Shown: positions 1-64,000 of the stretch, piece after piece
Position numbering within the stretch: the first letter of the stretch is position 1
Layout: each line of letters opens with the position of its first letter
From: a virus
Virus record (IMG/VR): IMGVR_UViG_3300022872_000001
Span: 1 to 64,000 of that record
Reading direction: 5' to 3' (one strand)
Length of the DNA: 64,000 nt
Program-made: the position numbers and the translations under genes
Notes under the pieces: model-generated
Databases searched by the model: none
Told to the model about the DNA's origin: nothing
What the model saw: only the letters and a program-made list of their open reading frames with translations

Positions 1-1014
1 TTTCAATTCCTTCTTTGACATATACGTTTCGTTGGGATTAGGATCGAATCGCCGAGGATTCAATCCTACCTTAACCATCCATGCTTTCCATTCAGCACCG
101 TGTCCTGCTTCTTCCATTGAGAAGGATTTATCGATATCCGTAACTGCTTGATGACACATCTCATGCAAAAATATCTCGACAAAGAAGTCCAGGTGAGCAT
201 TGAATGTGCGTGGTGCCATTTCCAGGACACGCGGAGAGGGAAACCAACGACCTCTGGTACGTAATTTTTTTGCTTGGACATTAGGCATTAACTGAATTGC
301 CCTAGGGGCTGGCAATGCACCATGGAATTTTGCAGTATTCAAATGAGTCCACAATTGCTTCATGAACTTAATACGATAACCGGAGTCATCCATGTTCTGC
401 GCATACATATACTCCTGTTTCAGACGATCAGGGATACCTACGTGAGGTACCTTAGTATCGTCATTCATATGCGAGCCAGGAAGATCAGGCGTCTGGCGTG
501 GCTGGAACGTAATCTTTGGGGGCAACCCCGGGACGTTCACAAAGGTATTCTCGTCGTGAATGGTAGGAACAGGAATGAAAGGTTTAGCAGGTCCTGACGG
601 AGAATGCTGTTGCCTTTCCAAAAGTGCCTTAGGTATCCTGAGTGTACCCGGAGCCTTAGGCTCAACAGGAACATCCACTATCTTCTGACGTTTAGGTTTC
701 TCTCGGGTAGGTTCAACCGTATGTAGTTTCGCAGGTTTATCACTGTTCTTCAAAACCACAATATTGGATCTAGGTTTTACCACGATCATACCGTTGGTAC
801 CAAACTTCCAAGACAGGTAGTTATCTACAGGCTTGGACTTACCGAGTAGACCATCTAAGCCAGATTCATTGTAGGATTCAAAGTGAAAGGACACGCGGTT
901 TTCGCTATCACCTTTCAAGCTTAATCCTGTAAATCCCATATCTTGCAGGAACGTCTGAGCTTTGACTTGATCAGCTCGACTTGCTTTTAGTCTTTTCGCC
1001 GCTATAATGAGCAT
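1..1014 (-). CDS. SprT-like zinc metalloprotease (3'-partial, runs off window start)
   Basis: Not in ORF track. Hand translation from ATG at 1014 (alternative 939) is open to position 1: MLIIAAKRLKAS...FLHEMCHQAV...GHGAEWKAWMVKVG. HEXXH followed by HG..W is the SprT pattern. Confidence 0.75.
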   Translation of the reverse strand, partial: MLIIAAKRLKASRADQVKAQTFLQDMGFTGLSLKGDSENRVSFHFESYNESGLDGLLGKSKPVDNYLSWKFGTNGMIVVKPRSNIVVLKNSDKPAKLHTVEPTREKPKRQKIVDVPVEPKAPGTLRIPKALLERQQHSPSGPAKPFIPVPTIHDENTFVNVPGLPPKITFQPRQTPDLPGSHMNDDTKVPHVGIPDRLKQEYMYAQNMDDSGYRIKFMKQLWTHLNTAKFHGALPAPRAIQLMPNVQAKKLRTRGRWFPSPRVLEMAPRTFNAHLDFFVEIFLHEMCHQAVTDIDKSFSMEEAGHGAEWKAWMVKVGLNPRRFDPNPNETYMSKKELK

Positions 1015-1387
1015 CTAATGTCCCCTGAAGAGATTTCCGAAAGTTTTCGGTGAATAGGCCTCGCATCAAGTAATCTGCACGGGTTTGGCCTAACTGTTGA
1101 ATTAAGGAATGTTGAACACGCTTACGTAGTGCTATATAGGCTTCCCTATATTCGTGCGCACTGGTTAGATGCCATAATGACCGCAAAGCTGCTACACGCA
1201 CGAATGGACTCTTACCTTCCCAAGGAAGCTCAGCTATCTGCTTAAGCTGTTCAATCTTGCCTTTATTAGATAAAGCGAGAATCGTTTGCATGAGATTCTT
1301 AACCGCTCTTTCGTCAGGGAGAACCTTAATAACCTCGTACCAAAGGGATACATCTGTCATGAGATTTTCTTGTGTTTTTAAATCCAT
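971..1387 (-). CDS. hypothetical protein
   Basis: 138-aa ORF in the co-oriented gene run. Confidence 0.6.
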   Translation of the reverse strand: MDLKTQENLMTDVSLWYEVIKVLPDERAVKNLMQTILALSNKGKIEQLKQIAELPWEGKSPFVRVAALRSLWHLTSAHEYREAYIALRKRVQHSLIQQLGQTRADYLMRGLFTENFRKSLQGTLDAHYSGEKTKSKSS

Positions 1388-1390
1388 TGC

Positions 1391-3061
1391 TTATCCTTGT
1401 GCATCAAATTTTTCAAGGAATTTCGGTATGCGAAAACCAAGTTGTCGAAAGAAAAAGATCTGTACTTCCGGTGAAATATAGTTTGCTAAGGCGGTGGTTC
1501 CTGTTACCTTGGTTGTACCTGCCATTCGCCGAACGTGGTTTAAGGCTTTACCAACGGCCTCACTCATCTTCTTCAAAGCAGCCAGTGCTTCCTTCTCCGT
1601 CTTAGGACGTTTATTGCTATTCAATAAATCGTTCATTAGTGTGGTGAATATATGGGTGCCTTTGACTGTCCGCAATTTATGGACCGTGGTTTCGCCTCCA
1701 CCTACAGCCTTGAAGTAACCATTAACTTCCGTAGAAGTAATCGGGCGTTTCTTTCCACCTGCAGTCTCTACAGTGAATATCCGTTCATTAGGTTCTTTAT
1801 TGGTTAGAAGAATATCCAATGCGTGGATGACAAAGCGTTGGTCATTATCCGACTTCAAAAGTTTATGTGTCGTAGCTACGCCGTCCTTACCTTTGTACTT
1901 CAAGGTGATATTACCAGAAGGATCTATGATCGCGTGCTTAACCAATAAGGTAGCCACACCATAGGTAGATTGACCTGCTGCCTTATTACCAACAGAACCA
2001 ATACGTGCCGAAAATTCATAAAGGATTTCCAGGACAACAGATACCACATCCTTGGCACTGGTTGGTTCAAACTTACGCACATTGGCGAACCAGCGCTTAC
2101 GCATTCCGTCTATCTTACCTGTTAAGTCTGCTACCTTCTTGAACTTCTTTTGTGCGGTATCCTTCTTAAAATCAGAAGTGTAATAGGTAGGGCCACGTCC
2201 ACCGTCTTTACGATCGGCACGGAATACCCAGTCACCACCGTCCGGTTTACCGTAGGTTGGATTCATTACGATAGTAGGGAAGGTTACGGCATTTGGCATA
2301 CCGTCAATCATCTTTCCCTTATTGGTATAAAGACGGGAACGGTCATCAATGAAACCATCAAAACCTGTAGACATCAGATGATCGATACCGTTCATCTTGA
2401 GGTAATTCAAGGCATCGGTGTACGGAACTTTGTCCTTACCTGATTTACGGATATATGAAACAAGCGCATCCTTCCACGATTGATTGAAAGCTCTCCGCAA
2501 AAGGAGGTAGGCTTTATACTCCTCGGGATTAGTTTCCGATAGTTGCTTGGCTTCGTCCAAGGTTAAGGCGGAATCCTTACGACCAACTAACCCTTGAACC
2601 AAGGTTTCCAGTTGCTTACGTGTAGATGCCTGATCCGTAGCGGTAGGAGCTAAGCGCTGCACTACCCAAGGGCTTTCCGAAGCACTGGCGAATTTCACCA
2701 ATTTACTAATAGCTGATTCCGATTGAGTACGGAAGAAGGCACCAAAAGCCTTAAACAACTCGAGGTCTTCGAAAGGAACTTCCTGATCGTTCTTAGCACC
2801 TTCCATCAATGCCTTAATTTCCTCACCGAGGCGCTGGTAAACAGCCTCTTTGTTACGTCCTCGTTGAATCTGCATCAAACCTTCACGCAAACTTGGTAAG
2901 GCTTTCTCCCATACTGGGATTATGTCCTTGGCTAGTGCATTGATTTCCAGTGTTGTATCGCTATCAGGTTTATTCTTACCTGATTCTAGGTAGTCAACCA
3001 ACAACACATAGAACAACTGAAGGAGTGGAGTTATACGGGAGGCGATAATCAGTGTTGGCAT
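1391..3061 (-). CDS. type IB DNA topoisomerase with long N-terminal extension
   Basis: Poxvirus/bacterial TopIB catalytic motifs in order: ARIG..N....TYG..TL...H, YKGKDG, HKLRT, NH...ANY (catalytic Tyr). Confidence 0.85.
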   Translation of the reverse strand: MPTLIIASRITPLLQLFYVLLVDYLESGKNKPDSDTTLEINALAKDIIPVWEKALPSLREGLMQIQRGRNKEAVYQRLGEEIKALMEGAKNDQEVPFEDLELFKAFGAFFRTQSESAISKLVKFASASESPWVVQRLAPTATDQASTRKQLETLVQGLVGRKDSALTLDEAKQLSETNPEEYKAYLLLRRAFNQSWKDALVSYIRKSGKDKVPYTDALNYLKMNGIDHLMSTGFDGFIDDRSRLYTNKGKMIDGMPNAVTFPTIVMNPTYGKPDGGDWVFRADRKDGGRGPTYYTSDFKKDTAQKKFKKVADLTGKIDGMRKRWFANVRKFEPTSAKDVVSVVLEILYEFSARIGSVGNKAAGQSTYGVATLLVKHAIIDPSGNITLKYKGKDGVATTHKLLKSDNDQRFVIHALDILLTNKEPNERIFTVETAGGKKRPITSTEVNGYFKAVGGGETTVHKLRTVKGTHIFTTLMNDLLNSNKRPKTEKEALAALKKMSEAVGKALNHVRRMAGTTKVTGTTALANYISPEVQIFFFRQLGFRIPKFLEKFDAQG

Positions 3062-3106
3062 TTTATTTCCTGTTATTTGTAGGCAAGCATGTTATTAAAT
3101 TGCAGG

Positions 3107-3688
3107 TTAGCTAGCTATCCAGGAATGCCCTTTTATTGAGTAGGAATAAAACGTGAAGAGGTTTTCTAAAGAAGTTTTACTAGGTATTGCCAGGTATAAG
3201 TATTTGTCATCCATACTCATACGAATTAAGGGTGAGCAGGGCTGTATTTTGTAACTCATATACTCGACACGCGCAGCCGTCACATGAACCACGTTGTAGT
3301 AGGAATTACATTTGGCATTTCGAGTGGTTTTAATTTCGAGTAGGATAAAGGTATTCTTTGCGTCACTTACCGAATCCCTTAGAGTAATAGACTCAATACC
3401 ATTATTGAAAACGTGTGCGTATAATCGGTTACCTCGCTTAACCGCTAAGGCGTTTATGGTTCGTTGGGGATTCTTACCGCAGATTATAGGTGCACCTGCC
3501 GTTATAGGTGCAGATAATTGAGAAGGTATAGATACTCCTGAATCAATCGTACACGTGTTGTTGACGATGAACTCAATATTAGGAGTGTCCAATAATGGGG
3601 AGGAAGGACTTTGAATTAGAAGAACTACTGGCCAGATTAGGAAGCAGGTTAAGGACAAGGCTATACAAAATCGGTGCGAACTTTTCAT
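3107..3688 (-). CDS. hypothetical exported/membrane-anchored protein
   Basis: 193 aa, hydrophobic N-terminal segment. Confidence 0.55.
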   Translation of the reverse strand: MKSSHRFCIALSLTCFLIWPVVLLIQSPSSPLLDTPNIEFIVNNTCTIDSGVSIPSQLSAPITAGAPIICGKNPQRTINALAVKRGNRLYAHVFNNGIESITLRDSVSDAKNTFILLEIKTTRNAKCNSYYNVVHVTAARVEYMSYKIQPCSPLIRMSMDDKYLYLAIPSKTSLENLFTFYSYSIKGHSWIAS

Positions 3689-3714
3689 GTTGTTTTCCTT
3701 TTCAAAAATACAAA

Positions 3715-3737
3715 GAGCGAGGTTAAGTACCTCGCTC
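3715..3737 (-). terminator. putative intrinsic terminator
   Basis: GAGCGAGGT/ACCTCGCTC 9-bp stem, T-rich tail on minus strand, intergenic. Confidence 0.55.
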
Positions 3738-3752
3738 GTTATTACTTTAATT

Positions 3753-4064
3753 TTAAAGCTTTACGCCCTGGCGTAGTTGTTTCACGGTTTGTTCGAGAGA
3801 GATAATATGACGTTCGAGATTCTCTTTACTGGATAAGTAATCCTCCTCCGCCATATCTACGTCCTCCCCCTTATAGCTTTGGTCTTGATAACACTGTGCG
3901 TCAAGACCAAAAGCGTTTACCAGTTGCTGAGATTTCTTTGATAGCTGAGGCTTTTTACGTTTCAACTTGACTGAGTCTAGTTCCTTCTTAGCGATTTCTA
4001 AGGCACGTAACATAACATCTGCAGGAATACTGAGTTCCGCAATAGTTTTAGGTTTCTTGGTCAT
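3753..4064 (-). CDS. hypothetical protein
   Basis: 103-aa ORF with AGGAG RBS. Confidence 0.65.
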   Translation of the reverse strand: MTKKPKTIAELSIPADVMLRALEIAKKELDSVKLKRKKPQLSKKSQQLVNAFGLDAQCYQDQSYKGEDVDMAEEDYLSSKENLERHIISLEQTVKQLRQGVKL

Positions 4065-4073
4065 TTTTGCTCC

Positions 4074-4430
4074 TTAGGGTAAGCGAATAACCTTCAATGA
4101 ATCTTCCGCGTAGCCACCGTCTGACATTCCCGACAGACACGCTTTATTCCAGCTAGTAAGAGGACCACCCATATCTATCGTCTGTTCCCAGTACTGGAAG
4201 ACTGACAAGGGTTTAAAGCTTAGCGTGTATAATGGCGTCCCGTCGCAATCCCGACCATGGCGTACAACTAGGAGACGCAAGCCATTCAGCTCATTGCTTT
4301 TCCCGTCTTCTGGCTCCAGACCAACAACTTCAACGAGAGCACCAAGAGGAATATTGTGTTTCATCTCTCCGTTCTTTTGACGCCACGACTTTCCTGGAAT
4401 GTCAGAGGGCGTGTCGCATACGTTTATCAT
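4074..4430 (-). CDS. conserved phage hypothetical protein
   Basis: HNIPLGALVEV...RDCDGTPLY pattern, recalled from phage hypothetical proteins. Confidence 0.65.
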   Translation of the reverse strand: MINVCDTPSDIPGKSWRQKNGEMKHNIPLGALVEVVGLEPEDGKSNELNGLRLLVVRHGRDCDGTPLYTLSFKPLSVFQYWEQTIDMGGPLTSWNKACLSGMSDGGYAEDSLKVIRLP

Positions 4431-4483
4431 TTCTGTTCCTTAATGGACGGAAAGGGCGCAGCCGAAACTACGCCCGTTTTGGA

Positions 4484-5197
4484 TTAGAATTTCAGATGGT
4501 AGGGTTGCAGGTCAAGATTACCGAAGACAGTATCCTTAAAGCTTTCGGATTTCAGGAACTTGTCTTTCGGTGCATCCGGTTGATCAACCAAAGACTTCAT
4601 GATCATTTTCGGATATTCGCCTTCATAGTAAACCTGAAGTTCGCCTTCACCGCCCTTTGCCTTATGCTTGGCGTTGTGATTGGCGTAGGTAGCTTCCTTG
4701 TCGGAGTCATCTTTGACAAAGCGGGTCATCACGCCGTCGATAACATCCTGCATGTCATCATCGTGCAACACACCGATTGATTCCTGCATAGAGGCTGCGG
4801 TGTTGACGATATCATCCAGATAGAAAGCAATACTTTCAGGAGTAGGGTTATTAGAAAACAACAGCATCAGGTCGGAGAAGCGACGTTCCAGCTTATCCAT
4901 TTCCCGCTCAAAAACAGCCCAGATTTGAGGGGCATTCAGGTGACGAAGTTCCCAACCAGGGATACCTATCATGTGATGACCACCATAGGCAAAGACACAG
5001 ATATCGCAAAGTGCATCGCGCACCTGACTCATGTTTCTTTCTGAATAGGCGGTGTTCAATTCTCCGATTTCATCACCAATGTTCTTGCATTGGTTCTGGA
5101 CGCGTGCAAAATCAGGATTAGTACGCACACCTTCGGCATTGCCAAAAGCCAGGTTCATTGCTGCTACGATTTTAAACGAGTTGTTGGTAGATTGCAT
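4484..5197 (-). CDS. MazG-like/all-alpha NTP pyrophosphohydrolase
   Basis: DEIGEL...VRDALCDICVFAYG matches the ExxE...DxxxD metal-binding pattern. Confidence 0.7.
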   Translation of the reverse strand: MQSTNNSFKIVAAMNLAFGNAEGVRTNPDFARVQNQCKNIGDEIGELNTAYSERNMSQVRDALCDICVFAYGGHHMIGIPGWELRHLNAPQIWAVFEREMDKLERRFSDLMLLFSNNPTPESIAFYLDDIVNTAASMQESIGVLHDDDMQDVIDGVMTRFVKDDSDKEATYANHNAKHKAKGGEGELQVYYEGEYPKMIMKSLVDQPDAPKDKFLKSESFKDTVFGNLDLQPYHLKF

Positions 5198-5234
5198 ATT
5201 TATTCCTTTGTGGGTTAATGGATGTTACGTTACT

Positions 5235-5244
5235 TATTTACTGC
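5235..5244 (-). promoter_or_regulatory. YAGTAAATA phage promoter-like motif
   Basis: GCAGTAAATA on minus strand ~40 nt upstream of the MazG-like start; motif recurs throughout the window. Confidence 0.65.
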
Positions 5245-5265
5245 GGATTCTTAGGAATTCATTCT

Positions 5266-5523
5266 TCATTCTTCCTTCTTTTCCTTTGCCTCTAGTTTCC
5301 TGAACTTAGTTTCTGGATCAAAGATGAGTTTCAGAGCTTTCTTCAGAATCTCCTCTGATTCATCCCAAGGCAAGGTCATACCTTGATGACCAACCTGCCA
5401 TTCCGTATCTTTCTTACGCTTGAACATCTTCCGTAGAGACAAATACTTGTTACCGTCAGCCATCTTTATGGCTTCAATCTGAATAGCTGCACTTGGAGTA
5501 AGTTCGATGATCTTCTTGGTCAT
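5266..5523 (-). CDS. PC4/Sub1-like ssDNA-binding protein
   Basis: YLSLRKMFK...EWQVGHQGMTLPW resembles the PC4 pattern IR.FY...W.P.K.GISL; 85 aa. Confidence 0.6.
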   Translation of the reverse strand: MTKKIIELTPSAAIQIEAIKMADGNKYLSLRKMFKRKKDTEWQVGHQGMTLPWDESEEILKKALKLIFDPETKFRKLEAKEKKEE

Positions 5524-5801
5524 GATTCGATACCTGTATTAAAAGGATTGGCTGGATCAATTTTCTTACCATTCACGGCATCCCACAATTCCCAAACTAC
5601 AGAATCAGAAGAATCTAAGGATTTTTCGTTGGCATTATGGCAAGCCTTTTGCTTGAATTTATACGTAACAGGAATTTCTCTACTACGGATATAGCATTTT
5701 CCTTCGTAAGGTTTCCCTTCGTATTTTTCATTGGAGGGAAATAAATGGTAGCGTGGAGTCTGTTTGAAACCACGCTGTAGGATTCTAAACAGTCTAGCCA
5801 T
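5520..5801 (-). CDS. hypothetical protein
   Basis: Start refined to ATG 5801 (GGAG upstream, just after the upstream stop). Confidence 0.55.
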   Translation of the reverse strand: MARLFRILQRGFKQTPRYHLFPSNEKYEGKPYEGKCYIRSREIPVTYKFKQKACHNANEKSLDSSDSVVWELWDAVNGKKIDPANPFNTGIES

Positions 5802-5802
5802 A

Positions 5803-6843
5803 TTACCAATCTCCGGAGGAACCGCCGCCATCGAAACTGCTGCTCGAACTGCTAGAGTCAAATGAGGATGAACTGTCTGACGAGGAACTTCCATAGGAAG
5901 AAGAGCTGGTATCTGACGATGAAGACCTTGAGGAACTGCTCAACGAACCGATTAGGAAACCTGTAGCAAAGTCTGAGTCATTGCGCCGACGATTGTCTCT
6001 TTCCTCTTCTTCCTCTTCTTGACGTTTCTTGCGTTTGGTTGTTTCCTCATCCTGATTTTGTTTAGTCTTGGTATAGGCGTCTTGCCGAGTTACCACATTT
6101 AAATAGGTAGAATTTGAGGCTGCTTGGCGTATCTGTGCATTGTGTAATTCCTGTTCTCTTTCCCTACGACGTTCCTGTTCCTTTTGCAAATTCAATTTAC
6201 GTTGTTGTTCCTTATATCTGCTATGAAGGGTATTTGCAGCGTACACTACCATAAGTAGAGCGCCTGTGGTCAGGAGAATAATTACAATGATTGTTCCTGA
6301 GTCCTCAGGCTTAGGCTGATTCTCGGCAACTATTTCAGGTTTGAGTCCCGAGTAGGTTCCAGCTTTGGTTAAGAATATACCTATCGCTTTGCCATAATCC
6401 TTATTCTGCATTGCAGGTCTCATCGCATCAATGATCTCTGACGCACACGAATCGGTTAAGGTAGTTCCCATAACCCGTGATGTTTCAATCCGCATCTTAT
6501 GATCGCCTAACGAGATGATTAGCAAGGCAGAGCGTTCATCATCCTTATGTCCCGGCCTCCAAGCTTCGGCTACGCGTAAACCATACTGCTCAATAGTTTC
6601 ACCGTCCAGTTTAGGAATAATCACGGCTAGGAAGGTTGCACCTGTCTGTTGATCAATATCCTGTGAATACTTCCTTAAAGAAACAAGCTGGTCATCCGTT
6701 AAGGATGCGGTCATGTCCACAATTCGTGCAGGCTCCGGAATTGCCGTCTCTGCATGAACATAACCCGTCATCATTCCGATACCTAGAATCAGCATGAAAA
6801 GCAAATAAATATTGCGTCCATGTTTATTAAAGAATTTTTTCAT
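5803..6843 (-). CDS. TPM-domain (YgcG-like) membrane protein
   Basis: Signal peptide; RIVDMTASL...ETIEQYGLRVAEAW..G...D...LLIISLGDHKMRIET; TM helix; Ser/Gly tail ending FDGGGSSGDW. Confidence 0.85.
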   Translation of the reverse strand: MKKFFNKHGRNIYLLFMLILGIGMMTGYVHAETAIPEPARIVDMTASLTDDQLVSLRKYSQDIDQQTGATFLAVIIPKLDGETIEQYGLRVAEAWRPGHKDDERSALLIISLGDHKMRIETSRVMGTTLTDSCASEIIDAMRPAMQNKDYGKAIGIFLTKAGTYSGLKPEIVAENQPKPEDSGTIIVIILLTTGALLMVVYAANTLHSRYKEQQRKLNLQKEQERRREREQELHNAQIRQAASNSTYLNVVTRQDAYTKTKQNQDEETTKRKKRQEEEEEERDNRRRNDSDFATGFLIGSLSSSSRSSSSDTSSSSYGSSSSDSSSSFDSSSSSSSFDGGGSSGDW

Positions 6844-6852
6844 GACTGCTCC

Positions 6853-7509
6853 TTATTTGAATTGAACAACTGGCGCATTTTGAAGATCAGCGTCATTACC
6901 GAAGGTAAGCTGAGGACGCGGTTGCAACTGAAAGAAACCAGCAACTATGTTTCCAGGGAATACACGAATGATCAAATTCTGTTTGCGTACGGATTCGATG
7001 TATCTATTACGTGCAACAGCAATGCGATTCTCTGTACCTTCCAATTGAGCATGTAGATCACGGAAGGCTTGGTTAGCTTTCAGATTAGGATAGTTCTCCG
7101 TAAGCATCATGAGCTTGGACAACGCATTTGTGAAGTCACCCTGCCGTTGACTGAATTGTTTCATTGCCTCAGGATCTTTCAAAGCTTCTGGCGAAAGCTG
7201 AATTGAATTAGCTTTCGCTCGTGCCTCGATAACGCCAGTCAGTGTAGACTTCTCGAAGTTTGCTTCACCTTGAACAGTAGCAACTAGCGCAGGTACGAGA
7301 CCAGAGCGCCGTTTGTACATGTTGGTAATTTCAGCCAGGGCTGCGTTGGTATTCTCATCCGCAACATTGAAACTGTTGTAGGTACCCTTTACAGTGTTGG
7401 CGATACCAATACAACTAATAACTAGGAATAGGACGATGACAGCTAGTACACCTAATAGCAGGTGCCATGGTTTGAGTACGTAGCCTTGTTTTGTATTTTC
7501 CATTTTCAT
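6853..7509 (-). CDS. lemA: LemA family protein
   Basis: N-terminal TM; YKRRSGLVPALVATV, ENYPNLKANQAF..L..QLEGTENRIAVARNRY. Confidence 0.92.
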   Translation of the reverse strand: MKMENTKQGYVLKPWHLLLGVLAVIVLFLVISCIGIANTVKGTYNSFNVADENTNAALAEITNMYKRRSGLVPALVATVQGEANFEKSTLTGVIEARAKANSIQLSPEALKDPEAMKQFSQRQGDFTNALSKLMMLTENYPNLKANQAFRDLHAQLEGTENRIAVARNRYIESVRKQNLIIRVFPGNIVAGFFQLQPRPQLTFGNDADLQNAPVVQFK

Positions 7510-7565
7510 TCCTTAAAAATTGGTTCTTCGGTTCGAAACTGCATTCGGATTGGTCGGACTACTTA

Positions 7566-7829
7566 TTAAATACCCTTAAGTTTATCCAATTCATTCTGCA
7601 ATATGGCGATGTGACCATTTGCAGCATTCAATGCTTCCTGCAAACGTTTGTTTGAGCTGATAAGTCTCAATTCGCTAATGCTGACGATTTTAGGATCATC
7701 AACTACAGGGTCAGGAGAACCTGACAAAGCAGGATGATTCCTACGCAGGTTATTGATTACAGATTGCTCCCTTTGCAGCATTTGTTGGCGATCAAGTTCG
7801 GCTAATTCCGTAAAGATATTCATTTTCAA
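7566..7829 (-). CDS. hypothetical protein
   Basis: 87 aa, coiled-coil-like C-terminus. Confidence 0.55.
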   Translation of the reverse strand: MKMNIFTELAELDRQQMLQREQSVINNLRRNHPALSGSPDPVVDDPKIVSISELRLISSNKRLQEALNAANGHIAILQNELDKLKGI

Positions 7830-7833
7830 ACCC

Positions 7834-8184
7834 TTAGTTGTTATATTCAGGGCGCAGCATGTCGTAATGACTGCGGCGATAGTTGGCGCGCTCCATTTGA
7901 TCCTCGTAGGAACCGGGGATAAGGGGAGGCTCCATTCGATTACGATAAATCACCTGCTGAGTAGGTATAGGAGCTGCGCTAGAACTCTGAGGTGCGAAGT
8001 TATTTATTACAGGTGCAGGTGGATTGTTAATGATGATAGGTGCTTGGGTAGCAGGCTGCAAGGATTTAGCAATCGTGCTTAGACGTTCGAGATGATCTAA
8101 TTGCACGTCCATCTCTGTTTTCTTGGGAGCAGAGGAGCATGCGGTTAAAACGAGTGTCAGCAAAAGGATAGAAAAGGCTTTCAT
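7834..8184 (-). CDS. putative lipoprotein
   Basis: MKAFSILLLTLVLTAC lipobox. Confidence 0.7.
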   Translation of the reverse strand: MKAFSILLLTLVLTACSSAPKKTEMDVQLDHLERLSTIAKSLQPATQAPIIINNPPAPVINNFAPQSSSAAPIPTQQVIYRNRMEPPLIPGSYEDQMERANYRRSHYDMLRPEYNN

Positions 8185-8207
8185 GATATTCTCCTAAAGA
8201 GGTAGTG

Positions 8208-10145
8208 TTACTTGTAGGACTTCATCAACTGCTCGAACGTACAAACTTTCAAACCTTTTTCTTTCGCCTTCTCAATCTTGGTTGAAAGCTTGCCACCTTC
8301 TTTGTACAACAGGATTGTGGTTTTAGCTGAGAATTTATCAACCACCCCTCCCAACTTTTGAACCTGCGCCTCATGTGCAATATTACGGTAGCTGGTGAAT
8401 GTAACTACCTCACCATTCAATGGACCGGCATTCACCTTGGATTTAATCGCCTTCTCAGGCACACCGATGGTAAAATATGTAGCCATTACATTTAACCATC
8501 GGCGGAAATTGAGACGATTAGGCATAAACTTCTCAATGGTCTTGTCTTTGAACGTTGGGACACTCGCTAACATTTCACGAGCTTCTGTAGCTTTATCGCA
8601 TTTGATAAAAACACGCAAAGGATCTTTGAATCCTTTCCAATGATTTTCGAACTTCGAGATAAGTTCGAGACCAACTCCTGGAAATAGCGAAGAGGCTACC
8701 ATCAATTTTGCTATGGAAACGTTACCAGTCAATATGCGATTCATTTCCTGAACAAGTTTGGATGCTCCGGCTTTGCCCATACCGTATTCAATGAACACAC
8801 ACGTGTTCTCTGACGCCTTCCAAATCTTGAGGTAATCTAAGACCGTCTTAATACCTTGGTCATGCAACTTTGCAATCGTCTTGTCCTTAATGCCTTCGAT
8901 CCCCAATGTAACGAAGAATTTCTGAATGCGCTCTACTGTGGCTTCTTTTGAGTCATTCAAGGCATAGAAGTATTTACCACGAATCTCATAAGGAACATCG
9001 GGGAGGGTAAGCTTCTTGGCTTTCTTCACGACACCTACAACCTTTGGTATAACGTCTCCTGAACGTAGGACAAGGATCGTTGCACCAACACCAATGCCAC
9101 GTGATGTCATCCACTCCGCATTGTGCACCGTCGCGTGCTTAACCATTACGGAGCCAATCTTAGTCGGTTCAAAGTAAACCTTAGGATTGATACGTTTGTC
9201 CCCTGACGTTTGATAGATTACCTTATCGACGACAACAGGAACGGCACTACTAAGGTCATTCTCCTTATACGCTACAGCCCACGTAGGCTTCTTGGCATTT
9301 GCAAATCTCATTATTGCGTGAGGATGGCAAATAACCAATCCGTCGGCGTCAAATACTCCCATAGCACGCATTGATTTTAACTGCTTGGAAAGTTCCAAGC
9401 CTTCAGCGGTAATACTTTCTGGCTTACCTTTTCGGATATCGTAAGGTACAACAGTAAATCCCAAATTCTTTGATAGTTTCAAACCGGGTTCCATACTCAG
9501 GTTATAGATACCTAGGACGTATAGATTAATATCTTTGAAAGCAGGATGAGCTGAACCCTCCAGCTGCCGATTAAACAAGCCATTAACCATGCCACGAGGA
9601 TCATTGAATTCATCCTTGGTGCGCTTATCCTTACCAGTATGTTGCCACTTCTTTTTGAATAACGCATTCGGCATAACTGCTTCCAAACGTATTACCAATT
9701 CCTGCTTAGCCTTGATCTTTTGTGGAAGCTTGACATAAGGTAGCAGATAGGAAATGTCCTGACCAAGTGTACCGTCACCTCTAGTTACCAACCTAAAGGG
9801 GGTACCATTACGATAAGTAACCTGCAAAGATGTACCATCAATCTTTGCCATAATCAGAGCTTCTCCGTGATCTGGCGAATACTTAATGAGATTCTTAACC
9901 AGCCACGGATCGATCTTTTCTGGATACTTCTTATTCAGCGACGGCATGAAGTGCGTATGCTTCACTTCCTGCTTTTTATTGATAACACGAACGCCCGTCT
10001 TCTTGAGTTCAGGCCATTTTGGATCCTTGGTTTTAATAAAATCCTCCAGATCATCAAAAGCTGCATCCGTCAGGATAGATTTATTTGAATTGTAGTAAGC
10101 CTCTTTGGCATCCAGGTACAGTTGTTTGGCTTCGGCGATTTTCAT
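8208..10145 (-). CDS. ligA: NAD-dependent DNA ligase
   Basis: AYYN...TDAAFDDL, MPSLNK, AKIDG (KxDG), TRGDG, RSGDVIP, C-terminal BRCT-like domain; start refined to ATG 10145 (GGAG RBS). Confidence 0.95.
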   Translation of the reverse strand: MKIAEAKQLYLDAKEAYYNSNKSILTDAAFDDLEDFIKTKDPKWPELKKTGVRVINKKQEVKHTHFMPSLNKKYPEKIDPWLVKNLIKYSPDHGEALIMAKIDGTSLQVTYRNGTPFRLVTRGDGTLGQDISYLLPYVKLPQKIKAKQELVIRLEAVMPNALFKKKWQHTGKDKRTKDEFNDPRGMVNGLFNRQLEGSAHPAFKDINLYVLGIYNLSMEPGLKLSKNLGFTVVPYDIRKGKPESITAEGLELSKQLKSMRAMGVFDADGLVICHPHAIMRFANAKKPTWAVAYKENDLSSAVPVVVDKVIYQTSGDKRINPKVYFEPTKIGSVMVKHATVHNAEWMTSRGIGVGATILVLRSGDVIPKVVGVVKKAKKLTLPDVPYEIRGKYFYALNDSKEATVERIQKFFVTLGIEGIKDKTIAKLHDQGIKTVLDYLKIWKASENTCVFIEYGMGKAGASKLVQEMNRILTGNVSIAKLMVASSLFPGVGLELISKFENHWKGFKDPLRVFIKCDKATEAREMLASVPTFKDKTIEKFMPNRLNFRRWLNVMATYFTIGVPEKAIKSKVNAGPLNGEVVTFTSYRNIAHEAQVQKLGGVVDKFSAKTTILLYKEGGKLSTKIEKAKEKGLKVCTFEQLMKSYK

Positions 10146-10171
10146 TTTTGACTCCTTAAACGTTACCAAAA

Positions 10172-10597
10172 CTACAACAGGTTGGGAGAGCTTGTGATGA
10201 TCGATTCTTTCTCAATGTCAGGGCTACGGGGAGGATGTTTGACCTGATACGTTATTGTCCAGACACCTGTAGTGAATTCAACTATGCGGCCATCGTTAAA
10301 ATGAAGGTCAACCTTCGTCGTCATCGGGCATCTGCCTTTCGGCAGGAACATGAACGGCGCGTAGATCAGAAACTTCGCAACCCACCATGCGGTGAAGGGC
10401 TGCTGGATCGGATAGCCGAACTTCTTTGATACTGCAATGGGAGCATAACGCATTGCCCACGCACACCCGAGGCACGTGTAATAACGTCTGGACAATTTGA
10501 ACACGGCTACTACGAGTTTGCATGCGCAATAGCCGATAACGAGATTCCCTACTACGAGTGCGGTCAGCATGTAGATAGGATGGTTGATGAATTGCAT
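10172..10597 (-). CDS. hypothetical membrane protein
   Basis: 141 aa, hydrophobic segments. Confidence 0.55.
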   Translation of the reverse strand: MQFINHPIYMLTALVVGNLVIGYCACKLVVAVFKLSRRYYTCLGCAWAMRYAPIAVSKKFGYPIQQPFTAWWVAKFLIYAPFMFLPKGRCPMTTKVDLHFNDGRIVEFTTGVWTITYQVKHPPRSPDIEKESIITSSPNLL

Positions 10598-10639
10598 TTT
10601 ATTACCTCAGGTTTTGTGAAATTATATTTGAGTTTTATA

Positions 10640-12190
10640 TCAAAGAGTGCCTACCACCCCCAACAATTTACTTAGAACCGCGTCGTAATTCTGGCGTACC
10701 ATAACAAGACGCGCTCCTGTACTTTTCATAATTCCCTGCGCACGACTGGGTGCTACTTCTGAAAAGTGAATGATCAATGCTTCCTTGGTACCTACCAAAT
10801 CCTCATGTAGCGACTGTGGTTCGGTCATAATCAGCGTGAACCGTGCTGCAAAGCGCTCGCGTAACTGCTGCTTTTGAAAAGAACTTATATCTACGGTTAT
10901 GAATACTATAGGTTTCGTACCAGAGGAATAATTACGTGCCTGCGCTACGGCAGCTTCATTATCTCTTGCCTCGATCTTTACATCCGGAAAAGTTTCCTTC
11001 AGATACTCATCTACTACTTCCGGTGTGCTCATTTGCTTGGGAATAGCAATAGATATTTCAGGCTCTGGTTCCGGTTCTGGTTCTAGAATTACATCCACAC
11101 TGTAGATATCACAAACCTTGGCCGCTTGGGTAAAGGTGATGATCAGGTCTGGTGAAGCTGATACTCCCATGCAGTTCAAGGCTTCAAGAACGTAGGATAC
11201 ATGACCCTTAAGACGGTCTGCCAATTCCTGAACTGATATGTACTTGGGAAGATTGACCGCGGTAGACCAGCCACTGAGATCCTTTTCATCAGGAATTCCC
11301 TCCTTAGTTACTACCTTATCTTTAGGTTGATGACTGTACCAAACCTTAGAGATAGTGGTAAGCGTAGGATGGAGGTCCGCCTCCGGAATTAGGAACACCT
11401 TGATTTCCAACTTTTGGCACAGATAGGTCAAGCGCGGATTGAGTTTGTACCTATCTGATAAAAGCAGGACATTTGTATCCGGATGCTCTGCAATGGTTTG
11501 CATAAGGGCTGCATTCAAATGCCTGAGGTGACACTCAAACATAGGATATGTTTTTTGTAAATCGGAAGTAAGCGAACGACCAAAACCACAAACAATGATC
11601 GGAGGCTTACCCTCAAATACCGAACGAGTATAAGCCTTTAATGCAGGCAAAATCTGGTGACTATCTACCGATGTAACAGTTACAGTAGAGGTTGAAGGTT
11701 TCTGTTCGGGTGCTACATCTTCCGCATCAGGAGTACCCAAGGATTCCTTTGGACTGGTTAATACAGGTTCCTTGGCGGCTTCAATAATACGAGTGCCTAG
11801 AGCACCGAGTTCACCGAGTTTTTGTGCAACCTCGATAAGAACCATATGCATGGGGTCCGGTGAAACACCAACATGAGCAACTGGCATAATTTCCTTTTGA
11901 AGGATTGGAGTAGATACAGAGGGAATACCGATTTCTTCTCCCCTAATCGAGGTAGCTACCTCGTAGATCATGGCGCGTTTCGTTTTGATCCAATCGGAGG
12001 CGTACCCACCAAGAAAATCGCGGTATAGGCTGGTATCATTGCCGAGTACCTTAACCTGCGCCTCGTGCAGCAAGGTACTTCGGACATCACGCTTATCCAA
12101 GAAGGTAGGTTTCAATTGAAGGTTGTTGCAACCTTTTACGTAAAGGCTTGTTATTTCCCGCGTCTGTTCGGGAGACCAATGGCGAGCCAT
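10640..12190 (-). CDS. multidomain protein with IF2 N-terminal-like domain and two DUF2325-like alpha/beta domains
   Basis: ISVQELADRLKGHVSYVLEALNCMGVSASPDLIITFTQAAKVCDIYSVDVIL aligns without gaps to the IF2_N repeat as recalled from E. coli IF2. Confidence 0.7.
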   Translation of the reverse strand: MARHWSPEQTREITSLYVKGCNNLQLKPTFLDKRDVRSTLLHEAQVKVLGNDTSLYRDFLGGYASDWIKTKRAMIYEVATSIRGEEIGIPSVSTPILQKEIMPVAHVGVSPDPMHMVLIEVAQKLGELGALGTRIIEAAKEPVLTSPKESLGTPDAEDVAPEQKPSTSTVTVTSVDSHQILPALKAYTRSVFEGKPPIIVCGFGRSLTSDLQKTYPMFECHLRHLNAALMQTIAEHPDTNVLLLSDRYKLNPRLTYLCQKLEIKVFLIPEADLHPTLTTISKVWYSHQPKDKVVTKEGIPDEKDLSGWSTAVNLPKYISVQELADRLKGHVSYVLEALNCMGVSASPDLIITFTQAAKVCDIYSVDVILEPEPEPEPEISIAIPKQMSTPEVVDEYLKETFPDVKIEARDNEAAVAQARNYSSGTKPIVFITVDISSFQKQQLRERFAARFTLIMTEPQSLHEDLVGTKEALIIHFSEVAPSRAQGIMKSTGARLVMVRQNYDAVLSKLLGVVGTL

Positions 12191-12199
12191 AATATACCT

Positions 12200-12370
12200 T
12201 TAAAGGTGAATGACAGTGCCAGTACCGACAGGTACCTGGCGAGCGTTATTGATTACCTCTTCCGTACGTTCAACCAAAGACTTCATGGTAGGAACATCTG
12301 GAATGGTTTCATCTGCCATGATGCGCTGGAGATCAGCCATCAATTTATTTTCGAAAATAGTGGCACTCAT
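12200..12370 (-). CDS. small hypothetical protein (56 aa)
   Basis: Hand-translated MSATIFENKLMADLQRIMADE...; AGGAG RBS; below the ORF-track cutoff. Confidence 0.6.
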   Translation of the reverse strand: MSATIFENKLMADLQRIMADETIPDVPTMKSLVERTEEVINNARQVPVGTGTVIHL

Positions 12371-12398
12371 TAAAACTCCTGGTTGTTTTGTTATAGTT

Positions 12399-12407
12399 TA
12401 TTTACTG
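12399..12407 (-). promoter_or_regulatory. YAGTAAATA motif
   Basis: CAGTAAATA ~30 nt upstream of the small ORF. Confidence 0.6.
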
Positions 12408-12956
12408 TGTGCCAAGCAAATCCTGAATTGTACGAGTTAATGCAGAAACAGAACCCGGGCAGCGAATATAGCGACCCTCACCTATTACGGACCTTATTAA
12501 ATCCTCGGTTGAATGAGGCATAAACTTGGTCATACCTATGGCATAATCCATGCTATTCAGCGATGAACGATTGAATTTGGTATCACCGAACTCAAACTGG
12601 ATACTATCAAAACGCCGTGTGATATCCTGCTGCTGTTTGGCCATCAAACCGTACACATAGACTTTCAAAACAGGAACGCGGGTAACTGTGCGAACAGGTT
12701 CAACCGGAACAGGAGGTAGTGCGGAAATCTCTGGAACGCTAGAGGCAGATACCTCAGGTTTTGCCAAGAAGGAGGTCAGTGCTGATAAAAGAGCGGTTGG
12801 TGAAATAGGATTATTTTCAGGGGCAGCCGCAGGACGTAATTCAGGAGCTGGACGACTCATAAAATCCTCGATATCAAACAATTGCTTCGCGTACCTCGCG
12901 TTCTGCTGTTCTACCACATCAAGGCGCGTTTGCAATTCGCGGAGTTCATCAAACAC
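12402..12956 (-). CDS. coiled-coil protein with DUF2325-like C-terminal domain
   Basis: KVYVYG...DYAIGMTKFMPHS...GSVSAL resembles the DUF2325 pattern. Confidence 0.5.
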   Translation of the reverse strand: MFDELRELQTRLDVVEQQNARYAKQLFDIEDFMSRPAPELRPAAAPENNPISPTALLSALTSFLAKPEVSASSVPEISALPPVPVEPVRTVTRVPVLKVYVYGLMAKQQQDITRRFDSIQFEFGDTKFNRSSLNSMDYAIGMTKFMPHSTEDLIRSVIGEGRYIRCPGSVSALTRTIQDLLGTQ

Positions 12957-13049
12957 GCAGGTAACCAGGCGCTTTAAACCTTTCTCAGCACGTTTCAGAC
13001 GTTCCTCAGGAGTACGTTCCGGAATATCTGTAGGAGCTCCTGGTTTAAC

Positions 13050-13424
13050 CTACATTGCATCGGTGATCTTATTAACAACCGGTAGTACAACTTCAAAGCG
13101 TTTGGCGATATTGGAAAGTGACTTTGTATTCTCTTCCGACAACGAACTTTGAATATTAATAATATTCTGAATCTCAGAATAATAATTACTCACGAATGAG
13201 TAATATATGGTGTAGTATCCCTTGGTCGTTTTGAGAAAATCTCGAGTATTGAAGTTTGGCTTTTCCTTGAATAACTTTTCTTGTGCGTTGGTGATAATAT
13301 GCGCAAGTCTGGCTGGAATCAATCCCTCCGGAGGAATACTAGAGTGATTGATTCGGATTTCTTCTATGAAAGCGTGTAATACCTGATGGCGGGTTTCTTT
13401 AGTCCATACAATACGTTTGGTCAT
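13050..13424 (-). CDS. hypothetical protein
   Basis: 124-aa ORF with GAGGAG RBS. Confidence 0.6.
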   Translation of the reverse strand: MTKRIVWTKETRHQVLHAFIEEIRINHSSIPPEGLIPARLAHIITNAQEKLFKEKPNFNTRDFLKTTKGYYTIYYSFVSNYYSEIQNIINIQSSLSEENTKSLSNIAKRFEVVLPVVNKITDAM

Positions 13425-13448
13425 TTTTAACTCCTCAAAATAGGAATA

Positions 13449-13474
13449 GCCGGGAATCTTTCCAGATTCCCGGC
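13449..13474 (-). terminator. putative intrinsic terminator
   Basis: GCCGGGAATCT/AGATTCCCGGC 11-bp stem, 4-nt loop. Confidence 0.65.
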
Positions 13475-13481
13475 CGGTGCT

Positions 13482-13796
13482 TCATGGGTTAGGTATTACG
13501 GGTGCTTCTTGCGGTATTTGATAATGCACAGGCCACGCCGGCGTTGCTGCCTTTAATTGAGACGCCGACAAAGGTTTCTGTAAAAACTTTATTTGATCCT
13601 CGGGTGTTGATTGATTCACTTCCAACCACTTGCGTAACTGTGCAGTTACAGAGGCCCGAAAGGGTGAACGATGCTTCTTGGCTTTAAGCAATTCTAAGCA
13701 GGTATACAGGTCAACCGAAGTATGGAGTACCATCAGCAGGTGTAGTTGCCGCTTTGTTATTCCAAACTCTTTTGCAAAGCTTTCTCGTGCATCCAT
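13482..13796 (-). CDS. hypothetical protein
   Basis: 104-aa ORF. Confidence 0.6.
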   Translation of the reverse strand: MDARESFAKEFGITKRQLHLLMVLHTSVDLYTCLELLKAKKHRSPFRASVTAQLRKWLEVNQSTPEDQIKFLQKPLSASQLKAATPAWPVHYQIPQEAPVIPNP

Positions 13797-13821
13797 CGGA
13801 GCTCTCCTAAATGCAATTAGT

Positions 13822-14790
13822 CTACAGAGGTGTACCTAACATTTCCTGGCGCAGACGTTCGAACAGCCTTTCTGTCTTGGCAGGTGTCATCTCAAAATAT
13901 GCCATAGCCTTTTTCATGTAATTAGGATAGGACATACGCTCTACAGCTTCATCATTAGGGGTTCCTAAAAACTCCGAAAAACTCTCATTGCGTTGACCCG
14001 CCAAACATAACAAGAAATTACGCTGCTGCGGTTTAACGTTTAGAGCGTTCTGTGCCTTCTCGATTGCCTTGATCTGTTCCTTAAGTTCGTCTCCGTAGTT
14101 CTCGGGAGCTGCAATATCTGCCAGCGTACCTATGTCCACGTTGACCGCTTCATGACCTCCGTGCTCCGTTTTCTGCAAACGTTGTCTCGATTTTGCCGTA
14201 TAGAAGTGAATCATGGAATGCGCGATGGAATGGATATTTGCTTTTGCTATGTTCACAAAATGCAGATAGCTTTCGTACATTGGGTACGTCCTGTATGCTA
14301 CCGAGATTGCAGCTTCATACAATTCAAGCGTGATATCCGATCGCGTGACGCCGTAGGACTTAATCAAAAACATCATCTTCTTGCTGACCAATTTACCGAT
14401 ATGCGTTTTCAATTCCGATGAGCTACATAACTTGTTAATCACGTACTCGAATTCCTTCAAGGTGAAGGCAGGATATGTATCAACATCGAGGTGAGCCAGG
14501 TTCAACCGACGAAGAATCTTGGCGTCTTCCACTGCTACACCATAATCCCGAGCTTTAGGTAATTTCTCCCCTTTAAGTTTTGCTGAGTAATGTGCATAGG
14601 CAAACAGCTTGCAGTTTTTCAAAACATAACCGCTACGCTTGCTAGCCGCCTTGATTGCGAGTGCTCTCTTCCTATCCCCTATTATTTTCTCGAATTGTTT
14701 CTGACTAATCCGACCAAAGTAATAGGTGAATAAAGCGGCAATGATCTCGCGACTTTCTTTTTGCTCAAGACTTAGTATTTCACACAACAT
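13822..14790 (-). CDS. hypothetical protein, possible divergent sigma-factor-like regulator
   Basis: 322 aa; central segment loosely fits sigma70 region 2 (LVSKKM...G....DI..EL...Y....F...A...I........SR). Confidence 0.35.
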   Translation of the reverse strand: MLCEILSLEQKESREIIAALFTYYFGRISQKQFEKIIGDRKRALAIKAASKRSGYVLKNCKLFAYAHYSAKLKGEKLPKARDYGVAVEDAKILRRLNLAHLDVDTYPAFTLKEFEYVINKLCSSSELKTHIGKLVSKKMMFLIKSYGVTRSDITLELYEAAISVAYRTYPMYESYLHFVNIAKANIHSIAHSMIHFYTAKSRQRLQKTEHGGHEAVNVDIGTLADIAAPENYGDELKEQIKAIEKAQNALNVKPQQRNFLLCLAGQRNESFSEFLGTPNDEAVERMSYPNYMKKAMAYFEMTPAKTERLFERLRQEMLGTPL

Positions 14791-14816
14791 TTAATCTTCC
14801 CCTTTTTTGCAATCGA

Positions 14817-15506
14817 TTAGCTAATCTGGAATACGTCTGACTTTTTGACTGATTTAGCATTGCGTTTGTGTTTCTTCGCCTGCTTGTCATGCCATTCCGG
14901 AGGTGCTGAATCTAGAGTTGGAGGTTCATCATTATCCGTCAACTTTGCACGTTTATCGTACAGAGGTTTCGGATCGTACTTCTTTCCTGCTTCCTGCAAT
15001 TGCCGTTTCTTGGCTTTCCATTCATGGGGCAGCATGAGGTGATCGGTAGATTCGCAATACATAGTATAGGAACGACCGCGCGTATTCTTTTCAGGAGAAC
15101 CAATCAGAATCAGTTGACCGGAAGAGGTATAACCAGCAACGTAACCTGAGAGATAATTACTTATGTAATCCCGTCCATACGCAAGGAAATACAATTTGGT
15201 GCCGAATGCAAAATGTTTCTTGGAAGACTTGGTACGTAAAACGCCCAATAGAATGCGTCTCTGTTTGGGATCAAAACCATCGAGGATTACTGCCAATTGA
15301 GCCAGTACATCGGAGTTAGATACAATGCGCGTAATGTCCGGGGTGAAACATCTTGGCGCAATTGCAAAGGATCTGACTCCCTCCTCCTTACAAATTTTCT
15401 GTCGCTCTGAATGTGCATGTGCTTTGAAGTGAAGGCATTCTCCGCAGCGGAATGCATCGGCTAATGACTTTGCACTAGCCTTACCTAAGATTTCTTTTTT
15501 GAGCAT
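14817..15506 (-). CDS. hypothetical protein with N-terminal Cys cluster
   Basis: CGECLHF...C...C motif; 229 aa. Confidence 0.65.
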   Translation of the reverse strand: MLKKEILGKASAKSLADAFRCGECLHFKAHAHSERQKICKEEGVRSFAIAPRCFTPDITRIVSNSDVLAQLAVILDGFDPKQRRILLGVLRTKSSKKHFAFGTKLYFLAYGRDYISNYLSGYVAGYTSSGQLILIGSPEKNTRGRSYTMYCESTDHLMLPHEWKAKKRQLQEAGKKYDPKPLYDKRAKLTDNDEPPTLDSAPPEWHDKQAKKHKRNAKSVKKSDVFQIS

Positions 15507-15669
15507 GGGATAGCTTCTTAAATGGTATAGGTAAACTCTTTGACGATCTTTTCTTGATCGTATTGGGACTTGATTCTGACTGCTGTTTTCCTTTCAATGA
15601 TAGGTTACAGAATCATGAGGAACAAACGACGGTAACCGAACACGAGGGACGTGTTCGGTTATCACCACT

Positions 15670-15679
15670 TATTTACTGC
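15670..15679 (-). promoter_or_regulatory. YAGTAAATA motif
   Basis: GCAGTAAATA, followed on the transcript by an 11-bp hairpin (15632-15660). Confidence 0.6.
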
Positions 15680-15686
15680 TAACGCT

Positions 15687-15797
15687 TTACTGGTTCGTAT
15701 TTTCCTGGATGGACAAAATCTCTACAGCGTCATCGAACGAAACGCCGAACTCAATGGAATAGGACATTGCTGCGCTGATAAATTCGTTGTAGTTCAT
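15687..15797 (-). CDS. small hypothetical protein (36 aa)
   Basis: MNYNEFISAAMSYSIEFG...; GGAGG RBS; TGTTATACT extended -10-like site upstream. Confidence 0.5.
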   Translation of the reverse strand: MNYNEFISAAMSYSIEFGVSFDDAVEILSIQENTNQ

Positions 15798-15844
15798 GTT
15801 ACCTCCATTTGAATTGACAAACACAGTATAACACGATCCTGAAA

Positions 15845-16141
15845 TTAATGTGCGATTTGAATACCTGACGTTGCCTTGATGTAATCAGCATCAAGTTGAG
15901 CTGGGGAAGCCGCGACGTGCATAACTTCGCTCGGGTGAAAGGATACGTCTTTCAGGGGAGGAAGAATACCTAATGAACCGTAAGGTTCAAGCGCAACATT
16001 GGTTACCTGTCCGTTAGGGGCACGCGTAACCTGGATTACCATAGGTCGATCGACCGCCACCTCCCCGGTATCCGCGTCGACGGCAAAACGGGAAACTAGG
16101 ACAGCACCTGTAGATAGGTAGATCAGACCGATTGGATTCAT
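15845..16141 (-). CDS. small beta-rich phage protein (possible Sm-like fold)
   Basis: Pattern ..P.VI......V.L.PY......F....V......Y..ATSGI, recalled from T4-like small proteins. Confidence 0.5.
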   Translation of the reverse strand: MNPIGLIYLSTGAVLVSRFAVDADTGEVAVDRPMVIQVTRAPNGQVTNVALEPYGSLGILPPLKDVSFHPSEVMHVAASPAQLDADYIKATSGIQIAH

Positions 16142-16168
16142 TTCGAATTTCCTTTTTTAGTGAAAGGG

Positions 16169-16572
16169 TTACTGGGTAATACGGTTCATCAAACCTGTGA
16201 AAGCTTCCATGGCCAAGCCGTGGCCAATGTCTACGTGATCCTGCATTGCTTCCGTCCATTCATTATTAGTACCTGGATGAAAATCGAATGGAAGTTTTGC
16301 CTTCGTCAAAAGCAGTGACGGCGTTCCATTTATCAGAACAATACCAATGCCGACATCTATGTTAGATCGAAGCAGGGATTTAAGTTCATCCCAATGCGCT
16401 TTGTCTTTTTAACATCTGGAATAGTAAGTGGAAAATCAGAAACAGGTATGATAACCGCCGCTTCATGGAGAACTTCGTCCTTATCAGATGCGTTGAGTTT
16501 ATCAGTTTCACTTTCCGCAACCTTAAACATAGCAGCCAACATACCTGCCATCCTCATGATTTCTGGGGTCAT
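16169..16572 (-). CDS. frameshifted hypothetical protein (~134 aa if -1 shift)
   Basis: Starts at ATG 16572 (AAGGAG RBS). At GTT AAA AAG (16405-16411) a -1 shift opens DKAHWDELKSLLRSNIDVGIG...ITQ* to 16169, filling an otherwise empty gap. Confidence 0.5.
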
Positions 16573-16582
16573 TGCGTTCTCC

Positions 16583-17041
16583 TTATTGAGATAGCCAAAG
16601 ATAGCTAGGAGCATCCTCGCTGTATGGTTCTGGAATTGGATCATCACAGTTCTGCTCTACAGCATCGAAGTAGTTCTGCAGGGATTTCGACAGTTGTATT
16701 ACTGGACGTTTTTGATAATCCGAGGGAGCGTCGTGCCAATTAGAAAAGGACAGGTAAAGATCAGGATGTACCAAGGTCATATCAGTACGGATCGCAAATG
16801 CGGCAAGTGCCCTATTAAGGGCAGGTGTGGAATATTCCGTATTAGTGGTCATATCACTTATCGATATGCAGGATGCAGTGACGGTATGCGCATCGGCTGA
16901 TGTAGGTGCCAGAAACATGATCTGCATGTCGATGGAGTATGTTTGCATTTCCTCCAGTTTCAGCATTAGGTTTCTGACCGTATGCTTGGAATCTGCAAAG
17001 AAATCCAAAAGTGTTTGTGCGAAATTTTGTTCTTGTGTCAT
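16583..17041 (-). CDS. hypothetical protein
   Basis: 152 aa, AAGGAG RBS. Confidence 0.65.
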   Translation of the reverse strand: MTQEQNFAQTLLDFFADSKHTVRNLMLKLEEMQTYSIDMQIMFLAPTSADAHTVTASCISISDMTTNTEYSTPALNRALAAFAIRTDMTLVHPDLYLSFSNWHDAPSDYQKRPVIQLSKSLQNYFDAVEQNCDDPIPEPYSEDAPSYLWLSQ

Positions 17042-17071
17042 GGTATTCTCCTTGAATGCAGAGTAAATAAA

Positions 17072-17548
17072 TCAGTGAATTGCTACGCTGCTCAGCAGCC
17101 AGTTGTGATTGGTATTTTCAAATGCACCTACAGGTTCTCCGGCGCAGTTATAAACTACAAACACATAGGAATCATCATTTGAAATGAGTTTGTAACCATT
17201 AAGCGTTAGCAGTTGAAGGTACTCGTCTGAATTCAGATTACGCAGTATTTCCAATGCGGAAGAATCGGTAATATCTGTTTTCTGTTTGGGAAGCGAAGCC
17301 ATCCAGCGTTCCAGATTCTTTTCCTGTTCAGATGTTCCAAATTTCTGGAGGAGTTGGATGGGATCCGCATTATGCAAATAACCAACCCGGCTTCGCTTTG
17401 GTTCATTCAATGACATGACGACCCAAAATACGGCAACTAGACTAACTGCTATGACGAAAGCAGGAGTGTTGAAATGATTCACTGCACTGACCGCCAATGC
17501 TGTCAGAATGATCATGATAGAAAGAGGAACTTTGATGAAGACTGACAT
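17072..17548 (-). CDS. hypothetical membrane protein
   Basis: Two N-terminal TM segments. Confidence 0.65.
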   Translation of the reverse strand: MSVFIKVPLSIMIILTALAVSAVNHFNTPAFVIAVSLVAVFWVVMSLNEPKRSRVGYLHNADPIQLLQKFGTSEQEKNLERWMASLPKQKTDITDSSALEILRNLNSDEYLQLLTLNGYKLISNDDSYVFVVYNCAGEPVGAFENTNHNWLLSSVAIH

Positions 17549-17607
17549 TTTGAAATTCTCCTAAAAGAACTACAGTTACGTGTACTGAGGATTTTACAGC
17601 TTAGAAT

Positions 17608-17940
17608 TTATTCGTACATCCAATCGATGCGGAGTATGTCGTATGCTAGTTCTTTATACGGCGTTTTCTTCTTAAGCATCTGACGAACCTTTTCGTTATC
17701 GATAACGAATTTTTCAACATGCGTGCGTTTGAGTTGTTTAATGTAACCGTCCGCGCTGTTGAAACGGAAATTACCAGCTACCGATTGTTTCAGCAAATGG
17801 CGTGCAAGTTTTTCCTGTGTTGATTCAAGTTCCTTTTGCTCGGCGCGTAATTCAGCTAATCGCATCTGGTTTGCGTGATATTCATCCGCGTAGCTGCTGA
17901 TTGTTTTCGATGAAATAAACTTCATTGTTGCCATGATCAA
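17608..17940 (-). CDS. hypothetical protein
   Basis: 110 aa, coiled-coil N-terminal half, AAGGAG RBS. Confidence 0.65.
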   Translation of the reverse strand: MIMATMKFISSKTISSYADEYHANQMRLAELRAEQKELESTQEKLARHLLKQSVAGNFRFNSADGYIKQLKRTHVEKFVIDNEKVRQMLKKKTPYKELAYDILRIDWMYE

Positions 17941-17991
17941 CTCCTTGAAAGGTTTAAAATGCTGCTAGACATGGTATCGTTCGGAATATTA

Positions 17992-18585
17992 CTAACATTC
18001 CATAAGTAACTTAATCAGAGTTTCTGCTTCCCAGATAAAATGATCTGGTGCTGACCATGCTGCTGCTGACCTTGCTGACCATGCTGACCGTGCTGACCAT
18101 GCTGACCGTGCTGAATTTTCCATTTCTTGAGTAGCTGTTCCATCAATCTTATGTTGACAATAGTCTATTACTTGTTTGATGGCAGCCTTACATTGGATAG
18201 TGTAAGGTTCATTATCCTTAAGTGACTTTAGGGACTTTGTATGCCTAAGGATAGCTAATTTCCATCTTACGTTTTCAATGTCAGCTCCTACTCGAATGGC
18301 TTCTAAGGAAGCTTTAGCAAATAAAGGAGCCTTATCTTCAGGCAAACCTTCGAAGATAGCATTACATAAGTGTGCGTACCACTCTGGTAAGCCTAATTCA
18401 GTTGGATATTTGGCGTGGTTATATGAATGAAGAATACATCCTACGTTACAGCCTTTGGATAAACGTTTATCCCAACCTTCACCTTGAATGATCTGATCAA
18501 GTTTATGGTGTTCGTTAAGACGGTCGATGTAGAATTGACGAAGAACTGGATCATTATGAAATGCTTGGAGTTTTTGAGTTGTCAT
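17992..18585 (-). CDS. conserved phage protein with SARSAWSA repeats
   Basis: AFHND...IIQG..W...KGC.VGC.LH...ELGLPEW pattern, recalled from phage hypothetical proteins; C-terminal Ser/Ala/Trp repeats. Confidence 0.75.
   Translation of the reverse strand: MTTQKLQAFHNDPVLRQFYIDRLNEHHKLDQIIQGEGWDKRLSKGCNVGCILHSYNHAKYPTELGLPEWYAHLCNAIFEGLPEDKAPLFAKASLEAIRVGADIENVRWKLAILRHTKSLKSLKDNEPYTIQCKAAIKQVIDYCQHKIDGTATQEMENSARSAWSARSAWSARSAAAWSAPDHFIWEAETLIKLLMEC
18049..18114. repeat. 9-bp tandem repeat (TGCTGACC[A/G/T])
   Basis: Directly visible; encodes SAR/SAW triplets. Confidence 0.85.
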
Positions 18586-18629
18586 TTTGAGTTTCCGTAT
18601 GCTTAAGATTTAGACAAAATAAGGAAATA

Positions 18630-18652
18630 GGACGCATAAAATCAATGCGTCC
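18630..18652 (-). terminator. putative terminator
   Basis: GGACGCAT/ATGCGTCC stem with T-rich tail on minus strand. Confidence 0.55.
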
Positions 18653-18675
18653 CTTTCTCCATTCAAACATCCAAA

Positions 18676-18948
18676 TTACGCTTGAACGAGACTGATTGTG
18701 CGTTCAGCCGATTCAACGATGATGCGACGGGATTTATCCAGCTTCAAGGTTCCACACGAATTCTTGATTCGGAAATCCTTCGAAGCCTTAGCCGCAGCGT
18801 TAGCCACGAAGCGATTCAGCTGGGACAAGGTAGCCTTGAATGTGATTACTTCCGGAGTGCGTGCAGTCAGCTTTGTTTCCTTGATCTTAACGCCGCTGAT
18901 TGCCTTGATGTAAGCGATTGACTTTTGCACGTTTGGCTTCTTGGACAT
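18676..18948 (-). CDS. hypothetical basic protein
   Basis: 90 aa, AAGG RBS. Confidence 0.6.
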   Translation of the reverse strand: MSKKPNVQKSIAYIKAISGVKIKETKLTARTPEVITFKATLSQLNRFVANAAAKASKDFRIKNSCGTLKLDKSRRIIVESAERTISLVQA

Positions 18949-19042
18949 GATGATACCTTTCGATGTGATTTAAATTATATAAACAATATGTATTCAGCAC
19001 GTCATTTCATACCGTTTTGAACCTGATCCGAAGTGCCGTTTA

Positions 19043-19060
19043 TACGCCTTTATTATAACA
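19043..19060 (-). promoter_or_regulatory. extended -10 (TGTTATAAT-N-AAGGCGT) promoter
   Basis: TGTTATAATAAAGGCGTA on minus strand; one of four near-identical copies. Confidence 0.7.
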
Positions 19061-19178
19061 TGAAAAAGCAGTTTTGTACCAAAATGTACCTTCAAAAAGT
19101 GATGATTTTTGACCCTACGTTGTTGCGAAAACAACACAAAACAAAGCTTTGGAATCAGTACCTAACTAGATGGTAAGG

Positions 19179-19208
19179 AAGCCGAACTGAATTGATTCAG
19201 TTCGGCTT
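19179..19208. terminator. 14-bp inverted repeat (terminator-like)
   Basis: AAGCCGAACTGAAT-TG-ATTCAGTTCGGCTT just after the 19228 stop. Confidence 0.55.
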
Positions 19209-19227
19209 AAGTAGGGATTACACGAAA

Positions 19228-20331
19228 TTATTTCAAGGTATTTGCGTCTTCGTTGCGCTGACGGAAATATGTTTGGATATCAGACCTCAGTTTTGGTTTG
19301 TTACCCGTGAGTTGGAGAAGACCATCAGAACGGCGTACCAGATCCGTCTTCGGATCAAATTTATTCCCTACCAGAATATCCCAGCGTTCCACATACTTGC
19401 GGTCACCCTTACGACCGTGCCAGTAATGCAGAATCATTCCATCAACATATCCGAGATTACCAGCTACTACAGACGAAGCGTTGTTGAGATAAGCCAAGCA
19501 ATCATCCTTGAATGAATCTGTAGCCTCACCATGCAAACCTTGGTTAGGTTTACCGACGAAGGCCCAAGCCATTTGATGATCACCTGCACCAAGAATGGAG
19601 ATGTCTAACAGACCACCTAATGCATCCCAAATATCACGGCGCATAGCCCACGCGTAACCTGGATGCCAAGTAGTACCCGCTGCGGTATATTTATATTGCT
19701 CAGAAACACCGTTCACGTGGCAGTAACCAAAGCTAGATACCACTACGTCTTCGCCGGCCTTACCGTCCTTCCAATGAGGGAACCGAAGAGGTTTCAGGGT
19801 TGGATCCAGATCCAGAACCTCTGCCCACATCTGAACCACGCTGTAGCGGTTGCAGGCACGAATTGTATCTTGAATGATACTCGGATTCATAAACTTGATA
19901 TCTGCATCAACCCAGGCTACGTACTTCCATTCCGGATACAACTTCGTCAGGTTTGCCACACCCATATTAATCAGGTTCTCTTTGTGGAAGAGTTCCACTT
20001 CCGTTGTCACCTGAGTGTGGTGAGGATTATCTGCATTCGTAACCTCGAATGGCATATTCCGAACTACCAATTCGACCACGTGCAATACCACATTAGGCAT
20101 CCCCTCCATGTGTGCAACGAAGTTATCAAAATTCTTACGCGGATTTTCGAATCCATGGTGATTGAAATAAACCGCAATCACATGCAGCTTGTCATTTTCC
20201 GACATAGACCAAGCTTGAATAGGGGTACTAGTTTGTGGATTGAATGCCGATTGGAAGAATTCGCGGAATTTTGATAGTTTCATTTTCAAGAATTGATAAA
20301 GGTTGAATAGGAGATGTAGGAAGGATTTCAT
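19228..20331 (-). CDS. GT-A fold glycosyltransferase-like protein
   Basis: FHKENLIN.G, YVAWVDADIKF (DxD), HPGYAWA, GAGD. Confidence 0.6.
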   Translation of the reverse strand: MKSFLHLLFNLYQFLKMKLSKFREFFQSAFNPQTSTPIQAWSMSENDKLHVIAVYFNHHGFENPRKNFDNFVAHMEGMPNVVLHVVELVVRNMPFEVTNADNPHHTQVTTEVELFHKENLINMGVANLTKLYPEWKYVAWVDADIKFMNPSIIQDTIRACNRYSVVQMWAEVLDLDPTLKPLRFPHWKDGKAGEDVVVSSFGYCHVNGVSEQYKYTAAGTTWHPGYAWAMRRDIWDALGGLLDISILGAGDHQMAWAFVGKPNQGLHGEATDSFKDDCLAYLNNASSVVAGNLGYVDGMILHYWHGRKGDRKYVERWDILVGNKFDPKTDLVRRSDGLLQLTGNKPKLRSDIQTYFRQRNEDANTLK

Positions 20332-20401
20332 GGCAATTTTTTCATTGAAAGAACTTTCTCTTAGAGTTATTAATTGTAGATGCTACTAATGGATAATGCG
20401 T

Positions 20402-20866
20402 TCAACCAAAATGCTGGTTGAACAGCTTTTCAAGGGCTATTAACAGAACTGCTTCCCGACTACGGTGTGACGGATAAACCTTCTTCAATTTATCTACCAT
20501 GAATTTATGCCTAGCAGTTAAGGTAACCATAGCGCTTGCCGATTTATTAGGATCGTTCCGCGTTTCGAGTTCCGCGTTGTACACAATGTTGGCTAGGTAG
20601 ACAAGTTTGCGTCTCTGTTCTGAATCCGCACCTTGGAGATGCGTGTAATAGGATTTGTTGGCTTTTAAGGCTACGGCAATCTTGTGCAAGGTGTTATGGT
20701 CAGAGTCACAGAGAGTTATGGTAGGACCATCAACTCCTCCGTAAGCTCTTGGCACCATGTGATGGACATGGCGCACCATAGGTCCCGGAGGCATAACATC
20801 GGTAAATCTTTGCTGACAAACCCAACAATGATCTAAGGTAATCGAATTTGGATTTGCCATCGTCAC
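20402..20866 (-). CDS. HNH-like nuclease-domain protein
   Basis: CWVC...HVHHMVPRAYGG...TLCDSDHNTLH. Confidence 0.7.
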   Translation of the reverse strand: MTMANPNSITLDHCWVCQQRFTDVMPPGPMVRHVHHMVPRAYGGVDGPTITLCDSDHNTLHKIAVALKANKSYYTHLQGADSEQRRKLVYLANIVYNAELETRNDPNKSASAMVTLTARHKFMVDKLKKVYPSHRSREAVLLIALEKLFNQHFG

Positions 20867-20868
20867 TC

Positions 20869-21405
20869 CTACAAACTAAGAAAAGAGTTACCGTTCCGAA
20901 CTTCCATGTTCATCAATTCCTGATAATCGGAATCAACCGGATACGATATGTCCTTTGTCATAACCAATTCGTTACCGAACTCTAGCTCGACTTCAGATTC
21001 ACTAAAAATATTCTCCATAGCAACCCGGAACTTACGGAAGGAAGGAGCGCCTGGCGGCATACCGTCAACAAGATGCATATGCGGATAGAATTCCTTGTAG
21101 AAGGCATCCTTACATCCTGCTTGCACCAGACTTGAATATAACTCCTGCAAAGCAGGCGAGTCTAAGCTCATAGTGAATGTGGAACGCTGCAATTGAGAAT
21201 CGTACACACGATCCAGTTTCTTACTCTTGGCAATGTAAATCTGCCCGGCACTCTCTGGAATAGGTTGGCGGGAGGTCAGAACCACCACGTGAAGCTTATC
21301 CAGATCGATATCAAACGGAGGAGGAGACATTTGGGTGCGGATGTAATCGACCGTCTCCTGTGTAGGTAGTACCACTAGCTGATAGAAAACCATTCGATAC
21401 TCCAA
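20869..21405 (-). CDS. 2H phosphoesterase-like protein (T4 57B/Acb1-like, degenerate motifs)
   Basis: DKLHVVVLTSR and LDS..L...GC...F...YPHMHL parallel T4 57B EKIHSTICYSR and LDS...GA...F..Y.PHITL (recalled). Confidence 0.6.
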   Translation of the reverse strand: MEYRMVFYQLVVLPTQETVDYIRTQMSPPPFDIDLDKLHVVVLTSRQPIPESAGQIYIAKSKKLDRVYDSQLQRSTFTMSLDSPALQELYSSLVQAGCKDAFYKEFYPHMHLVDGMPPGAPSFRKFRVAMENIFSESEVELEFGNELVMTKDISYPVDSDYQELMNMEVRNGNSFLSL

Positions 21406-22335
21406 TTAATTAAAAGCGAAACCCCATTGAGGAACTGTTTTCTTGGAAGCAGGAAACGCCTTATGAAAGCGATTCATATCGTTTTCTGTCATCAACCAGA
21501 ACCAGGTTCCTGATAATTTTGTAAAAGGTGTACCTGAAACAAAATACAGTTTGGTCTTTAGTTGTTTCTCGAATTCTTTGATGATGCGTTTGGCTTCCAC
21601 ATCGATCATGCCCTTCATTTTATCCTGTTTGATCAGGCCAGGATTGGCTGCGAATTGCTTTGGATTTATACCGAGCACAATCTGTTTATCAATCGAAGGA
21701 TAACCTGCAAGATTATCTACCGAGAAGCCTGCACGTTTGAGTTTTTCAATCGATAGACCTTCTGCCAATGGCACCACAGGAACACGAGCGATAACGAACG
21801 GTTTGTCCTTAATGCTTTTCAATTTATTTACTTCATCCGCATTCTTGGTGATTACATCGTGTGCTTCATCGTAAAGCTTTTGCATATCGAAGGTATCTGC
21901 TTCGATAAGGTTGAGGCGGGATTTTGCTGTGTCAATAAGTGCCGCGATTTCCATCTCTGCTTTTTTGCAGGCGAACAGGCTGAGTTGTTTCTTGTCGGTA
22001 GCTGCACCTGTGAATACACCTTCATGCAGGCTGGTCAGTTCATTCAAACAACGCTTCAATGGCTGTTTGGTTCCTACTGGTAATTTTTCGTTGTACAGGG
22101 AGGTTGTGGATTCCACTGCCGCTACCAACATCTTCATTTGCCGATTCTTTGTGGCTACATGGAGTTTATTTAGGTCAAGGCGAAGAGCGTGCACCTTGGC
22201 GTGCACATCTGTGAGGTTTGCAATGCGTATTTCCAATTTTTGTTTTACCTGATCCGAGTTTGGCATCGGTGATCCCATTACCAATGCGGCTTCCAAACGA
22301 TCAAAGTTATTTTTTCCAAATGTACTATTCTGCAT
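21406..22335 (-). CDS. hypothetical protein
   Basis: 309-aa ORF, helical N-terminal half. Confidence 0.7.
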   Translation of the reverse strand: MQNSTFGKNNFDRLEAALVMGSPMPNSDQVKQKLEIRIANLTDVHAKVHALRLDLNKLHVATKNRQMKMLVAAVESTTSLYNEKLPVGTKQPLKRCLNELTSLHEGVFTGAATDKKQLSLFACKKAEMEIAALIDTAKSRLNLIEADTFDMQKLYDEAHDVITKNADEVNKLKSIKDKPFVIARVPVVPLAEGLSIEKLKRAGFSVDNLAGYPSIDKQIVLGINPKQFAANPGLIKQDKMKGMIDVEAKRIIKEFEKQLKTKLYFVSGTPFTKLSGTWFWLMTENDMNRFHKAFPASKKTVPQWGFAFN

Positions 22336-22397
22336 TTTCTCACCTTGTGGATTGGTTATTTGAAGCTATGCAATGAAATTGCCCAGCTTAAATGCTA

Positions 22398-22430
22398 AAA
22401 GGCAGATAACCGTATAGATTATCTGCCTTT
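22398..22430 (-). terminator. putative intrinsic terminator
   Basis: AAAGGCAGATAA/TTATCTGCCTTT stem downstream of the H1-like gene. Confidence 0.65.
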
Positions 22431-22463
22431 GGTATTACCTATTGCGTGTCGCTGACCTGCAGA

Positions 22464-22832
22464 TTAGATCAGGAAGTCATTCTTTGTCTTGCTCGACTTG
22501 GATTCCTTTTCTGCCTTGCCAGCCTTCTTGTCTTTGCCGCCCTTGGCTTTCTTGTCAGCCTTAGCTGGTTTCGCAACCTTACCAGCCTTCTTGTCTGCCT
22601 TGCCAGCCTTTTCCTTCTTCGCTGGCTTTTCTGCCTTAGCAGCCTTGACCTTCTTACCGCCCTTTTCCTTCTTCGCTGGCTTTTCTGCCTTTTCCTTCTT
22701 ACCGGCCTTTGCTGGCTTACCTGTTGCCTTGCCTGCGGCCTTCTTCAATTGCGCAACTTCCTTTTCCAGTGCCTTGATTTCCTTAGCGGCTGTCTTCAGG
22801 GAGGTGATTGCTGTTTGGATTGCTGTTGCCAT
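22464..22832 (-). CDS. histone H1-like Lys/Ala-rich DNA-binding protein
   Basis: Short coiled-coil N-terminus, then KPAKK/AGKA repeats. Confidence 0.8.
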   Translation of the reverse strand: MATAIQTAITSLKTAAKEIKALEKEVAQLKKAAGKATGKPAKAGKKEKAEKPAKKEKGGKKVKAAKAEKPAKKEKAGKADKKAGKVAKPAKADKKAKGGKDKKAGKAEKESKSSKTKNDFLI

Positions 22833-22876
22833 TTTCTTTTTCCTTTAGGGAGGTTGATTTAACTTACTACACTGTT

Positions 22877-22886
22877 TATTTACTGC
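22877..22886 (-). promoter_or_regulatory. YAGTAAATA motif
   Basis: GCAGTAAATA ~45 nt upstream of the H1-like start; a second copy (CTAGTAAATA) lies at 23021-23030. Confidence 0.65.
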
Positions 22887-22959
22887 GGTTGAAACTACTT
22901 TGTAAAATTACGGAATGTGAAATATATCAGGAACGATCCACACTCCCTAACTAGGATAT

Positions 22960-24513
22960 TTATTTCTTCCTGGGTTTCTTAACCAGTTCCTCGGCAAGAG
23001 TATCCAAGTGTTGCATGATGTATTTACTAGGCTTATCCATTCGAGCTTGGTAACCCTTACACTCTACCAGGATAGCTTTGATTTCGTCCGACAACTTCTG
23101 ATCTTCCAGGTGCCGCAATTGCCGAAGGTTACGTCCTAAGATTTGATTGGTCTGTTCGTCCGTAATTTTCAATTGCTTACCGATTTTCTTGACCAATGCA
23201 GCATCATCTAGTTTCCTATCCTTGATGCATTTGAAGATAAAATCAAGCTGACTAATTGCCAATCGCATGAGTTCGAGATATGCAATTTCCTTTTTGCGTT
23301 TCTCAATCCAGTATGCGCACGCCGTCTTTTCCAAATGAATGCGGTAGAGAAGCCATTCTTCCAGCAATTGAGGAACGGTGATCGGGCGCAGCTTAACATC
23401 CACCATATCCTCTTCGGAATTGAAAACCCGATCGGTTACCTTTACATCGTACCTCTGTGTTTCTGAGAAAAGGACATCGATAGCCTTAATTACTTTTTCG
23501 CGCTGTTCACCTTTGCAGGTCTTATTGAACCTGATAAGATACGCAACGCGGAATGGATCAGCGCCTTCGCCATCACTATCAATAGAACTGACACCAGGGA
23601 TGTTCTCAATGTTGGTCAGTAAGCGTTCCAACGGAGAAGCTTTATCTTTCGTGCTCTTATCATTTGTGGATATAGGAGCGAACCGGGTATACCTGATTGA
23701 GTTTTGTGCCTCGTTCAAGGTATATGTCGAACTCCACGTTACCTGTGCAGTACCTGTTTTGTAAAACTGTTTGATGGCTACCTTGTTGGCTTTCGTCTTT
23801 TTAACATGGCCACCGTAGTCACTTATCCATTCCAACTCTTCGCACATCTTGGCATCACATTTGCCTTTTGCCTTGATCATATTTTTCAGGACACTTACAA
23901 CAGAAGGTAATGTATAAGCCGGAGTACGTGTGTTCACACCAGGACAGATACCGAAGTTACCATTCAGTAAGCCGTTCGGTAATAGTGTTACCAAGTTCAC
24001 GGGCTCGCGTTTCGATCCGTCGTAGTTCGCAGCGAACGCCATAGTCGGCATGTAGAAAGGGTCGAAGAAAACCTTATCTGAATATTTCGTCAAGCGACCA
24101 TTAATATATCGCATTGCACCTGAACCAGAAAGCATGGTGCCCCAGTTACTATCGCTACCATCTACAAGAGGTTGAGGTAACTGTGACGCCGTGACAGCAG
24201 CCTGGAAGATACTGCTATCACCGTGGGGATGCCAGTCACCCATAGTGTCACCTACAATCTTTGCAGCCTTGACCGTATTGGCTTTGTGGTGCAAATTCAA
24301 TTTGAACATCGCCCATAAAGTGCGGCGTGTAACAGGCTTTACACCATCATACGTCCCTACGATTGCACGATCCTCAATAGTGGAAGTGCCATAGATGTAA
24401 TAGTCCTTGTCGCTTTGTTCATCCAGATAAACATCTTTGATCTTATCCTTAACACCTACTGGAATTTCTTCCTTCACAGCTTTGGACGTTTTATGCTTTT
24501 TCGTTGCCATCAA
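22960..24513 (-). CDS. type IIA DNA topoisomerase subunit A (GyrA/ParC-like, no C-terminal pinwheel)
   Basis: DGVKPVTRR, GDWHPHGDSSI, AMRY (catalytic Tyr); only 517 aa. Confidence 0.93.
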   Translation of the reverse strand: MMATKKHKTSKAVKEEIPVGVKDKIKDVYLDEQSDKDYYIYGTSTIEDRAIVGTYDGVKPVTRRTLWAMFKLNLHHKANTVKAAKIVGDTMGDWHPHGDSSIFQAAVTASQLPQPLVDGSDSNWGTMLSGSGAMRYINGRLTKYSDKVFFDPFYMPTMAFAANYDGSKREPVNLVTLLPNGLLNGNFGICPGVNTRTPAYTLPSVVSVLKNMIKAKGKCDAKMCEELEWISDYGGHVKKTKANKVAIKQFYKTGTAQVTWSSTYTLNEAQNSIRYTRFAPISTNDKSTKDKASPLERLLTNIENIPGVSSIDSDGEGADPFRVAYLIRFNKTCKGEQREKVIKAIDVLFSETQRYDVKVTDRVFNSEEDMVDVKLRPITVPQLLEEWLLYRIHLEKTACAYWIEKRKKEIAYLELMRLAISQLDFIFKCIKDRKLDDAALVKKIGKQLKITDEQTNQILGRNLRQLRHLEDQKLSDEIKAILVECKGYQARMDKPSKYIMQHLDTLAEELVKKPRKK

Positions 24514-26369
24514 GCTACCCCCAATAATTTCTTGCGATACTCTGCGTTTTTCCCCATCAATGCTTCAAACCTAGCTCCACCTTTTTTATCCTTTGGAGGA
24601 TTCAAGCGTAGGAGACGCCGCTCTCCAATCTTGAAGGCAATCTCGCGCATCGGTTCATCGCTGATTTCCGCCCAACCTTTAATATGCCGGATATCAACCT
24701 TTTGAGTACCTGCCTTTTTATAGATAGCTTCCTTGGTAGAACCAAACAGCATCTTACCTTTGTGTTTCGCCATATACTCTGGAGACTTCACGATGAATAT
24801 CCGGCCTTCCTTAAACAATCGTGGCAGGAACTTCCAAAAGATTGCAGAGAACAAGCATTGAATGTGCTTACCGTCAACGTCAGGATCTGCCAGGTAAATG
24901 ATGCGGCCATATTTGATATGCGCTATAGGATCCTCTTTCGATAAGTCAAGACCGATTGCAGCCATCAATGATGCAATCTCCTTGTTCTTATTTATAGCAT
25001 CCTTGGTGGCCTCCATAACATTCAAAGGTTTACCCTTGGTCTTGAAAGTGGCCTGGAATGTTTTATATCTTGCCAGTTCTGCAATGCCACCGGCAGAGTC
25101 ACCTTCCACCAGATACAACTCGCGCTGTGCGATAGGTACCTTGGAGTTCGCTGAAATGCCTGCCAGTTTAGAAGCCAAACCAGAGCCGGCATTCTTCACA
25201 TTCTTAACCAGCTTTTTATCCTTCAGGAATGCATCGGTCTTGTTACGCAATTCGGATGCACGCTTGACCAAATCCTTTGCCAGTGTTTTGTTCTTCTTGA
25301 AATAATCCGAGAACATTTCAAGACATTCCTTGTAGCAAGGTTCTTTCATCCGAACATCAACCAGCTTGTCCTTGGTTTGTGAACTAAACTGAGGTGCGTC
25401 AATCTTGTAGTTCAGGATACCTACAAGACCTTCTTGTAAATCAGCTGGCTTGTATTGCAGCTTTCCCTTGTAGGGATCCAAGGATTTTGTTAATGCTTTG
25501 AAAAAGGAATCTGCATGGAAGCCGCGATCACCGTTGCGAATCGTATTCGTAAAGAACTGCACCTCACAATTCTCCACGTCAGCAAACGATAGTGCAACCT
25601 CCAACGTTCCGGAATTGTGGCTCAACGGAATCTTATTCATAGCAGTAGCTTTGAACTCGATCAGACGTTTGTCCAAGTACTCACTAATACCTTTCTTACT
25701 TAACCATTCCTTAGACTTACCCTTAGAGCCTGTAAGAATGATCTTCAAACCTGCATTCATGTAAGCGGTGATTTCGCACCACTGCATTAATTGCTCTGAT
25801 TGAAGCTTGGACTTATTGAAGATTTTTTCATCAGGAATGAAACGAACTATTGTACCTGACTTAGGCTTTTTACCATCAGGTAATTTCGGGGGGTTGGATT
25901 TCTTGACAGCTACCTTTTCCACACCACACTCGAACTTCGTATAATGCCAGCCTCCGGCATCGGAACGATATGTCCAAACCTCAAAAGATTTTGACAATGC
26001 GTTGGTTGCCTTAATACCGACACCGTGAGTTCCTATCGCAGATTTATAAGCGTCACCTGACATCTTACCGGAGGACTGCAAAGCCGTCAGGACGTGAGTC
26101 AGGGTAGATATCTTGGCTTTCGCGTGCTTCTTAACGGGGATACCTACTCCCTCGTCCACAACCCACATGGTGGCGTCTTTATCGATAAAGACGTGGATCA
26201 GTTTGTTACGACCTGCGCGGGCCTCATCGACTGCATTGTCCATGGCTTCACGGAGGATTGTGAATATACCAGAATCGTCGGTTGGCCCAATATACATCTG
26301 GGGCTTAGCCCTTAATTTTTTTAGATCGTTCTCAAAATACGAGATACTTTCTTCCGTGTACTTTGCCAT
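24510..26369 (-). CDS. type IIA DNA topoisomerase subunit B (GyrB/ParE-like)
   Basis: RAKPQMYIG, EAMDNAVDE, GTHGVG GHKL ATPase; EGDSA and DPDVDG TOPRIM. Confidence 0.95.
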   Translation of the reverse strand: MAKYTEESISYFENDLKKLRAKPQMYIGPTDDSGIFTILREAMDNAVDEARAGRNKLIHVFIDKDATMWVVDEGVGIPVKKHAKAKISTLTHVLTALQSSGKMSGDAYKSAIGTHGVGIKATNALSKSFEVWTYRSDAGGWHYTKFECGVEKVAVKKSNPPKLPDGKKPKSGTIVRFIPDEKIFNKSKLQSEQLMQWCEITAYMNAGLKIILTGSKGKSKEWLSKKGISEYLDKRLIEFKATAMNKIPLSHNSGTLEVALSFADVENCEVQFFTNTIRNGDRGFHADSFFKALTKSLDPYKGKLQYKPADLQEGLVGILNYKIDAPQFSSQTKDKLVDVRMKEPCYKECLEMFSDYFKKNKTLAKDLVKRASELRNKTDAFLKDKKLVKNVKNAGSGLASKLAGISANSKVPIAQRELYLVEGDSAGGIAELARYKTFQATFKTKGKPLNVMEATKDAINKNKEIASLMAAIGLDLSKEDPIAHIKYGRIIYLADPDVDGKHIQCLFSAIFWKFLPRLFKEGRIFIVKSPEYMAKHKGKMLFGSTKEAIYKKAGTQKVDIRHIKGWAEISDEPMREIAFKIGERRLLRLNPPKDKKGGARFEALMGKNAEYRKKLLGVA

Positions 26370-26379
26370 GTTACCCCTT

Positions 26380-26967
26380 TTACTTTAACGCAATAACAAA
26401 TCGAATATAAGGATGGGTGTTCGGGTCGTAACCCCATCCCTCGGGTTCCTTAATCCGCATCCAAGGATTAAATGCCGCACCGGCTGGTGCCCAGTCTATA
26501 TCCGGAGCATGATAATCAAAAACTCCTACCTTTAATCCGTCTCTGTGGCAGGAATACATTCTTTTAATCCAAAAATCTCTTCCCTTTTCAGTTTGAGTAT
26601 CATCGCTGACAATTACCTTATGTCTTGGAAGAATAACTTTCTTAAAAATAAAAGACGCCAAACCATCTAGGGGAGTATCAAGAGTAAAGGTACGCCAAAC
26701 AGCTACCTGCGTTACAACAGGTAAAGGGAAATGCGGAACAGAATGTGTTACCAAATGAACCAAGTACACAATCAACCCTTCATACTCAGCCACGATATAG
26801 GATTCGGTCTTGGAGATAAAATATTCTGTTAAAGGTAGAATGCCGTAGGCAGGCATTTCAACAGAACGATGCTGCTTAAGTTCGGCTAACTTCTGGTGAT
26901 TCTTTTCTTCATCCTTGAGGCCGAAAGTTACAGGGTCTATAAGATAAGGGGCACTTGAGATTTCCAT
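26380..26967 (-). CDS. hypothetical protein (paralog of 29207-29806)
   Basis: VTQVAVWR...IVSDDTQTEKGRDFW shared with the paralog. Confidence 0.7.
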   Translation of the reverse strand: MEISSAPYLIDPVTFGLKDEEKNHQKLAELKQHRSVEMPAYGILPLTEYFISKTESYIVAEYEGLIVYLVHLVTHSVPHFPLPVVTQVAVWRTFTLDTPLDGLASFIFKKVILPRHKVIVSDDTQTEKGRDFWIKRMYSCHRDGLKVGVFDYHAPDIDWAPAGAAFNPWMRIKEPEGWGYDPNTHPYIRFVIALK

Positions 26968-26989
26968 AGGAATTTCCTTTCACTAGGAG

Positions 26990-27007
26990 TACGCCTTCAT
27001 TATAACA
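26990..27007 (-). promoter_or_regulatory. extended -10 promoter
   Basis: TGTTATAATGAAGGCGTA upstream of ATG 26967. Confidence 0.7.
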
Positions 27008-27019
27008 CAGTTATTTTAA

Positions 27020-27730
27020 TCAATCGTTTTTCTCTTCGTCGTTACCAGGGGCTAAGTTAACGATATCGATCATAGCCCTCATCATAGGTCTAACGTCACC
27101 AATTTGTGAGTACGTGCAGGTATGCGTATGAAGTGAAGTCCAACCTGTGCCTGCGGCTATTGAATAATTTACTTCAACCGTTTTCGACTTCATTATCAAT
27201 GTCAATCGACCGAATCCGATACGCAGTCGAATTGTAGGCGACGCTGCGGATGCTTCTACCAATGGAATAATTGGGAGCTTATCGCTATCGAATTTATATT
27301 TAACATGCAGCTTGCACTTGCCGCGGGATTCGCTGTAATCGAAAATAGGATGATAACCCCAACGCTCGAAGAACCGGCGTAAGGACATCTCCAATAAATC
27401 AATGCTCTTCTTACCTTCGGCATAAGCACGGGTGTGCAGTGTTTCGAATAACATTGAGGAGTGTGTAATCGTCGCTTTACGATCCTCTTGCTTCAACCAG
27501 GCACTACCGATTCTTTCCAGGTAAGGATCGAGAATGTCCTCGATGAACGCAACCGAGCGCCCTTTGATACCATGTTTCTTGCAAACGTGTTCGATGATTG
27601 GTAGCATGTTTTGATGGAAACGCGTTGCTGCGATACCTAAGGTACCTAGCATCAACTTGTAATCGTCCGCATCTACTGGCAGGTACCATTCTTTAATTTT
27701 TGTAAGGCGAAGGAATTTTTGAGCTTTCAT
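27020..27730 (-). CDS. hypothetical protein
   Basis: 236-aa ORF. Confidence 0.65.
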   Translation of the reverse strand: MKAQKFLRLTKIKEWYLPVDADDYKLMLGTLGIAATRFHQNMLPIIEHVCKKHGIKGRSVAFIEDILDPYLERIGSAWLKQEDRKATITHSSMLFETLHTRAYAEGKKSIDLLEMSLRRFFERWGYHPIFDYSESRGKCKLHVKYKFDSDKLPIIPLVEASAASPTIRLRIGFGRLTLIMKSKTVEVNYSIAAGTGWTSLHTHTCTYSQIGDVRPMMRAMIDIVNLAPGNDEEKND

Positions 27731-27733
27731 AAC

Positions 27734-28111
27734 TCAGTGGGCTCCGGTTAGGGATTGGAGGATATCGGAAAAGCGAGATTGAAACTCTTTCGATTTTGAA
27801 GCAACACGTTTCAATAGGTGTGCCTCTTTCTCAAGATCACGTTTATCACGAGCTTTGAGAACTGATTTTGCATAGCGCATTGCTTGACCTACAGGAACTA
27901 CTTTAACCTCAAGTGCAGGACATTCCATATTGCCTTTGGAGAAGTGACAAGGAACGTATGCTTTCTTTGCACCATCAACTAGATGAGAGCACCTCAAGCA
28001 ATTCATTGAATAGATCGCAAAGGCTTCCTTTGGTTTAGCCTTTAGTTTGAGTTTGGTCATTCCAATATGCATCCATAAATGACAAGTGGAAGGAGAATAT
28101 TCTCCTTCCAC
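27734..28111 (-). CDS. hypothetical protein with CxxC...C...C
   Basis: CLRC..., CHF..., ECP; start uncertain. Confidence 0.55.
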   Translation of the reverse strand: MEGEYSPSTCHLWMHIGMTKLKLKAKPKEAFAIYSMNCLRCSHLVDGAKKAYVPCHFSKGNMECPALEVKVVPVGQAMRYAKSVLKARDKRDLEKEAHLLKRVASKSKEFQSRFSDILQSLTGAH

Positions 28112-28153
28112 TTTTGTTAGTAGACCTTGGTTAAGGTTTACTGGACCGAATGA

Positions 28154-29008
28154 TTAGAACAAGTTGTTGCCATCGTCCTCGTCATCACCATCTTCGTCAT
28201 CCTCATCTTCGTCGTCTTCGTCCTCATCTTCCGATTCCTCATCTTCGTCATCCTCATCTGAATCTTCGTCGTCTTCGTCGTCTTCGTCATCCTCATCTGA
28301 ATCTTCGTCGTCTTCGTCGTCCTCTTCCGATTCGTCGCTGTCTTCGTCGTCTTCATCCGAGTCTTCATCATCCTCGTCGTCATCACCATCCTCGTCCGAA
28401 TCATCTTCCGATTCGTCTGCATCCTCGTCGTCTTCCTCGGCGTTCAGAGGTTCCGAGTCATCGGTGAGCACGGGTGCAGTAATGATACCGACGGCGGAGG
28501 TAAATGCGATGACTGGCGTGCCGTCTTGCAGGATGTAGATGTTCTGACCCTTGATGTTCTTGATTTCAGCCAGAGGACCAAGCAGTTCGGTCGAACGATA
28601 CACGATGGTCTTGCCGACAACAGCTTCGACCTGTGCGCGGGCGATTTCGACACCATCCACAACATACGACTGCGGATTGATCTTGATGTCTTCACCAGTG
28701 ATAGTTTTTGTGGTGGTCAGCGAAACGAAACTTTGTGTTTCAACCGCTGGAGCTACTTTCTTGGACTTCTTACCGCCCTTCTTGGACTTCACTTCTTTTT
28801 CAGCCTTGGCTGCCTTCTTGCTGCCCTTCTTGGACTTCACTTCTTTTTCAGCCTTCTTACTGACCTTGGCTTTCTTTTCCTTCTTCGCTGGCTTTTCAGC
28901 TTTTTTGGTCTTCTTGACCTTGACTTCCTTTTCAGCCTTGGCGCCCTTCTTCAACTTCTTGTCTTTCTTGGCGTCTTTGGCTTTTGCATTCTTTTTGCTA
29001 ACTGGCAT
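28154..29008 (-). CDS. polyampholyte protein: Lys-rich N-terminus, folded core, Asp/Glu tail
   Basis: Start refined to MPVSKK (AAGGA RBS); ~95 aa K-rich, ~70 aa almost purely D/E/S tail. Confidence 0.75.
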   Translation of the reverse strand: MPVSKKNAKAKDAKKDKKLKKGAKAEKEVKVKKTKKAEKPAKKEKKAKVSKKAEKEVKSKKGSKKAAKAEKEVKSKKGGKKSKKVAPAVETQSFVSLTTTKTITGEDIKINPQSYVVDGVEIARAQVEAVVGKTIVYRSTELLGPLAEIKNIKGQNIYILQDGTPVIAFTSAVGIITAPVLTDDSEPLNAEEDDEDADESEDDSDEDGDDDEDDEDSDEDDEDSDESEEDDEDDEDSDEDDEDDEDDEDSDEDDEDEESEDEDEDDEDEDDEDGDDEDDGNNLF

Positions 29009-29095
29009 GTTGTTTCCTTCAATTGAATTAATATTTAACTGCACCATGGTTGTAGATTTTGTGAAAACCTACGAAAACTAATCTGCTTCACTATG

Positions 29096-29128
29096 TATTT
29101 ACTGCAAAGAACCGAAACTTCAAAACTA
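29096..29128 (-). promoter_or_regulatory. bipartite promoter-like motif TAGTTTTGAAGTTT-N9-GCAGTAAATA (copy 1)
   Basis: Same two blocks and spacing as copy 2. Confidence 0.7.
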
Positions 29129-29176
29129 TAGATCGGATACAGAGGTTATTGAATTGTTCTATTGCTGCATATACCT

Positions 29177-29209
29177 TATTTACTGCTGAAAACGAAAACT
29201 TCAAAACTA
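29177..29209 (-). promoter_or_regulatory. bipartite promoter-like motif (copy 2)
   Basis: TAGTTTTGAAGTTT-N9-GCAGTAAATA. Confidence 0.7.
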
Positions 29210-29806
29210 CGATTTTGCACGTATGAGAAAACGCAATCCTTGATGCTGTAAGGAATTATATGCCCAAGGACTGTCCTTACTTTCGTTGGTTAGCCACAGG
29301 CGTAGGCTAGCTCCGTTTTCTATCTCAACACATTTTGATGCATTGAAATTTACCAAAGCTACTTGGTATCCATGATCCAAGGCGAACCACATAAAGTCTA
29401 ACCAAAGCTTCTTACCGTCCTCAGTTTGAATTCTATCTGAAAGAATAGCTGGAAAAGTTTTCAGGAGAATATCAAAAACTACTCCGGCTACAAAGTTTCT
29501 GGGCAAACCTTGCCCTTCGGCTTTCCAAACAGCGGTCTGGGTAACTGTTTTACAACCTAAAAGATTCTTCTGTTTTACCTCATATTTCATGTAGTAGATT
29601 AGAATATCTTCTTCCAACTCCTTTACAAAGAAAGAACCTGAGGAATCTCCTGTTTTGTAAAACGCCATACGTGAAGGCAAAGGAACAGGGGGATCAATCT
29701 GAACGGCCTTTGAGGCAAGCTTGGTTAACAATTGTTTATTCGTTCGACTATTGTTAAGTCCAAAATCAGTTACATCACATAAGCTAGGCATTGCGTAAAT
29801 CTTCAT
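29207..29806 (-). CDS. hypothetical protein (paralog of 26380-26967)
   Basis: VTQTAVWK...ILSDRIQTEDGKKLW; GGAGG RBS. Confidence 0.7.
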   Translation of the reverse strand: MKIYAMPSLCDVTDFGLNNSRTNKQLLTKLASKAVQIDPPVPLPSRMAFYKTGDSSGSFFVKELEEDILIYYMKYEVKQKNLLGCKTVTQTAVWKAEGQGLPRNFVAGVVFDILLKTFPAILSDRIQTEDGKKLWLDFMWFALDHGYQVALVNFNASKCVEIENGASLRLWLTNESKDSPWAYNSLQHQGLRFLIRAKS

Positions 29807-29830
29807 ATACGCCTCCTATGTCCAGGTTAA

Positions 29831-29916
29831 TGGTGCCGGAGACGGGACTCGAACCCGTACGCCCTTACGAGCGGCAGATTTTAAGTCTGCTATGGCTCCC
29901 TTTACATCACTCCGGC
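29831..29916 (-). tRNA. tRNA-Leu(UAA)
   Basis: GCCGGAG acceptor, GCAGA-CTTAAAA-TCTGC anticodon arm, long variable arm, GGTTCGAGTCC, encoded CCA. Confidence 0.92.
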
Positions 29917-29918
29917 GT

Positions 29919-29997
<79 letters not shown>

Positions 29998-30003
29998 TGG
30001 AAC

Positions 30004-30135
30004 TGGTCAGGCGGGAAGGATTCGAACCTTCGAATATGGCTGCCATAAGAGGAAGTCAGCGGTCATGGCGGTATGCTATCCCACGGACATAACTTCCTCA
30101 GTGCCATGCATTATCCACTTATGCTATCCAGCCTG
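30004..30135 (-). ncRNA. tRNA-like gene with ~55-nt insertion in the anticodon arm
   Basis: D-arm GCAT-AAGTGGATA-ATGC, T-arm GAAGG-TTCGAAT-CCTTC, 3' CCTGACCA; 132 nt; internal GAGGAAGT/ACTTCCTC stem. Confidence 0.7.
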
Positions 30136-30143
30136 TGAAACTA

Positions 30144-30923
30144 TTACTCTTCGTCCGCGTCCTTCTTCTTGCCATTGCGTGTCTTCTTCGGAGGCATTTG
30201 AACCTTCTTGAAAGCACCTGGCAGAGAACGGGCAGTCTTACGAATTGCGCGGTAAACTGGATCAGTCTTTTCCAATTCAACGCCCTTGATATTGCCAGTC
30301 TTGCTGCTCTTAACGCCCTGTTGAATCCAGACGAAGCGGACAGCCAAGCTACTATCCGCAGCCTTCTTGGTAACACGGAGTAGAAGCTTGAATCCTGTGT
30401 TAGCTGGCAGACGCTTCGCGGTGCGATGAATCAGCTTGATCTTTGTTTCGCCGTTGACCTTTACCTTCTCGGTTGCTGTGCGTTCCTTGATGTCCTCAGG
30501 GTAACGCTTCTCGATGTTTGCCTTGAACGTTGGACCAGACAAGCGTGCCAGAATACCTTGCAACGTTTCTTGATCGTAGCTGCCCAGGTCAAACTTCTTT
30601 TTGTCAGGTGCTTGTGGATCGTACTTGCCTTGGAAGCGGGTTCCTTTGATGGCTGAGGAGAACAAACCGTCCTTGTCCGTACGCACATCGATTGCCAGGA
30701 AGAATGGTTTGAAGTCCTCAGGAGCAGTCCAGGTTGGAACGCCTTTCTTCTTACCCTTTGCCTTTGGCGCTTTGCCTGACTTCTTTGCCAAGCGTGCAGC
30801 TTCCAGCGGTGACAGCTTCTTACCTGTCTTACCTTCTTTGACAGCCTTCTTAGCCTTCTTTACTACTGTCTCCACGTCCTGCTTGGAAACTTTCTTGTCC
30901 TTCTTCGATTTCTTGGTAGCCAT
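30144..30923 (-). CDS. basic protein with Lys-rich N-terminus
   Basis: 259 aa, MATKKSKK..., AAGGAG RBS, YAGTAAATA at 31035-31044. Confidence 0.75.
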   Translation of the reverse strand: MATKKSKKDKKVSKQDVETVVKKAKKAVKEGKTGKKLSPLEAARLAKKSGKAPKAKGKKKGVPTWTAPEDFKPFFLAIDVRTDKDGLFSSAIKGTRFQGKYDPQAPDKKKFDLGSYDQETLQGILARLSGPTFKANIEKRYPEDIKERTATEKVKVNGETKIKLIHRTAKRLPANTGFKLLLRVTKKAADSSLAVRFVWIQQGVKSSKTGNIKGVELEKTDPVYRAIRKTARSLPGAFKKVQMPPKKTRNGKKKDADEE

Positions 30924-31596
30924 AGTATTTCTCCTTGAGATAGGTTAATTCATTGAATAAAGTTTGGATCAAAACCTTCTGAAACTTGCGCATTGCTACT
31001 TCCGCATCCGCTTTCTTTCCCGTTGTATGTAGCCTATTTACTGCAAACATGGGATTATTCTTAAACTTCGCCAAATTCATATGCGGACGCTGTTGTTCCT
31101 GTAAGGCGTACGCGAATCCTTTGGACTGCTGCCAGAATAAATCCTGGGAATACTGTAGGGAAATGAATAGTTCCTGTAGGAATATCAAGTCCCTTCCTAC
31201 GTAGGCATCTCTTACGGATTTGAAAATATCAGGATCACCACCTTTATCTGGATGAGTGAGCATAGCAAGTTTGCGGTATGCAGATTTAAGTAATACTGAT
31301 TCCGCATTGTATAACTGTTCATTCTCCGAAGCGAGGTAGAGGTTATTCGTTGCAGCATCCTGCTCGTACGTTGTAACCGTACCTCGTGTCATTAAACGAA
31401 TTTCGTTCCTCAAACGCTTTGTTTTTTCAGATAGTGATTCATCCTTATATAAATTGCACACCTTGATTGTAGAATCAATCAGACTCTTGACGCGCTCCCT
31501 TTCCTTACGAATTTTCTTCCATTGGATATTCAATTCATAAAGGCGGGCTAGATCGATTATGCATTGATCATTGCGTACTAGGGGGTAATCAGCCAT
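30850..31596 (-). CDS. J-domain (DnaJ-like) protein
   Basis: LKSAYRKLAMLTHPDKGGDPDIFKSVRDAY with HPD motif. Confidence 0.85.
   Translation of the reverse strand: MADYPLVRNDQCIIDLARLYELNIQWKKIRKERERVKSLIDSTIKVCNLYKDESLSEKTKRLRNEIRLMTRGTVTTYEQDAATNNLYLASENEQLYNAESVLLKSAYRKLAMLTHPDKGGDPDIFKSVRDAYVGRDLIFLQELFISLQYSQDLFWQQSKGFAYALQEQQRPHMNLAKFKNNPMFAVNRLHTTGKKADAEVAMRKFQKVLIQTLFNELTYLKEKYYGYQEIEEGQESFQAGRGDSSKEG
31035..31044 (-). promoter_or_regulatory. YAGTAAATA motif (intragenic)
   Basis: GCAGTAAATA ~110 nt upstream of the 30923 start. Confidence 0.55.
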
Positions 31597-31936
31597 TGCA
31601 CGGTTCCACATTGCATGCCGTTTGCGTTGGTAAAACCTCCAGTATGCGTAGGTGTGTGTGGAAAGGATTCGGCAATGTTTTAAAGAAAATCAACATTCCT
31701 AAGCCTTTGATAGGCTTCATTACCCAGTCATCCTTAACCTCATCAAAGGTAATGCGTGCACAGGGAGCACCTGACGTAACCGAATCATTACTGATTAAAT
31801 CAATCTGCAATTCAACCAATGTGCCTATCGCGGGTACCAGGAGTTTCTTAAACTGCGGAACCTTAATTGCAGGTTCCTTCTTAACTTTCGGTTTAGGTTT
31901 AACCTGGTGCCCGGTTAAAGGAGTGTAATTGCTCAT
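31589..31936 (-). CDS. hypothetical protein
   Basis: Start refined to MSNYTP (GAGG RBS). Confidence 0.6.
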   Translation of the reverse strand: MSNYTPLTGHQVKPKPKVKKEPAIKVPQFKKLLVPAIGTLVELQIDLISNDSVTSGAPCARITFDEVKDDWVMKPIKGLGMLIFFKTLPNPFHTHLRILEVLPTQTACNVEPCNG

Positions 31937-31943
31937 ACCAACC

Positions 31944-32345
31944 TCAAAATGTTTTGTGGCTATCATTGTCCTCCTCTTCATCCACCAGGAGTTCAATGGT
32001 TTCATCATCAAGATCCATATCCGAAGGATTCTCCGCGTTAAGAATTGCCGCATCCAATTCCGTATCCGAATCTACAAGTATCTCTGGAAGTTCCAGGATA
32101 AGTTGCTGGAGTACGGACAACCGACCTTCCAAGGTATTATCGAAAGGTGCAGTCCACGATATGTCGCAATCCTCCAATGAGGAATAAACCATCAGAGTGG
32201 GTTGATCCTCGTCCTCATCGGAATCGAATTCTTCGTCAGCCTCCTCAGATGCGGTGAATTCCCACACCAGATTTAATGCATATTTGGCAATTAAAGCTGC
32301 CAGTACCTCGCTTACAGGAAGCGGCAATTCATTTGTATTAGACAT
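31944..32345 (-). CDS. acidic hypothetical protein
   Basis: Start refined to MSNTNELP, directly after the motif at 32372-32381. Confidence 0.65.
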   Translation of the reverse strand: MSNTNELPLPVSEVLAALIAKYALNLVWEFTASEEADEEFDSDEDEDQPTLMVYSSLEDCDISWTAPFDNTLEGRLSVLQQLILELPEILVDSDTELDAAILNAENPSDMDLDDETIELLVDEEEDNDSHKTF

Positions 32346-32371
32346 GGTAGTCTTTCGTCGTTTGTACCGTA

Positions 32372-32381
32372 TATTTACTGC
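32372..32381 (-). promoter_or_regulatory. YAGTAAATA motif
   Basis: GCAGTAAATA 27 nt upstream of ATG 32345. Confidence 0.6.
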
Positions 32382-32415
32382 AAAGAGGAACAAAATTGAA
32401 ATTTGCGGATGTGAA

Positions 32416-33474
32416 TCACACCAGATCGTCTTCCTCGTCCCACTCGTCAACGCCTAAGCGGCTAGTAGGTGTAGAGGGTGCAGCTGGAACCAGAACTGTG
32501 TCACCATCTACCTGGGAGAAGTTAAACTCCTGGTAATTAATCTCCTTATCCTCGTCCTGCGTCTCTGTATCTATAAAGGATATAGTGGTTGAACGGATGA
32601 ACATCAAATACTCCAAACTATTCGTATTGACGTCCATGGTGACGCGGGATTTAGTTGTACCTGGAAGTGGATTAATCTTAATACCCTTAGGGGTACGGTA
32701 ATTCATTTCAGTAAGGAAATCATACGTCCCTACAGGTTGGAGCATCAACGCTGCCAGCAGTGCTTTATCAGAGGATGATGAAAATCCAGGGTAGATGCCC
32801 TTCGTGTTAGAGTTCTCATCTTTATATACAGATCGACCCTCTATATCATACATGGGCTGGCTGACTGCATTAATGCATCCGGCTAGGAATACTCTAGGCG
32901 TAGTCATTTGAGTGCTTTGAATAAAAGACAAATGACTAGGAAGAAAGCTACTCGGATATTGATTAATCTTTTTTACAAAAATTTCAAATTCCTCGGAAGT
33001 ACCTAGCTGCCTATCTTCCTTACCGTGTCCTGTAAGAAACCACAATTCTGTATTAAGCTCCCGAGCGAGCTTTTCCTTATCAGTAGAGAACTTGTAGCTA
33101 GGGGTGATGATTTCATCTGAAGGATCCATTCTGTACCGTTTACTAACTTTTTTAGGAGCCTCATCTGCGGAAAAAGGTAATTTATAATCGGAAGCACGAC
33201 TAGCTAAGGTGCGTAAACTCCTATTTTGGGCCAGATGATAATAAACGACATAGGGGAGCATGCGAGCACGCAAGGCTGCGAATTCAGCCTCATCAATAAT
33301 TAAAGCGCTTTCAATAGTCCAGATGAGGTCGTTTAAACCTCCCACCAAAGCAATAACATGCAATGGAATTTTCTGAGATTTAACCAGAGATTTTGTACCG
33401 AAGAAACGAACCATACGACCAAAACCAGGAATGCAAGCGCTGCATTGTTTCAATACTTCGAGAGTTGTGTACAT
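32416..33474 (-). CDS. hypothetical protein
   Basis: 352 aa; N-terminus TTL....SAC..G.......G......PL......GL.DL.W. Confidence 0.7.
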   Translation of the reverse strand: MYTTLEVLKQCSACIPGFGRMVRFFGTKSLVKSQKIPLHVIALVGGLNDLIWTIESALIIDEAEFAALRARMLPYVVYYHLAQNRSLRTLASRASDYKLPFSADEAPKKVSKRYRMDPSDEIITPSYKFSTDKEKLARELNTELWFLTGHGKEDRQLGTSEEFEIFVKKINQYPSSFLPSHLSFIQSTQMTTPRVFLAGCINAVSQPMYDIEGRSVYKDENSNTKGIYPGFSSSSDKALLAALMLQPVGTYDFLTEMNYRTPKGIKINPLPGTTKSRVTMDVNTNSLEYLMFIRSTTISFIDTETQDEDKEINYQEFNFSQVDGDTVLVPAAPSTPTSRLGVDEWDEEDDLV

Positions 33475-33507
33475 GAGTTTTCCTTTTCGTTAGGGAAATG
33501 TGAGAAA

Positions 33508-33531
33508 CAGGCAGCCGTCATTAGCTGCCTG
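33508..33531 (-). terminator. putative terminator
   Basis: CAGGCAGC/GCTGCCTG stem, TTT tail. Confidence 0.5.
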
Positions 33532-33540
33532 AGGTAAAGC

Positions 33541-33756
33541 TTAAACAACTGTGCGGTTAAATGTTCGGACGATTGAACTCAGAACCTTGAGGCGATCTGT
33601 TTCCGGCATCTTTTGAATCAGACCAATTACGTAGTCTGTTTGATCATCAAACGATGTTTTATCCGGATAAAGAAGGGTAATAGGTACATTTACCATAGCC
33701 GGTTCCGTTACAGAGTGCGGAGCGGAAGTAATGGGGTTCCAATCTAATGAGGTCAT
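33541..33756 (-). CDS. hypothetical protein
   Basis: 71 aa, AAGGA RBS. Confidence 0.6.
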   Translation of the reverse strand: MTSLDWNPITSAPHSVTEPAMVNVPITLLYPDKTSFDDQTDYVIGLIQKMPETDRLKVLSSIVRTFNRTVV

Positions 33757-33785
33757 TTATTTCCTTTTAGGAATAGCGCAATAAT

Positions 33786-34403
33786 TTACAGAACGATGAC
33801 GAAAGCCTGCTTGCCCTTAGGCACTTCGATATCAAGCGTCGTAGCCTGCACCTTGAGAATAGGAACCAAAGTTGTCACCATCTTGTTACTGGTGAAGGTG
33901 CGCAGCGCTTCTTCGACTTGAGCACGGGTACGCAGCTTTGCTATGTACTCACCCACAAGATCAGCGTTCAAGGCTGAAACTGCAGGAGTTGCTGGCTTTT
34001 GTGGTTTGGACGTGGTAGCGCTGATCTTGTTTGGCGCGGTACTTGACGTAACGGAAGTGGAAGCAACACCAAGAGGATTACCAAAAATACTCACGCCATG
34101 ATATACTCCTTGACCGATCAGCGCGTACAACAAAGCTTCGGCTTCGGCTTTGTTGCAGATCAAGTCCGAATCATCGAAAACGTCAGGGTTGATACCGTAG
34201 GCTTCTACAGTAGCGTGGACATCACTGTTGCCTAACAGCCATTGATAATCATCAATGCTATTACTGATGAACACAACTTCCGCAGGGAACAGTGCGTCTT
34301 CAGGCCATTCTGCGCCATAGGTTTTCTTCAGGTAATTGAAAACTTTCGTGACGCGGTTTTGCAGAGCTGAGGATGCGCGCAACAGGGCGATAGATGTAAA
34401 CAT
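33786..34403 (-). CDS. hypothetical protein
   Basis: Start refined to MFTSIALL (AAGGA RBS). Confidence 0.65.
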   Translation of the reverse strand: MFTSIALLRASSALQNRVTKVFNYLKKTYGAEWPEDALFPAEVVFISNSIDDYQWLLGNSDVHATVEAYGINPDVFDDSDLICNKAEAEALLYALIGQGVYHGVSIFGNPLGVASTSVTSSTAPNKISATTSKPQKPATPAVSALNADLVGEYIAKLRTRAQVEEALRTFTSNKMVTTLVPILKVQATTLDIEVPKGKQAFVIVL

Positions 34404-34499
34404 GGTATTTCCTTTAATGGTTAATGTTACGTTGGTATTTACTACGTGAAACACAAATGCAGAAAATGAAAGGCTGCTGTGTAAGCCAGCCTGTCTGTA

Positions 34500-35033
34500 T
34501 TACTTGATTGCACCCAAACGCTTGCGGATATCTGCAAGAGTTTCAAAACGTTGCATTCTGGAATTAATAAACATCAATTCCAATTCACCCTCTTCTTCTT
34601 GATCCCAGGTTTGCTGGTCATACAGAACGTATGAATCATTTTCGATTTCCACGCGAAGCAAACCCTTTGCCGATTTCTTGGTGCCGTTATCAGTGATTGG
34701 GTCCTTAACCAATTCACGCGCTTCACCATAGACCTCGCCATATGTCGCTTTGATAGCAGCACCGTAGGTATCGCGTGTGATGTATTGATACGTAAACGAA
34801 CCAACACCAAAGACGATATTGTCGGCAGCAAAACCCTTACGATGTAATTCTTCCAGAATTGTGTTTTCCAATTCCAAGGTAATTGCATCGCCGTAGATCA
34901 AACCGACGTGTGAATCCAATGTACGGAAGCCTTGGGAATTCGTAGTACCTCCGAAGATTTCCCACAGACACTCGACCGCGCCCATGTATTCAGGGCTACC
35001 TACAGGAGCCAATGGATTACCGCAGATAATTTT
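34500..35033 (-). pseudogene. nadV: C-terminal fragment of nicotinamide phosphoribosyltransferase
   Basis: KIICG...GAVECLWEIFGG, HVGLIYGDAITL, VFGVGSFTYQY.TRDT...KAT, KDP.TD.G.KKSAKG; the N-terminal majority is absent and the nearest RBS-ATG is out of frame. Confidence 0.8.
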
Positions 35034-35046
35034 GCCATGATAATCC

Positions 35047-35505
35047 TTAGGCGAGTTTGAGGTTAGTGCCGTACTTCGAAGCCAACTTTTGCAGACCCGT
35101 GATACCACGTTCGGTCAACGTCGGCTGTTGCGGATGCAGACTGTCAGAGAGTTGACGGGAGAACGTGTAACCCTTATCCGGCGTGAATGCTGTTATTCGT
35201 AAGTGCTCATCGAGCAGAAGAGGAACCAACTTCTTGATCTCTTCCTCTACCTCACGTTCCAGCATCTTCTCGAAACGACGCAGAACCGAAACTGCAAAAC
35301 TGAATTTTTGAATCGCGTTATGCACCTTAGTTGGGTGCAAACGATACCAACCTCGACCACGATATACCAAGACAACATGATCAGGGAATTCAATCTGACC
35401 TGTTGCGTGCATGTATTCCTTCAAACGCATGTATTCAGTTTCGTTCATACGAACTGAAGCATGGATTGTGTCGTTGTTGGTTACATTATGAATTGCGATC
35501 TTCAT
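35047..35505 (-). CDS. hypothetical protein
   Basis: 152 aa, AAGGAG RBS. Confidence 0.65.
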   Translation of the reverse strand: MKIAIHNVTNNDTIHASVRMNETEYMRLKEYMHATGQIEFPDHVVLVYRGRGWYRLHPTKVHNAIQKFSFAVSVLRRFEKMLEREVEEEIKKLVPLLLDEHLRITAFTPDKGYTFSRQLSDSLHPQQPTLTERGITGLQKLASKYGTNLKLA

Positions 35506-35547
35506 TTTGAATAACTCCTTAAAAGGTATAGTTACAATTCTTTAGTC

Positions 35548-35896
35548 TTAACATTCCATCAATAGCTTAATCAGAGTTTCTGCTTCCCAGATAAAATGAT
35601 CTGTTGCTGATGCATCAGCCCTTGCTGACCGTGCTACTGACCATACTATGGATTCGGATTCTGCTGATGGGAATACTGTTGCTGTTGCTGACCTTGCTGA
35701 CCAGCATGTGGAATGCTGATGTAGATCCTACTGCGGCTGCTACTGCTAACCATGCTGCTGCCTCTCTTTCAGCTTCAGTAGCTGTTCCATCAATCTTATG
35801 TTGACAATAGTCTATTACTTGTTTGATGGCAGCCTTACATTGGATAGTGTAAGGTTCATTATCCTTAAGTGACTTTAGGGACTTTGTATGCCTAAG
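35548..35896 (-). pseudogene. 5'-truncated, frameshifted copy of the 3' half of gene 17992-18585
   Basis: 35777-35896 identical to 18130-18249; shared 3' end encoding DHFIWEAETLIKLLMEC*; different repeat block with a frameshift near 35703-35716. Confidence 0.85.
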
Positions 35897-35954
35897 TTAA
35901 GTCCTAAAGGTGGGATTGAAGGTAATTACCTGATATGCAACAACTTTAAATCGG

Positions 35955-36278
35955 CTATTCTTCCTGAGATTCTGAATCGTCTGGTTTAGAATTTGCTAAC
36001 ACCCCTTCGGGAGAACCGAAATAATTGATTTGCAGAGTTTGCAAATTCCCAATAAGCCGATCTATATCCTCGGCAGTCTTGAATGCAAGAAGCACGCAAG
36101 GAGTGGTCTCAGTTGAAGGATCAAGGGAATCCCCGGGAGCGTGACCTGCCACAATATGGTCTATAGTGAGAAAAGCATAATCGAATTCCGTAGCAGAGAC
36201 GGGCAAACCCACGGTGAGAAGACCGCGACCAAATACGGCGATAGCTGGATAGTCTTGAGCGGATAGGATTTTCTTCAT
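35955..36278 (-). CDS. hypothetical protein
   Basis: 107 aa, AGGAG RBS. Confidence 0.65.
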   Translation of the reverse strand: MKKILSAQDYPAIAVFGRGLLTVGLPVSATEFDYAFLTIDHIVAGHAPGDSLDPSTETTPCVLLAFKTAEDIDRLIGNLQTLQINYFGSPEGVLANSKPDDSESQEE

Positions 36279-36376
36279 TAGTAACTCCTAAAAGGATTTG
36301 CACTACGGGGATTGTTAAACGCGTCATTACGTTTTGCTTGTCGATTCCTTTTCATAGGGAATCCGGAGGGGTACTA

Positions 36377-36394
36377 CACGCCTTAATTATAACA
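36377..36394 (-). promoter_or_regulatory. extended -10 promoter
   Basis: CGCGTTTTTTATGTTATAATTAAGGCGT. Confidence 0.7.
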
Positions 36395-36416
36395 TAAAAA
36401 ACGCGCAATTTTGTCA

Positions 36417-36602
36417 TTATTTACGACGTTTTGCGTCAAAAATTGACGTTATTTGCTGCTGGATTTCAAGGTCCGAATGCTTGGACATGTATTCATCCTC
36501 ATTCTGTTCATTATTTACTACGATTCGCGTAAAAACGAACATTACCAAAACGAATGCACACAATAGAAGGAATGTAAAAATTCCGAATTCCATATCGCTC
36601 AT
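36417..36602 (-). CDS. small membrane protein
   Basis: One TM helix; 61 aa; ATGA overlap. Confidence 0.55.
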   Translation of the reverse strand: MSDMEFGIFTFLLLCAFVLVMFVFTRIVVNNEQNEDEYMSKHSDLEIQQQITSIFDAKRRK

Positions 36603-37135
36603 TTCGGCCCTTTGTAATTCTTTGGAATAGTTTGCGTGATTGCCAGATTCTTATTCTTATAACGCTTATCAAAGGTCACTTCCTTACCAACCCAATCAGG
36701 TTTGATGAACTTCTGATCTTCAGAATCAAGTTCAATCTCTACGATCTCCATGCCTGCCAATTTCTTGCGCATTACATCTACTTCCCAAATTTTAAAATCT
36801 TTGTCAGTTCCGTACATGACCTCAAAGCGGTGTTTATGCACAGTGTAATCCCCGCACTTTTTAAGAAGTGCTTTTGCCATCTTCAAAGGAATTTCAGGTT
36901 CCTGCTCACTACGGGCAAACTTCATACCTTCAATAGGTAACTTCAAACCTAGGTACGCCGTTTTCTCACCGATTGGTTTTAGAGTAACCTTATCCACCCT
37001 TTGCTCGATGCGAACACGTAATGTCCCGCCACCATTTGTGTAAAGGTACCCTTGTTTAATTTTGTAGACAAGCAGAACCTTGTCTATAGTTGGTTTCTTT
37101 TTAAGGAGAAACTTACGTTCAATCTCAATCGGCAT
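36599..37135 (-). CDS. CYTH-domain protein (triphosphate tunnel metalloenzyme)
   Basis: EIERKFL, IKQGYL, LRVRI, WEVD, EIEL...PDWVGKEVT.D.RY.N. Confidence 0.9.
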   Translation of the reverse strand: MPIEIERKFLLKKKPTIDKVLLVYKIKQGYLYTNGGGTLRVRIEQRVDKVTLKPIGEKTAYLGLKLPIEGMKFARSEQEPEIPLKMAKALLKKCGDYTVHKHRFEVMYGTDKDFKIWEVDVMRKKLAGMEIVEIELDSEDQKFIKPDWVGKEVTFDKRYKNKNLAITQTIPKNYKGPK

Positions 37136-37394
37136 TCTTCGTCCTTTCTTTCTTCTTACGTTTATTGAGGCACGACCTACGAACTGTGAAATAGTAGTGC
37201 ACACAGGACATGATGACCCAGTACTTATTCCACGAATTCAGCTTTGATATTGGGAGGCCCATAAGCCTCTTATTTGAAAGTATAACATAGAACTGGAAAT
37301 GCGTTACATATCTCAATAACTTGAAAATCTTCTTAGCACATTTACGGATTACGTATAACCCAAACAGTATCGGGTGAAGCCATAGCATAGTCAA
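37125..37394 (-). CDS. hypothetical protein
   Basis: 89-aa ORF filling the gap. Confidence 0.35.
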   Translation of the reverse strand: MTMLWLHPILFGLYVIRKCAKKIFKLLRYVTHFQFYVILSNKRLMGLPISKLNSWNKYWVIMSCVHYYFTVRRSCLNKRKKKERTKNAD

Positions 37395-37843
37395 TAGAAC
37401 GAGGTTGGATTAAACAAGTCTTCCAGATTGGGAACACCTTCGATACGAATTATCGAGCGATCAATATCCTTGCGGCGGATGTATGCAGTAGCCATGACCA
37501 GGAGGTTTGGATCATTGGCAACATATACGTCAACACGACCAGGGGTAAGAATCTTATCCAGCGTGATAAAACGGGCGGTAGGACCCTTAGTACTTTGGTG
37601 AAAACCAGAATGCTGAACTTCAATGTAGTAATCAGTGATCGGACGGATGAACAACATCTTAGGACGCGCGGTATCGAAATTACCATCCGCATCCTCATGA
37701 TAGTGAACACCTGTGATCATGACCTCAACTGGAATACCAACCTCCGGTGTATCGGTGTGTTTGGGAAATACTGCAGGAATATCATTGACACGAACGTAGG
37801 AACGGGATGGATCGTTACGGTCTAGGATTGGGGTTACTTGCAT
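37391..37843 (-). CDS. hypothetical protein
   Basis: 150 aa, AAGGAG RBS. Confidence 0.65.
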   Translation of the reverse strand: MQVTPILDRNDPSRSYVRVNDIPAVFPKHTDTPEVGIPVEVMITGVHYHEDADGNFDTARPKMLFIRPITDYYIEVQHSGFHQSTKGPTARFITLDKILTPGRVDVYVANDPNLLVMATAYIRRKDIDRSIIRIEGVPNLEDLFNPTSFY

Positions 37844-37855
37844 ACGAATTACTCC

Positions 37856-38098
37856 TTAATAAGAAAGTTCGTTACCGTGGGAATCTACGTGGGCCTCTTC
37901 CGCCATTAGACTCAACTTCTTCTGGGCGAGGTGTGAACGTTCCTGGTAGAGACCAGTCATCAACGTGTCCTCAGGATACTTATCCTTAACGTGTTGTAGA
38001 TTCATTGCGGCGGCAAGAAAGCTGCCGCGGTGCTTATGCAAATTACGGCGCTTACGTTCGATTGCTTCTTCCTGCTTTTGATATTTTGACTTAGGCAT
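37856..38098 (-). CDS. hypothetical basic protein
   Basis: Start refined to MPKSK. Confidence 0.55.
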   Translation of the reverse strand: MPKSKYQKQEEAIERKRRNLHKHRGSFLAAAMNLQHVKDKYPEDTLMTGLYQERSHLAQKKLSLMAEEAHVDSHGNELSY

Positions 38099-38224
38099 TT
38101 TAGTCCCGGTGTAAGGAGGGTTTCTGGAGAAGACGCTCACAAAAGTCATAACGAAGCATAACATTCCAACGAATAAGCCAGCGGTACTTGGTAGTACGTT
38201 GCGCATATTTGTTGTTCGTATGTT

Positions 38225-38503
38225 TCAGCATTCGGCGAATCCATTTGTTTGGACGCTTACGTGAGGTACGCTCAATCTTTTTTCAGCATATTTGCTCCGT
38301 GCGTATTTTGCCTTACCTTGCTGAACGATGATAGCCAGCTTATACCCAACGAAGGCGTGTCGAGTATCTGCATTTTTGTACTGAATAAGAGGCTCAGGCC
38401 AAGGTAACCGGGTGAAGTCATAAAAGTTTGGATAGAGTGCCTCTAACTCTGTTTCAAAATCGATTTGAATCTGGGTCTTTGGTGGAAGTTTAATAACTGT
38501 CAT
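38225..38503 (-). CDS. hypothetical protein
   Basis: 92 aa, AGGAG RBS. Confidence 0.6.
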   Translation of the reverse strand: MTVIKLPPKTQIQIDFETELEALYPNFYDFTRLPWPEPLIQYKNADTRHAFVGYKLAIIVQQGKAKYARSKYAEKRLSVPHVSVQTNGFAEC

Positions 38504-38512
38504 GCCGTTCTC

Positions 38513-39031
38513 CTAATATTCCAACATCATAAATTTGTAATCATTGACACTCGCGGCTTCCACGAATGCCGCATTCAATGCTGACAAACTATCTGGATTG
38601 ATTCCATGCAAGCGTAGAATCATAATCACTTGTGGCACCATTGCATGCCAGCGCAGTTGCACGCCAGATTGCTTATCGTCAGAGATAAAGGTATAAACAT
38701 CCTCCAACCGCCCACGTACCTCACCTTCGATCTGTGTCACCTGAGTAAGGTTAAAACGCTGCTTGGTTGTTTTCAGGTTAGCACGTAATAGATACGTTAC
38801 CAGATCGTTTGTATCGCGCAGGTAAGGGGAACGGTAATATATTCCATTCGATTCCTTTATGACACGCAAACGATTCGGTCTTTTGTAGAATTCCACCGTG
38901 ACCGTTTTCGTCATGTGCAGCACTGCGGGATTCACACCATCCGAACGTTTCGTATAGGCGACGATGAATCCCAGACGTTCCACAATGGTTCGAATATCTC
39001 CCGTCTTATATTTCAGATTGTTGATTATCAT
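38513..39031 (-). CDS. hypothetical protein
   Basis: 172 aa. Confidence 0.6.
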   Translation of the reverse strand: MIINNLKYKTGDIRTIVERLGFIVAYTKRSDGVNPAVLHMTKTVTVEFYKRPNRLRVIKESNGIYYRSPYLRDTNDLVTYLLRANLKTTKQRFNLTQVTQIEGEVRGRLEDVYTFISDDKQSGVQLRWHAMVPQVIMILRLHGINPDSLSALNAAFVEAASVNDYKFMMLEY

Positions 39032-39723
39032 TATTTCACCTTACCCTTCTTCACAGCACGCAAACCAATATCCACTTCCTTATTCAAGGTATCGAACTGC
39101 GCGGTGATTATCTCTTCTCCGATTTGTTTTTCCACAAAAAGGAAAACGCCAAAACCATCTACGTTCAATTCAGCATCCCGCCAAACCTCTTGATCGTAAT
39201 TCAGAAGAGACTTGGCGATCTGATCTACGTAACCTTTCATGAACAAATGATGAACTAGTTCCTTACGGTTCGCGCAATGTTTGAAAGCATTTTGAATCCA
39301 AGTTATTTCCCGTTGGATTTCCTTATCGTACTTAGGAATACGTGTAACTTCGGTCACAACCTCCTGCTCCGGTTCAGCCATTGCGTAGGCTGGCCATTCT
39401 ACAGGGATAGATATTCCGTAGGGAGCGAAGCAGATCATGGCTTGATGACTAGAGGATTGGGGGCGTACCTCGATCAATCCTAAGCCGTCAGTGGCAAGCA
39501 GGTAACCGTAACGAAACTCCTTGGAGGAAGCGTCCTGACCCTTCTGATATTGTAAGCCAAGCGCGGTAATAAATTTATTCACTTGCCAGTTTTCAATCTG
39601 GACGAATATAACCTGTTGTTTCTTTTCATACAGCATGCGTGAACCGAGAATACCATGCTGGATAAGGTACGCTTGGAGATCGGTTAGCAGTTGCTGATCT
39701 TCCGGGGATATTGCGGCTTCCAT
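39031..39723 (-). CDS. hypothetical protein
   Basis: 230 aa, AAGGAG RBS. Confidence 0.65.
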   Translation of the reverse strand: MEAAISPEDQQLLTDLQAYLIQHGILGSRMLYEKKQQVIFVQIENWQVNKFITALGLQYQKGQDASSKEFRYGYLLATDGLGLIEVRPQSSSHQAMICFAPYGISIPVEWPAYAMAEPEQEVVTEVTRIPKYDKEIQREITWIQNAFKHCANRKELVHHLFMKGYVDQIAKSLLNYDQEVWRDAELNVDGFGVFLFVEKQIGEEIITAQFDTLNKEVDIGLRAVKKGKVK

Positions 39724-39763
39724 GAAATACTCCTTCTTAAGGATAATAAAGAACTATGGATGA

Positions 39764-40471
39764 CTAACGCCGACGATTCGCGTGGTACTCTTCGGTACCT
39801 ATAATTGCCTGCACCCAGTCAGGTAAGGTGCGCTCGAATTCCTCCGATAAGCGTTCTACGATACGGAAATGTTCCGCAGTTATTGCATTTGTACCACCCG
39901 GTGGACCTAATTCCTCTTGGGCTTTATCGAAAGCCCAATCTTGGGGTATGAATGCCCAATAAGAATCTCTACCATTATACCAATGATCAGATGCAAAAGG
40001 GTGGAGACGGTTGTAAGATTGTACCAAACCTTCACGAACATCCTTATGAAAGGAACGCAGCTCTAAGGGACGCGTCTCTCCTTCGACCTGAAGGACAGTA
40101 ACTGGGTCATTATTTCCTAAATCATTTCCGTAAGCCAGATCGGAAGGTACTGATCCGTGTAACCAGATCATATTGGCCCTTTCAGGCTGAGAAGGCGTAC
40201 CATCCGCGTTCTCCCATTGCCAAGTATCTACGGTAATAATCAAACCGGAATCACGTCGAGCAAAAACCAAAAAGCGGGTCTCATTGTGATGACTACGCCG
40301 AAGGAATTTGAATTCTCCTACTTGCTCGAAATGCAGATGATCGACAATCACCGCAATCTGTTCATCAGCCGTCTGACTATTATTGGTTTCACATTTACCG
40401 GAAGTTTGGTAAATGTCTTCATTTTCTTCAAAACCATCATAATGTTCAGAATCTGAAAAGTGGTTTGTCAT
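39764..40471 (-). CDS. hypothetical protein
   Basis: 235 aa, AAGGAG RBS. Confidence 0.65.
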   Translation of the reverse strand: MTNHFSDSEHYDGFEENEDIYQTSGKCETNNSQTADEQIAVIVDHLHFEQVGEFKFLRRSHHNETRFLVFARRDSGLIITVDTWQWENADGTPSQPERANMIWLHGSVPSDLAYGNDLGNNDPVTVLQVEGETRPLELRSFHKDVREGLVQSYNRLHPFASDHWYNGRDSYWAFIPQDWAFDKAQEELGPPGGTNAITAEHFRIVERLSEEFERTLPDWVQAIIGTEEYHANRRR

Positions 40472-40504
40472 TTTGAATTACTCCTTGAAAGGTGGGATTA
40501 CGGA

Positions 40505-40828
40505 TTAATAACGATAAGTGGTTGTGTAGAGATAAATGCGGCTGTAGCTGGGACTGTATTTGGACTTGTTCGGGTATGTGTGAATGGAAATACTGCCGTT
40601 AGGGATTTTAGGGTGCATCAAGAATGTGATTTTATGGTTAACGTCCGCATTAGCCTTTCCGACAACTTCCCAACCTGCTTTTAGGAGACGTGATTTAAAA
40701 ACACCTGCTGAAAAGAGGGGAATAATCTCAATACTATTATTGCTGGTAATTCGGGCCTTAACGGGATCAAGGTTCAGGGAAGACATGAATTGATCCACGC
40801 GATTTTGTACGTTAGTTTGCTTAGCCAT
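40505..40828 (-). CDS. hypothetical protein
   Basis: 107 aa, AAGGAG RBS, directly after the extended -10 promoter. Confidence 0.65.
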   Translation of the reverse strand: MAKQTNVQNRVDQFMSSLNLDPVKARITSNNSIEIIPLFSAGVFKSRLLKAGWEVVGKANADVNHKITFLMHPKIPNGSISIHTYPNKSKYSPSYSRIYLYTTTYRY

Positions 40829-40855
40829 GATTAACTCCTTGAAAGGAGGTTTGTG

Positions 40856-40873
40856 TACGCCTTAATTATAACA
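40856..40873 (-). promoter_or_regulatory. extended -10 promoter
   Basis: CGCGTTTTTATGTTATAATTAAGGCGTA. Confidence 0.7.
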
Positions 40874-40916
40874 TAAAAACGCGTTTAAAACCCAATTTTT
40901 CGAATATTTTATCGAA

Positions 40917-40954
40917 AAAATAACCCCTAAATACAATGACTTAGGGGTTATTTT
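40917..40954. terminator. bidirectional-type terminator hairpin
   Basis: AAAATAACCCCTAA/TTAGGGGTTATTTT. Confidence 0.65.
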
Positions 40955-40985
40955 GTGCATTTTTACAACATTTTTGAACTACGGG

Positions 40986-41708
40986 TTAATTACGCGTTTT
41001 GGCCTTAGGCGCTCCGAGTTTTTGCAGTGTGGAAGTAACGATAGTTTGAACACGCGGACTATTCGTCAGTTTTGCCTTCATGTAGTTCAATTCAGAACGG
41101 GTGTAGGAAGCTTTGTGGTTACGAACAGCGTTGGCAGCTTCAGCGTCACCCAACAAAGCGGTACGTTCGATCCACATATCAAACTGATCCGTAATACCCT
41201 TCGGTAAATCCCCGCCGCCGTCACCTTCAGTAGTCATGGTAACCAGACTGACAGGAATTTCCTGCTTCTCATCGCTATCGTCAGTATCACCAACCCCACC
41301 AACCACCTTAACGTCGGCAGTGATAGCACGCGAACCTGCCGCTTCATCAACATGGCGTTCTTCGGCTTCCAAACGGTCACGTTCGATCTGAGCATCATCT
41401 TGGGAAAGAATGCGTTCGGCATCTCGAACCGAAATGATGACAATCAGTTTCTTTTGAACCAATGCGCGGAATTCCGAAGATGCTAGCAACTGCTGGCGAG
41501 TTACTACGTCGGTGATATTTTGCGGCAACCACGTTTGGCGAATGCGCAAAGGATCTTTGTCCGCACCGTTACGTTTTGGAATGGAGAGATAGATATCGCC
41601 GTTCGCCTTAACAGCCGATTCGGTAGAACTATTCAAAACATAAATCGGCTTCGGAGAATTGCGTCCTTCTTTTTCCAATTCGGAAATGGTCATGAGTTGT
41701 GCAGCCAT
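40986..41708 (-). CDS. hypothetical protein
   Basis: Start refined to MAAQL; ~240 aa. Confidence 0.7.
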   Translation of the reverse strand: MAAQLMTISELEKEGRNSPKPIYVLNSSTESAVKANGDIYLSIPKRNGADKDPLRIRQTWLPQNITDVVTRQQLLASSEFRALVQKKLIVIISVRDAERILSQDDAQIERDRLEAEERHVDEAAGSRAITADVKVVGGVGDTDDSDEKQEIPVSLVTMTTEGDGGGDLPKGITDQFDMWIERTALLGDAEAANAVRNHKASYTRSELNYMKAKLTNSPRVQTIVTSTLQKLGAPKAKTRN

Positions 41709-41736
41709 TATTTGTTCCTTGTAGTTAAGATTTAAA

Positions 41737-42201
41737 TTAGTGCAACTCACGGCGAACCGCTTCGAGCAATTCGCTTTTTAGAGAAGCCACCGTCTCTTCA
41801 TTTGGAACATGTTCACCCACAAGAGTGGCGAGTGACTGTATGGTTAGGTTTGTATCGGTACGGTACTTACAGTAACCGGTTGATCTATGTTTCCAGAAAC
41901 AAGTGCCTTTCGGCAGTGGACATTGCGCGGTGATCAATTGTTTATTGATGACACCGCAGAATGTTCCCTGCACGTCCGCATTAGATAGCAGTAGGGCATC
42001 TGTTCTCTGTAGATCGATTATTGGGATTACACGAGGAAGGCGTGTATCTTTTTTCTTTTTTGTTTCTACAGGTTGTTTGATCTTTTCGATTCTAACAACC
42101 GTCGGGTTTATCACTTTATTTACTGCAACTGGTTTAAGTGCAACTGGTTTAAGTGCAACTGGTTTAAGTGCAACTGGCGTTTTATGCTTTTTCGGTAACA
42201 C
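41737..42201 (-). CDS. hypothetical protein with PVALK repeats and Cys cluster
   Basis: GTG start with GAGG RBS; CP...C.W.....C.Y motif. Confidence 0.65.
   Translation of the reverse strand: MLPKKHKTPVALKPVALKPVALKPVAVNKVINPTVVRIEKIKQPVETKKKKDTRLPRVIPIIDLQRTDALLLSNADVQGTFCGVINKQLITAQCPLPKGTCFWKHRSTGYCKYRTDTNLTIQSLATLVGEHVPNEETVASLKSELLEAVRRELH
42125..42177. repeat. 15-bp tandem repeat GCAACTGGTTTAAGT x3.5
   Basis: Directly visible; abuts a YAGTAAATA motif at 42117-42126. Confidence 0.85.
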
Positions 42202-43213
42202 GGTGTCCTCCCAGTAACTGTTCCCTCAAAACCTTGGCTCGATCCACAATGCGGGATTCTATGTTCTGCACCGATAACCATTTGTTGAAATGTTCCTCCG
42301 TCCGTATAACCAATTCCTCACCTGAGGTTAAATCTTCCGTAAGGATGGTTTGCAACTCGGCCTTAGTCTTAAAACCTTTAACGCTAACTATATTAGGCAT
42401 TTGGCATTCGGGCGACTCCGGATCAATATCTGAACCTTCCTCGATAATCAGCTTCACCAAATGCTTCGTATCGGTTGGTAGTTTCTTTAAATCCTTTTTT
42501 GCATGCACAATGCAGGTATACAACTTGTACTTAGGATCAAAAGGTATCGAATCGATCGAGTAGTCATCTCGATCCTTGAAGTTAATGTGGTGAAAGAATT
42601 TAGGAAGGGATTCACCGAAGTAGGTTTGATACAGAGTTCCTGAATAATAGGAATTACGGATTCTGTGGTTGGTATGCAGGTGACCGACTGCCACAACCGC
42701 CTTGGAATTGGAATGTTCCTCGTTATCGAAAACTCGTCCAGAATCCATTTTAGATCCTTGGACTTCTACGTGAGCAATATTCAAAAGCTTTTTTGAGAAA
42801 TCCTGGGAAGGCCAGGGATGAAAATGAATCTTGGTTCCATCGATCTTGATTACCTCAGGTTCGGTAATTATGTGAACGTGTGGAAAAGGATAACGCTGGA
42901 TGATCTCCAACGAATGACCTTGGCTAGAATCCTCGGCAAACTTATCGTGGTTACCTAGAATGATCCAGAATTTAAATCTCTTATTCCTATCTAGGAACTC
43001 TAGTAAGGCTAATTGCGCGTCGTAACTCATCCGAGGATTTTCGCATATATCTCCTTTGAAGAAGACATTGGAAATGCCATTCTTCTTAGCGTAACTAAGA
43101 ACCCTTTGGCACTCTGACATAACATACAAGTCAGGTTCCTCTATGTAGTTCGAAAGTCCTCCCTTACCTGAATCATCTGTGAGATGAAGATCTCCTATGC
43201 TAACTGCGTGCAT
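42182..43213 (-). CDS. SbcD/Mre11-like metallophosphoesterase nuclease
   Basis: GDLHL, GDI, GNHD, GHLH motifs. Confidence 0.85.
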   Translation of the reverse strand: MHAVSIGDLHLTDDSGKGGLSNYIEEPDLYVMSECQRVLSYAKKNGISNVFFKGDICENPRMSYDAQLALLEFLDRNKRFKFWIILGNHDKFAEDSSQGHSLEIIQRYPFPHVHIITEPEVIKIDGTKIHFHPWPSQDFSKKLLNIAHVEVQGSKMDSGRVFDNEEHSNSKAVVAVGHLHTNHRIRNSYYSGTLYQTYFGESLPKFFHHINFKDRDDYSIDSIPFDPKYKLYTCIVHAKKDLKKLPTDTKHLVKLIIEEGSDIDPESPECQMPNIVSVKGFKTKAELQTILTEDLTSGEELVIRTEEHFNKWLSVQNIESRIVDRAKVLREQLLGGHRVTEKA

Positions 43214-43836
43214 TTATAATCCTTAAGAAGCCTAATTGGTATTTAATCATTCATACTTTATTTACTAGCTAAGGATTTATAGGTACCTAGGATAGCGAAG
43301 GATTTTTGAAGACTTGAGTGCCTGTCTCAATGGTTGGAGTTAGATTCCTTTCCTTCCGACAGACATGGAATCCTAATATGGAATCCTAATATGGAATCCT
43401 AATTCAAATATCAATCCTACTGATTTTATATTTATAAAAGATTGGTTCAGCTCGAAGTGGAACGGAGAGATGTGGATCGTAAAATAGAGAGTGAGCGGAG
43501 CGATACTCTCTTTAGGAAGTTTAGGCAAACAGGCAACCCCAACCTAGGTAGCTGGTCGAGTTTATTTATCCTTAAGGAGTTTGGTTAATCCTAATCCATG
43601 GGATTGGAACCGTACTTAGTTAATACCATCTTCCGCTTCGCTACAGATGGTTAAAAGGACTCCGTCCTACCTAATAATTTTGAAAATCATGATAATTGAA
43701 AAGCTAATAATCCCTTTAAAAACCTAATCAAAACTGCGTTTTTAGGGAAATGTAATACGTCAACGCAGTTATCTATTATATGGACACTTATTACATAAAT
43801 TCATTCAAGTAAATAACGTACATAAATTCGATTTGC
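43214..43836. other. divergent intergenic region, candidate replication origin
   Basis: Strand switch; no ORF; 13-bp direct repeats, several hairpins, AT-rich flanks; adjacent to a helicase-like gene. Confidence 0.55.
43365..43403. repeat. 13-bp direct repeat ATGGAATCCTAAT x3
   Basis: Three perfect head-to-tail copies. Confidence 0.9.
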
Positions 43837-46005
43837 ATGTATCTCTTCAGGAAGAAAATCATGGAAGAAAAAGACCCTCACCGTAAACATCGCTCATATA
43901 TCAAACTTGTTGATTCTTTCCCTGGTATGGGAAAGACCGATGGTGCCATTATTACTATGAAAGAATGTGTAGAATCAAAGAAAGGTATTATTCTCTATGC
44001 AGGTCCAACTTGCAAACTTCTTAAGGAAGTTGAGAAGCGTTTATGTTCTGCGTTAGGTATAGATAAACATCCTTCGGTCATTCCCATTCATAGTAGTGCT
44101 ATGTACGGTTCCGGAGATCCTATGCATGAACGTGTGATTCATCTTATAGATGGCACTATAAAGGCTCGTTCACATTTGAAACTCGTGGAAGAAGGTTCTG
44201 TGGTTCTTATTACGCATAAGACATTTATGCAGTTACCTCGCTACCTAAAGAATAAAGAAAAAGTTACCGTTATTTTTGATGAAGCTTACAAGTGCGTTTT
44301 CGATCCAGTTGAGGTCAAACTTAAGGGTAAGGAAGTAAAAATCTTCGAAAGACATTTAGGAATACCTCGTGGTAATTCCAATGACTATTTGAAACTCGAA
44401 AAGATCTCGTCCTTGAATAAGATTCGAAAAGATTTGGCGCACCTTGAAACAAAAAAATCAGGTAAGCAGTTATTTGAGATTTTAGATTCGATACGTAAGG
44501 AGTCTTCGGAAGTGTATGTAAAAATTACAGGAGAATCCTCATCTCGTTTTGAATTTCAGGAAGTAAAAATTCCATCGACTATGTTTGATGGATGGGATTG
44601 CGTTTATTTGATGAGTGCATTTTTGAAGACCACTCAGCTTTGGGCATTACTAACACGTGGATATTTCAAGCTTGATGGGATTGTGTATAAACAAAAGATG
44701 GATAATTACGGCGATTGGGAAGTGCAGGAAAGTCGAAAGAAGCTCACACTTGATTCTCGAATGCTTTATGTGATTATGAATGACGTTACTGCTGACTTCA
44801 TTCCAAATTATGAGAAACGTCTGGAACAATTTCGTAAACGTTATGAGTCGGCAACGATCCTTGCGCTTACGGAAGGAACTATGCTATCTCGTAATCAATT
44901 GAATTCTGTACTAGTACCACAAGATACTTACGATGAGAAACAAGAAGAACTGCGTACCTTGATCAATAGTATGCGCGATAAGAAAGGTAGAGTTCTTGAT
45001 GGCAAACATCTACTACGTTTAACCCGTTCTGAATTATTCGAGTTTGCTTTCGCACCCGATAATCATCATACTATAACCAAACCAGTCCACAAAATTCTTG
45101 AGTGGTTTAACTCCTTGGATATAATCGCTCGTGATCCCTATAAATGGTACCTGAAGCATGCTGTCAATATGGCTATGCGTTGGATGGAGAAGCGCAAGTG
45201 TTTACATCTAAAACAGAAAATACCAATAGGTAAACGCTTTCATATCAATCTTGTTCCACAGAAGCCTCTTGTATTATTGAATGTGGCGGAACAAGATCGT
45301 GCAATGGCTAATAGTAAAATCATGGATCAGATTCAACTTCTACCATTTGAATGTGCAGGTATAAATGAGTTTCGAGATCATCGCGTAACCATCTTCTTGG
45401 CTGCGCTGAATGCCAGACCTTCACACCAGAATTTCTATTCCAGTATCTTACCTTGGTATAATCCGAAGCAAGACTATGCAGTAGCTTCTGCGGTGCAGGC
45501 AGTAACTCGTGGTATCTTACGCAATCATAAATCAAAGAAATCTGCATTGATTATTGTATCGGATATTGAAATGGCAATGATGTTGAAAGACCGTCTATTG
45601 GGTGCACCAACAATTGTCAAAGGTGCAGATTATGATATTCCTAATGTACGTGCTTTGGAATTTTCAGTACGCTCAATAAATGCTATTGATCGTCAAAAAT
45701 TCATTACTATCGATCCTATTAAGAAAGCGCAAAGAGCTAAGACTCAAACCAAGACAGGTAAGAAACGCTATGCCATATCTGAAGCCGACGTGCGTAAGAA
45801 TAGTCCGTACTTCGGCGAGATGAATAAAAATAATGTGCGTATGACGCGTATGAAAAAAGCTGCGGAAGTATCCATTCATACACAAGATGACAAAGCCGAA
45901 GTAATTGCACTTGAAAAACTAGTTAAATCTCTACGTCAACAACATTCCGACTGGGCTAAGCAGTATCGTAAAGAATTAAAAGCCAAACAATTCAACAGTA
46001 AATAA
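43837..46005 (+). CDS. SF2 helicase-like protein, possible origin-binding protein
   Basis: DSFPGMGKT Walker A, YAGPT motif Ia, IFDEA Walker B; 722 aa; basic C-terminal tail. Confidence 0.7.
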   Translation: MYLFRKKIMEEKDPHRKHRSYIKLVDSFPGMGKTDGAIITMKECVESKKGIILYAGPTCKLLKEVEKRLCSALGIDKHPSVIPIHSSAMYGSGDPMHERVIHLIDGTIKARSHLKLVEEGSVVLITHKTFMQLPRYLKNKEKVTVIFDEAYKCVFDPVEVKLKGKEVKIFERHLGIPRGNSNDYLKLEKISSLNKIRKDLAHLETKKSGKQLFEILDSIRKESSEVYVKITGESSSRFEFQEVKIPSTMFDGWDCVYLMSAFLKTTQLWALLTRGYFKLDGIVYKQKMDNYGDWEVQESRKKLTLDSRMLYVIMNDVTADFIPNYEKRLEQFRKRYESATILALTEGTMLSRNQLNSVLVPQDTYDEKQEELRTLINSMRDKKGRVLDGKHLLRLTRSELFEFAFAPDNHHTITKPVHKILEWFNSLDIIARDPYKWYLKHAVNMAMRWMEKRKCLHLKQKIPIGKRFHINLVPQKPLVLLNVAEQDRAMANSKIMDQIQLLPFECAGINEFRDHRVTIFLAALNARPSHQNFYSSILPWYNPKQDYAVASAVQAVTRGILRNHKSKKSALIIVSDIEMAMMLKDRLLGAPTIVKGADYDIPNVRALEFSVRSINAIDRQKFITIDPIKKAQRAKTQTKTGKKRYAISEADVRKNSPYFGEMNKNNVRMTRMKKAAEVSIHTQDDKAEVIALEKLVKSLRQQHSDWAKQYRKELKAKQFNSK

Positions 46006-46029
46006 AAGATAGCAAACAAAGGAATTAAA

Positions 46030-46260
46030 ATGACTCAAACCAACAAAGATTATCTCGCATCCAAAGCTCCGGAATGGAATTATCCTCCCTTGGATCCTCC
46101 TGCACCTAAGGGTACCAAACTGAATTTGCTCACTATAGGAGGTGTTGCGGTTCTCGGTAACTGGCAGGACGACCAAGGTTACGTTGCATGGGCTCCCTTG
46201 ATCAAACGGAATCCTATCAAGGAACAACTGCTAAAGGACATGCAGAATGCAAATGCATGA
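46030..46260 (+). CDS. conserved phage hypothetical protein
   Basis: P.G.KL.LLT.GGVAV.G.W.......WAPL; AAGGA RBS; CAGTAAATA at 45996. Confidence 0.65.
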   Translation: MTQTNKDYLASKAPEWNYPPLDPPAPKGTKLNLLTIGGVAVLGNWQDDQGYVAWAPLIKRNPIKEQLLKDMQNANA

Positions 46261-46621
46261 TACAGAGATCCAACGTGTGCGCGATTTGCCATTCAATACC
46301 AAGCACGATGATATGGTATTTGTTATTCTGGTTCATGCTTTGATTCGTAATAGCCAAATTATTTTGGTAAAGTTGAAGGGCGTTGAACGGGAAGAATTGG
46401 CTATCAAGGTAGGTAGTGAATTCTATAACCACTATACGTTGCACGGCGCAGAATACCTACCGCAGTTGAGGTACGGGAAGAGCAAGTCATATGGTCATTT
46501 AGTGGAGGCTTCACGCGTGATAGAGGTTGAATGGTTACAATCGCGTCTCGACTTCTTCGGTGCGCAGCAGGTGATCAAACTCTTCCATCAATTGAAGGAT
46601 GAAAAGGAGACAGCGTGCTAA
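46247..46621 (+). CDS. hypothetical protein
   Basis: 124 aa, overlaps neighbours. Confidence 0.6.
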   Translation: MQMHDTEIQRVRDLPFNTKHDDMVFVILVHALIRNSQIILVKLKGVEREELAIKVGSEFYNHYTLHGAEYLPQLRYGKSKSYGHLVEASRVIEVEWLQSRLDFFGAQQVIKLFHQLKDEKETAC

Positions 46622-47061
46622 GCATGATAACCCCTATATTCTTTATAGAACCTCCGAGCATAGAGAATTCTTTTGACAAGCTACGCCGAGATGTTTCGGA
46701 ACGTGGAAGAGATATCTTTAATAAAGAATTCATAATCCACAATTTTGAACAGTGTCTTAATGAGATTGTGAGCGATCTTATCTTTTTCCAAACAAAAGAT
46801 ACAAGACATTATGAACTCCTGGTTGCTTCAAAAATTCAGGAGCTGATTAAGTATTATGTGTACCATGAAATAATCCTTAAGGGATTCCTTGAGGTTCCCG
46901 TTGTACCTGCTGACATAACCATTGGTACAGTTAAAAGGGATTGGGATTCTGGCAATTTAGTTGTCCCTGTCGTCGCCTCCGGTACGGTAGATACTAATCA
47001 TACCACAGGTTCACCTAAGTCCAAGAAACGCAAAGCCGGAATGAAAACGTCAAAAGAATAA
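46615..47061 (+). CDS. hypothetical protein
   Basis: 148 aa, AAGGAG RBS. Confidence 0.55.
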   Translation: MLSMITPIFFIEPPSIENSFDKLRRDVSERGRDIFNKEFIIHNFEQCLNEIVSDLIFFQTKDTRHYELLVASKIQELIKYYVYHEIILKGFLEVPVVPADITIGTVKRDWDSGNLVVPVVASGTVDTNHTTGSPKSKKRKAGMKTSKE

Positions 47062-47113
47062 GTAGCTAGTAAATACGGCATGTAAGATACATTCAACTGA
47101 AAAGGGAAATACT

Positions 47114-47563
47114 ATGACAACAGGAAGCATGCAGGAACTGCCAGAGAATGAGTTGCAGGATTTAGGAACAAACTTAATTGATGCTTTATTAGGCAAAGCA
47201 TCCCGTGAATCTCTTGATGTCATGGCTGAACTTCAGGAATCAATCATAGACGCCATCGATTCCCTTTCTACCTCTCTTGGCATTAGCTATGAAGACTCAG
47301 ATGACGAGGACGACGAAGAAGATGACACGGAAGATGGTGAAGACGGTGCTGGTACGGATATCGATGCTCTTGAAACCGAAGAGGAAGTGGAAGTTACCAC
47401 TACCGAAGATGTCGATCATCTGACAAGTAATCAATTGCGCAAGCTGTCTATTAGCATCGCAAATGAATTATTCGTCCGTGCTTCGCAGGCGGATGCAGAT
47501 GATTGTGATGAAGAGGACGAAACCGAGGATTCGGAAGCTGATGAAGAGGATTCGCATTTCTAA
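47114..47563 (+). CDS. acidic hypothetical protein
   Basis: 149 aa, D/E-rich; TAGTAAATA at 47067-47075. Confidence 0.7.
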   Translation: MTTGSMQELPENELQDLGTNLIDALLGKASRESLDVMAELQESIIDAIDSLSTSLGISYEDSDDEDDEEDDTEDGEDGAGTDIDALETEEEVEVTTTEDVDHLTSNQLRKLSISIANELFVRASQADADDCDEEDETEDSEADEEDSHF

Positions 47564-47579
47564 TTTGTTGCAGTAAATA

Positions 47580-48155
47580 AACAGTGAACAACACGAATGG
47601 AGGATCTTATGTTTTCCGGCATTCGTGCGATGTTGCAAGATTGGTACTACGTAATCTGTAATACAGATTACCAAGTCTTCCTTTATAAGGTTGGGTGTGG
47701 GAACCTAGTTGCTGCAACCTACGGCAGGTCAGCAACATACACTATTAGCCGACGCGCTAGCCACAGATTTTGGTATCTGTAAGGCTAGCGTGATCGTTAT
47801 ATAGAGCAGTACCCACACCGCACATCCTGCGACACGCGCACAGCCACAACTTTACAATTCAAGCATCAAACTAAAAGGCTCGTGCCTATTAGGACGTCCT
47901 AACTCTTACACAGTTATCTTGTTGATCGAAAGCTTCAAGGTTTCTATGTAAGACGGAATGTCCATTTATGCGTAGCGTGAGAGAACGCCGCCGGAAGCAT
48001 AATGCAGACAACTAGTAGTTGATATCGAGCGTAGTTATTTGGGTCGCTCCCGCTACATCCCGGTTTCATCCTATGCGTCGATTCACTGCTTCCGAAGCCG
48101 TTTTTAAATAGATTCAAATGAAGGGCGATTCAGAAATGGGTCGCCCTTTTCCTTT
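47580..48155 (+). ncRNA. candidate large structured non-coding RNA (~550 nt)
   Basis: Follows GCAGTAAATA (47570-47579), ends in a terminator; at least four local stems and two long-range helices; no convincing ORF. Confidence 0.6.
48121..48155 (+). terminator. intrinsic terminator
   Basis: AAGGGCGA/TCGCCCTT stem + TTCCTTTTG. Confidence 0.7.
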
Positions 48156-48221
48156 TGTTCAGTAGTAAATAAAGTGTGCATCATTTAAATCTAAGCTAAC
48201 TAATTCTCGAAAGGTACTATC

Positions 48222-48704
48222 ATGGCAACTAAGAAATCTGCAACTAAGGCTCTATCCGCAACACGCACTACCTACGCTGTTGATCTGAAGAGTAAGAAAA
48301 CAGTACCTGCAAAAACATTCGTCACTGGCCGCCTGGAACAACCGAAGCAAGCCTCCCAAGAACCTTTACCTGAACCAGAAACGGCAGTAGACGCTGGTAC
48401 TTTGCTTGGTACCTATATTCCTCCAGGTGACGGGGACTCGTCTACTGTATCTACCCGTTCGGTAATTCTCTCCCGCATTTGCGGCATGGAACAGACGATT
48501 TTACACAATCGTGGGTTACTCGGTGACCTTATCGCTACCCTCAGTCCTATTCTGGGGGAAGACGCCGTGGTACCTCCTGCGCCTACTTCATGCTTTGAGG
48601 CAAATGTTCACTCTCATCTGCGTCTTCGTATTGAGAATATCATCGATACTCTGGAAGATCAAACACGCGTTATTGTTTCCCTAATTACGGCTGTGGAGTT
48701 GTAA
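48222..48704 (+). CDS. hypothetical protein
   Basis: 160 aa; TAGTAAATA at 48163-48171; C-terminal helices resemble 48972-49265. Confidence 0.65.
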   Translation: MATKKSATKALSATRTTYAVDLKSKKTVPAKTFVTGRLEQPKQASQEPLPEPETAVDAGTLLGTYIPPGDGDSSTVSTRSVILSRICGMEQTILHNRGLLGDLIATLSPILGEDAVVPPAPTSCFEANVHSHLRLRIENIIDTLEDQTRVIVSLITAVEL

Positions 48705-48961
48705 TGCGTTGCGATGAAGTGGCTGAGTCCCTCATCGCACTGGCAAACCCTATTGAGGGTTTCCTTGTGACCAGGGATCAAATCGAAAGGCTTCTTGGGA
48801 CTGAACTACACTATGTCCTACAGATCAGTATCAATCAGTCTCTTGATCGCCTTGGTTACATCCTAATTTCTCTTGAGAATATATTCTCCGTCGTTTCCAA
48901 GCAGCACCTCAAGGAAATGCCGTGCGTCACAGACGAATCAATAACCCATCTCCTTTCTTAG
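48704..48961 (+). CDS. hypothetical protein
   Basis: 85 aa, TAATG coupling. Confidence 0.6.
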   Translation: MRCDEVAESLIALANPIEGFLVTRDQIERLLGTELHYVLQISINQSLDRLGYILISLENIFSVVSKQHLKEMPCVTDESITHLLS

Positions 48962-48971
48962 AAAGAAAATT

Positions 48972-49265
48972 ATGGCACTTCCTAAAAGTCTCAAACACCA
49001 TGCGCGGGCGGAATCCGTTCCAAAACTCTCCATTCTCCAGTTACGTTTGGAAGAGCATGATACGGCAATCAGTACGCTACACGATACAGCTAAGCTTCTT
49101 TCGAGTAGGCTTGATCCTGTTATGGAAGCGCCTTCCCCGACCGAGAAAGAATCACTAGACTCGGTATCTCATTCTCTCCTGACCGATACCATTGCCAACA
49201 ACACCAGGTCCCTGGCGTCCCTCAATTCTGTTCTCGAGGATATAATTTCCCGCCTGGTGCTGTAA
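48972..49265 (+). CDS. hypothetical protein
   Basis: 97 aa, helical. Confidence 0.6.
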   Translation: MALPKSLKHHARAESVPKLSILQLRLEEHDTAISTLHDTAKLLSSRLDPVMEAPSPTEKESLDSVSHSLLTDTIANNTRSLASLNSVLEDIISRLVL

Positions 49266-49282
49266 GTATTTTTAGGAATCGT

Positions 49283-51004
49283 ATGAAAAACCGTTTCAAG
49301 ATTGCGGCGAAACGGCTAATCGTTAATGTGGCGTCGTCTCACGGGATGGCGCCTCTCGACGTTTTGGCTATCCACAAATATGCTAGGACACAGAAATCCT
49401 ACAATCCTGCGTCCGTATTTGGTACATGTCTGTATGCTTACAAGGAGCAGCTATATCCTAAAACGATCAAACGATTCCTAAAAGGCAAAACTTCGGAAGC
49501 TTTGAAAGAAACGCAATACCTCAAAGCCAGAGATAAATTTGTTGATGGTCGTTACGGCTTTGCATTTGATTTTATAAATAATTTTTACGTCAAGCAATTC
49601 ATTGCTTTGTTCAATGACGAAGAGAAAAAGCAGCCTGTTTTCGGTTATACACAGTTGAATACTGCATTGACCAAACCTCAGCAAATTGTACGGGAACAGA
49701 TAAGGGAAAAGTCTCCCACATCTTCCTCTATAATTATTCCTACTTCGAAAGAAGTAGCGGCACTAACAAATAAGCTGCCGTCTCCTGTTATCTTTGATTC
49801 AATAAAATGGACTAAGCAACAGGCTAATGCCCTCAAACTTATCTATGCTTGGTTGCGCGACTCTAATCGAAAACCAATCTTCCGACTCTTCGGATACGCA
49901 GGTGTAGGTAAGACGTTCCTAGCCAAAGCTATTGCGGCTTTCGTTTATAACGAAGCAGGCAAACGTAATGTGCCTAAAGGGGATGTCCTATTCGCGGCTT
50001 ATACAGGCAAGGCTGCGTCGGTAATGCGACGTAATGAATGCGTAGGTGCCTCCACTCTCCACTCTTTATTATACAAACCTATCATCGATCCTGGTACAGG
50101 CAGGTGCACTGGTTTCATGCTTAATGGTGACTCGGTATTGGCACATGCCTCCGTTCTAATCGTAGACGAGGTATCCATGGTCAATGAGGAATTAGGTAAG
50201 GACGCGGAAGCTTTTAATATCCCTATCCTTTGCTTAGGTGATCCTGGTCAGCTTGATCCAATTGAAGGGTACGGATATTTCACCTCTGTGGAGCCGGACG
50301 TAATGCTCACAGATATTCAGCGCCAGGCAAAAGATAATCCCATCATTCACTTAGCAACCCGAGTGCGTGAAGGTAAATCTCTTAAAACTGGCAAGTATGG
50401 ATCCTCAAGAGTCATCGATACCTTATATACGCCAGCCTCCAAGATGGCTAAGTTCGATCAAATCATTGTTGGTCGTAATGATACTCGCAGGTCAATCAAT
50501 CAAACGATGCGCAAGCATTATGGATACTTCAAAGAATCCTCTATGTATCCTGTTGAAGGTGAACGGTTAATCTGTTTGAAAAATAATAAGACCAATGGTT
50601 TATACAATGGCACTATGTGGGTTGCCGGTAAATCGTCCATCCGTAAAGTATTGATTCCTAAATTCAAAGGATCTTATAGCAAGATTACAGGTTCTTTGGA
50701 TGTGTTAGCTTTCAAGGTAACCAGCGAGGACGAATTGACTCCGGAAGGTACACCAGTAATTATCGATACCCAATGCAGTCCTCATATGTTCAATCTTGGT
50801 TTACCTGAACCTGACTTTAGGGAACGTATTAGCTGTGATGAGTTCGCCTACGGTTATGCAGCCACTGTGCATAAGATGCAAGGGTCCCAATGTCGACGGG
50901 TGTTCCTAAAAGATGAAAGTGCCGCCTTTGGACGGAATGCATGGAAACATCTTTATACGGGAATCACGCGAGCTATTGAGGATATTACCATAGCGCTTGC
51001 ATAG
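49283..51004 (+). CDS. RecD/Dda-like SF1B DNA helicase
   Basis: GYAGVGKT, AYTGKAA, TLHSLLY, DEVSMV, GDPGQL.P, RQ, YA.TVHK.QGS, YTGITRA. Confidence 0.92.
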   Translation: MKNRFKIAAKRLIVNVASSHGMAPLDVLAIHKYARTQKSYNPASVFGTCLYAYKEQLYPKTIKRFLKGKTSEALKETQYLKARDKFVDGRYGFAFDFINNFYVKQFIALFNDEEKKQPVFGYTQLNTALTKPQQIVREQIREKSPTSSSIIIPTSKEVAALTNKLPSPVIFDSIKWTKQQANALKLIYAWLRDSNRKPIFRLFGYAGVGKTFLAKAIAAFVYNEAGKRNVPKGDVLFAAYTGKAASVMRRNECVGASTLHSLLYKPIIDPGTGRCTGFMLNGDSVLAHASVLIVDEVSMVNEELGKDAEAFNIPILCLGDPGQLDPIEGYGYFTSVEPDVMLTDIQRQAKDNPIIHLATRVREGKSLKTGKYGSSRVIDTLYTPASKMAKFDQIIVGRNDTRRSINQTMRKHYGYFKESSMYPVEGERLICLKNNKTNGLYNGTMWVAGKSSIRKVLIPKFKGSYSKITGSLDVLAFKVTSEDELTPEGTPVIIDTQCSPHMFNLGLPEPDFRERISCDEFAYGYAATVHKMQGSQCRRVFLKDESAAFGRNAWKHLYTGITRAIEDITIALA

Positions 51005-51028
51005 TAAATAGAGGGTAAGGAGAATAGC

Positions 51029-51385
51029 ATGAATGTGAACAAGCAATTATTGGAAGAGGCTGCCTCGGCCGCAGGGCATACACTAGTATGGTCATACGAC
51101 GAGAGTTTATGTTTTCTTACCGATACCTGGGAGGGATGTTTTAACCATGACGAACCGTGGAACCCTATTCGTATGGATGCAGATGCCTTTCGTTTGCAGG
51201 TGAAACTTAAGATGTTAGTAATCTGGCTACCCCTACACGTGCGGGTTAGGTGTGGAAATATACATGCCCTAGAATTTATAGGAAGTTATGCTAATAGCGA
51301 AGATCCTTATAGAGACGCTGCACGCAGAGCTATTACACGGTGCGCAGCTAGGTATGCACCCACTAAGGAATTACACAATGCTTGA
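51029..51385 (+). CDS. hypothetical protein
   Basis: 118 aa, AAGGAG RBS, TAGTAAATA at 51002. Confidence 0.65.
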   Translation: MNVNKQLLEEAASAAGHTLVWSYDESLCFLTDTWEGCFNHDEPWNPIRMDADAFRLQVKLKMLVIWLPLHVRVRCGNIHALEFIGSYANSEDPYRDAARRAITRCAARYAPTKELHNA

Positions 51386-53651
51386 CTCAAGTTTCACCTA
51401 TAAATTCGATAGTCCCAACGCCTATGATTTAACTCTTAAGCGTTGCTCGAATTGGAAGAATGAAAAGAAACGTGTGCTAATCATTATGCAGACGGTCGAT
51501 GGCCGCGATCTTCGCGCTAAGGCAATGCTGGGTGATAAGTTGACTAGTAATACAATGCATAATGCAATTAAGTACGCGCGCGGTATTGCTCGTACCTACA
51601 CAGAAAAAGGATTAAACGATGTAGCCTTTAGTGTTGTGCCCTTTCACCAATACAAACATCTCCATTTACCCTCCGGTCCTCGTCGCGCTGCCGAAGCTGC
51701 ATTCGCTCACCACGTCCACGCAATGATTGGTAAACTTAAACCAACGCACATATTGGTTTCAGGTGATAACGCAATGCATGCCTTGTTTCCAGCTATTGAT
51801 AAGCATGCATACAAACGCGGTTGGGTTCATGAATTACAATCAGGTGATCTTAAGGTAAAGGTAGTCTCCACGCTTGACATGGCACGCTTACTGGAGAAGC
51901 AAGGTCAACACGCAAACCTACTTGGATTTTGGTGCCGACATTTATGTAATCTTTTGATTGGTCGATTACCTCATGACCTTTCTCATGTTAAAGCAAAGCC
52001 TATCTATGTTAATACTCTGGAGAAGTTCGATAAGGTCATGGATCTCGTTGAATCTTCCTCTATCGTGGCAACGGATACGGAAACTGCCAACCTTACGGTA
52101 CTGCACAATAAAATCTATACAGTGCAGTTCGCTAGTGATAAATTGCCGTTAAATGGTTACATCATTCCATACAAGCATCCTCAGACGCCTTGGAATAAGG
52201 AAGAATTAAAACACGTCAGAAAACGTCTAACGAAGTTCTTTAGCAGTAAGAAAGGTCCAGAACTTGTTACGTTTAATGGTATGTTTGATTTACGTGTCAT
52301 TCGTCGGCAGTTCAAGCTTCCAATTATTTGGAATCGTGTTTGGGAAATTACAGCAGGTGAACACAACCTGGATGAGAATATTTCCTCCCTCTCCAGCTTC
52401 GGTGCCAAACCTGGTGGCTTGGCTGCTGTCTATTGTTCGTATGGTAATGAATTCTACTACACAGCCGAGTTCGGTAAGGATGAGAGAGCCACAATCTCTC
52501 ACGTAAATATTAATAAGAACAAAGGCTTTCAGTTTTACGCAGCTACTGACGTTGTATCTATTCTAGCGCTTAGAAATGCTCAGATTGAAAAAGCTGACCA
52601 TCAGTTTATCCAAGGTAAGAAGTACGGCCCGTATTTTAAACGCCATGTACTCTACCAAATGAGTGACACTGCGCATCAACTATCCCACTTAGCTGAGGAT
52701 GGTTCCTATGTTGACGCAAAATACCTGCGACATCTGATTGGTGCAGATTCTCCCTTGCGAAAGGAGTTGCGAGTCCTTGATAAGGATATGCGTAACTTCC
52801 CTGATATGCAGGAAGCTAATCGTGTACTTCTGGCTAATTCGGGTTTGAAATCCAAAGGCTTATTCGGTGCAGCTCGACAAGCCACTAATTGGATGCTTCG
52901 CGTATCTAAGACAGCGCATTTACGTATTCTGTTCTTTGATGTAATGAAGCTGGAAGCTGTATCTGAAACTGACGGTGGGGAACCTTCTACAGATAAGGAA
53001 TTCGTTAATGAATACAAGGATACCAACATCGTTGTGGACGCGTATGGTCAGTATGCAGCCTTAGCCAAGCTACTGAGTACCTACGCTAAGGGTTGGTACA
53101 AAAAACTAACTACATCAAAGGATTCGATTACTGACGGTCATCTTAGACCTCAGTACACCTTCTTTGATGTAGATACAGGACGTTTGGCTTGTAAGAATCC
53201 TAATCTGCAAACAATTCCATCCAGGTCTAAGCTAGCTAAGATCATTAAACGGATGTTCGTTGCTCCTCCGGGTGCCATGCTCGTAAGGTTCGATTATAGT
53301 GCCCATGAAGTTCGTGGTTGGTCGATTGTTAGTGGTGATAAGGCATTAGCCGAAGTGTTCCGAATGGGTCAAAAGCTTCGGCAGATCTTCATTCAAGATC
53401 CTTCGGAAGCAAATGCCAAAGCTGTCAAAGAAAAGGGCGATGTTCATCTTTTGAACGTAAAAAGATTATTTAATAAAATCGTCGAAAAGAAACATCCATT
53501 ACGTGATGCGGTCAAAGCTGTTATCTTTGGACTTTTATACGGAAAGTCTACCCAATCATTAGGTGTCGATACTAAGAAGGGTGACCTGGATGCTATCAAA
53601 GGCACGCTTAATGCCTTGCGTAAGGAACTCAAACAATTGGAGAAGGTATGA
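51378..53651 (+). CDS. family A DNA polymerase, N-terminal part (UDG-like domain, 3'-5' exonuclease, motifs A and B)
   Basis: ATDTET exonuclease I; TGRLAC.NPNLQTIP; DYSAHEVR (motif A); RDAVKAVIFGLLYG (motif B); start refined to ATG 51378. Confidence 0.9.
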   Translation: MLDSSFTYKFDSPNAYDLTLKRCSNWKNEKKRVLIIMQTVDGRDLRAKAMLGDKLTSNTMHNAIKYARGIARTYTEKGLNDVAFSVVPFHQYKHLHLPSGPRRAAEAAFAHHVHAMIGKLKPTHILVSGDNAMHALFPAIDKHAYKRGWVHELQSGDLKVKVVSTLDMARLLEKQGQHANLLGFWCRHLCNLLIGRLPHDLSHVKAKPIYVNTLEKFDKVMDLVESSSIVATDTETANLTVLHNKIYTVQFASDKLPLNGYIIPYKHPQTPWNKEELKHVRKRLTKFFSSKKGPELVTFNGMFDLRVIRRQFKLPIIWNRVWEITAGEHNLDENISSLSSFGAKPGGLAAVYCSYGNEFYYTAEFGKDERATISHVNINKNKGFQFYAATDVVSILALRNAQIEKADHQFIQGKKYGPYFKRHVLYQMSDTAHQLSHLAEDGSYVDAKYLRHLIGADSPLRKELRVLDKDMRNFPDMQEANRVLLANSGLKSKGLFGAARQATNWMLRVSKTAHLRILFFDVMKLEAVSETDGGEPSTDKEFVNEYKDTNIVVDAYGQYAALAKLLSTYAKGWYKKLTTSKDSITDGHLRPQYTFFDVDTGRLACKNPNLQTIPSRSKLAKIIKRMFVAPPGAMLVRFDYSAHEVRGWSIVSGDKALAEVFRMGQKLRQIFIQDPSEANAKAVKEKGDVHLLNVKRLFNKIVEKKHPLRDAVKAVIFGLLYGKSTQSLGVDTKKGDLDAIKGTLNALRKELKQLEKV

Positions 53652-54055
53652 ATGACATCGTAGTGGTTAAGCCAGGTGAAGGGGTCATAATTGATCCAGC
53701 TGCTAAACTTCAATACACCAAACACTTTCCAAATCGCTATACGGTAGTAGCAACTCCTTCAGATTACCATGTAGCTTATAAAATCTATGAAATCGCTGGT
53801 TGGGCAGGTAAGACTTCGGATAAGAATCTGGATACTCCTTTATACGGCGAAGACTTCACTGAAGGTATCGATGGGATTGATACGGTTATCAGTGGTTCGG
53901 TAAAATGGGATGGTTGCAGCAATTGGAGTTTTGATGAGACTGCACGCGGCCATATGACCCACGGATGTAGCAAAGAGGACATATTGAGTATAGGCCTTAT
54001 TCTTGGCGAATGCTGGGAATGGACGAAAGAACTTTGCCCTAATTGGAGTTACTAA
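53648..54055 (+). CDS. hypothetical protein inserted in split polymerase
   Basis: 135 aa, ATGA overlap; GSVKWDGCSNW motif. Confidence 0.7.
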   Translation: MNDIVVVKPGEGVIIDPAAKLQYTKHFPNRYTVVATPSDYHVAYKIYEIAGWAGKTSDKNLDTPLYGEDFTEGIDGIDTVISGSVKWDGCSNWSFDETARGHMTHGCSKEDILSIGLILGECWEWTKELCPNWSY

Positions 54056-54288
54056 TGGAATCACCTTCTCTAATTAGTTTTCTGATATACCTAGCAACCA
54101 GTGCGTATATAATTGCGGTCTATTTTGCAGGTGGGCGTCGCCGCAACGATAATTCGTTATCGTGCATATTTATGGCCATCTCCATATTTTGCATATTCAA
54201 CATCTTTATGCCTTTGAATCTGGCAGTGTGGTTAGCCATATCATGTATTTGTTGGTTCGTACTAATCATGAGGAATAGAAATGGCTAA
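54043..54288 (+). CDS. small membrane protein inserted in split polymerase
   Basis: 81 aa, 2-3 hydrophobic segments. Confidence 0.55.
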   Translation: MELLMESPSLISFLIYLATSAYIIAVYFAGGRRRNDNSLSCIFMAISIFCIFNIFMPLNLAVWLAISCICWFVLIMRNRNG

Positions 54289-55159
54289 GGTACTAGAGAA
54301 ACCTGTTGAACTCACAGGTAAAGCAAGGCAAAAACGTATTGAAGAGATCAAAACTTTAATTAAGAAGGAAGAGAAAGCTTTAGCTGTTTTGATTGCCGAA
54401 GACCGTACACCTTATGCGCAGGACATTGTTGATCGTATGTTCACTGAATTCCCTAAGGGTGCGCAGTGGACTAACAAGATGAAGAAATTGGCGGAGGAAG
54501 AATTCTATGTCTTCTCACCAATCGGACGCAAGCGTAATCTCTTCGCAGCAATGACTCAAGATCAAGCTATTGTTGCACGCCAGGTTCGCCGTGGCACCAA
54601 TGCTCCTATTCAAGGTTTCGCTTCGGAGATTAGCGTTAAGGCTGGTCGCGTGGTTTATGAAACATACTACGAACACTTGCCGACCTTCTGTGAATTGATG
54701 GAGGTAGACTACGATCCGTGGGAATGGCGTGTACCTTACAATCGAATCGTACATGATGCTTCCTATTACGCCGTGCCCTTCAAAATGGTAATACCTTTCG
54801 TGCATATCCTGCAATACGATACTACATACGGAATTACCAAACGTTACAAAGAGGAATTCGGTGTTGCCTTTACAGTAGAGCCAGAGATCGAGATCGACTT
54901 TGGTGCTCGTGATGACAATACATTCGGTTGGGACTGGTCCATTCCTTCCATTGTAGATTCCATGGATAAGTCCTTGCAAGATATGATTGAATTGAAAATC
55001 CTTAGAGAAAATAAGGAGAAGATCATGAAACAAATTTTCAAGCCATGGGCGAATAAGAAGTTTCGCCATTACCTGCAAGAACATTTCCCCCTACTCGGTG
55101 TTACCGATTTAGATAAACAAATTGTGGACGCCATTCGCCCCATTTATAAGAAAGAATAA
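54281..55159 (+). CDS. family A DNA polymerase, C-terminal part (motif C)
   Basis: YVFSPIGRKRNL, RRGTNAPIQG.ASE, IVHDA. Confidence 0.88.
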   Translation: MAKVLEKPVELTGKARQKRIEEIKTLIKKEEKALAVLIAEDRTPYAQDIVDRMFTEFPKGAQWTNKMKKLAEEEFYVFSPIGRKRNLFAAMTQDQAIVARQVRRGTNAPIQGFASEISVKAGRVVYETYYEHLPTFCELMEVDYDPWEWRVPYNRIVHDASYYAVPFKMVIPFVHILQYDTTYGITKRYKEEFGVAFTVEPEIEIDFGARDDNTFGWDWSIPSIVDSMDKSLQDMIELKILRENKEKIMKQIFKPWANKKFRHYLQEHFPLLGVTDLDKQIVDAIRPIYKKE

Positions 55160-55163
55160 ACCA

Positions 55164-55568
55164 ATGGACTCGCCTAATATTGAAGAACAGTACGGTAGGT
55201 ATCAGATTCGTATAATTAGTGCAATGACGTTAATCATAACTGATCTCTACCATACGCTGCATTATATGTTCTTCATAACCCCCGTCGAGTCCGGTTTCAC
55301 CAATTTCCAGATAACACTAGCATTGACCAGCACTCGCCCTGAGCATCTCCTGAATGAACGATTCGTTGTATTCGACCAGGAGATATTCTCGTGCTACGCG
55401 TTCCTTGCATATGATCGTGAGCGTATAAATATAACTCGCACCATCATTAGTCAGTTCACCAATGATTTTGAAATTTCAAACCCTGTTGAACTTGCAGCCG
55501 AGCTCGGTGGAACAATCTTCCACGAGACGTTCATGCTCCCTAAATTACCAAAGTCTTCCTACTCATGA
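55164..55568 (+). CDS. hypothetical protein
   Basis: Start refined to MDSPN. Confidence 0.55.
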   Translation: MDSPNIEEQYGRYQIRIISAMTLIITDLYHTLHYMFFITPVESGFTNFQITLALTSTRPEHLLNERFVVFDQEIFSCYAFLAYDRERINITRTIISQFTNDFEISNPVELAAELGGTIFHETFMLPKLPKSSYS

Positions 55569-56266
55569 TAACCCAATTCTTCGCAGGAACTCTTGTCCTT
55601 CATGCGCGTCGGCGTGTATCTGATTTTGAGATTCCGGAATTCCGTGACTGCTACAAACAACGAGGACAACACGTTCCTGGTCAGTATAATGGTTACTGGA
55701 CTTTACATACCTCGATATCCGATTCTGCTTCCATATATCTGCCTCAGCGCTACAAGCATATGCAGACGCTATGCACCGATACCGAAATGATATGGCATAT
55801 TCAGAAAGGTCTTGAATCTCTTGATTCTTTGTATGAAGGTTCCCGACAGCTCTATAAGTTGCAGAAATTGATCGAATCCTTAGATTCCAAATCCTACGGC
55901 GCTGTAGTAAATATAGAAGCAACAACAGCAAATGGTCAAGCCACACCTGGCAGCTTCTATATTTTAAGCAACCGATTACCCGTATATGTGGCTTTAGTGT
56001 TTGACCAGGAAGAGGAATCTGTTCGCCTTGTTTGGGCTACCTTTGATATTGTTGCAAAGTTGCGAACATCAAGTATTAATCCGAATCGTTTTGTTTTCTT
56101 CCGATTTCCTGTAGCAGTTTCACGTCCTTTATTTCTGCCCTCTCAGGTACTATGTCAGCGTTGGTACAACTTCACGAAAACCTTTAAGGATAAACCTCTA
56201 GGTTTGCTGACGGCGTGTAATGCCTTTGAGAATTTTCTGTTTAAAGATCCTAAGATTGCCTATTAA
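55565..56266 (+). CDS. degenerate class II glutamine amidotransferase-like (Ntn) protein
   Basis: LHARR, TDTEMIWH, YGAVV, SNRLPVYV echo GATase_2 motifs; no N-terminal Cys. Confidence 0.4.
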   Translation: MITQFFAGTLVLHARRRVSDFEIPEFRDCYKQRGQHVPGQYNGYWTLHTSISDSASIYLPQRYKHMQTLCTDTEMIWHIQKGLESLDSLYEGSRQLYKLQKLIESLDSKSYGAVVNIEATTANGQATPGSFYILSNRLPVYVALVFDQEEESVRLVWATFDIVAKLRTSSINPNRFVFFRFPVAVSRPLFLPSQVLCQRWYNFTKTFKDKPLGLLTACNAFENFLFKDPKIAY

Positions 56267-56268
56267 TT

Positions 56269-57288
56269 ATGGATGCCGTCGAACGGTCAAAACGCTTAGC
56301 GTTCGTTAAAGAACAATTAGCAATGTACGGTGGAAAGAAGGTAGTTCATGCCGACTACCATTTTATCAGTTGTCCTTTCCATAATGAGAAGACACCCTCT
56401 GCCCGTATATTTCATTACCCTGATTCAAATAGCCCAGGTTCCATGAAATGTTATGGATGCGGTGCCAGCAAACCTTGGGATGAACTTGCTCCTGTAATTG
56501 GCCTCCTACCTTATAAACGAGGTAAGCCAAAGGATGAGTATGCAATGATGTCCCTATCTTCCGTGGAACGCTTGGTCGAATATGACGAGAGTTCCTTGAA
56601 GAAGGAGCGCATGAGATTTAAGAAACTGAAGGCAGGTCAGGTGTGGCGACATATTAAGACCGACCTTCTAATGCGATTCGAAGCAAAGCAGTGCAAGGTA
56701 TGGAGCGAGGAGTACCAGGCTTGGGGTGCAACGATGATGTACCTTCCGTGCCATATAAATGGTGAGCTTGTAGGTTACATCAAAGCCCGTTTGGAGAAAC
56801 ACGACACCAAACCTTCCTACATAAATGCCAGTGGTAAATGGTCTAAGACGCATGGTCTATTCCCTTTTGATTATGCGGTCAAGGTGATGAAACGCAAGAA
56901 GTCATCTACAATGATACTGGTAGAAGGTCCACGCGATGCTCTCAGGTTATTGCAAATGGGAATTCCTGCAATGTGTATCTTGGGTACACAATCATTCAGC
57001 CAGAATAAAGCAAAGCTGTTAGAGTTAGCAGGCATTACTCGTGTCGTTTTATTCTTTGATGGTGATGAAGCCGGCATCAAGGCAACCGAGAAGGTAAAAC
57101 CTATTGTTGAATCGATGCTAGCTGTCCGTGTTCTTAAGCTATGGTCAATGAAAGGTTCACCCTGGAAGAAAGTAAAGGACGCACCGAAACCAAAAGACGC
57201 TGCCAAGAAATTAGGCTTATCTTTATGGGATCCAGGTAACGTAGATAAGGCAATACTAAAGAAAATCAAGGAGAAATATTATGGCTAA
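56269..57288 (+). CDS. dnaG: DnaG-type DNA primase
   Basis: CPFHNEKTPS...C.GC zinc finger; LVEG..DAL and FDGDEAG TOPRIM. Confidence 0.9.
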   Translation: MDAVERSKRLAFVKEQLAMYGGKKVVHADYHFISCPFHNEKTPSARIFHYPDSNSPGSMKCYGCGASKPWDELAPVIGLLPYKRGKPKDEYAMMSLSSVERLVEYDESSLKKERMRFKKLKAGQVWRHIKTDLLMRFEAKQCKVWSEEYQAWGATMMYLPCHINGELVGYIKARLEKHDTKPSYINASGKWSKTHGLFPFDYAVKVMKRKKSSTMILVEGPRDALRLLQMGIPAMCILGTQSFSQNKAKLLELAGITRVVLFFDGDEAGIKATEKVKPIVESMLAVRVLKLWSMKGSPWKKVKDAPKPKDAAKKLGLSLWDPGNVDKAILKKIKEKYYG

Positions 57289-57655
57289 ACTGAACTGGTT
57301 ACGTTGGGTACCCGGGCGATTGAATAATGGGTATCGAAAGCTATGTATCATTAGTAGCAGGTATTTGAAGTTTGATATGTACCTTCTGCATTTTCCTGAA
57401 GGTGCAAGTGCACCACATCATCGTGACCCTGCATCTAGGGGATACGAACATCACCGCATTGACATCATCCTGAAAGATTCGGATGTTGGCGGCCGCTTCT
57501 ACATCGGCAAGTCCGCAGTGCGTGGACGTTTCTGCTACTTTCGTCCTGACCATCAAAGCCACAGTATCACTCCTGTACTTGCAGGATCTTTGTGGATGTT
57601 GAGCATTGGTTGGTTGCGGAAGGAAAAGAACGGAGGTGACTTCTATGTGTGCTAA
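57281..57655 (+). CDS. 2OG-Fe(II) oxygenase/cupin-like protein
   Basis: PEG...PHHRD (HxD) ... GG.F ... FRPD...HS.TPV..G....LS.G. Confidence 0.7.
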   Translation: MAKLNWLRWVPGRLNNGYRKLCIISSRYLKFDMYLLHFPEGASAPHHRDPASRGYEHHRIDIILKDSDVGGRFYIGKSAVRGRFCYFRPDHQSHSITPVLAGSLWMLSIGWLRKEKNGGDFYVC

Positions 57656-57887
57656 TTGTGAAGGGCACGATACCTCTCACCTGGAGTTAGCTGTTCGAGT
57701 CATCGGTAATTCCGGGAGTGCCTTGGTTACACGGTTAGGTATTCAGGATAGGGACACCCGTAGCTTGATGGAAGCTTACGTGGTATTAAACAATGAATTG
57801 CGGTCTCTGGGAATTCTTATGAATAACAGTGAATTAGAGACTGCCATAGGTGATGAGGACTTGGAAGATGAGCTGGAAGATGATTGA
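57645..57887 (+). CDS. small hypothetical protein
   Basis: MCANC start with GGAGG RBS; acidic tail. Confidence 0.6.
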   Translation: MCANCEGHDTSHLELAVRVIGNSGSALVTRLGIQDRDTRSLMEAYVVLNNELRSLGILMNNSELETAIGDEDLEDELEDD

Positions 57888-58122
57888 TCCCTCGGAATTA
57901 ATGACAGCCAAAGAATTAGCTTTATTGATTCTTTCCTTGCCAGAAGAACAACAGAATCTTCCATTTACATGGAATGATGACCACCGGCATCCAGTAACAT
58001 TCAAACAAGATATAGACCCTGTTCTAAAGGTTATAAACGTAGAGAACGATACTGCTCACTACTACTCAGCTAACCCATACAGGGAGCCCTCATTCAAGGT
58101 ATTGAGCCTTGGAGAATGTTAA
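57880..58122 (+). CDS. small hypothetical protein
   Basis: MIDPSELMT..; overlaps the upstream stop. Confidence 0.55.
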   Translation: MIDPSELMTAKELALLILSLPEEQQNLPFTWNDDHRHPVTFKQDIDPVLKVINVENDTAHYYSANPYREPSFKVLSLGEC

Positions 58123-58160
58123 TCCTATAACGAGTTTTATCCCACACAAGAGGAATTAAA

Positions 58161-58556
58161 ATGAAATGGTATTACAAATTATTGGCTGTACTTGTTCTCA
58201 TCGGTATAATTGCAGCAGGTCTGTTTGCTCTGTACAGTTCAGGCGTCAATGCAGGCAAGTTGATTGGTGATAAGGAAGGATACACGCGTGCTTGGAATGC
58301 CCAGCAAACGGTTATCGACAAGTTGGTCAAGGATACGAATGACGAACGTACCGCGAAAAATGCAAAGATATCTAAGCTGGAGCAAGATGCTTCCATTCGG
58401 GATGCGAAGATTAATACGTTGACTCTTCAAAATCAAACGCATTCAGCTAGCGTCATTGCTGAATACGTCAAGGCTAATGCAACTACCTCAACAACATGCG
58501 GTATGGATAAGGCATCTATGGATGCTTTGATCGAAATTATGGGAGTTCAAAAATGA
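58161..58556 (+). CDS. i-spanin (Rz-like)
   Basis: N-terminal TM plus coiled coil, C-terminal Cys; ATGA overlap with a lipoprotein gene. Confidence 0.7.
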   Translation: MKWYYKLLAVLVLIGIIAAGLFALYSSGVNAGKLIGDKEGYTRAWNAQQTVIDKLVKDTNDERTAKNAKISKLEQDASIRDAKINTLTLQNQTHSASVIAEYVKANATTSTTCGMDKASMDALIEIMGVQK

Positions 58557-58867
58557 AAAACGCAATCATCATCCTAGCTTTGCTGCTTTCCGCGTGTGGT
58601 AGCCAATCTCAAGATGTTAAACCAAATGATCCTGTTCTCGTGCAGTCGAAGCAGACGGTAGTAATTCCTCAGGAACAGCTACAAGATTGTGCCCCTCTTC
58701 CTCCGCCAGAATCTCGTGACTATTCCAAGAAGGAAATGTTGGATCTTATGTCGCAATGGTGGAACATTCATGTCACCTGTTCGCTGAATAACTCCTCTTT
58801 GATCAAAACAGTCAAAGACGCCTTCAACATCACAGATCCTGCTCCTGTTTCCGTCCCTAGTAAATAA
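58553..58867 (+). CDS. o-spanin (Rz1-like lipoprotein)
   Basis: LLLSAC lipobox; P..LQDC..LPPP ... C...N. Confidence 0.75.
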   Translation: MKNAIIILALLLSACGSQSQDVKPNDPVLVQSKQTVVIPQEQLQDCAPLPPPESRDYSKKEMLDLMSQWWNIHVTCSLNNSSLIKTVKDAFNITDPAPVSVPSK

Positions 58868-58916
58868 TAGCAGTAACAAACAATTAACGCATTGACACAC
58901 CCTATAAGGAAATAAA

Positions 58917-59849
58917 ATGGATAGTATCGCTGATTTGGAATTGCTCACCGAAGGTTCTGTTTGGACCCGTACAAACGGTCAACACAATATCGTTCTTTGC
59001 GTCACCAACGAAAACCTTCCTCCGAAGGCTGTGAAAAGCAATCCTCGCCAAGTTGTCTACATCAATGAGAAAGGAGATATCTTCAATCAAACAGTAGGTA
59101 ACTTCCTTTCGACTCGCACCTTCTTCAATGTGCATCCGGTACTGGAATCGCGTCTGCTGGCTTTGCTCAAAAATCTGGATGAAGGTGAAGAAACTGAGAA
59201 TGAGGAAACCACTCTTCTCGTCGATGACAGCGAGGAAGAAAACGAGACAGTAATTGATCCGATCGAATCGATTGCATCTGAAACGCCAAAGAATCCGATT
59301 AAGTTCTTCCCGATGAACTCCGTGGAATTGCCAACTCTGATTCAACCACAGCGTCTCCAGGAACTGCTGGCATCCTACGAGGTTGTTCCTAATCTGGAAC
59401 GTAATTGGCTTGTACACACCCTGGCATTCCGCATTGAACCAGATGTTTCGGCAAATGACATCTTCAAAACATTCCATGCAAGTAACGTGGAGCACAATGT
59501 TCTGTTCGGTTTCGATGTCACCTCACCAGCCGTAGTAAATGGGCGTGACCACGTTGCTTGGGTTTATAGCCTCGGTACGTATCCCTACATTGTTGATGGT
59601 GACCAGTACACCCGCGTTATGTTGGCTACTAACTCGCCGGTCCCTACTGAAATCCCAGAAGAAACAGCAACGACAAGTTTTGCAGACTTCATCCCCGGGG
59701 AAAACACTGACACTCCTTTGGAATCGTCTTCCGACTTCGAGGACGCAAGTGGAGCGCCAGTAACTCTGCACGACGCGAACGGTTTTGCAACTGCGGATGC
59801 GGTCGCTGCGGTTCTCGAAAAAGAAGCACAAGAAACGCAGGCAGGCTAA
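58917..59849 (+). CDS. hypothetical acidic protein
   Basis: 310 aa, AAGGA RBS; CTAGTAAATA at 58857. Confidence 0.7.
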   Translation: MDSIADLELLTEGSVWTRTNGQHNIVLCVTNENLPPKAVKSNPRQVVYINEKGDIFNQTVGNFLSTRTFFNVHPVLESRLLALLKNLDEGEETENEETTLLVDDSEEENETVIDPIESIASETPKNPIKFFPMNSVELPTLIQPQRLQELLASYEVVPNLERNWLVHTLAFRIEPDVSANDIFKTFHASNVEHNVLFGFDVTSPAVVNGRDHVAWVYSLGTYPYIVDGDQYTRVMLATNSPVPTEIPEETATTSFADFIPGENTDTPLESSSDFEDASGAPVTLHDANGFATADAVAAVLEKEAQETQAG

Positions 59850-59876
59850 TCGCAGGCTATCGTAGTACGTAATACT

Positions 59877-59916
59877 AAGCCCGACCCTTAGGTATCAAAG
59901 CCTGACGGTCGGGCTT
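59877..59916 (+). terminator. putative terminator
   Basis: AAGCCCGACC/GGTCGGGCTT stem + T-rich tail. Confidence 0.6.
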
Positions 59917-59943
59917 TCCTTAATTCAACTACAAAAATCCATC

Positions 59944-60972
59944 ATGCGAATTAATAAAGGTGATTACTTAATCGTTTCCAATACTTCTCAAAAGGGAAGC
60001 AAGAAGCATATGATTAAGGTGAAAGCTGTAGACAGCAAAGAGGTGCAAGGTGTTATGGAGCATATGCGCCATATTCCTAAATTGCGTCAATTCATTACCT
60101 GCAAAACTTCCGATGTACTCCTTAGCCTCGGTACTGATCCTGCTATCGGTAAAGTATATGGTGTAGAGGTAGGTGAACGTTACCAAGGTGCTAAGACACA
60201 TAAGCATTTTGGTGATATGCATCTTTTCTATCCTGCCGAGAAACAGGTGATCACGGATCTATTTGAAGCTTGTGATAAGGTTCATAAGATTCTATCCCGG
60301 CTAGGTCTTGAATTCCTGCTAGATGCCATCATTTGGGAAATTGTTCCCCACACGGGAGGTAAATGGGCAGGCAAGTATATCTATAAACGTAAAGGTGAGG
60401 AAGTTACTTGCCGAATTCGTCTGCAACTTGAACATTCTCCTGCTTCGGAATACGTGTACCTTCTGCTGCACGAAATTGCACACCATATGCATTTCATGTT
60501 CGCCACAGGTAAGAAGTTGAATGCTAAGTGGGTGCAACTATTCAATACGTCCATCAAGCCACAGACAATCAAAAAGGAAGTCAGCCAATCCCTTTTGGAG
60601 AATCTAATTGCAGGTGAGGACCTTCCTAGTGACTACCGCCGATTGATTCCTGAGGAGGATACGCTGAGCTATAAATGGATTCTTAGAACCATTAGTCAGG
60701 TACACGGCATTACAGTTCAAGAATTGGACATTCTTTTTGAAGCTGGCTATAAGGATGATATACGAGCTTTGTGGCCTACACGTACTATCTCTCATAAGGA
60801 GCTGGAGCCTGTAATTAGCGAATATAGTTGCGTCAACTGGCGTGAGACATTTGCGGAGGCGTTCTCCTTGCACTATGGTCGTAAGAAGAATGATGCAGCT
60901 TTACCAGACCCTGTAATCAAGCTACTGGAGCGTTCGATATCCTACGCCAAAACACAGCAGGAGAAATCATGA
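59944..60972 (+). CDS. zincin-like metallopeptidase-domain protein
   Basis: LLHEIAHH and Y...N.RETFAEAF. Confidence 0.7.
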   Translation: MRINKGDYLIVSNTSQKGSKKHMIKVKAVDSKEVQGVMEHMRHIPKLRQFITCKTSDVLLSLGTDPAIGKVYGVEVGERYQGAKTHKHFGDMHLFYPAEKQVITDLFEACDKVHKILSRLGLEFLLDAIIWEIVPHTGGKWAGKYIYKRKGEEVTCRIRLQLEHSPASEYVYLLLHEIAHHMHFMFATGKKLNAKWVQLFNTSIKPQTIKKEVSQSLLENLIAGEDLPSDYRRLIPEEDTLSYKWILRTISQVHGITVQELDILFEAGYKDDIRALWPTRTISHKELEPVISEYSCVNWRETFAEAFSLHYGRKKNDAALPDPVIKLLERSISYAKTQQEKS

Positions 60973-61145
60973 AACTGCCTAAAATCTCGGAAGAGGAATT
61001 CATCAAGGCGTATTGTGAAGCTTCCGATATCTCCTGGGAAGAATTACAAAAGACACAGTTTGTTATTGAGTGTGAGTGTGACTACGCGGGGTGCCGTGGT
61101 TGGGTCATGGTATCCAAACAATTAGATTTTCTACCTGCACCGTGA
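60969..61145 (+). CDS. small Cys-containing phage protein (58 aa)
   Basis: Hand-translated MKLPKISEEEFIKAYCEAS...CECDYAGCRGW; ATGA overlap. Confidence 0.6.
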   Translation: MKLPKISEEEFIKAYCEASDISWEELQKTQFVIECECDYAGCRGWVMVSKQLDFLPAP

Positions 61146-61202
61146 ACTGAATCTAACTGATTCGCCAGTAAATACATAGTACCAATAACTGAAAGGAATT
61201 AT

Positions 61203-61694
61203 ATGTACCGCTCAACTAAAACATACGATCACAGTATCGGCATTAGCGCAGCATTTCGGCAATGGAGAGCTACGCATTCCCATTGTTCTTTCCTGCACGG
61301 GTATGCTCTTAAGTTTCATTTTGAATTTGAAAGTACAACCTTAGACTCGCGCAATTGGGTAATTGATTTTGGTGGTTTGGACTTCGTCAAGCAACTGCTC
61401 CAGGAAAACTTCGATCATAAGACAGTAGTAGCTTCAGACGATCCGCAGCTTGAATGGTTTAAGGAAGCAGAGAAACGAGGCATTCTCCAGCTTACTATTA
61501 TTCCTAACGTAGGCTGCGAGAAATTTGCGGAAGAAATTTACAACATGGTGACTACCGCACTAGCACAAAAGTTTCCCGAGCGTGCTAAGACAGTTAAGCT
61601 GACTTTGGTAACCGTTGCCGAGCATACAGCTAATAGTGCTTCCTACCTTCCTGACCATCCTCGTGAAATTGTTTATATTAACCAACCAGATTAA
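61203..61694 (+). CDS. queD: 6-carboxy-5,6,7,8-tetrahydropterin synthase
   Basis: CSFLHGY, WVIDFG.L, FDHK, GCEKFAE, V.EH; CAGTAAATA at 61166. Confidence 0.9.
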   Translation: MYRSTKTYDHSIGISAAFRQWRATHSHCSFLHGYALKFHFEFESTTLDSRNWVIDFGGLDFVKQLLQENFDHKTVVASDDPQLEWFKEAEKRGILQLTIIPNVGCEKFAEEIYNMVTTALAQKFPERAKTVKLTLVTVAEHTANSASYLPDHPREIVYINQPD

Positions 61695-61703
61695 GGATTT
61701 AAA

Positions 61704-62090
61704 ATGCCAATTACAAAACGTTGGATCGAAGTTAAGTTTGTCAAAGAAGGAATTCATTGTTACCCACAGGCAGCTACCGATCCTAAACTTGCCACTGGAG
61801 GGTGGGACGATGTCTCATTCTTAGGTTCCCCTCACTTCCATTATTTCCATTTTGTCGTCAAGGTAGCTGTAACATTCAACGACCGTGACATTGAATTCAT
61901 CCAATTCAAACGCTGGTGCGAACGCCTGTATTCGGAGGGTACTCTCGAATTGAATAGCCAATCGTGTGAGATGATGGCAGAAGCCTTGATTGGTCAGATT
62001 GCTTCTCAATATCCTTTGCGGCATATTCAGGTATCTGTGTACGAGGACAACATCAACGGCGCTACTTTGGAATATACGGCAGAGGCTTGA
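61704..62090 (+). CDS. QueD-like T-fold protein
   Basis: EG.H.YP, HxH.FHF.V, RDIEFI.FK, SCEMMA, V.EDN..GA. Confidence 0.75.
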   Translation: MPITKRWIEVKFVKEGIHCYPQAATDPKLATGGWDDVSFLGSPHFHYFHFVVKVAVTFNDRDIEFIQFKRWCERLYSEGTLELNSQSCEMMAEALIGQIASQYPLRHIQVSVYEDNINGATLEYTAEA

Positions 62091-62091
62091 C

Positions 62092-62901
62092 ATGTCTAAA
62101 CTAAACTTTGCGGACTTCACATTCCTCACCACTACATATGAAGGACGTGTTCCTCTTCTCATAAGTACCTTAACCTGCGTAATGAATTCGGTTGTTAATG
62201 GTGAATTCCAGGTTCAGTGGTACGATGATCAAACCTCTACTAACCTTGTAGCCTATAGCTATGCGAAAGACATGCTGTTGCGTATCGCGCGTGCCACAGG
62301 CAATATGGTATGCATCGTTCCTATCAACGAAGCTTTGTCCGTTGCTCACTCCAAGAAAATTAGTCTTAAACGGAATTATTTCGTTAATTTGGATGATGAT
62401 CTGATTATCTCTCCGAGGTCCCTGGAACGTTTATTGGAATCCACACAGAAAGGCATTGCTGACGTTATTACGATCGGCGTTATGGATGCCGATAATTCCC
62501 GAGGCTTTAAGGATTTTGATGAGGTTCGCTATACCTCAATGGAACATTTCCTACAGCATCATCCTCCAGGTAAAGCAAAGCATCATTATTTTGCTAACGA
62601 ATTTACGTTCCATAATCAAAAATGGATCTCTCAGTTATATTGCATGACCCAAGAGGTTTACCAAGACATGATAATTTGGCGTCCGGTATTGGATAAATTC
62701 ACGCAACGCGGCATCCGTGGCTACGACATTGTCCTTGAAAACCAGCTAGCTGCTAGCAAGTATTCCATCGCTTTGCATTCAGGTAACGAGGCGATCCATA
62801 TTGGTCTAGAAGAGCCTTACATTGGTGGTCAATGGACAGGGACAGATTCGATTGCTACAACGGTGGTATCCACCAAGGATGGTTTCAATGTCAGTCAGTA
62901 A
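62092..62901 (+). CDS. GT-A fold glycosyltransferase-like protein
   Basis: FVNLDDDLII (DxD); start refined to MSKLNF. Confidence 0.55.
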   Translation: MSKLNFADFTFLTTTYEGRVPLLISTLTCVMNSVVNGEFQVQWYDDQTSTNLVAYSYAKDMLLRIARATGNMVCIVPINEALSVAHSKKISLKRNYFVNLDDDLIISPRSLERLLESTQKGIADVITIGVMDADNSRGFKDFDEVRYTSMEHFLQHHPPGKAKHHYFANEFTFHNQKWISQLYCMTQEVYQDMIIWRPVLDKFTQRGIRGYDIVLENQLAASKYSIALHSGNEAIHIGLEEPYIGGQWTGTDSIATTVVSTKDGFNVSQ

Positions 62902-64000
62902 TCAAATAGAATATCCAACTCGGCATTTCTGGTTGAATGAAATGCAGAAAATGGTCAAACCCGTTCTGACCCGACTCTCAGAAATGCCATTGGTAAATTC
63001 AGGATCCTTGAATAGGGATTCCTGCACTCACCTAGAGGCTTTAGGCAGAGTGCTATGCGGTATAGCCCCTTGGTTGGAGGCCTACCTGGAAGATAGTGAT
63101 GAAAGAGATATTCGAAATGAATATCTCCATCTATCCTATTTAGCTATTATCGAATATTTTGCAATTGATAAAAAACCCGAGAAGCAAAATATCATCGATT
63201 TTGGATACCTGTGCCAAGCCTTTATTCGATGTCCTTCCTTATGGCGTAGTCTTCCAGATTCCACACAATTCCTTATTCGTGATTTTAATGCCAAGTTGGA
63301 TACCTTATTGCCTATAGCAAATAATTGGGTGGTCATGGATGCGATGCCCTCTGCTTTCTTCCTGAGCCTAGGTGAATCCATTAATCCAGCCAAGATTGAT
63401 TTAGCCTTACGTTTAACAGATACTTGGTATAAAGGGGATGGCATATACGGGGACGGCATTAACCTACAAAATGATTACTATAATTCATTGGTAATGCATC
63501 CCGGTTTGGATGATATTGCAGAGGTTATTTTTTATTCTTTTTATAAAGAGGAGTGGCACAAATTTCCGAGGTATATTCGTGCCCGGGCTTACCGATATTC
63601 GGAAATCCAGGAGCGTATGATATCTCCTGAAGGTACGTACCCTGTTCAAGGTCGGTCAATTACTTATCGGTTTGGTGTGTTTCACGCCTTGTCCCATGCT
63701 TTATGGAAAGGCTATTATCCCGGCAATCGTGCAGCCGCCAATCACGCTCTGGCAACCGTAGTGTCTCGCTTTATTCCTACAATGTATGATTCAAACGGTT
63801 GGTTAAAAATAGGATTCATTGGTGACGAGAATAAAGCAATCGCTGAACCGTATATCTCCACAGGTAGCTTGTATGCCGCTGCTCTAATCTTTCCTATACT
63901 GGGTACCTCTACCAGAGATCCTGTGTGGATATCTCCTACAAATACGGAGTGGACGTCACAATTAGCCTTCGGTGGTTCTTCCTTTCATAAGTACGTCGCC
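62888..64000 (+). CDS. DUF2264-family (alpha/alpha barrel glycoside hydrolase-like) protein, 3'-partial
   Basis: Not in ORF track. Hand translation: HLEALGRVLCGIAPWL, NNW, WYKGDGIYGDG..DYYNS, ERMISPEGTYP..GRSI.YR, GWL.IG, E.YISTGSLY. Confidence 0.85.
   Translation, partial: MSVSNQIEYPTRHFWLNEMQKMVKPVLTRLSEMPLVNSGSLNRDSCTHLEALGRVLCGIAPWLEAYLEDSDERDIRNEYLHLSYLAIIEYFAIDKKPEKQNIIDFGYLCQAFIRCPSLWRSLPDSTQFLIRDFNAKLDTLLPIANNWVVMDAMPSAFFLSLGESINPAKIDLALRLTDTWYKGDGIYGDGINLQNDYYNSLVMHPGLDDIAEVIFYSFYKEEWHKFPRYIRARAYRYSEIQERMISPEGTYPVQGRSITYRFGVFHALSHALWKGYYPGNRAAANHALATVVSRFIPTMYDSNGWLKIGFIGDENKAIAEPYISTGSLYAAALIFPILGTSTRDPVWISPTNTEWTSQLAFGGSSFHKYVA

Follow-up and report, generated by a model that had tools for sequence, protein, structure and literature searches.

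A transcription unit bounded by a promoter motif and an intrinsic terminator, and dominated by an exceptionally stable predicted fold, occupied positions 47570-48158 of the window, that is, of the whole 64,000-nt stretch analyzed, which forms the start of a 192,170-bp IMG/VR viral record with an estimated completeness of ~82%. Our preferred reading, held with somewhat less than even confidence, is that the unit is a translationally gated, structure-dominated and highly stable mRNA for a small ORF, followed by a structured tail of 340 nt. It would form an insulated cassette in the early region of an RSL1-like jumbo phage, with RNA made from the promoter at 47570-47581 as well as by read-through from upstream early promoters, and ending at 48120-48158. 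This RNA would serve as the messenger for a 57-residue orphan protein, with the Shine-Dalgarno (SD) sequence and start codon shut by a hairpin of -15 kcal/mol, the rest of the ORF placed almost wholly inside a 211-nt three-way-junction domain, and ~340 nt more of folded untranslated RNA lying downstream. The fold may hold translation off, or very low, until it is opened by processing, a helicase or a protein, and it probably also makes the RNA long-lived. The original prediction had described the same region as a large structured non-coding RNA, possibly of a new class. The observation behind that description is real and statistically strong. Its interpretation as a new class of non-coding RNA is possible, though not the one best supported; the unit is a lone representative of something already known, be it a phage mRNA gated by structure or a phage RNA of large size.

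The nearest cultured relatives of this phage by DNA polymerase were the Burkholderia phages BCSR5, BcepSaruman and BcepSauron, Ralstonia phage phiRSL1, and Achromobacter phage Motura. Since polymerase identity to all of them was only ~50% at the amino acid level, the phage is a deep-branching RSL1-like jumbo phage. The unit was located in the first rightward transcription block of the genome, where a divergent gap (43214-43836) is followed by a gene for a 722-aa protein, four small orphan genes, the unit itself, three orphan genes, and then the genes for a Dda-like helicase and a family-A DNA polymerase, 1.1 kb downstream of the unit. The stretch from the 722-aa protein to the helicase was full of lineage-specific orphan genes, and its content was entirely different in the closest related records. 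The GC content of the unit (45-50%) was above the genome mean of 43.6%, and no paralogue or repeat of the unit was found elsewhere in the genome. The second half of the protein encoded directly upstream (149 aa, 47114-47563, + strand) was extremely acidic, rich in Asp and Glu, and contained short direct repeats; the protein had no family match and could be an early protein of the DNA-mimic or anti-restriction type.

We found that the GCAGTAAATA motif, proposed earlier as the promoter of the unit, was indeed present and belonged to a genome-wide, promoter-like family with a consensus of approximately GCAGTAAATAA and an extended form, GCAGTAAATAA-n-G-n-GTG. Seven copies of YAGTAAATAAA were present in the window versus 0.16 expected. 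The core AGTAAATA was present in 43 copies in the genome, its strand tracking gene direction; within the window, copies were on the - strand left of 43.3 kb (with one exception, at 17062) and on the + strand right of 43.8 kb. An SD, a start codon and an ORF followed the motif at 18-50 nt in 21 copies, with a median distance of 31 nt, and the spacing in the unit fell close to this median. In phiRSL1, BcepSauron and the related record L008, the same motif was likewise placed between a terminator and a ribosome-binding site, and the order of terminator, promoter, ribosome-binding site and small gene recurred in the latter two. The motif was often located directly 3' of a terminator hairpin, forming a 'stem-loop + promoter' cassette. 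Over-represented, co-oriented with genes, set at a fixed distance from the ribosome-binding site and common to related phages, the motif is probably an active promoter of RSL1-like phages, and transcription of the unit would start near 47584-47587.

The hairpin-U terminator named in the original prediction also proved real, with a 13-bp stem (48120-48149) followed by a T-run, and was the only strong + strand terminator within 44-64 kb. No terminator was found between the upstream promoters (43808, 45997, and 47068) and 48120, so transcripts from these promoters should run through the unit and stop at 48120. The unit had been described as independently expressed; its bounding by a promoter motif and a terminator stood, but its own promoter would not be the sole source of transcript, given the read-through from upstream. 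An antiterminator based on the 8-nt repeat 48040-47/48137-44 was considered and dropped, as 8-nt repeats were at chance level here.

Table 1. Features and folded segments of the unit and its surroundings. Positions are those of the window; MFE, minimum free energy; P, pair or helix probability.
Feature	Position	Strand	Details
Putative phage promoter motif, consensus GCAGTAAATAAA	47570-47581	+	Member of the motif family; position-weight rank 9/43
AGTAAATA sites in window, examples	12406, 22884, 43266	-	
AGTAAATA sites in window, examples	43808, 45997, 47068, 48164, 51003, 61167	+	
Start-region hairpin	47592-47627	+	Arms 47592-99/47620-27; dG -15.0 kcal/mol, z -3.3
Orphan ORF P0001, 57 codons	47609-47782	+	GGAGG SD 5 nt upstream of ATG; ATG 29 nt after promoter motif
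Compact multi-branched 211-nt domain	47627-47837	+	Helix probabilities 0.9-1.0
211-nt domain, closing helix	47627-41/47824-37	+	
211-nt domain, hairpin	47651-71	+	
211-nt domain, three-way core P1	47694-701/47812-19	+	
211-nt domain, hairpin A	47708-36	+	
211-nt domain, long hairpin B	47742-47804	+	ORF stop codon in its bulge
8-bp helix with ~31-nt C/A-rich loop	47838-47885	+	47846-47871 predicted unpaired
Long imperfect hairpin	47892-47963	+	G-U pairs, possible GAAA loop; helix probabilities 0.92-1.0
3' domain	47981-48105	+	Closed by 47981-87/48099-105 and 47992-99/48087-94
Intrinsic terminator	48120-48158	+	13-bp stem 48120-48149, 6 G-C pairs, GAAA loop, T-run tail TCCTTTTGTT; P 0.97
Next promoter motif GTAGTAAATAAA	48162-48173	+	Position-weight rank 3/43; serves downstream gene at 48222; marks end of unit
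Folded segment, terminator excluded	47585-48119		MFE -178.7 kcal/mol vs shuffles -139.4 +/- 6.4; z -6.1 (+), -5.4 (reverse)
Folded segment, core (136 nt)	47690-47825		MFE -61.0 kcal/mol; z -7.1 (+), -5.9 (reverse)
Folded segment, 211-nt domain	47627-47837		MFE -86.7 kcal/mol, z -7.4 (+); reverse-strand MFE -86.8
Folded segment, 3' third	47783-48119		MFE -94.1 kcal/mol; z -2.75 (+), -0.85 (reverse)

The original prediction had proposed a comparison of folding energy with dinucleotide-shuffled controls, and the fold was far beyond chance, with z -6.1 over 535 nt (Table 1). The MFE of the 211-nt domain was below that of all 2,560 genome windows of 211 nt on both strands, in which the minimum was -76.1 kcal/mol. 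In a genome scan by 150-nt windows, the unit region ranked second of 3,841, after a bidirectional terminator at 114.25 kb (genome 114255-114300, beyond the window). This terminator, a perfect hairpin of 17 bp with A- and T-runs on its sides, lies between convergent genes and is the most stable local structure of the genome. The other long gaps of the genome gave z values from +1.4 to -5.6, and one of the two most negative (15507-15686) contained a terminator-type hairpin. The 3' third of the unit was by itself only moderately structured, and was the sole strand-asymmetric part. Because most helices were pure Watson-Crick, the reverse strand folded nearly as well (z -5.4), and the fold alone is therefore no proof of function at the RNA level. 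Two further regions outside the window were noted. The segment at genome 99640-99860, with -86.6 kcal/mol over 221 nt, was top-ranked in both genome scans and partly overlapped a 205-nt ORF-free gap (99713-99917), and a 423-nt gap at 130210-130632, with no ORF of at least 30 codons on either strand, was mildly structured (z -1.6 / -2.2).

Every stem listed in the original prediction was recovered at its position, and the half-site ACAGAT/ATCTGT occurred four times, as two inverted pairs. In the start-region hairpin, the SD GGAGGA (47599-47604) was mostly paired and the AUG (47609) was in the loop; in the ensemble computed for the full length, pairing probability exceeded 0.95 for SD bases 47599 and 47602-04. 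Downstream of the 211-nt domain, the segment 47838-47965 gave z -3.8, and the C/A-rich loop within it (47846-47871) was the longest predicted single-stranded stretch of the unit; this open loop may, in the modeled fold, serve as an interaction site. The interior of the 3' domain was poorly determined, with pair probabilities of ~0.5, and the segment 47964-48110 alone gave z -1.6, below significance. A long-range helix between 47609-20 and 47990-48000 had also been proposed, but this pairing turned out to be a minor conformer, making up ~10% of the ensemble and lying 4.4 kcal/mol above the MFE. The alternative pairing as computed joined 47614-20 with 47990-96, and the preferred partner of 47992-99 was 48087-94 (P 0.92).

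The claim that the region held no convincing protein gene was too strong, since the ORF at 47609-47782 had a GGAGG SD and was present in public gene calls, in which exactly this 57-aa product appeared on 7 contigs. The GGAGG sequence fitted the AAGGAG-type ribosome-binding sites usual in this genome. The chance of such a frame was estimated on 132 kb of the antisense strand of confident genes, where a strong SD with an ATG and an ORF of at least 50 codons occurred 4 times, that is, 3e-5 per nt, or ~0.001 expected per 33-nt post-promoter window. A coincidence of about 1 in 1,000 is a strong argument for the frame being, or having been, a translation unit. The codon usage of the ORF was non-coding-like, with a log-odds score of -0.04 versus -0.07 +/- 0.11 for non-coding control ORFs and 0.19 +/- 0.10 for 57-codon pieces of real genes, placing it at the 1.8th percentile of real coding chunks. 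Neighboring small orphan genes also scored low (0.04 and 0.07), and the relative synonymous codon usage of the ORF, 1.02, equalled the lowest value among 46 small genes. The peptide was aromatic and basic, with no Glu and one Lys only, and its 57-aa translation had no stretch long enough to span a membrane. AlphaFold2 gave no confident fold (pLDDT 47), which is weak evidence against the ORF as the run was made on a single sequence. Recoding by frameshift or read-through at the stop codon in hairpin B was considered and dropped, there being no slippery site and no extended frame.

The start of this ORF was more occluded than that of any other gene in the genome, the hairpin energy of -15.0 kcal/mol comparing with -3.3 +/- 2.7 kcal/mol, and a minimum of -13.9 kcal/mol, for 192 predicted gene starts. 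By established rules for start sites, a hairpin of -15 kcal/mol would all but abolish translation. The stop codon of the upstream gene lay 46 nt before the ATG, probably too far for terminating ribosomes to open the start hairpin. The weight of structure in the coding part was then measured by keeping the peptide, redrawing or permuting its synonymous codons, and calculating the energy of 47585-47837. The native sequence gave -99.4 kcal/mol versus -66 +/- 4-5 kcal/mol for the recoded sequences, with z -6.8 and -8.5. Judged by these modeled energies, the nucleotide sequence is chosen for pairing and not for codon preference, whatever the role of the ORF. A locked start, non-coding-like codons, and a structure-dominated sequence together point to the RNA fold as what selection acts on. 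If the RNA is made and folded as predicted, it would be the most strongly selected RNA structure in this 192-kb phage genome, and would offer either a clean single-locus case of the gating of a small early protein by an RNA fold, or a new large phage RNA. As the phage is uncultured and the element without relatives, its practical weight is limited and no generalization can be made yet.

Two known systems resemble the gated messenger that we favor. Members of the hok/sok family are type I toxin mRNAs locked by fold-back of the transcript. Like them, the unit would give a compact transcript of a few hundred nt with a peptide of ~50 residues and a sequestered SD, and it sets long-range against local pairing, its start region pairing with 47990-96 in ~10% of the ensemble. 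Unlike them, it encodes a peptide that lacks both hydrophobic character and a membrane helix, and the unit has neither an overlapping 'mok'-like frame nor homology to the family. Consensus scans, which could miss one, found no - strand phage motif or good sigma-70-like promoter within 47570-48160. In phage T4, 'PeSL' cassettes consist of a stem-loop and promoter flanking small orphan genes, and the ribosome-binding sites of e, soc, and I-TevI are locked by hairpins in read-through early transcripts. The unit shares with these cassettes the order of strong stem-loop terminator, promoter, and small gene, and with e, soc, and I-TevI a ribosome-binding site locked by a hairpin that is present in read-through transcripts. 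Its GTAAATA motif also resembles the T4 late promoter TATAAATA. However, transcription from the T4 late promoter begins within the hairpin, which leaves the ribosome-binding site free, whereas the likely start of the unit (~47585) lies 7 nt before the hairpin, so that its own transcript would be locked too. Nor do the T4 cassettes have a structured ORF body of 211 nt or a tail of 340 nt.

The alternative that survives best is a large structured RNA that is non-coding, or dual-function, with a length of ~570 nt or a core of ~210 nt plus accessory domains. The ORF and its SD would then be accidental or vestigial or, in the dual-function variant, the RNA would work as RNA and the locked 57-codon ORF would be a second output. 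We regard the two variants jointly as possible but doubtful. Such an RNA could act as a decoy, scaffold or sponge, and would be an orphan of the size of GOLLD or ROOL. The extreme fold (z -6.1 and -7.4, with the lowest MFE of all 2,560 windows), the non-coding-like codon usage of the ORF and its lack of homologues, and the occluded start are what this reading would have in its favor, and the unit is also the largest stretch without an ORF of at least 70 codons in the 192-kb genome. The G-U pairs and strand asymmetry of its 3' third (z -2.75 versus -0.85) favor a + strand RNA, and the corresponding region of BcepSauron, upstream of the Dda-like helicase, carries stable-RNA genes in the form of seven tRNAs, together with the by-eye tRNA-like stretch described below. 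Against it stand the ~1-in-1,000 coincidence of an SD, an ATG, and 57 open codons at the canonical distance from a promoter, the absence of a matching Rfam family, and the negative outcome of the homologue searches given below. With GOLLD and ROOL the unit shares a phage-borne location, a length in the range of 500-800 nt, a multi-domain and strongly folded form, and a region that carries tRNA genes in sister phages. In contrast to the unit, which has an SD-led ORF inside it and matches neither of their covariance models even at E <= 10, those families are defined by covariation across many genomes.

The BcepSauron region in question (NC_049851.1, 116601-123000) holds its seven tRNA genes between small genes, and the feature table shown lists CDS only. 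At positions 647-877 of this piece there was an apparent tRNA 3' fragment and a perfect hairpin of ~40 bp. At positions 4428-4502 a stretch looked tRNA-like by eye, although neither ARAGORN nor Rfam called it; downstream of it came ~170 nt of structured sequence, a terminator and a promoter. The structured gaps of BcepSauron were considered as analogues of the unit and dropped, since tRNA genes that the feature table omits account for them.

The searches for known families bore out the earlier statement that the unit has no hallmarks of tmRNA, RNase P or introns. Rfam 15 at gathering thresholds returned only two tRNAs (29.8-30.0 kb) for the whole window, and at E <= 10 only chance snoRNA and ctRNA matches, far below threshold, for 47400-48300, with no GOLLD or ROOL; ARAGORN found no tRNA or tmRNA in the unit. 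Outside the window, a group I intron matched RF00028 at genome 158717-159030 (- strand; 74 bits, E 1e-16), and this family and the two tRNAs were the only Rfam families in the genome. Searches for relatives of the unit were likewise negative. No relative was found by blastn in distant mode against 50,697 phage records. Following the Dda-like helicase through IMG/VR and metagenomes gave a best identity of 49% at the amino acid level with a different upstream gene content, and blastn and nhmmer across 22 IMG/VR helicase loci showed no DNA similarity to the unit; relatives sought through the downstream 160-aa protein gave none carrying it. The 57-aa peptide, used as query in word-indexed and in exhaustive HMMER searches of protein sets of 5.8e9 entries and of 1.84e9 cluster representatives, retrieved only itself, and the ESM Atlas gave no usable match. 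Three sub-threshold HMMER matches were rejected as spurious, being near-identical tandem-repeat proteins in which weak per-repeat scores add up. A covariance model built on 47685-47830 had no match in the whole records of phiRSL1, BcepSauron, and two related uncultured phages, and none among 66 related loci and 7 pattern matches, the latter being chance. GTDB genomes and IMG/VR were also scanned with exact and structured patterns and gave no homologue. Two other public assemblies were 100% identical over 3.6 and 6.2 kb, and the protein clusters of neighboring genes held no variants. With no homologue in any collection searched and the compared public copies identical, there is no covariation support for the fold, and as to the label of a new class, a class of one is no class.

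The unit is unlikely to be a commonplace cassette with an orphan gene, or 'moron', of a rapidly changing region, with a 340-nt tail that is a decaying remnant of lost genes and inverted repeats that are functionless by-products of recombination or template switching. Such an origin would suit the lineage-specific orphan genes around it, which are entirely different in the closest relatives, the mostly perfect Watson-Crick helices that fold equally on both strands, and the non-significant 3' domain (47964-48110, z -1.6). However, nested helices with z -7 and a recoding z of -8.5 would not readily arise in the absence of selection, the genome holds no paralogous copy, and a six-frame read-through against Pfam and PHROGs detected no remnant of a gene or protein.

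A DNA-level or replication-linked element, with palindromes acting as protein-binding sites or extruded hairpins, or with the transcript acting as an R-loop primer, is very improbable: strand-symmetric perfect palindromes, the ACAGAT/ATCTGT half-sites in two inverted pairs, the position 1.1 kb upstream of the Dda-like helicase and family-A polymerase, and a size near that of RNA II speak for it, but the transcript stops at a strong terminator, beyond which lies a new promoter, the cumulative GC-skew minimum is not at the unit but at ~40.4 kb, near where the strands switch (43.2-43.8 kb), there are no iterons and no AT-rich unwinding stretch (GC 45-50% versus 43.6% for the genome), and a better origin candidate exists in the divergent gap 43214-43836. 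Like ColE1 RNA II and the T4 oriF/oriG primer transcripts, the unit would give a structured transcript of ~550 nt adjoining replication genes; unlike these, it ends at an intrinsic terminator, and no origin signature or equivalent of the antisense RNA I was found. The divergent gap 43214-43836 was itself not unusually structured (z -0.5). It is syntenic with a 536-nt divergent gap of phiRSL1 (NC_010811.2, 204434-204969) that has the DEAD-like helicase ORF295 on one side and the recombination endonuclease ORF296 on the other, was very strongly structured (z -6.5 / -4.3) and carried the same promoter motif at its flanks.
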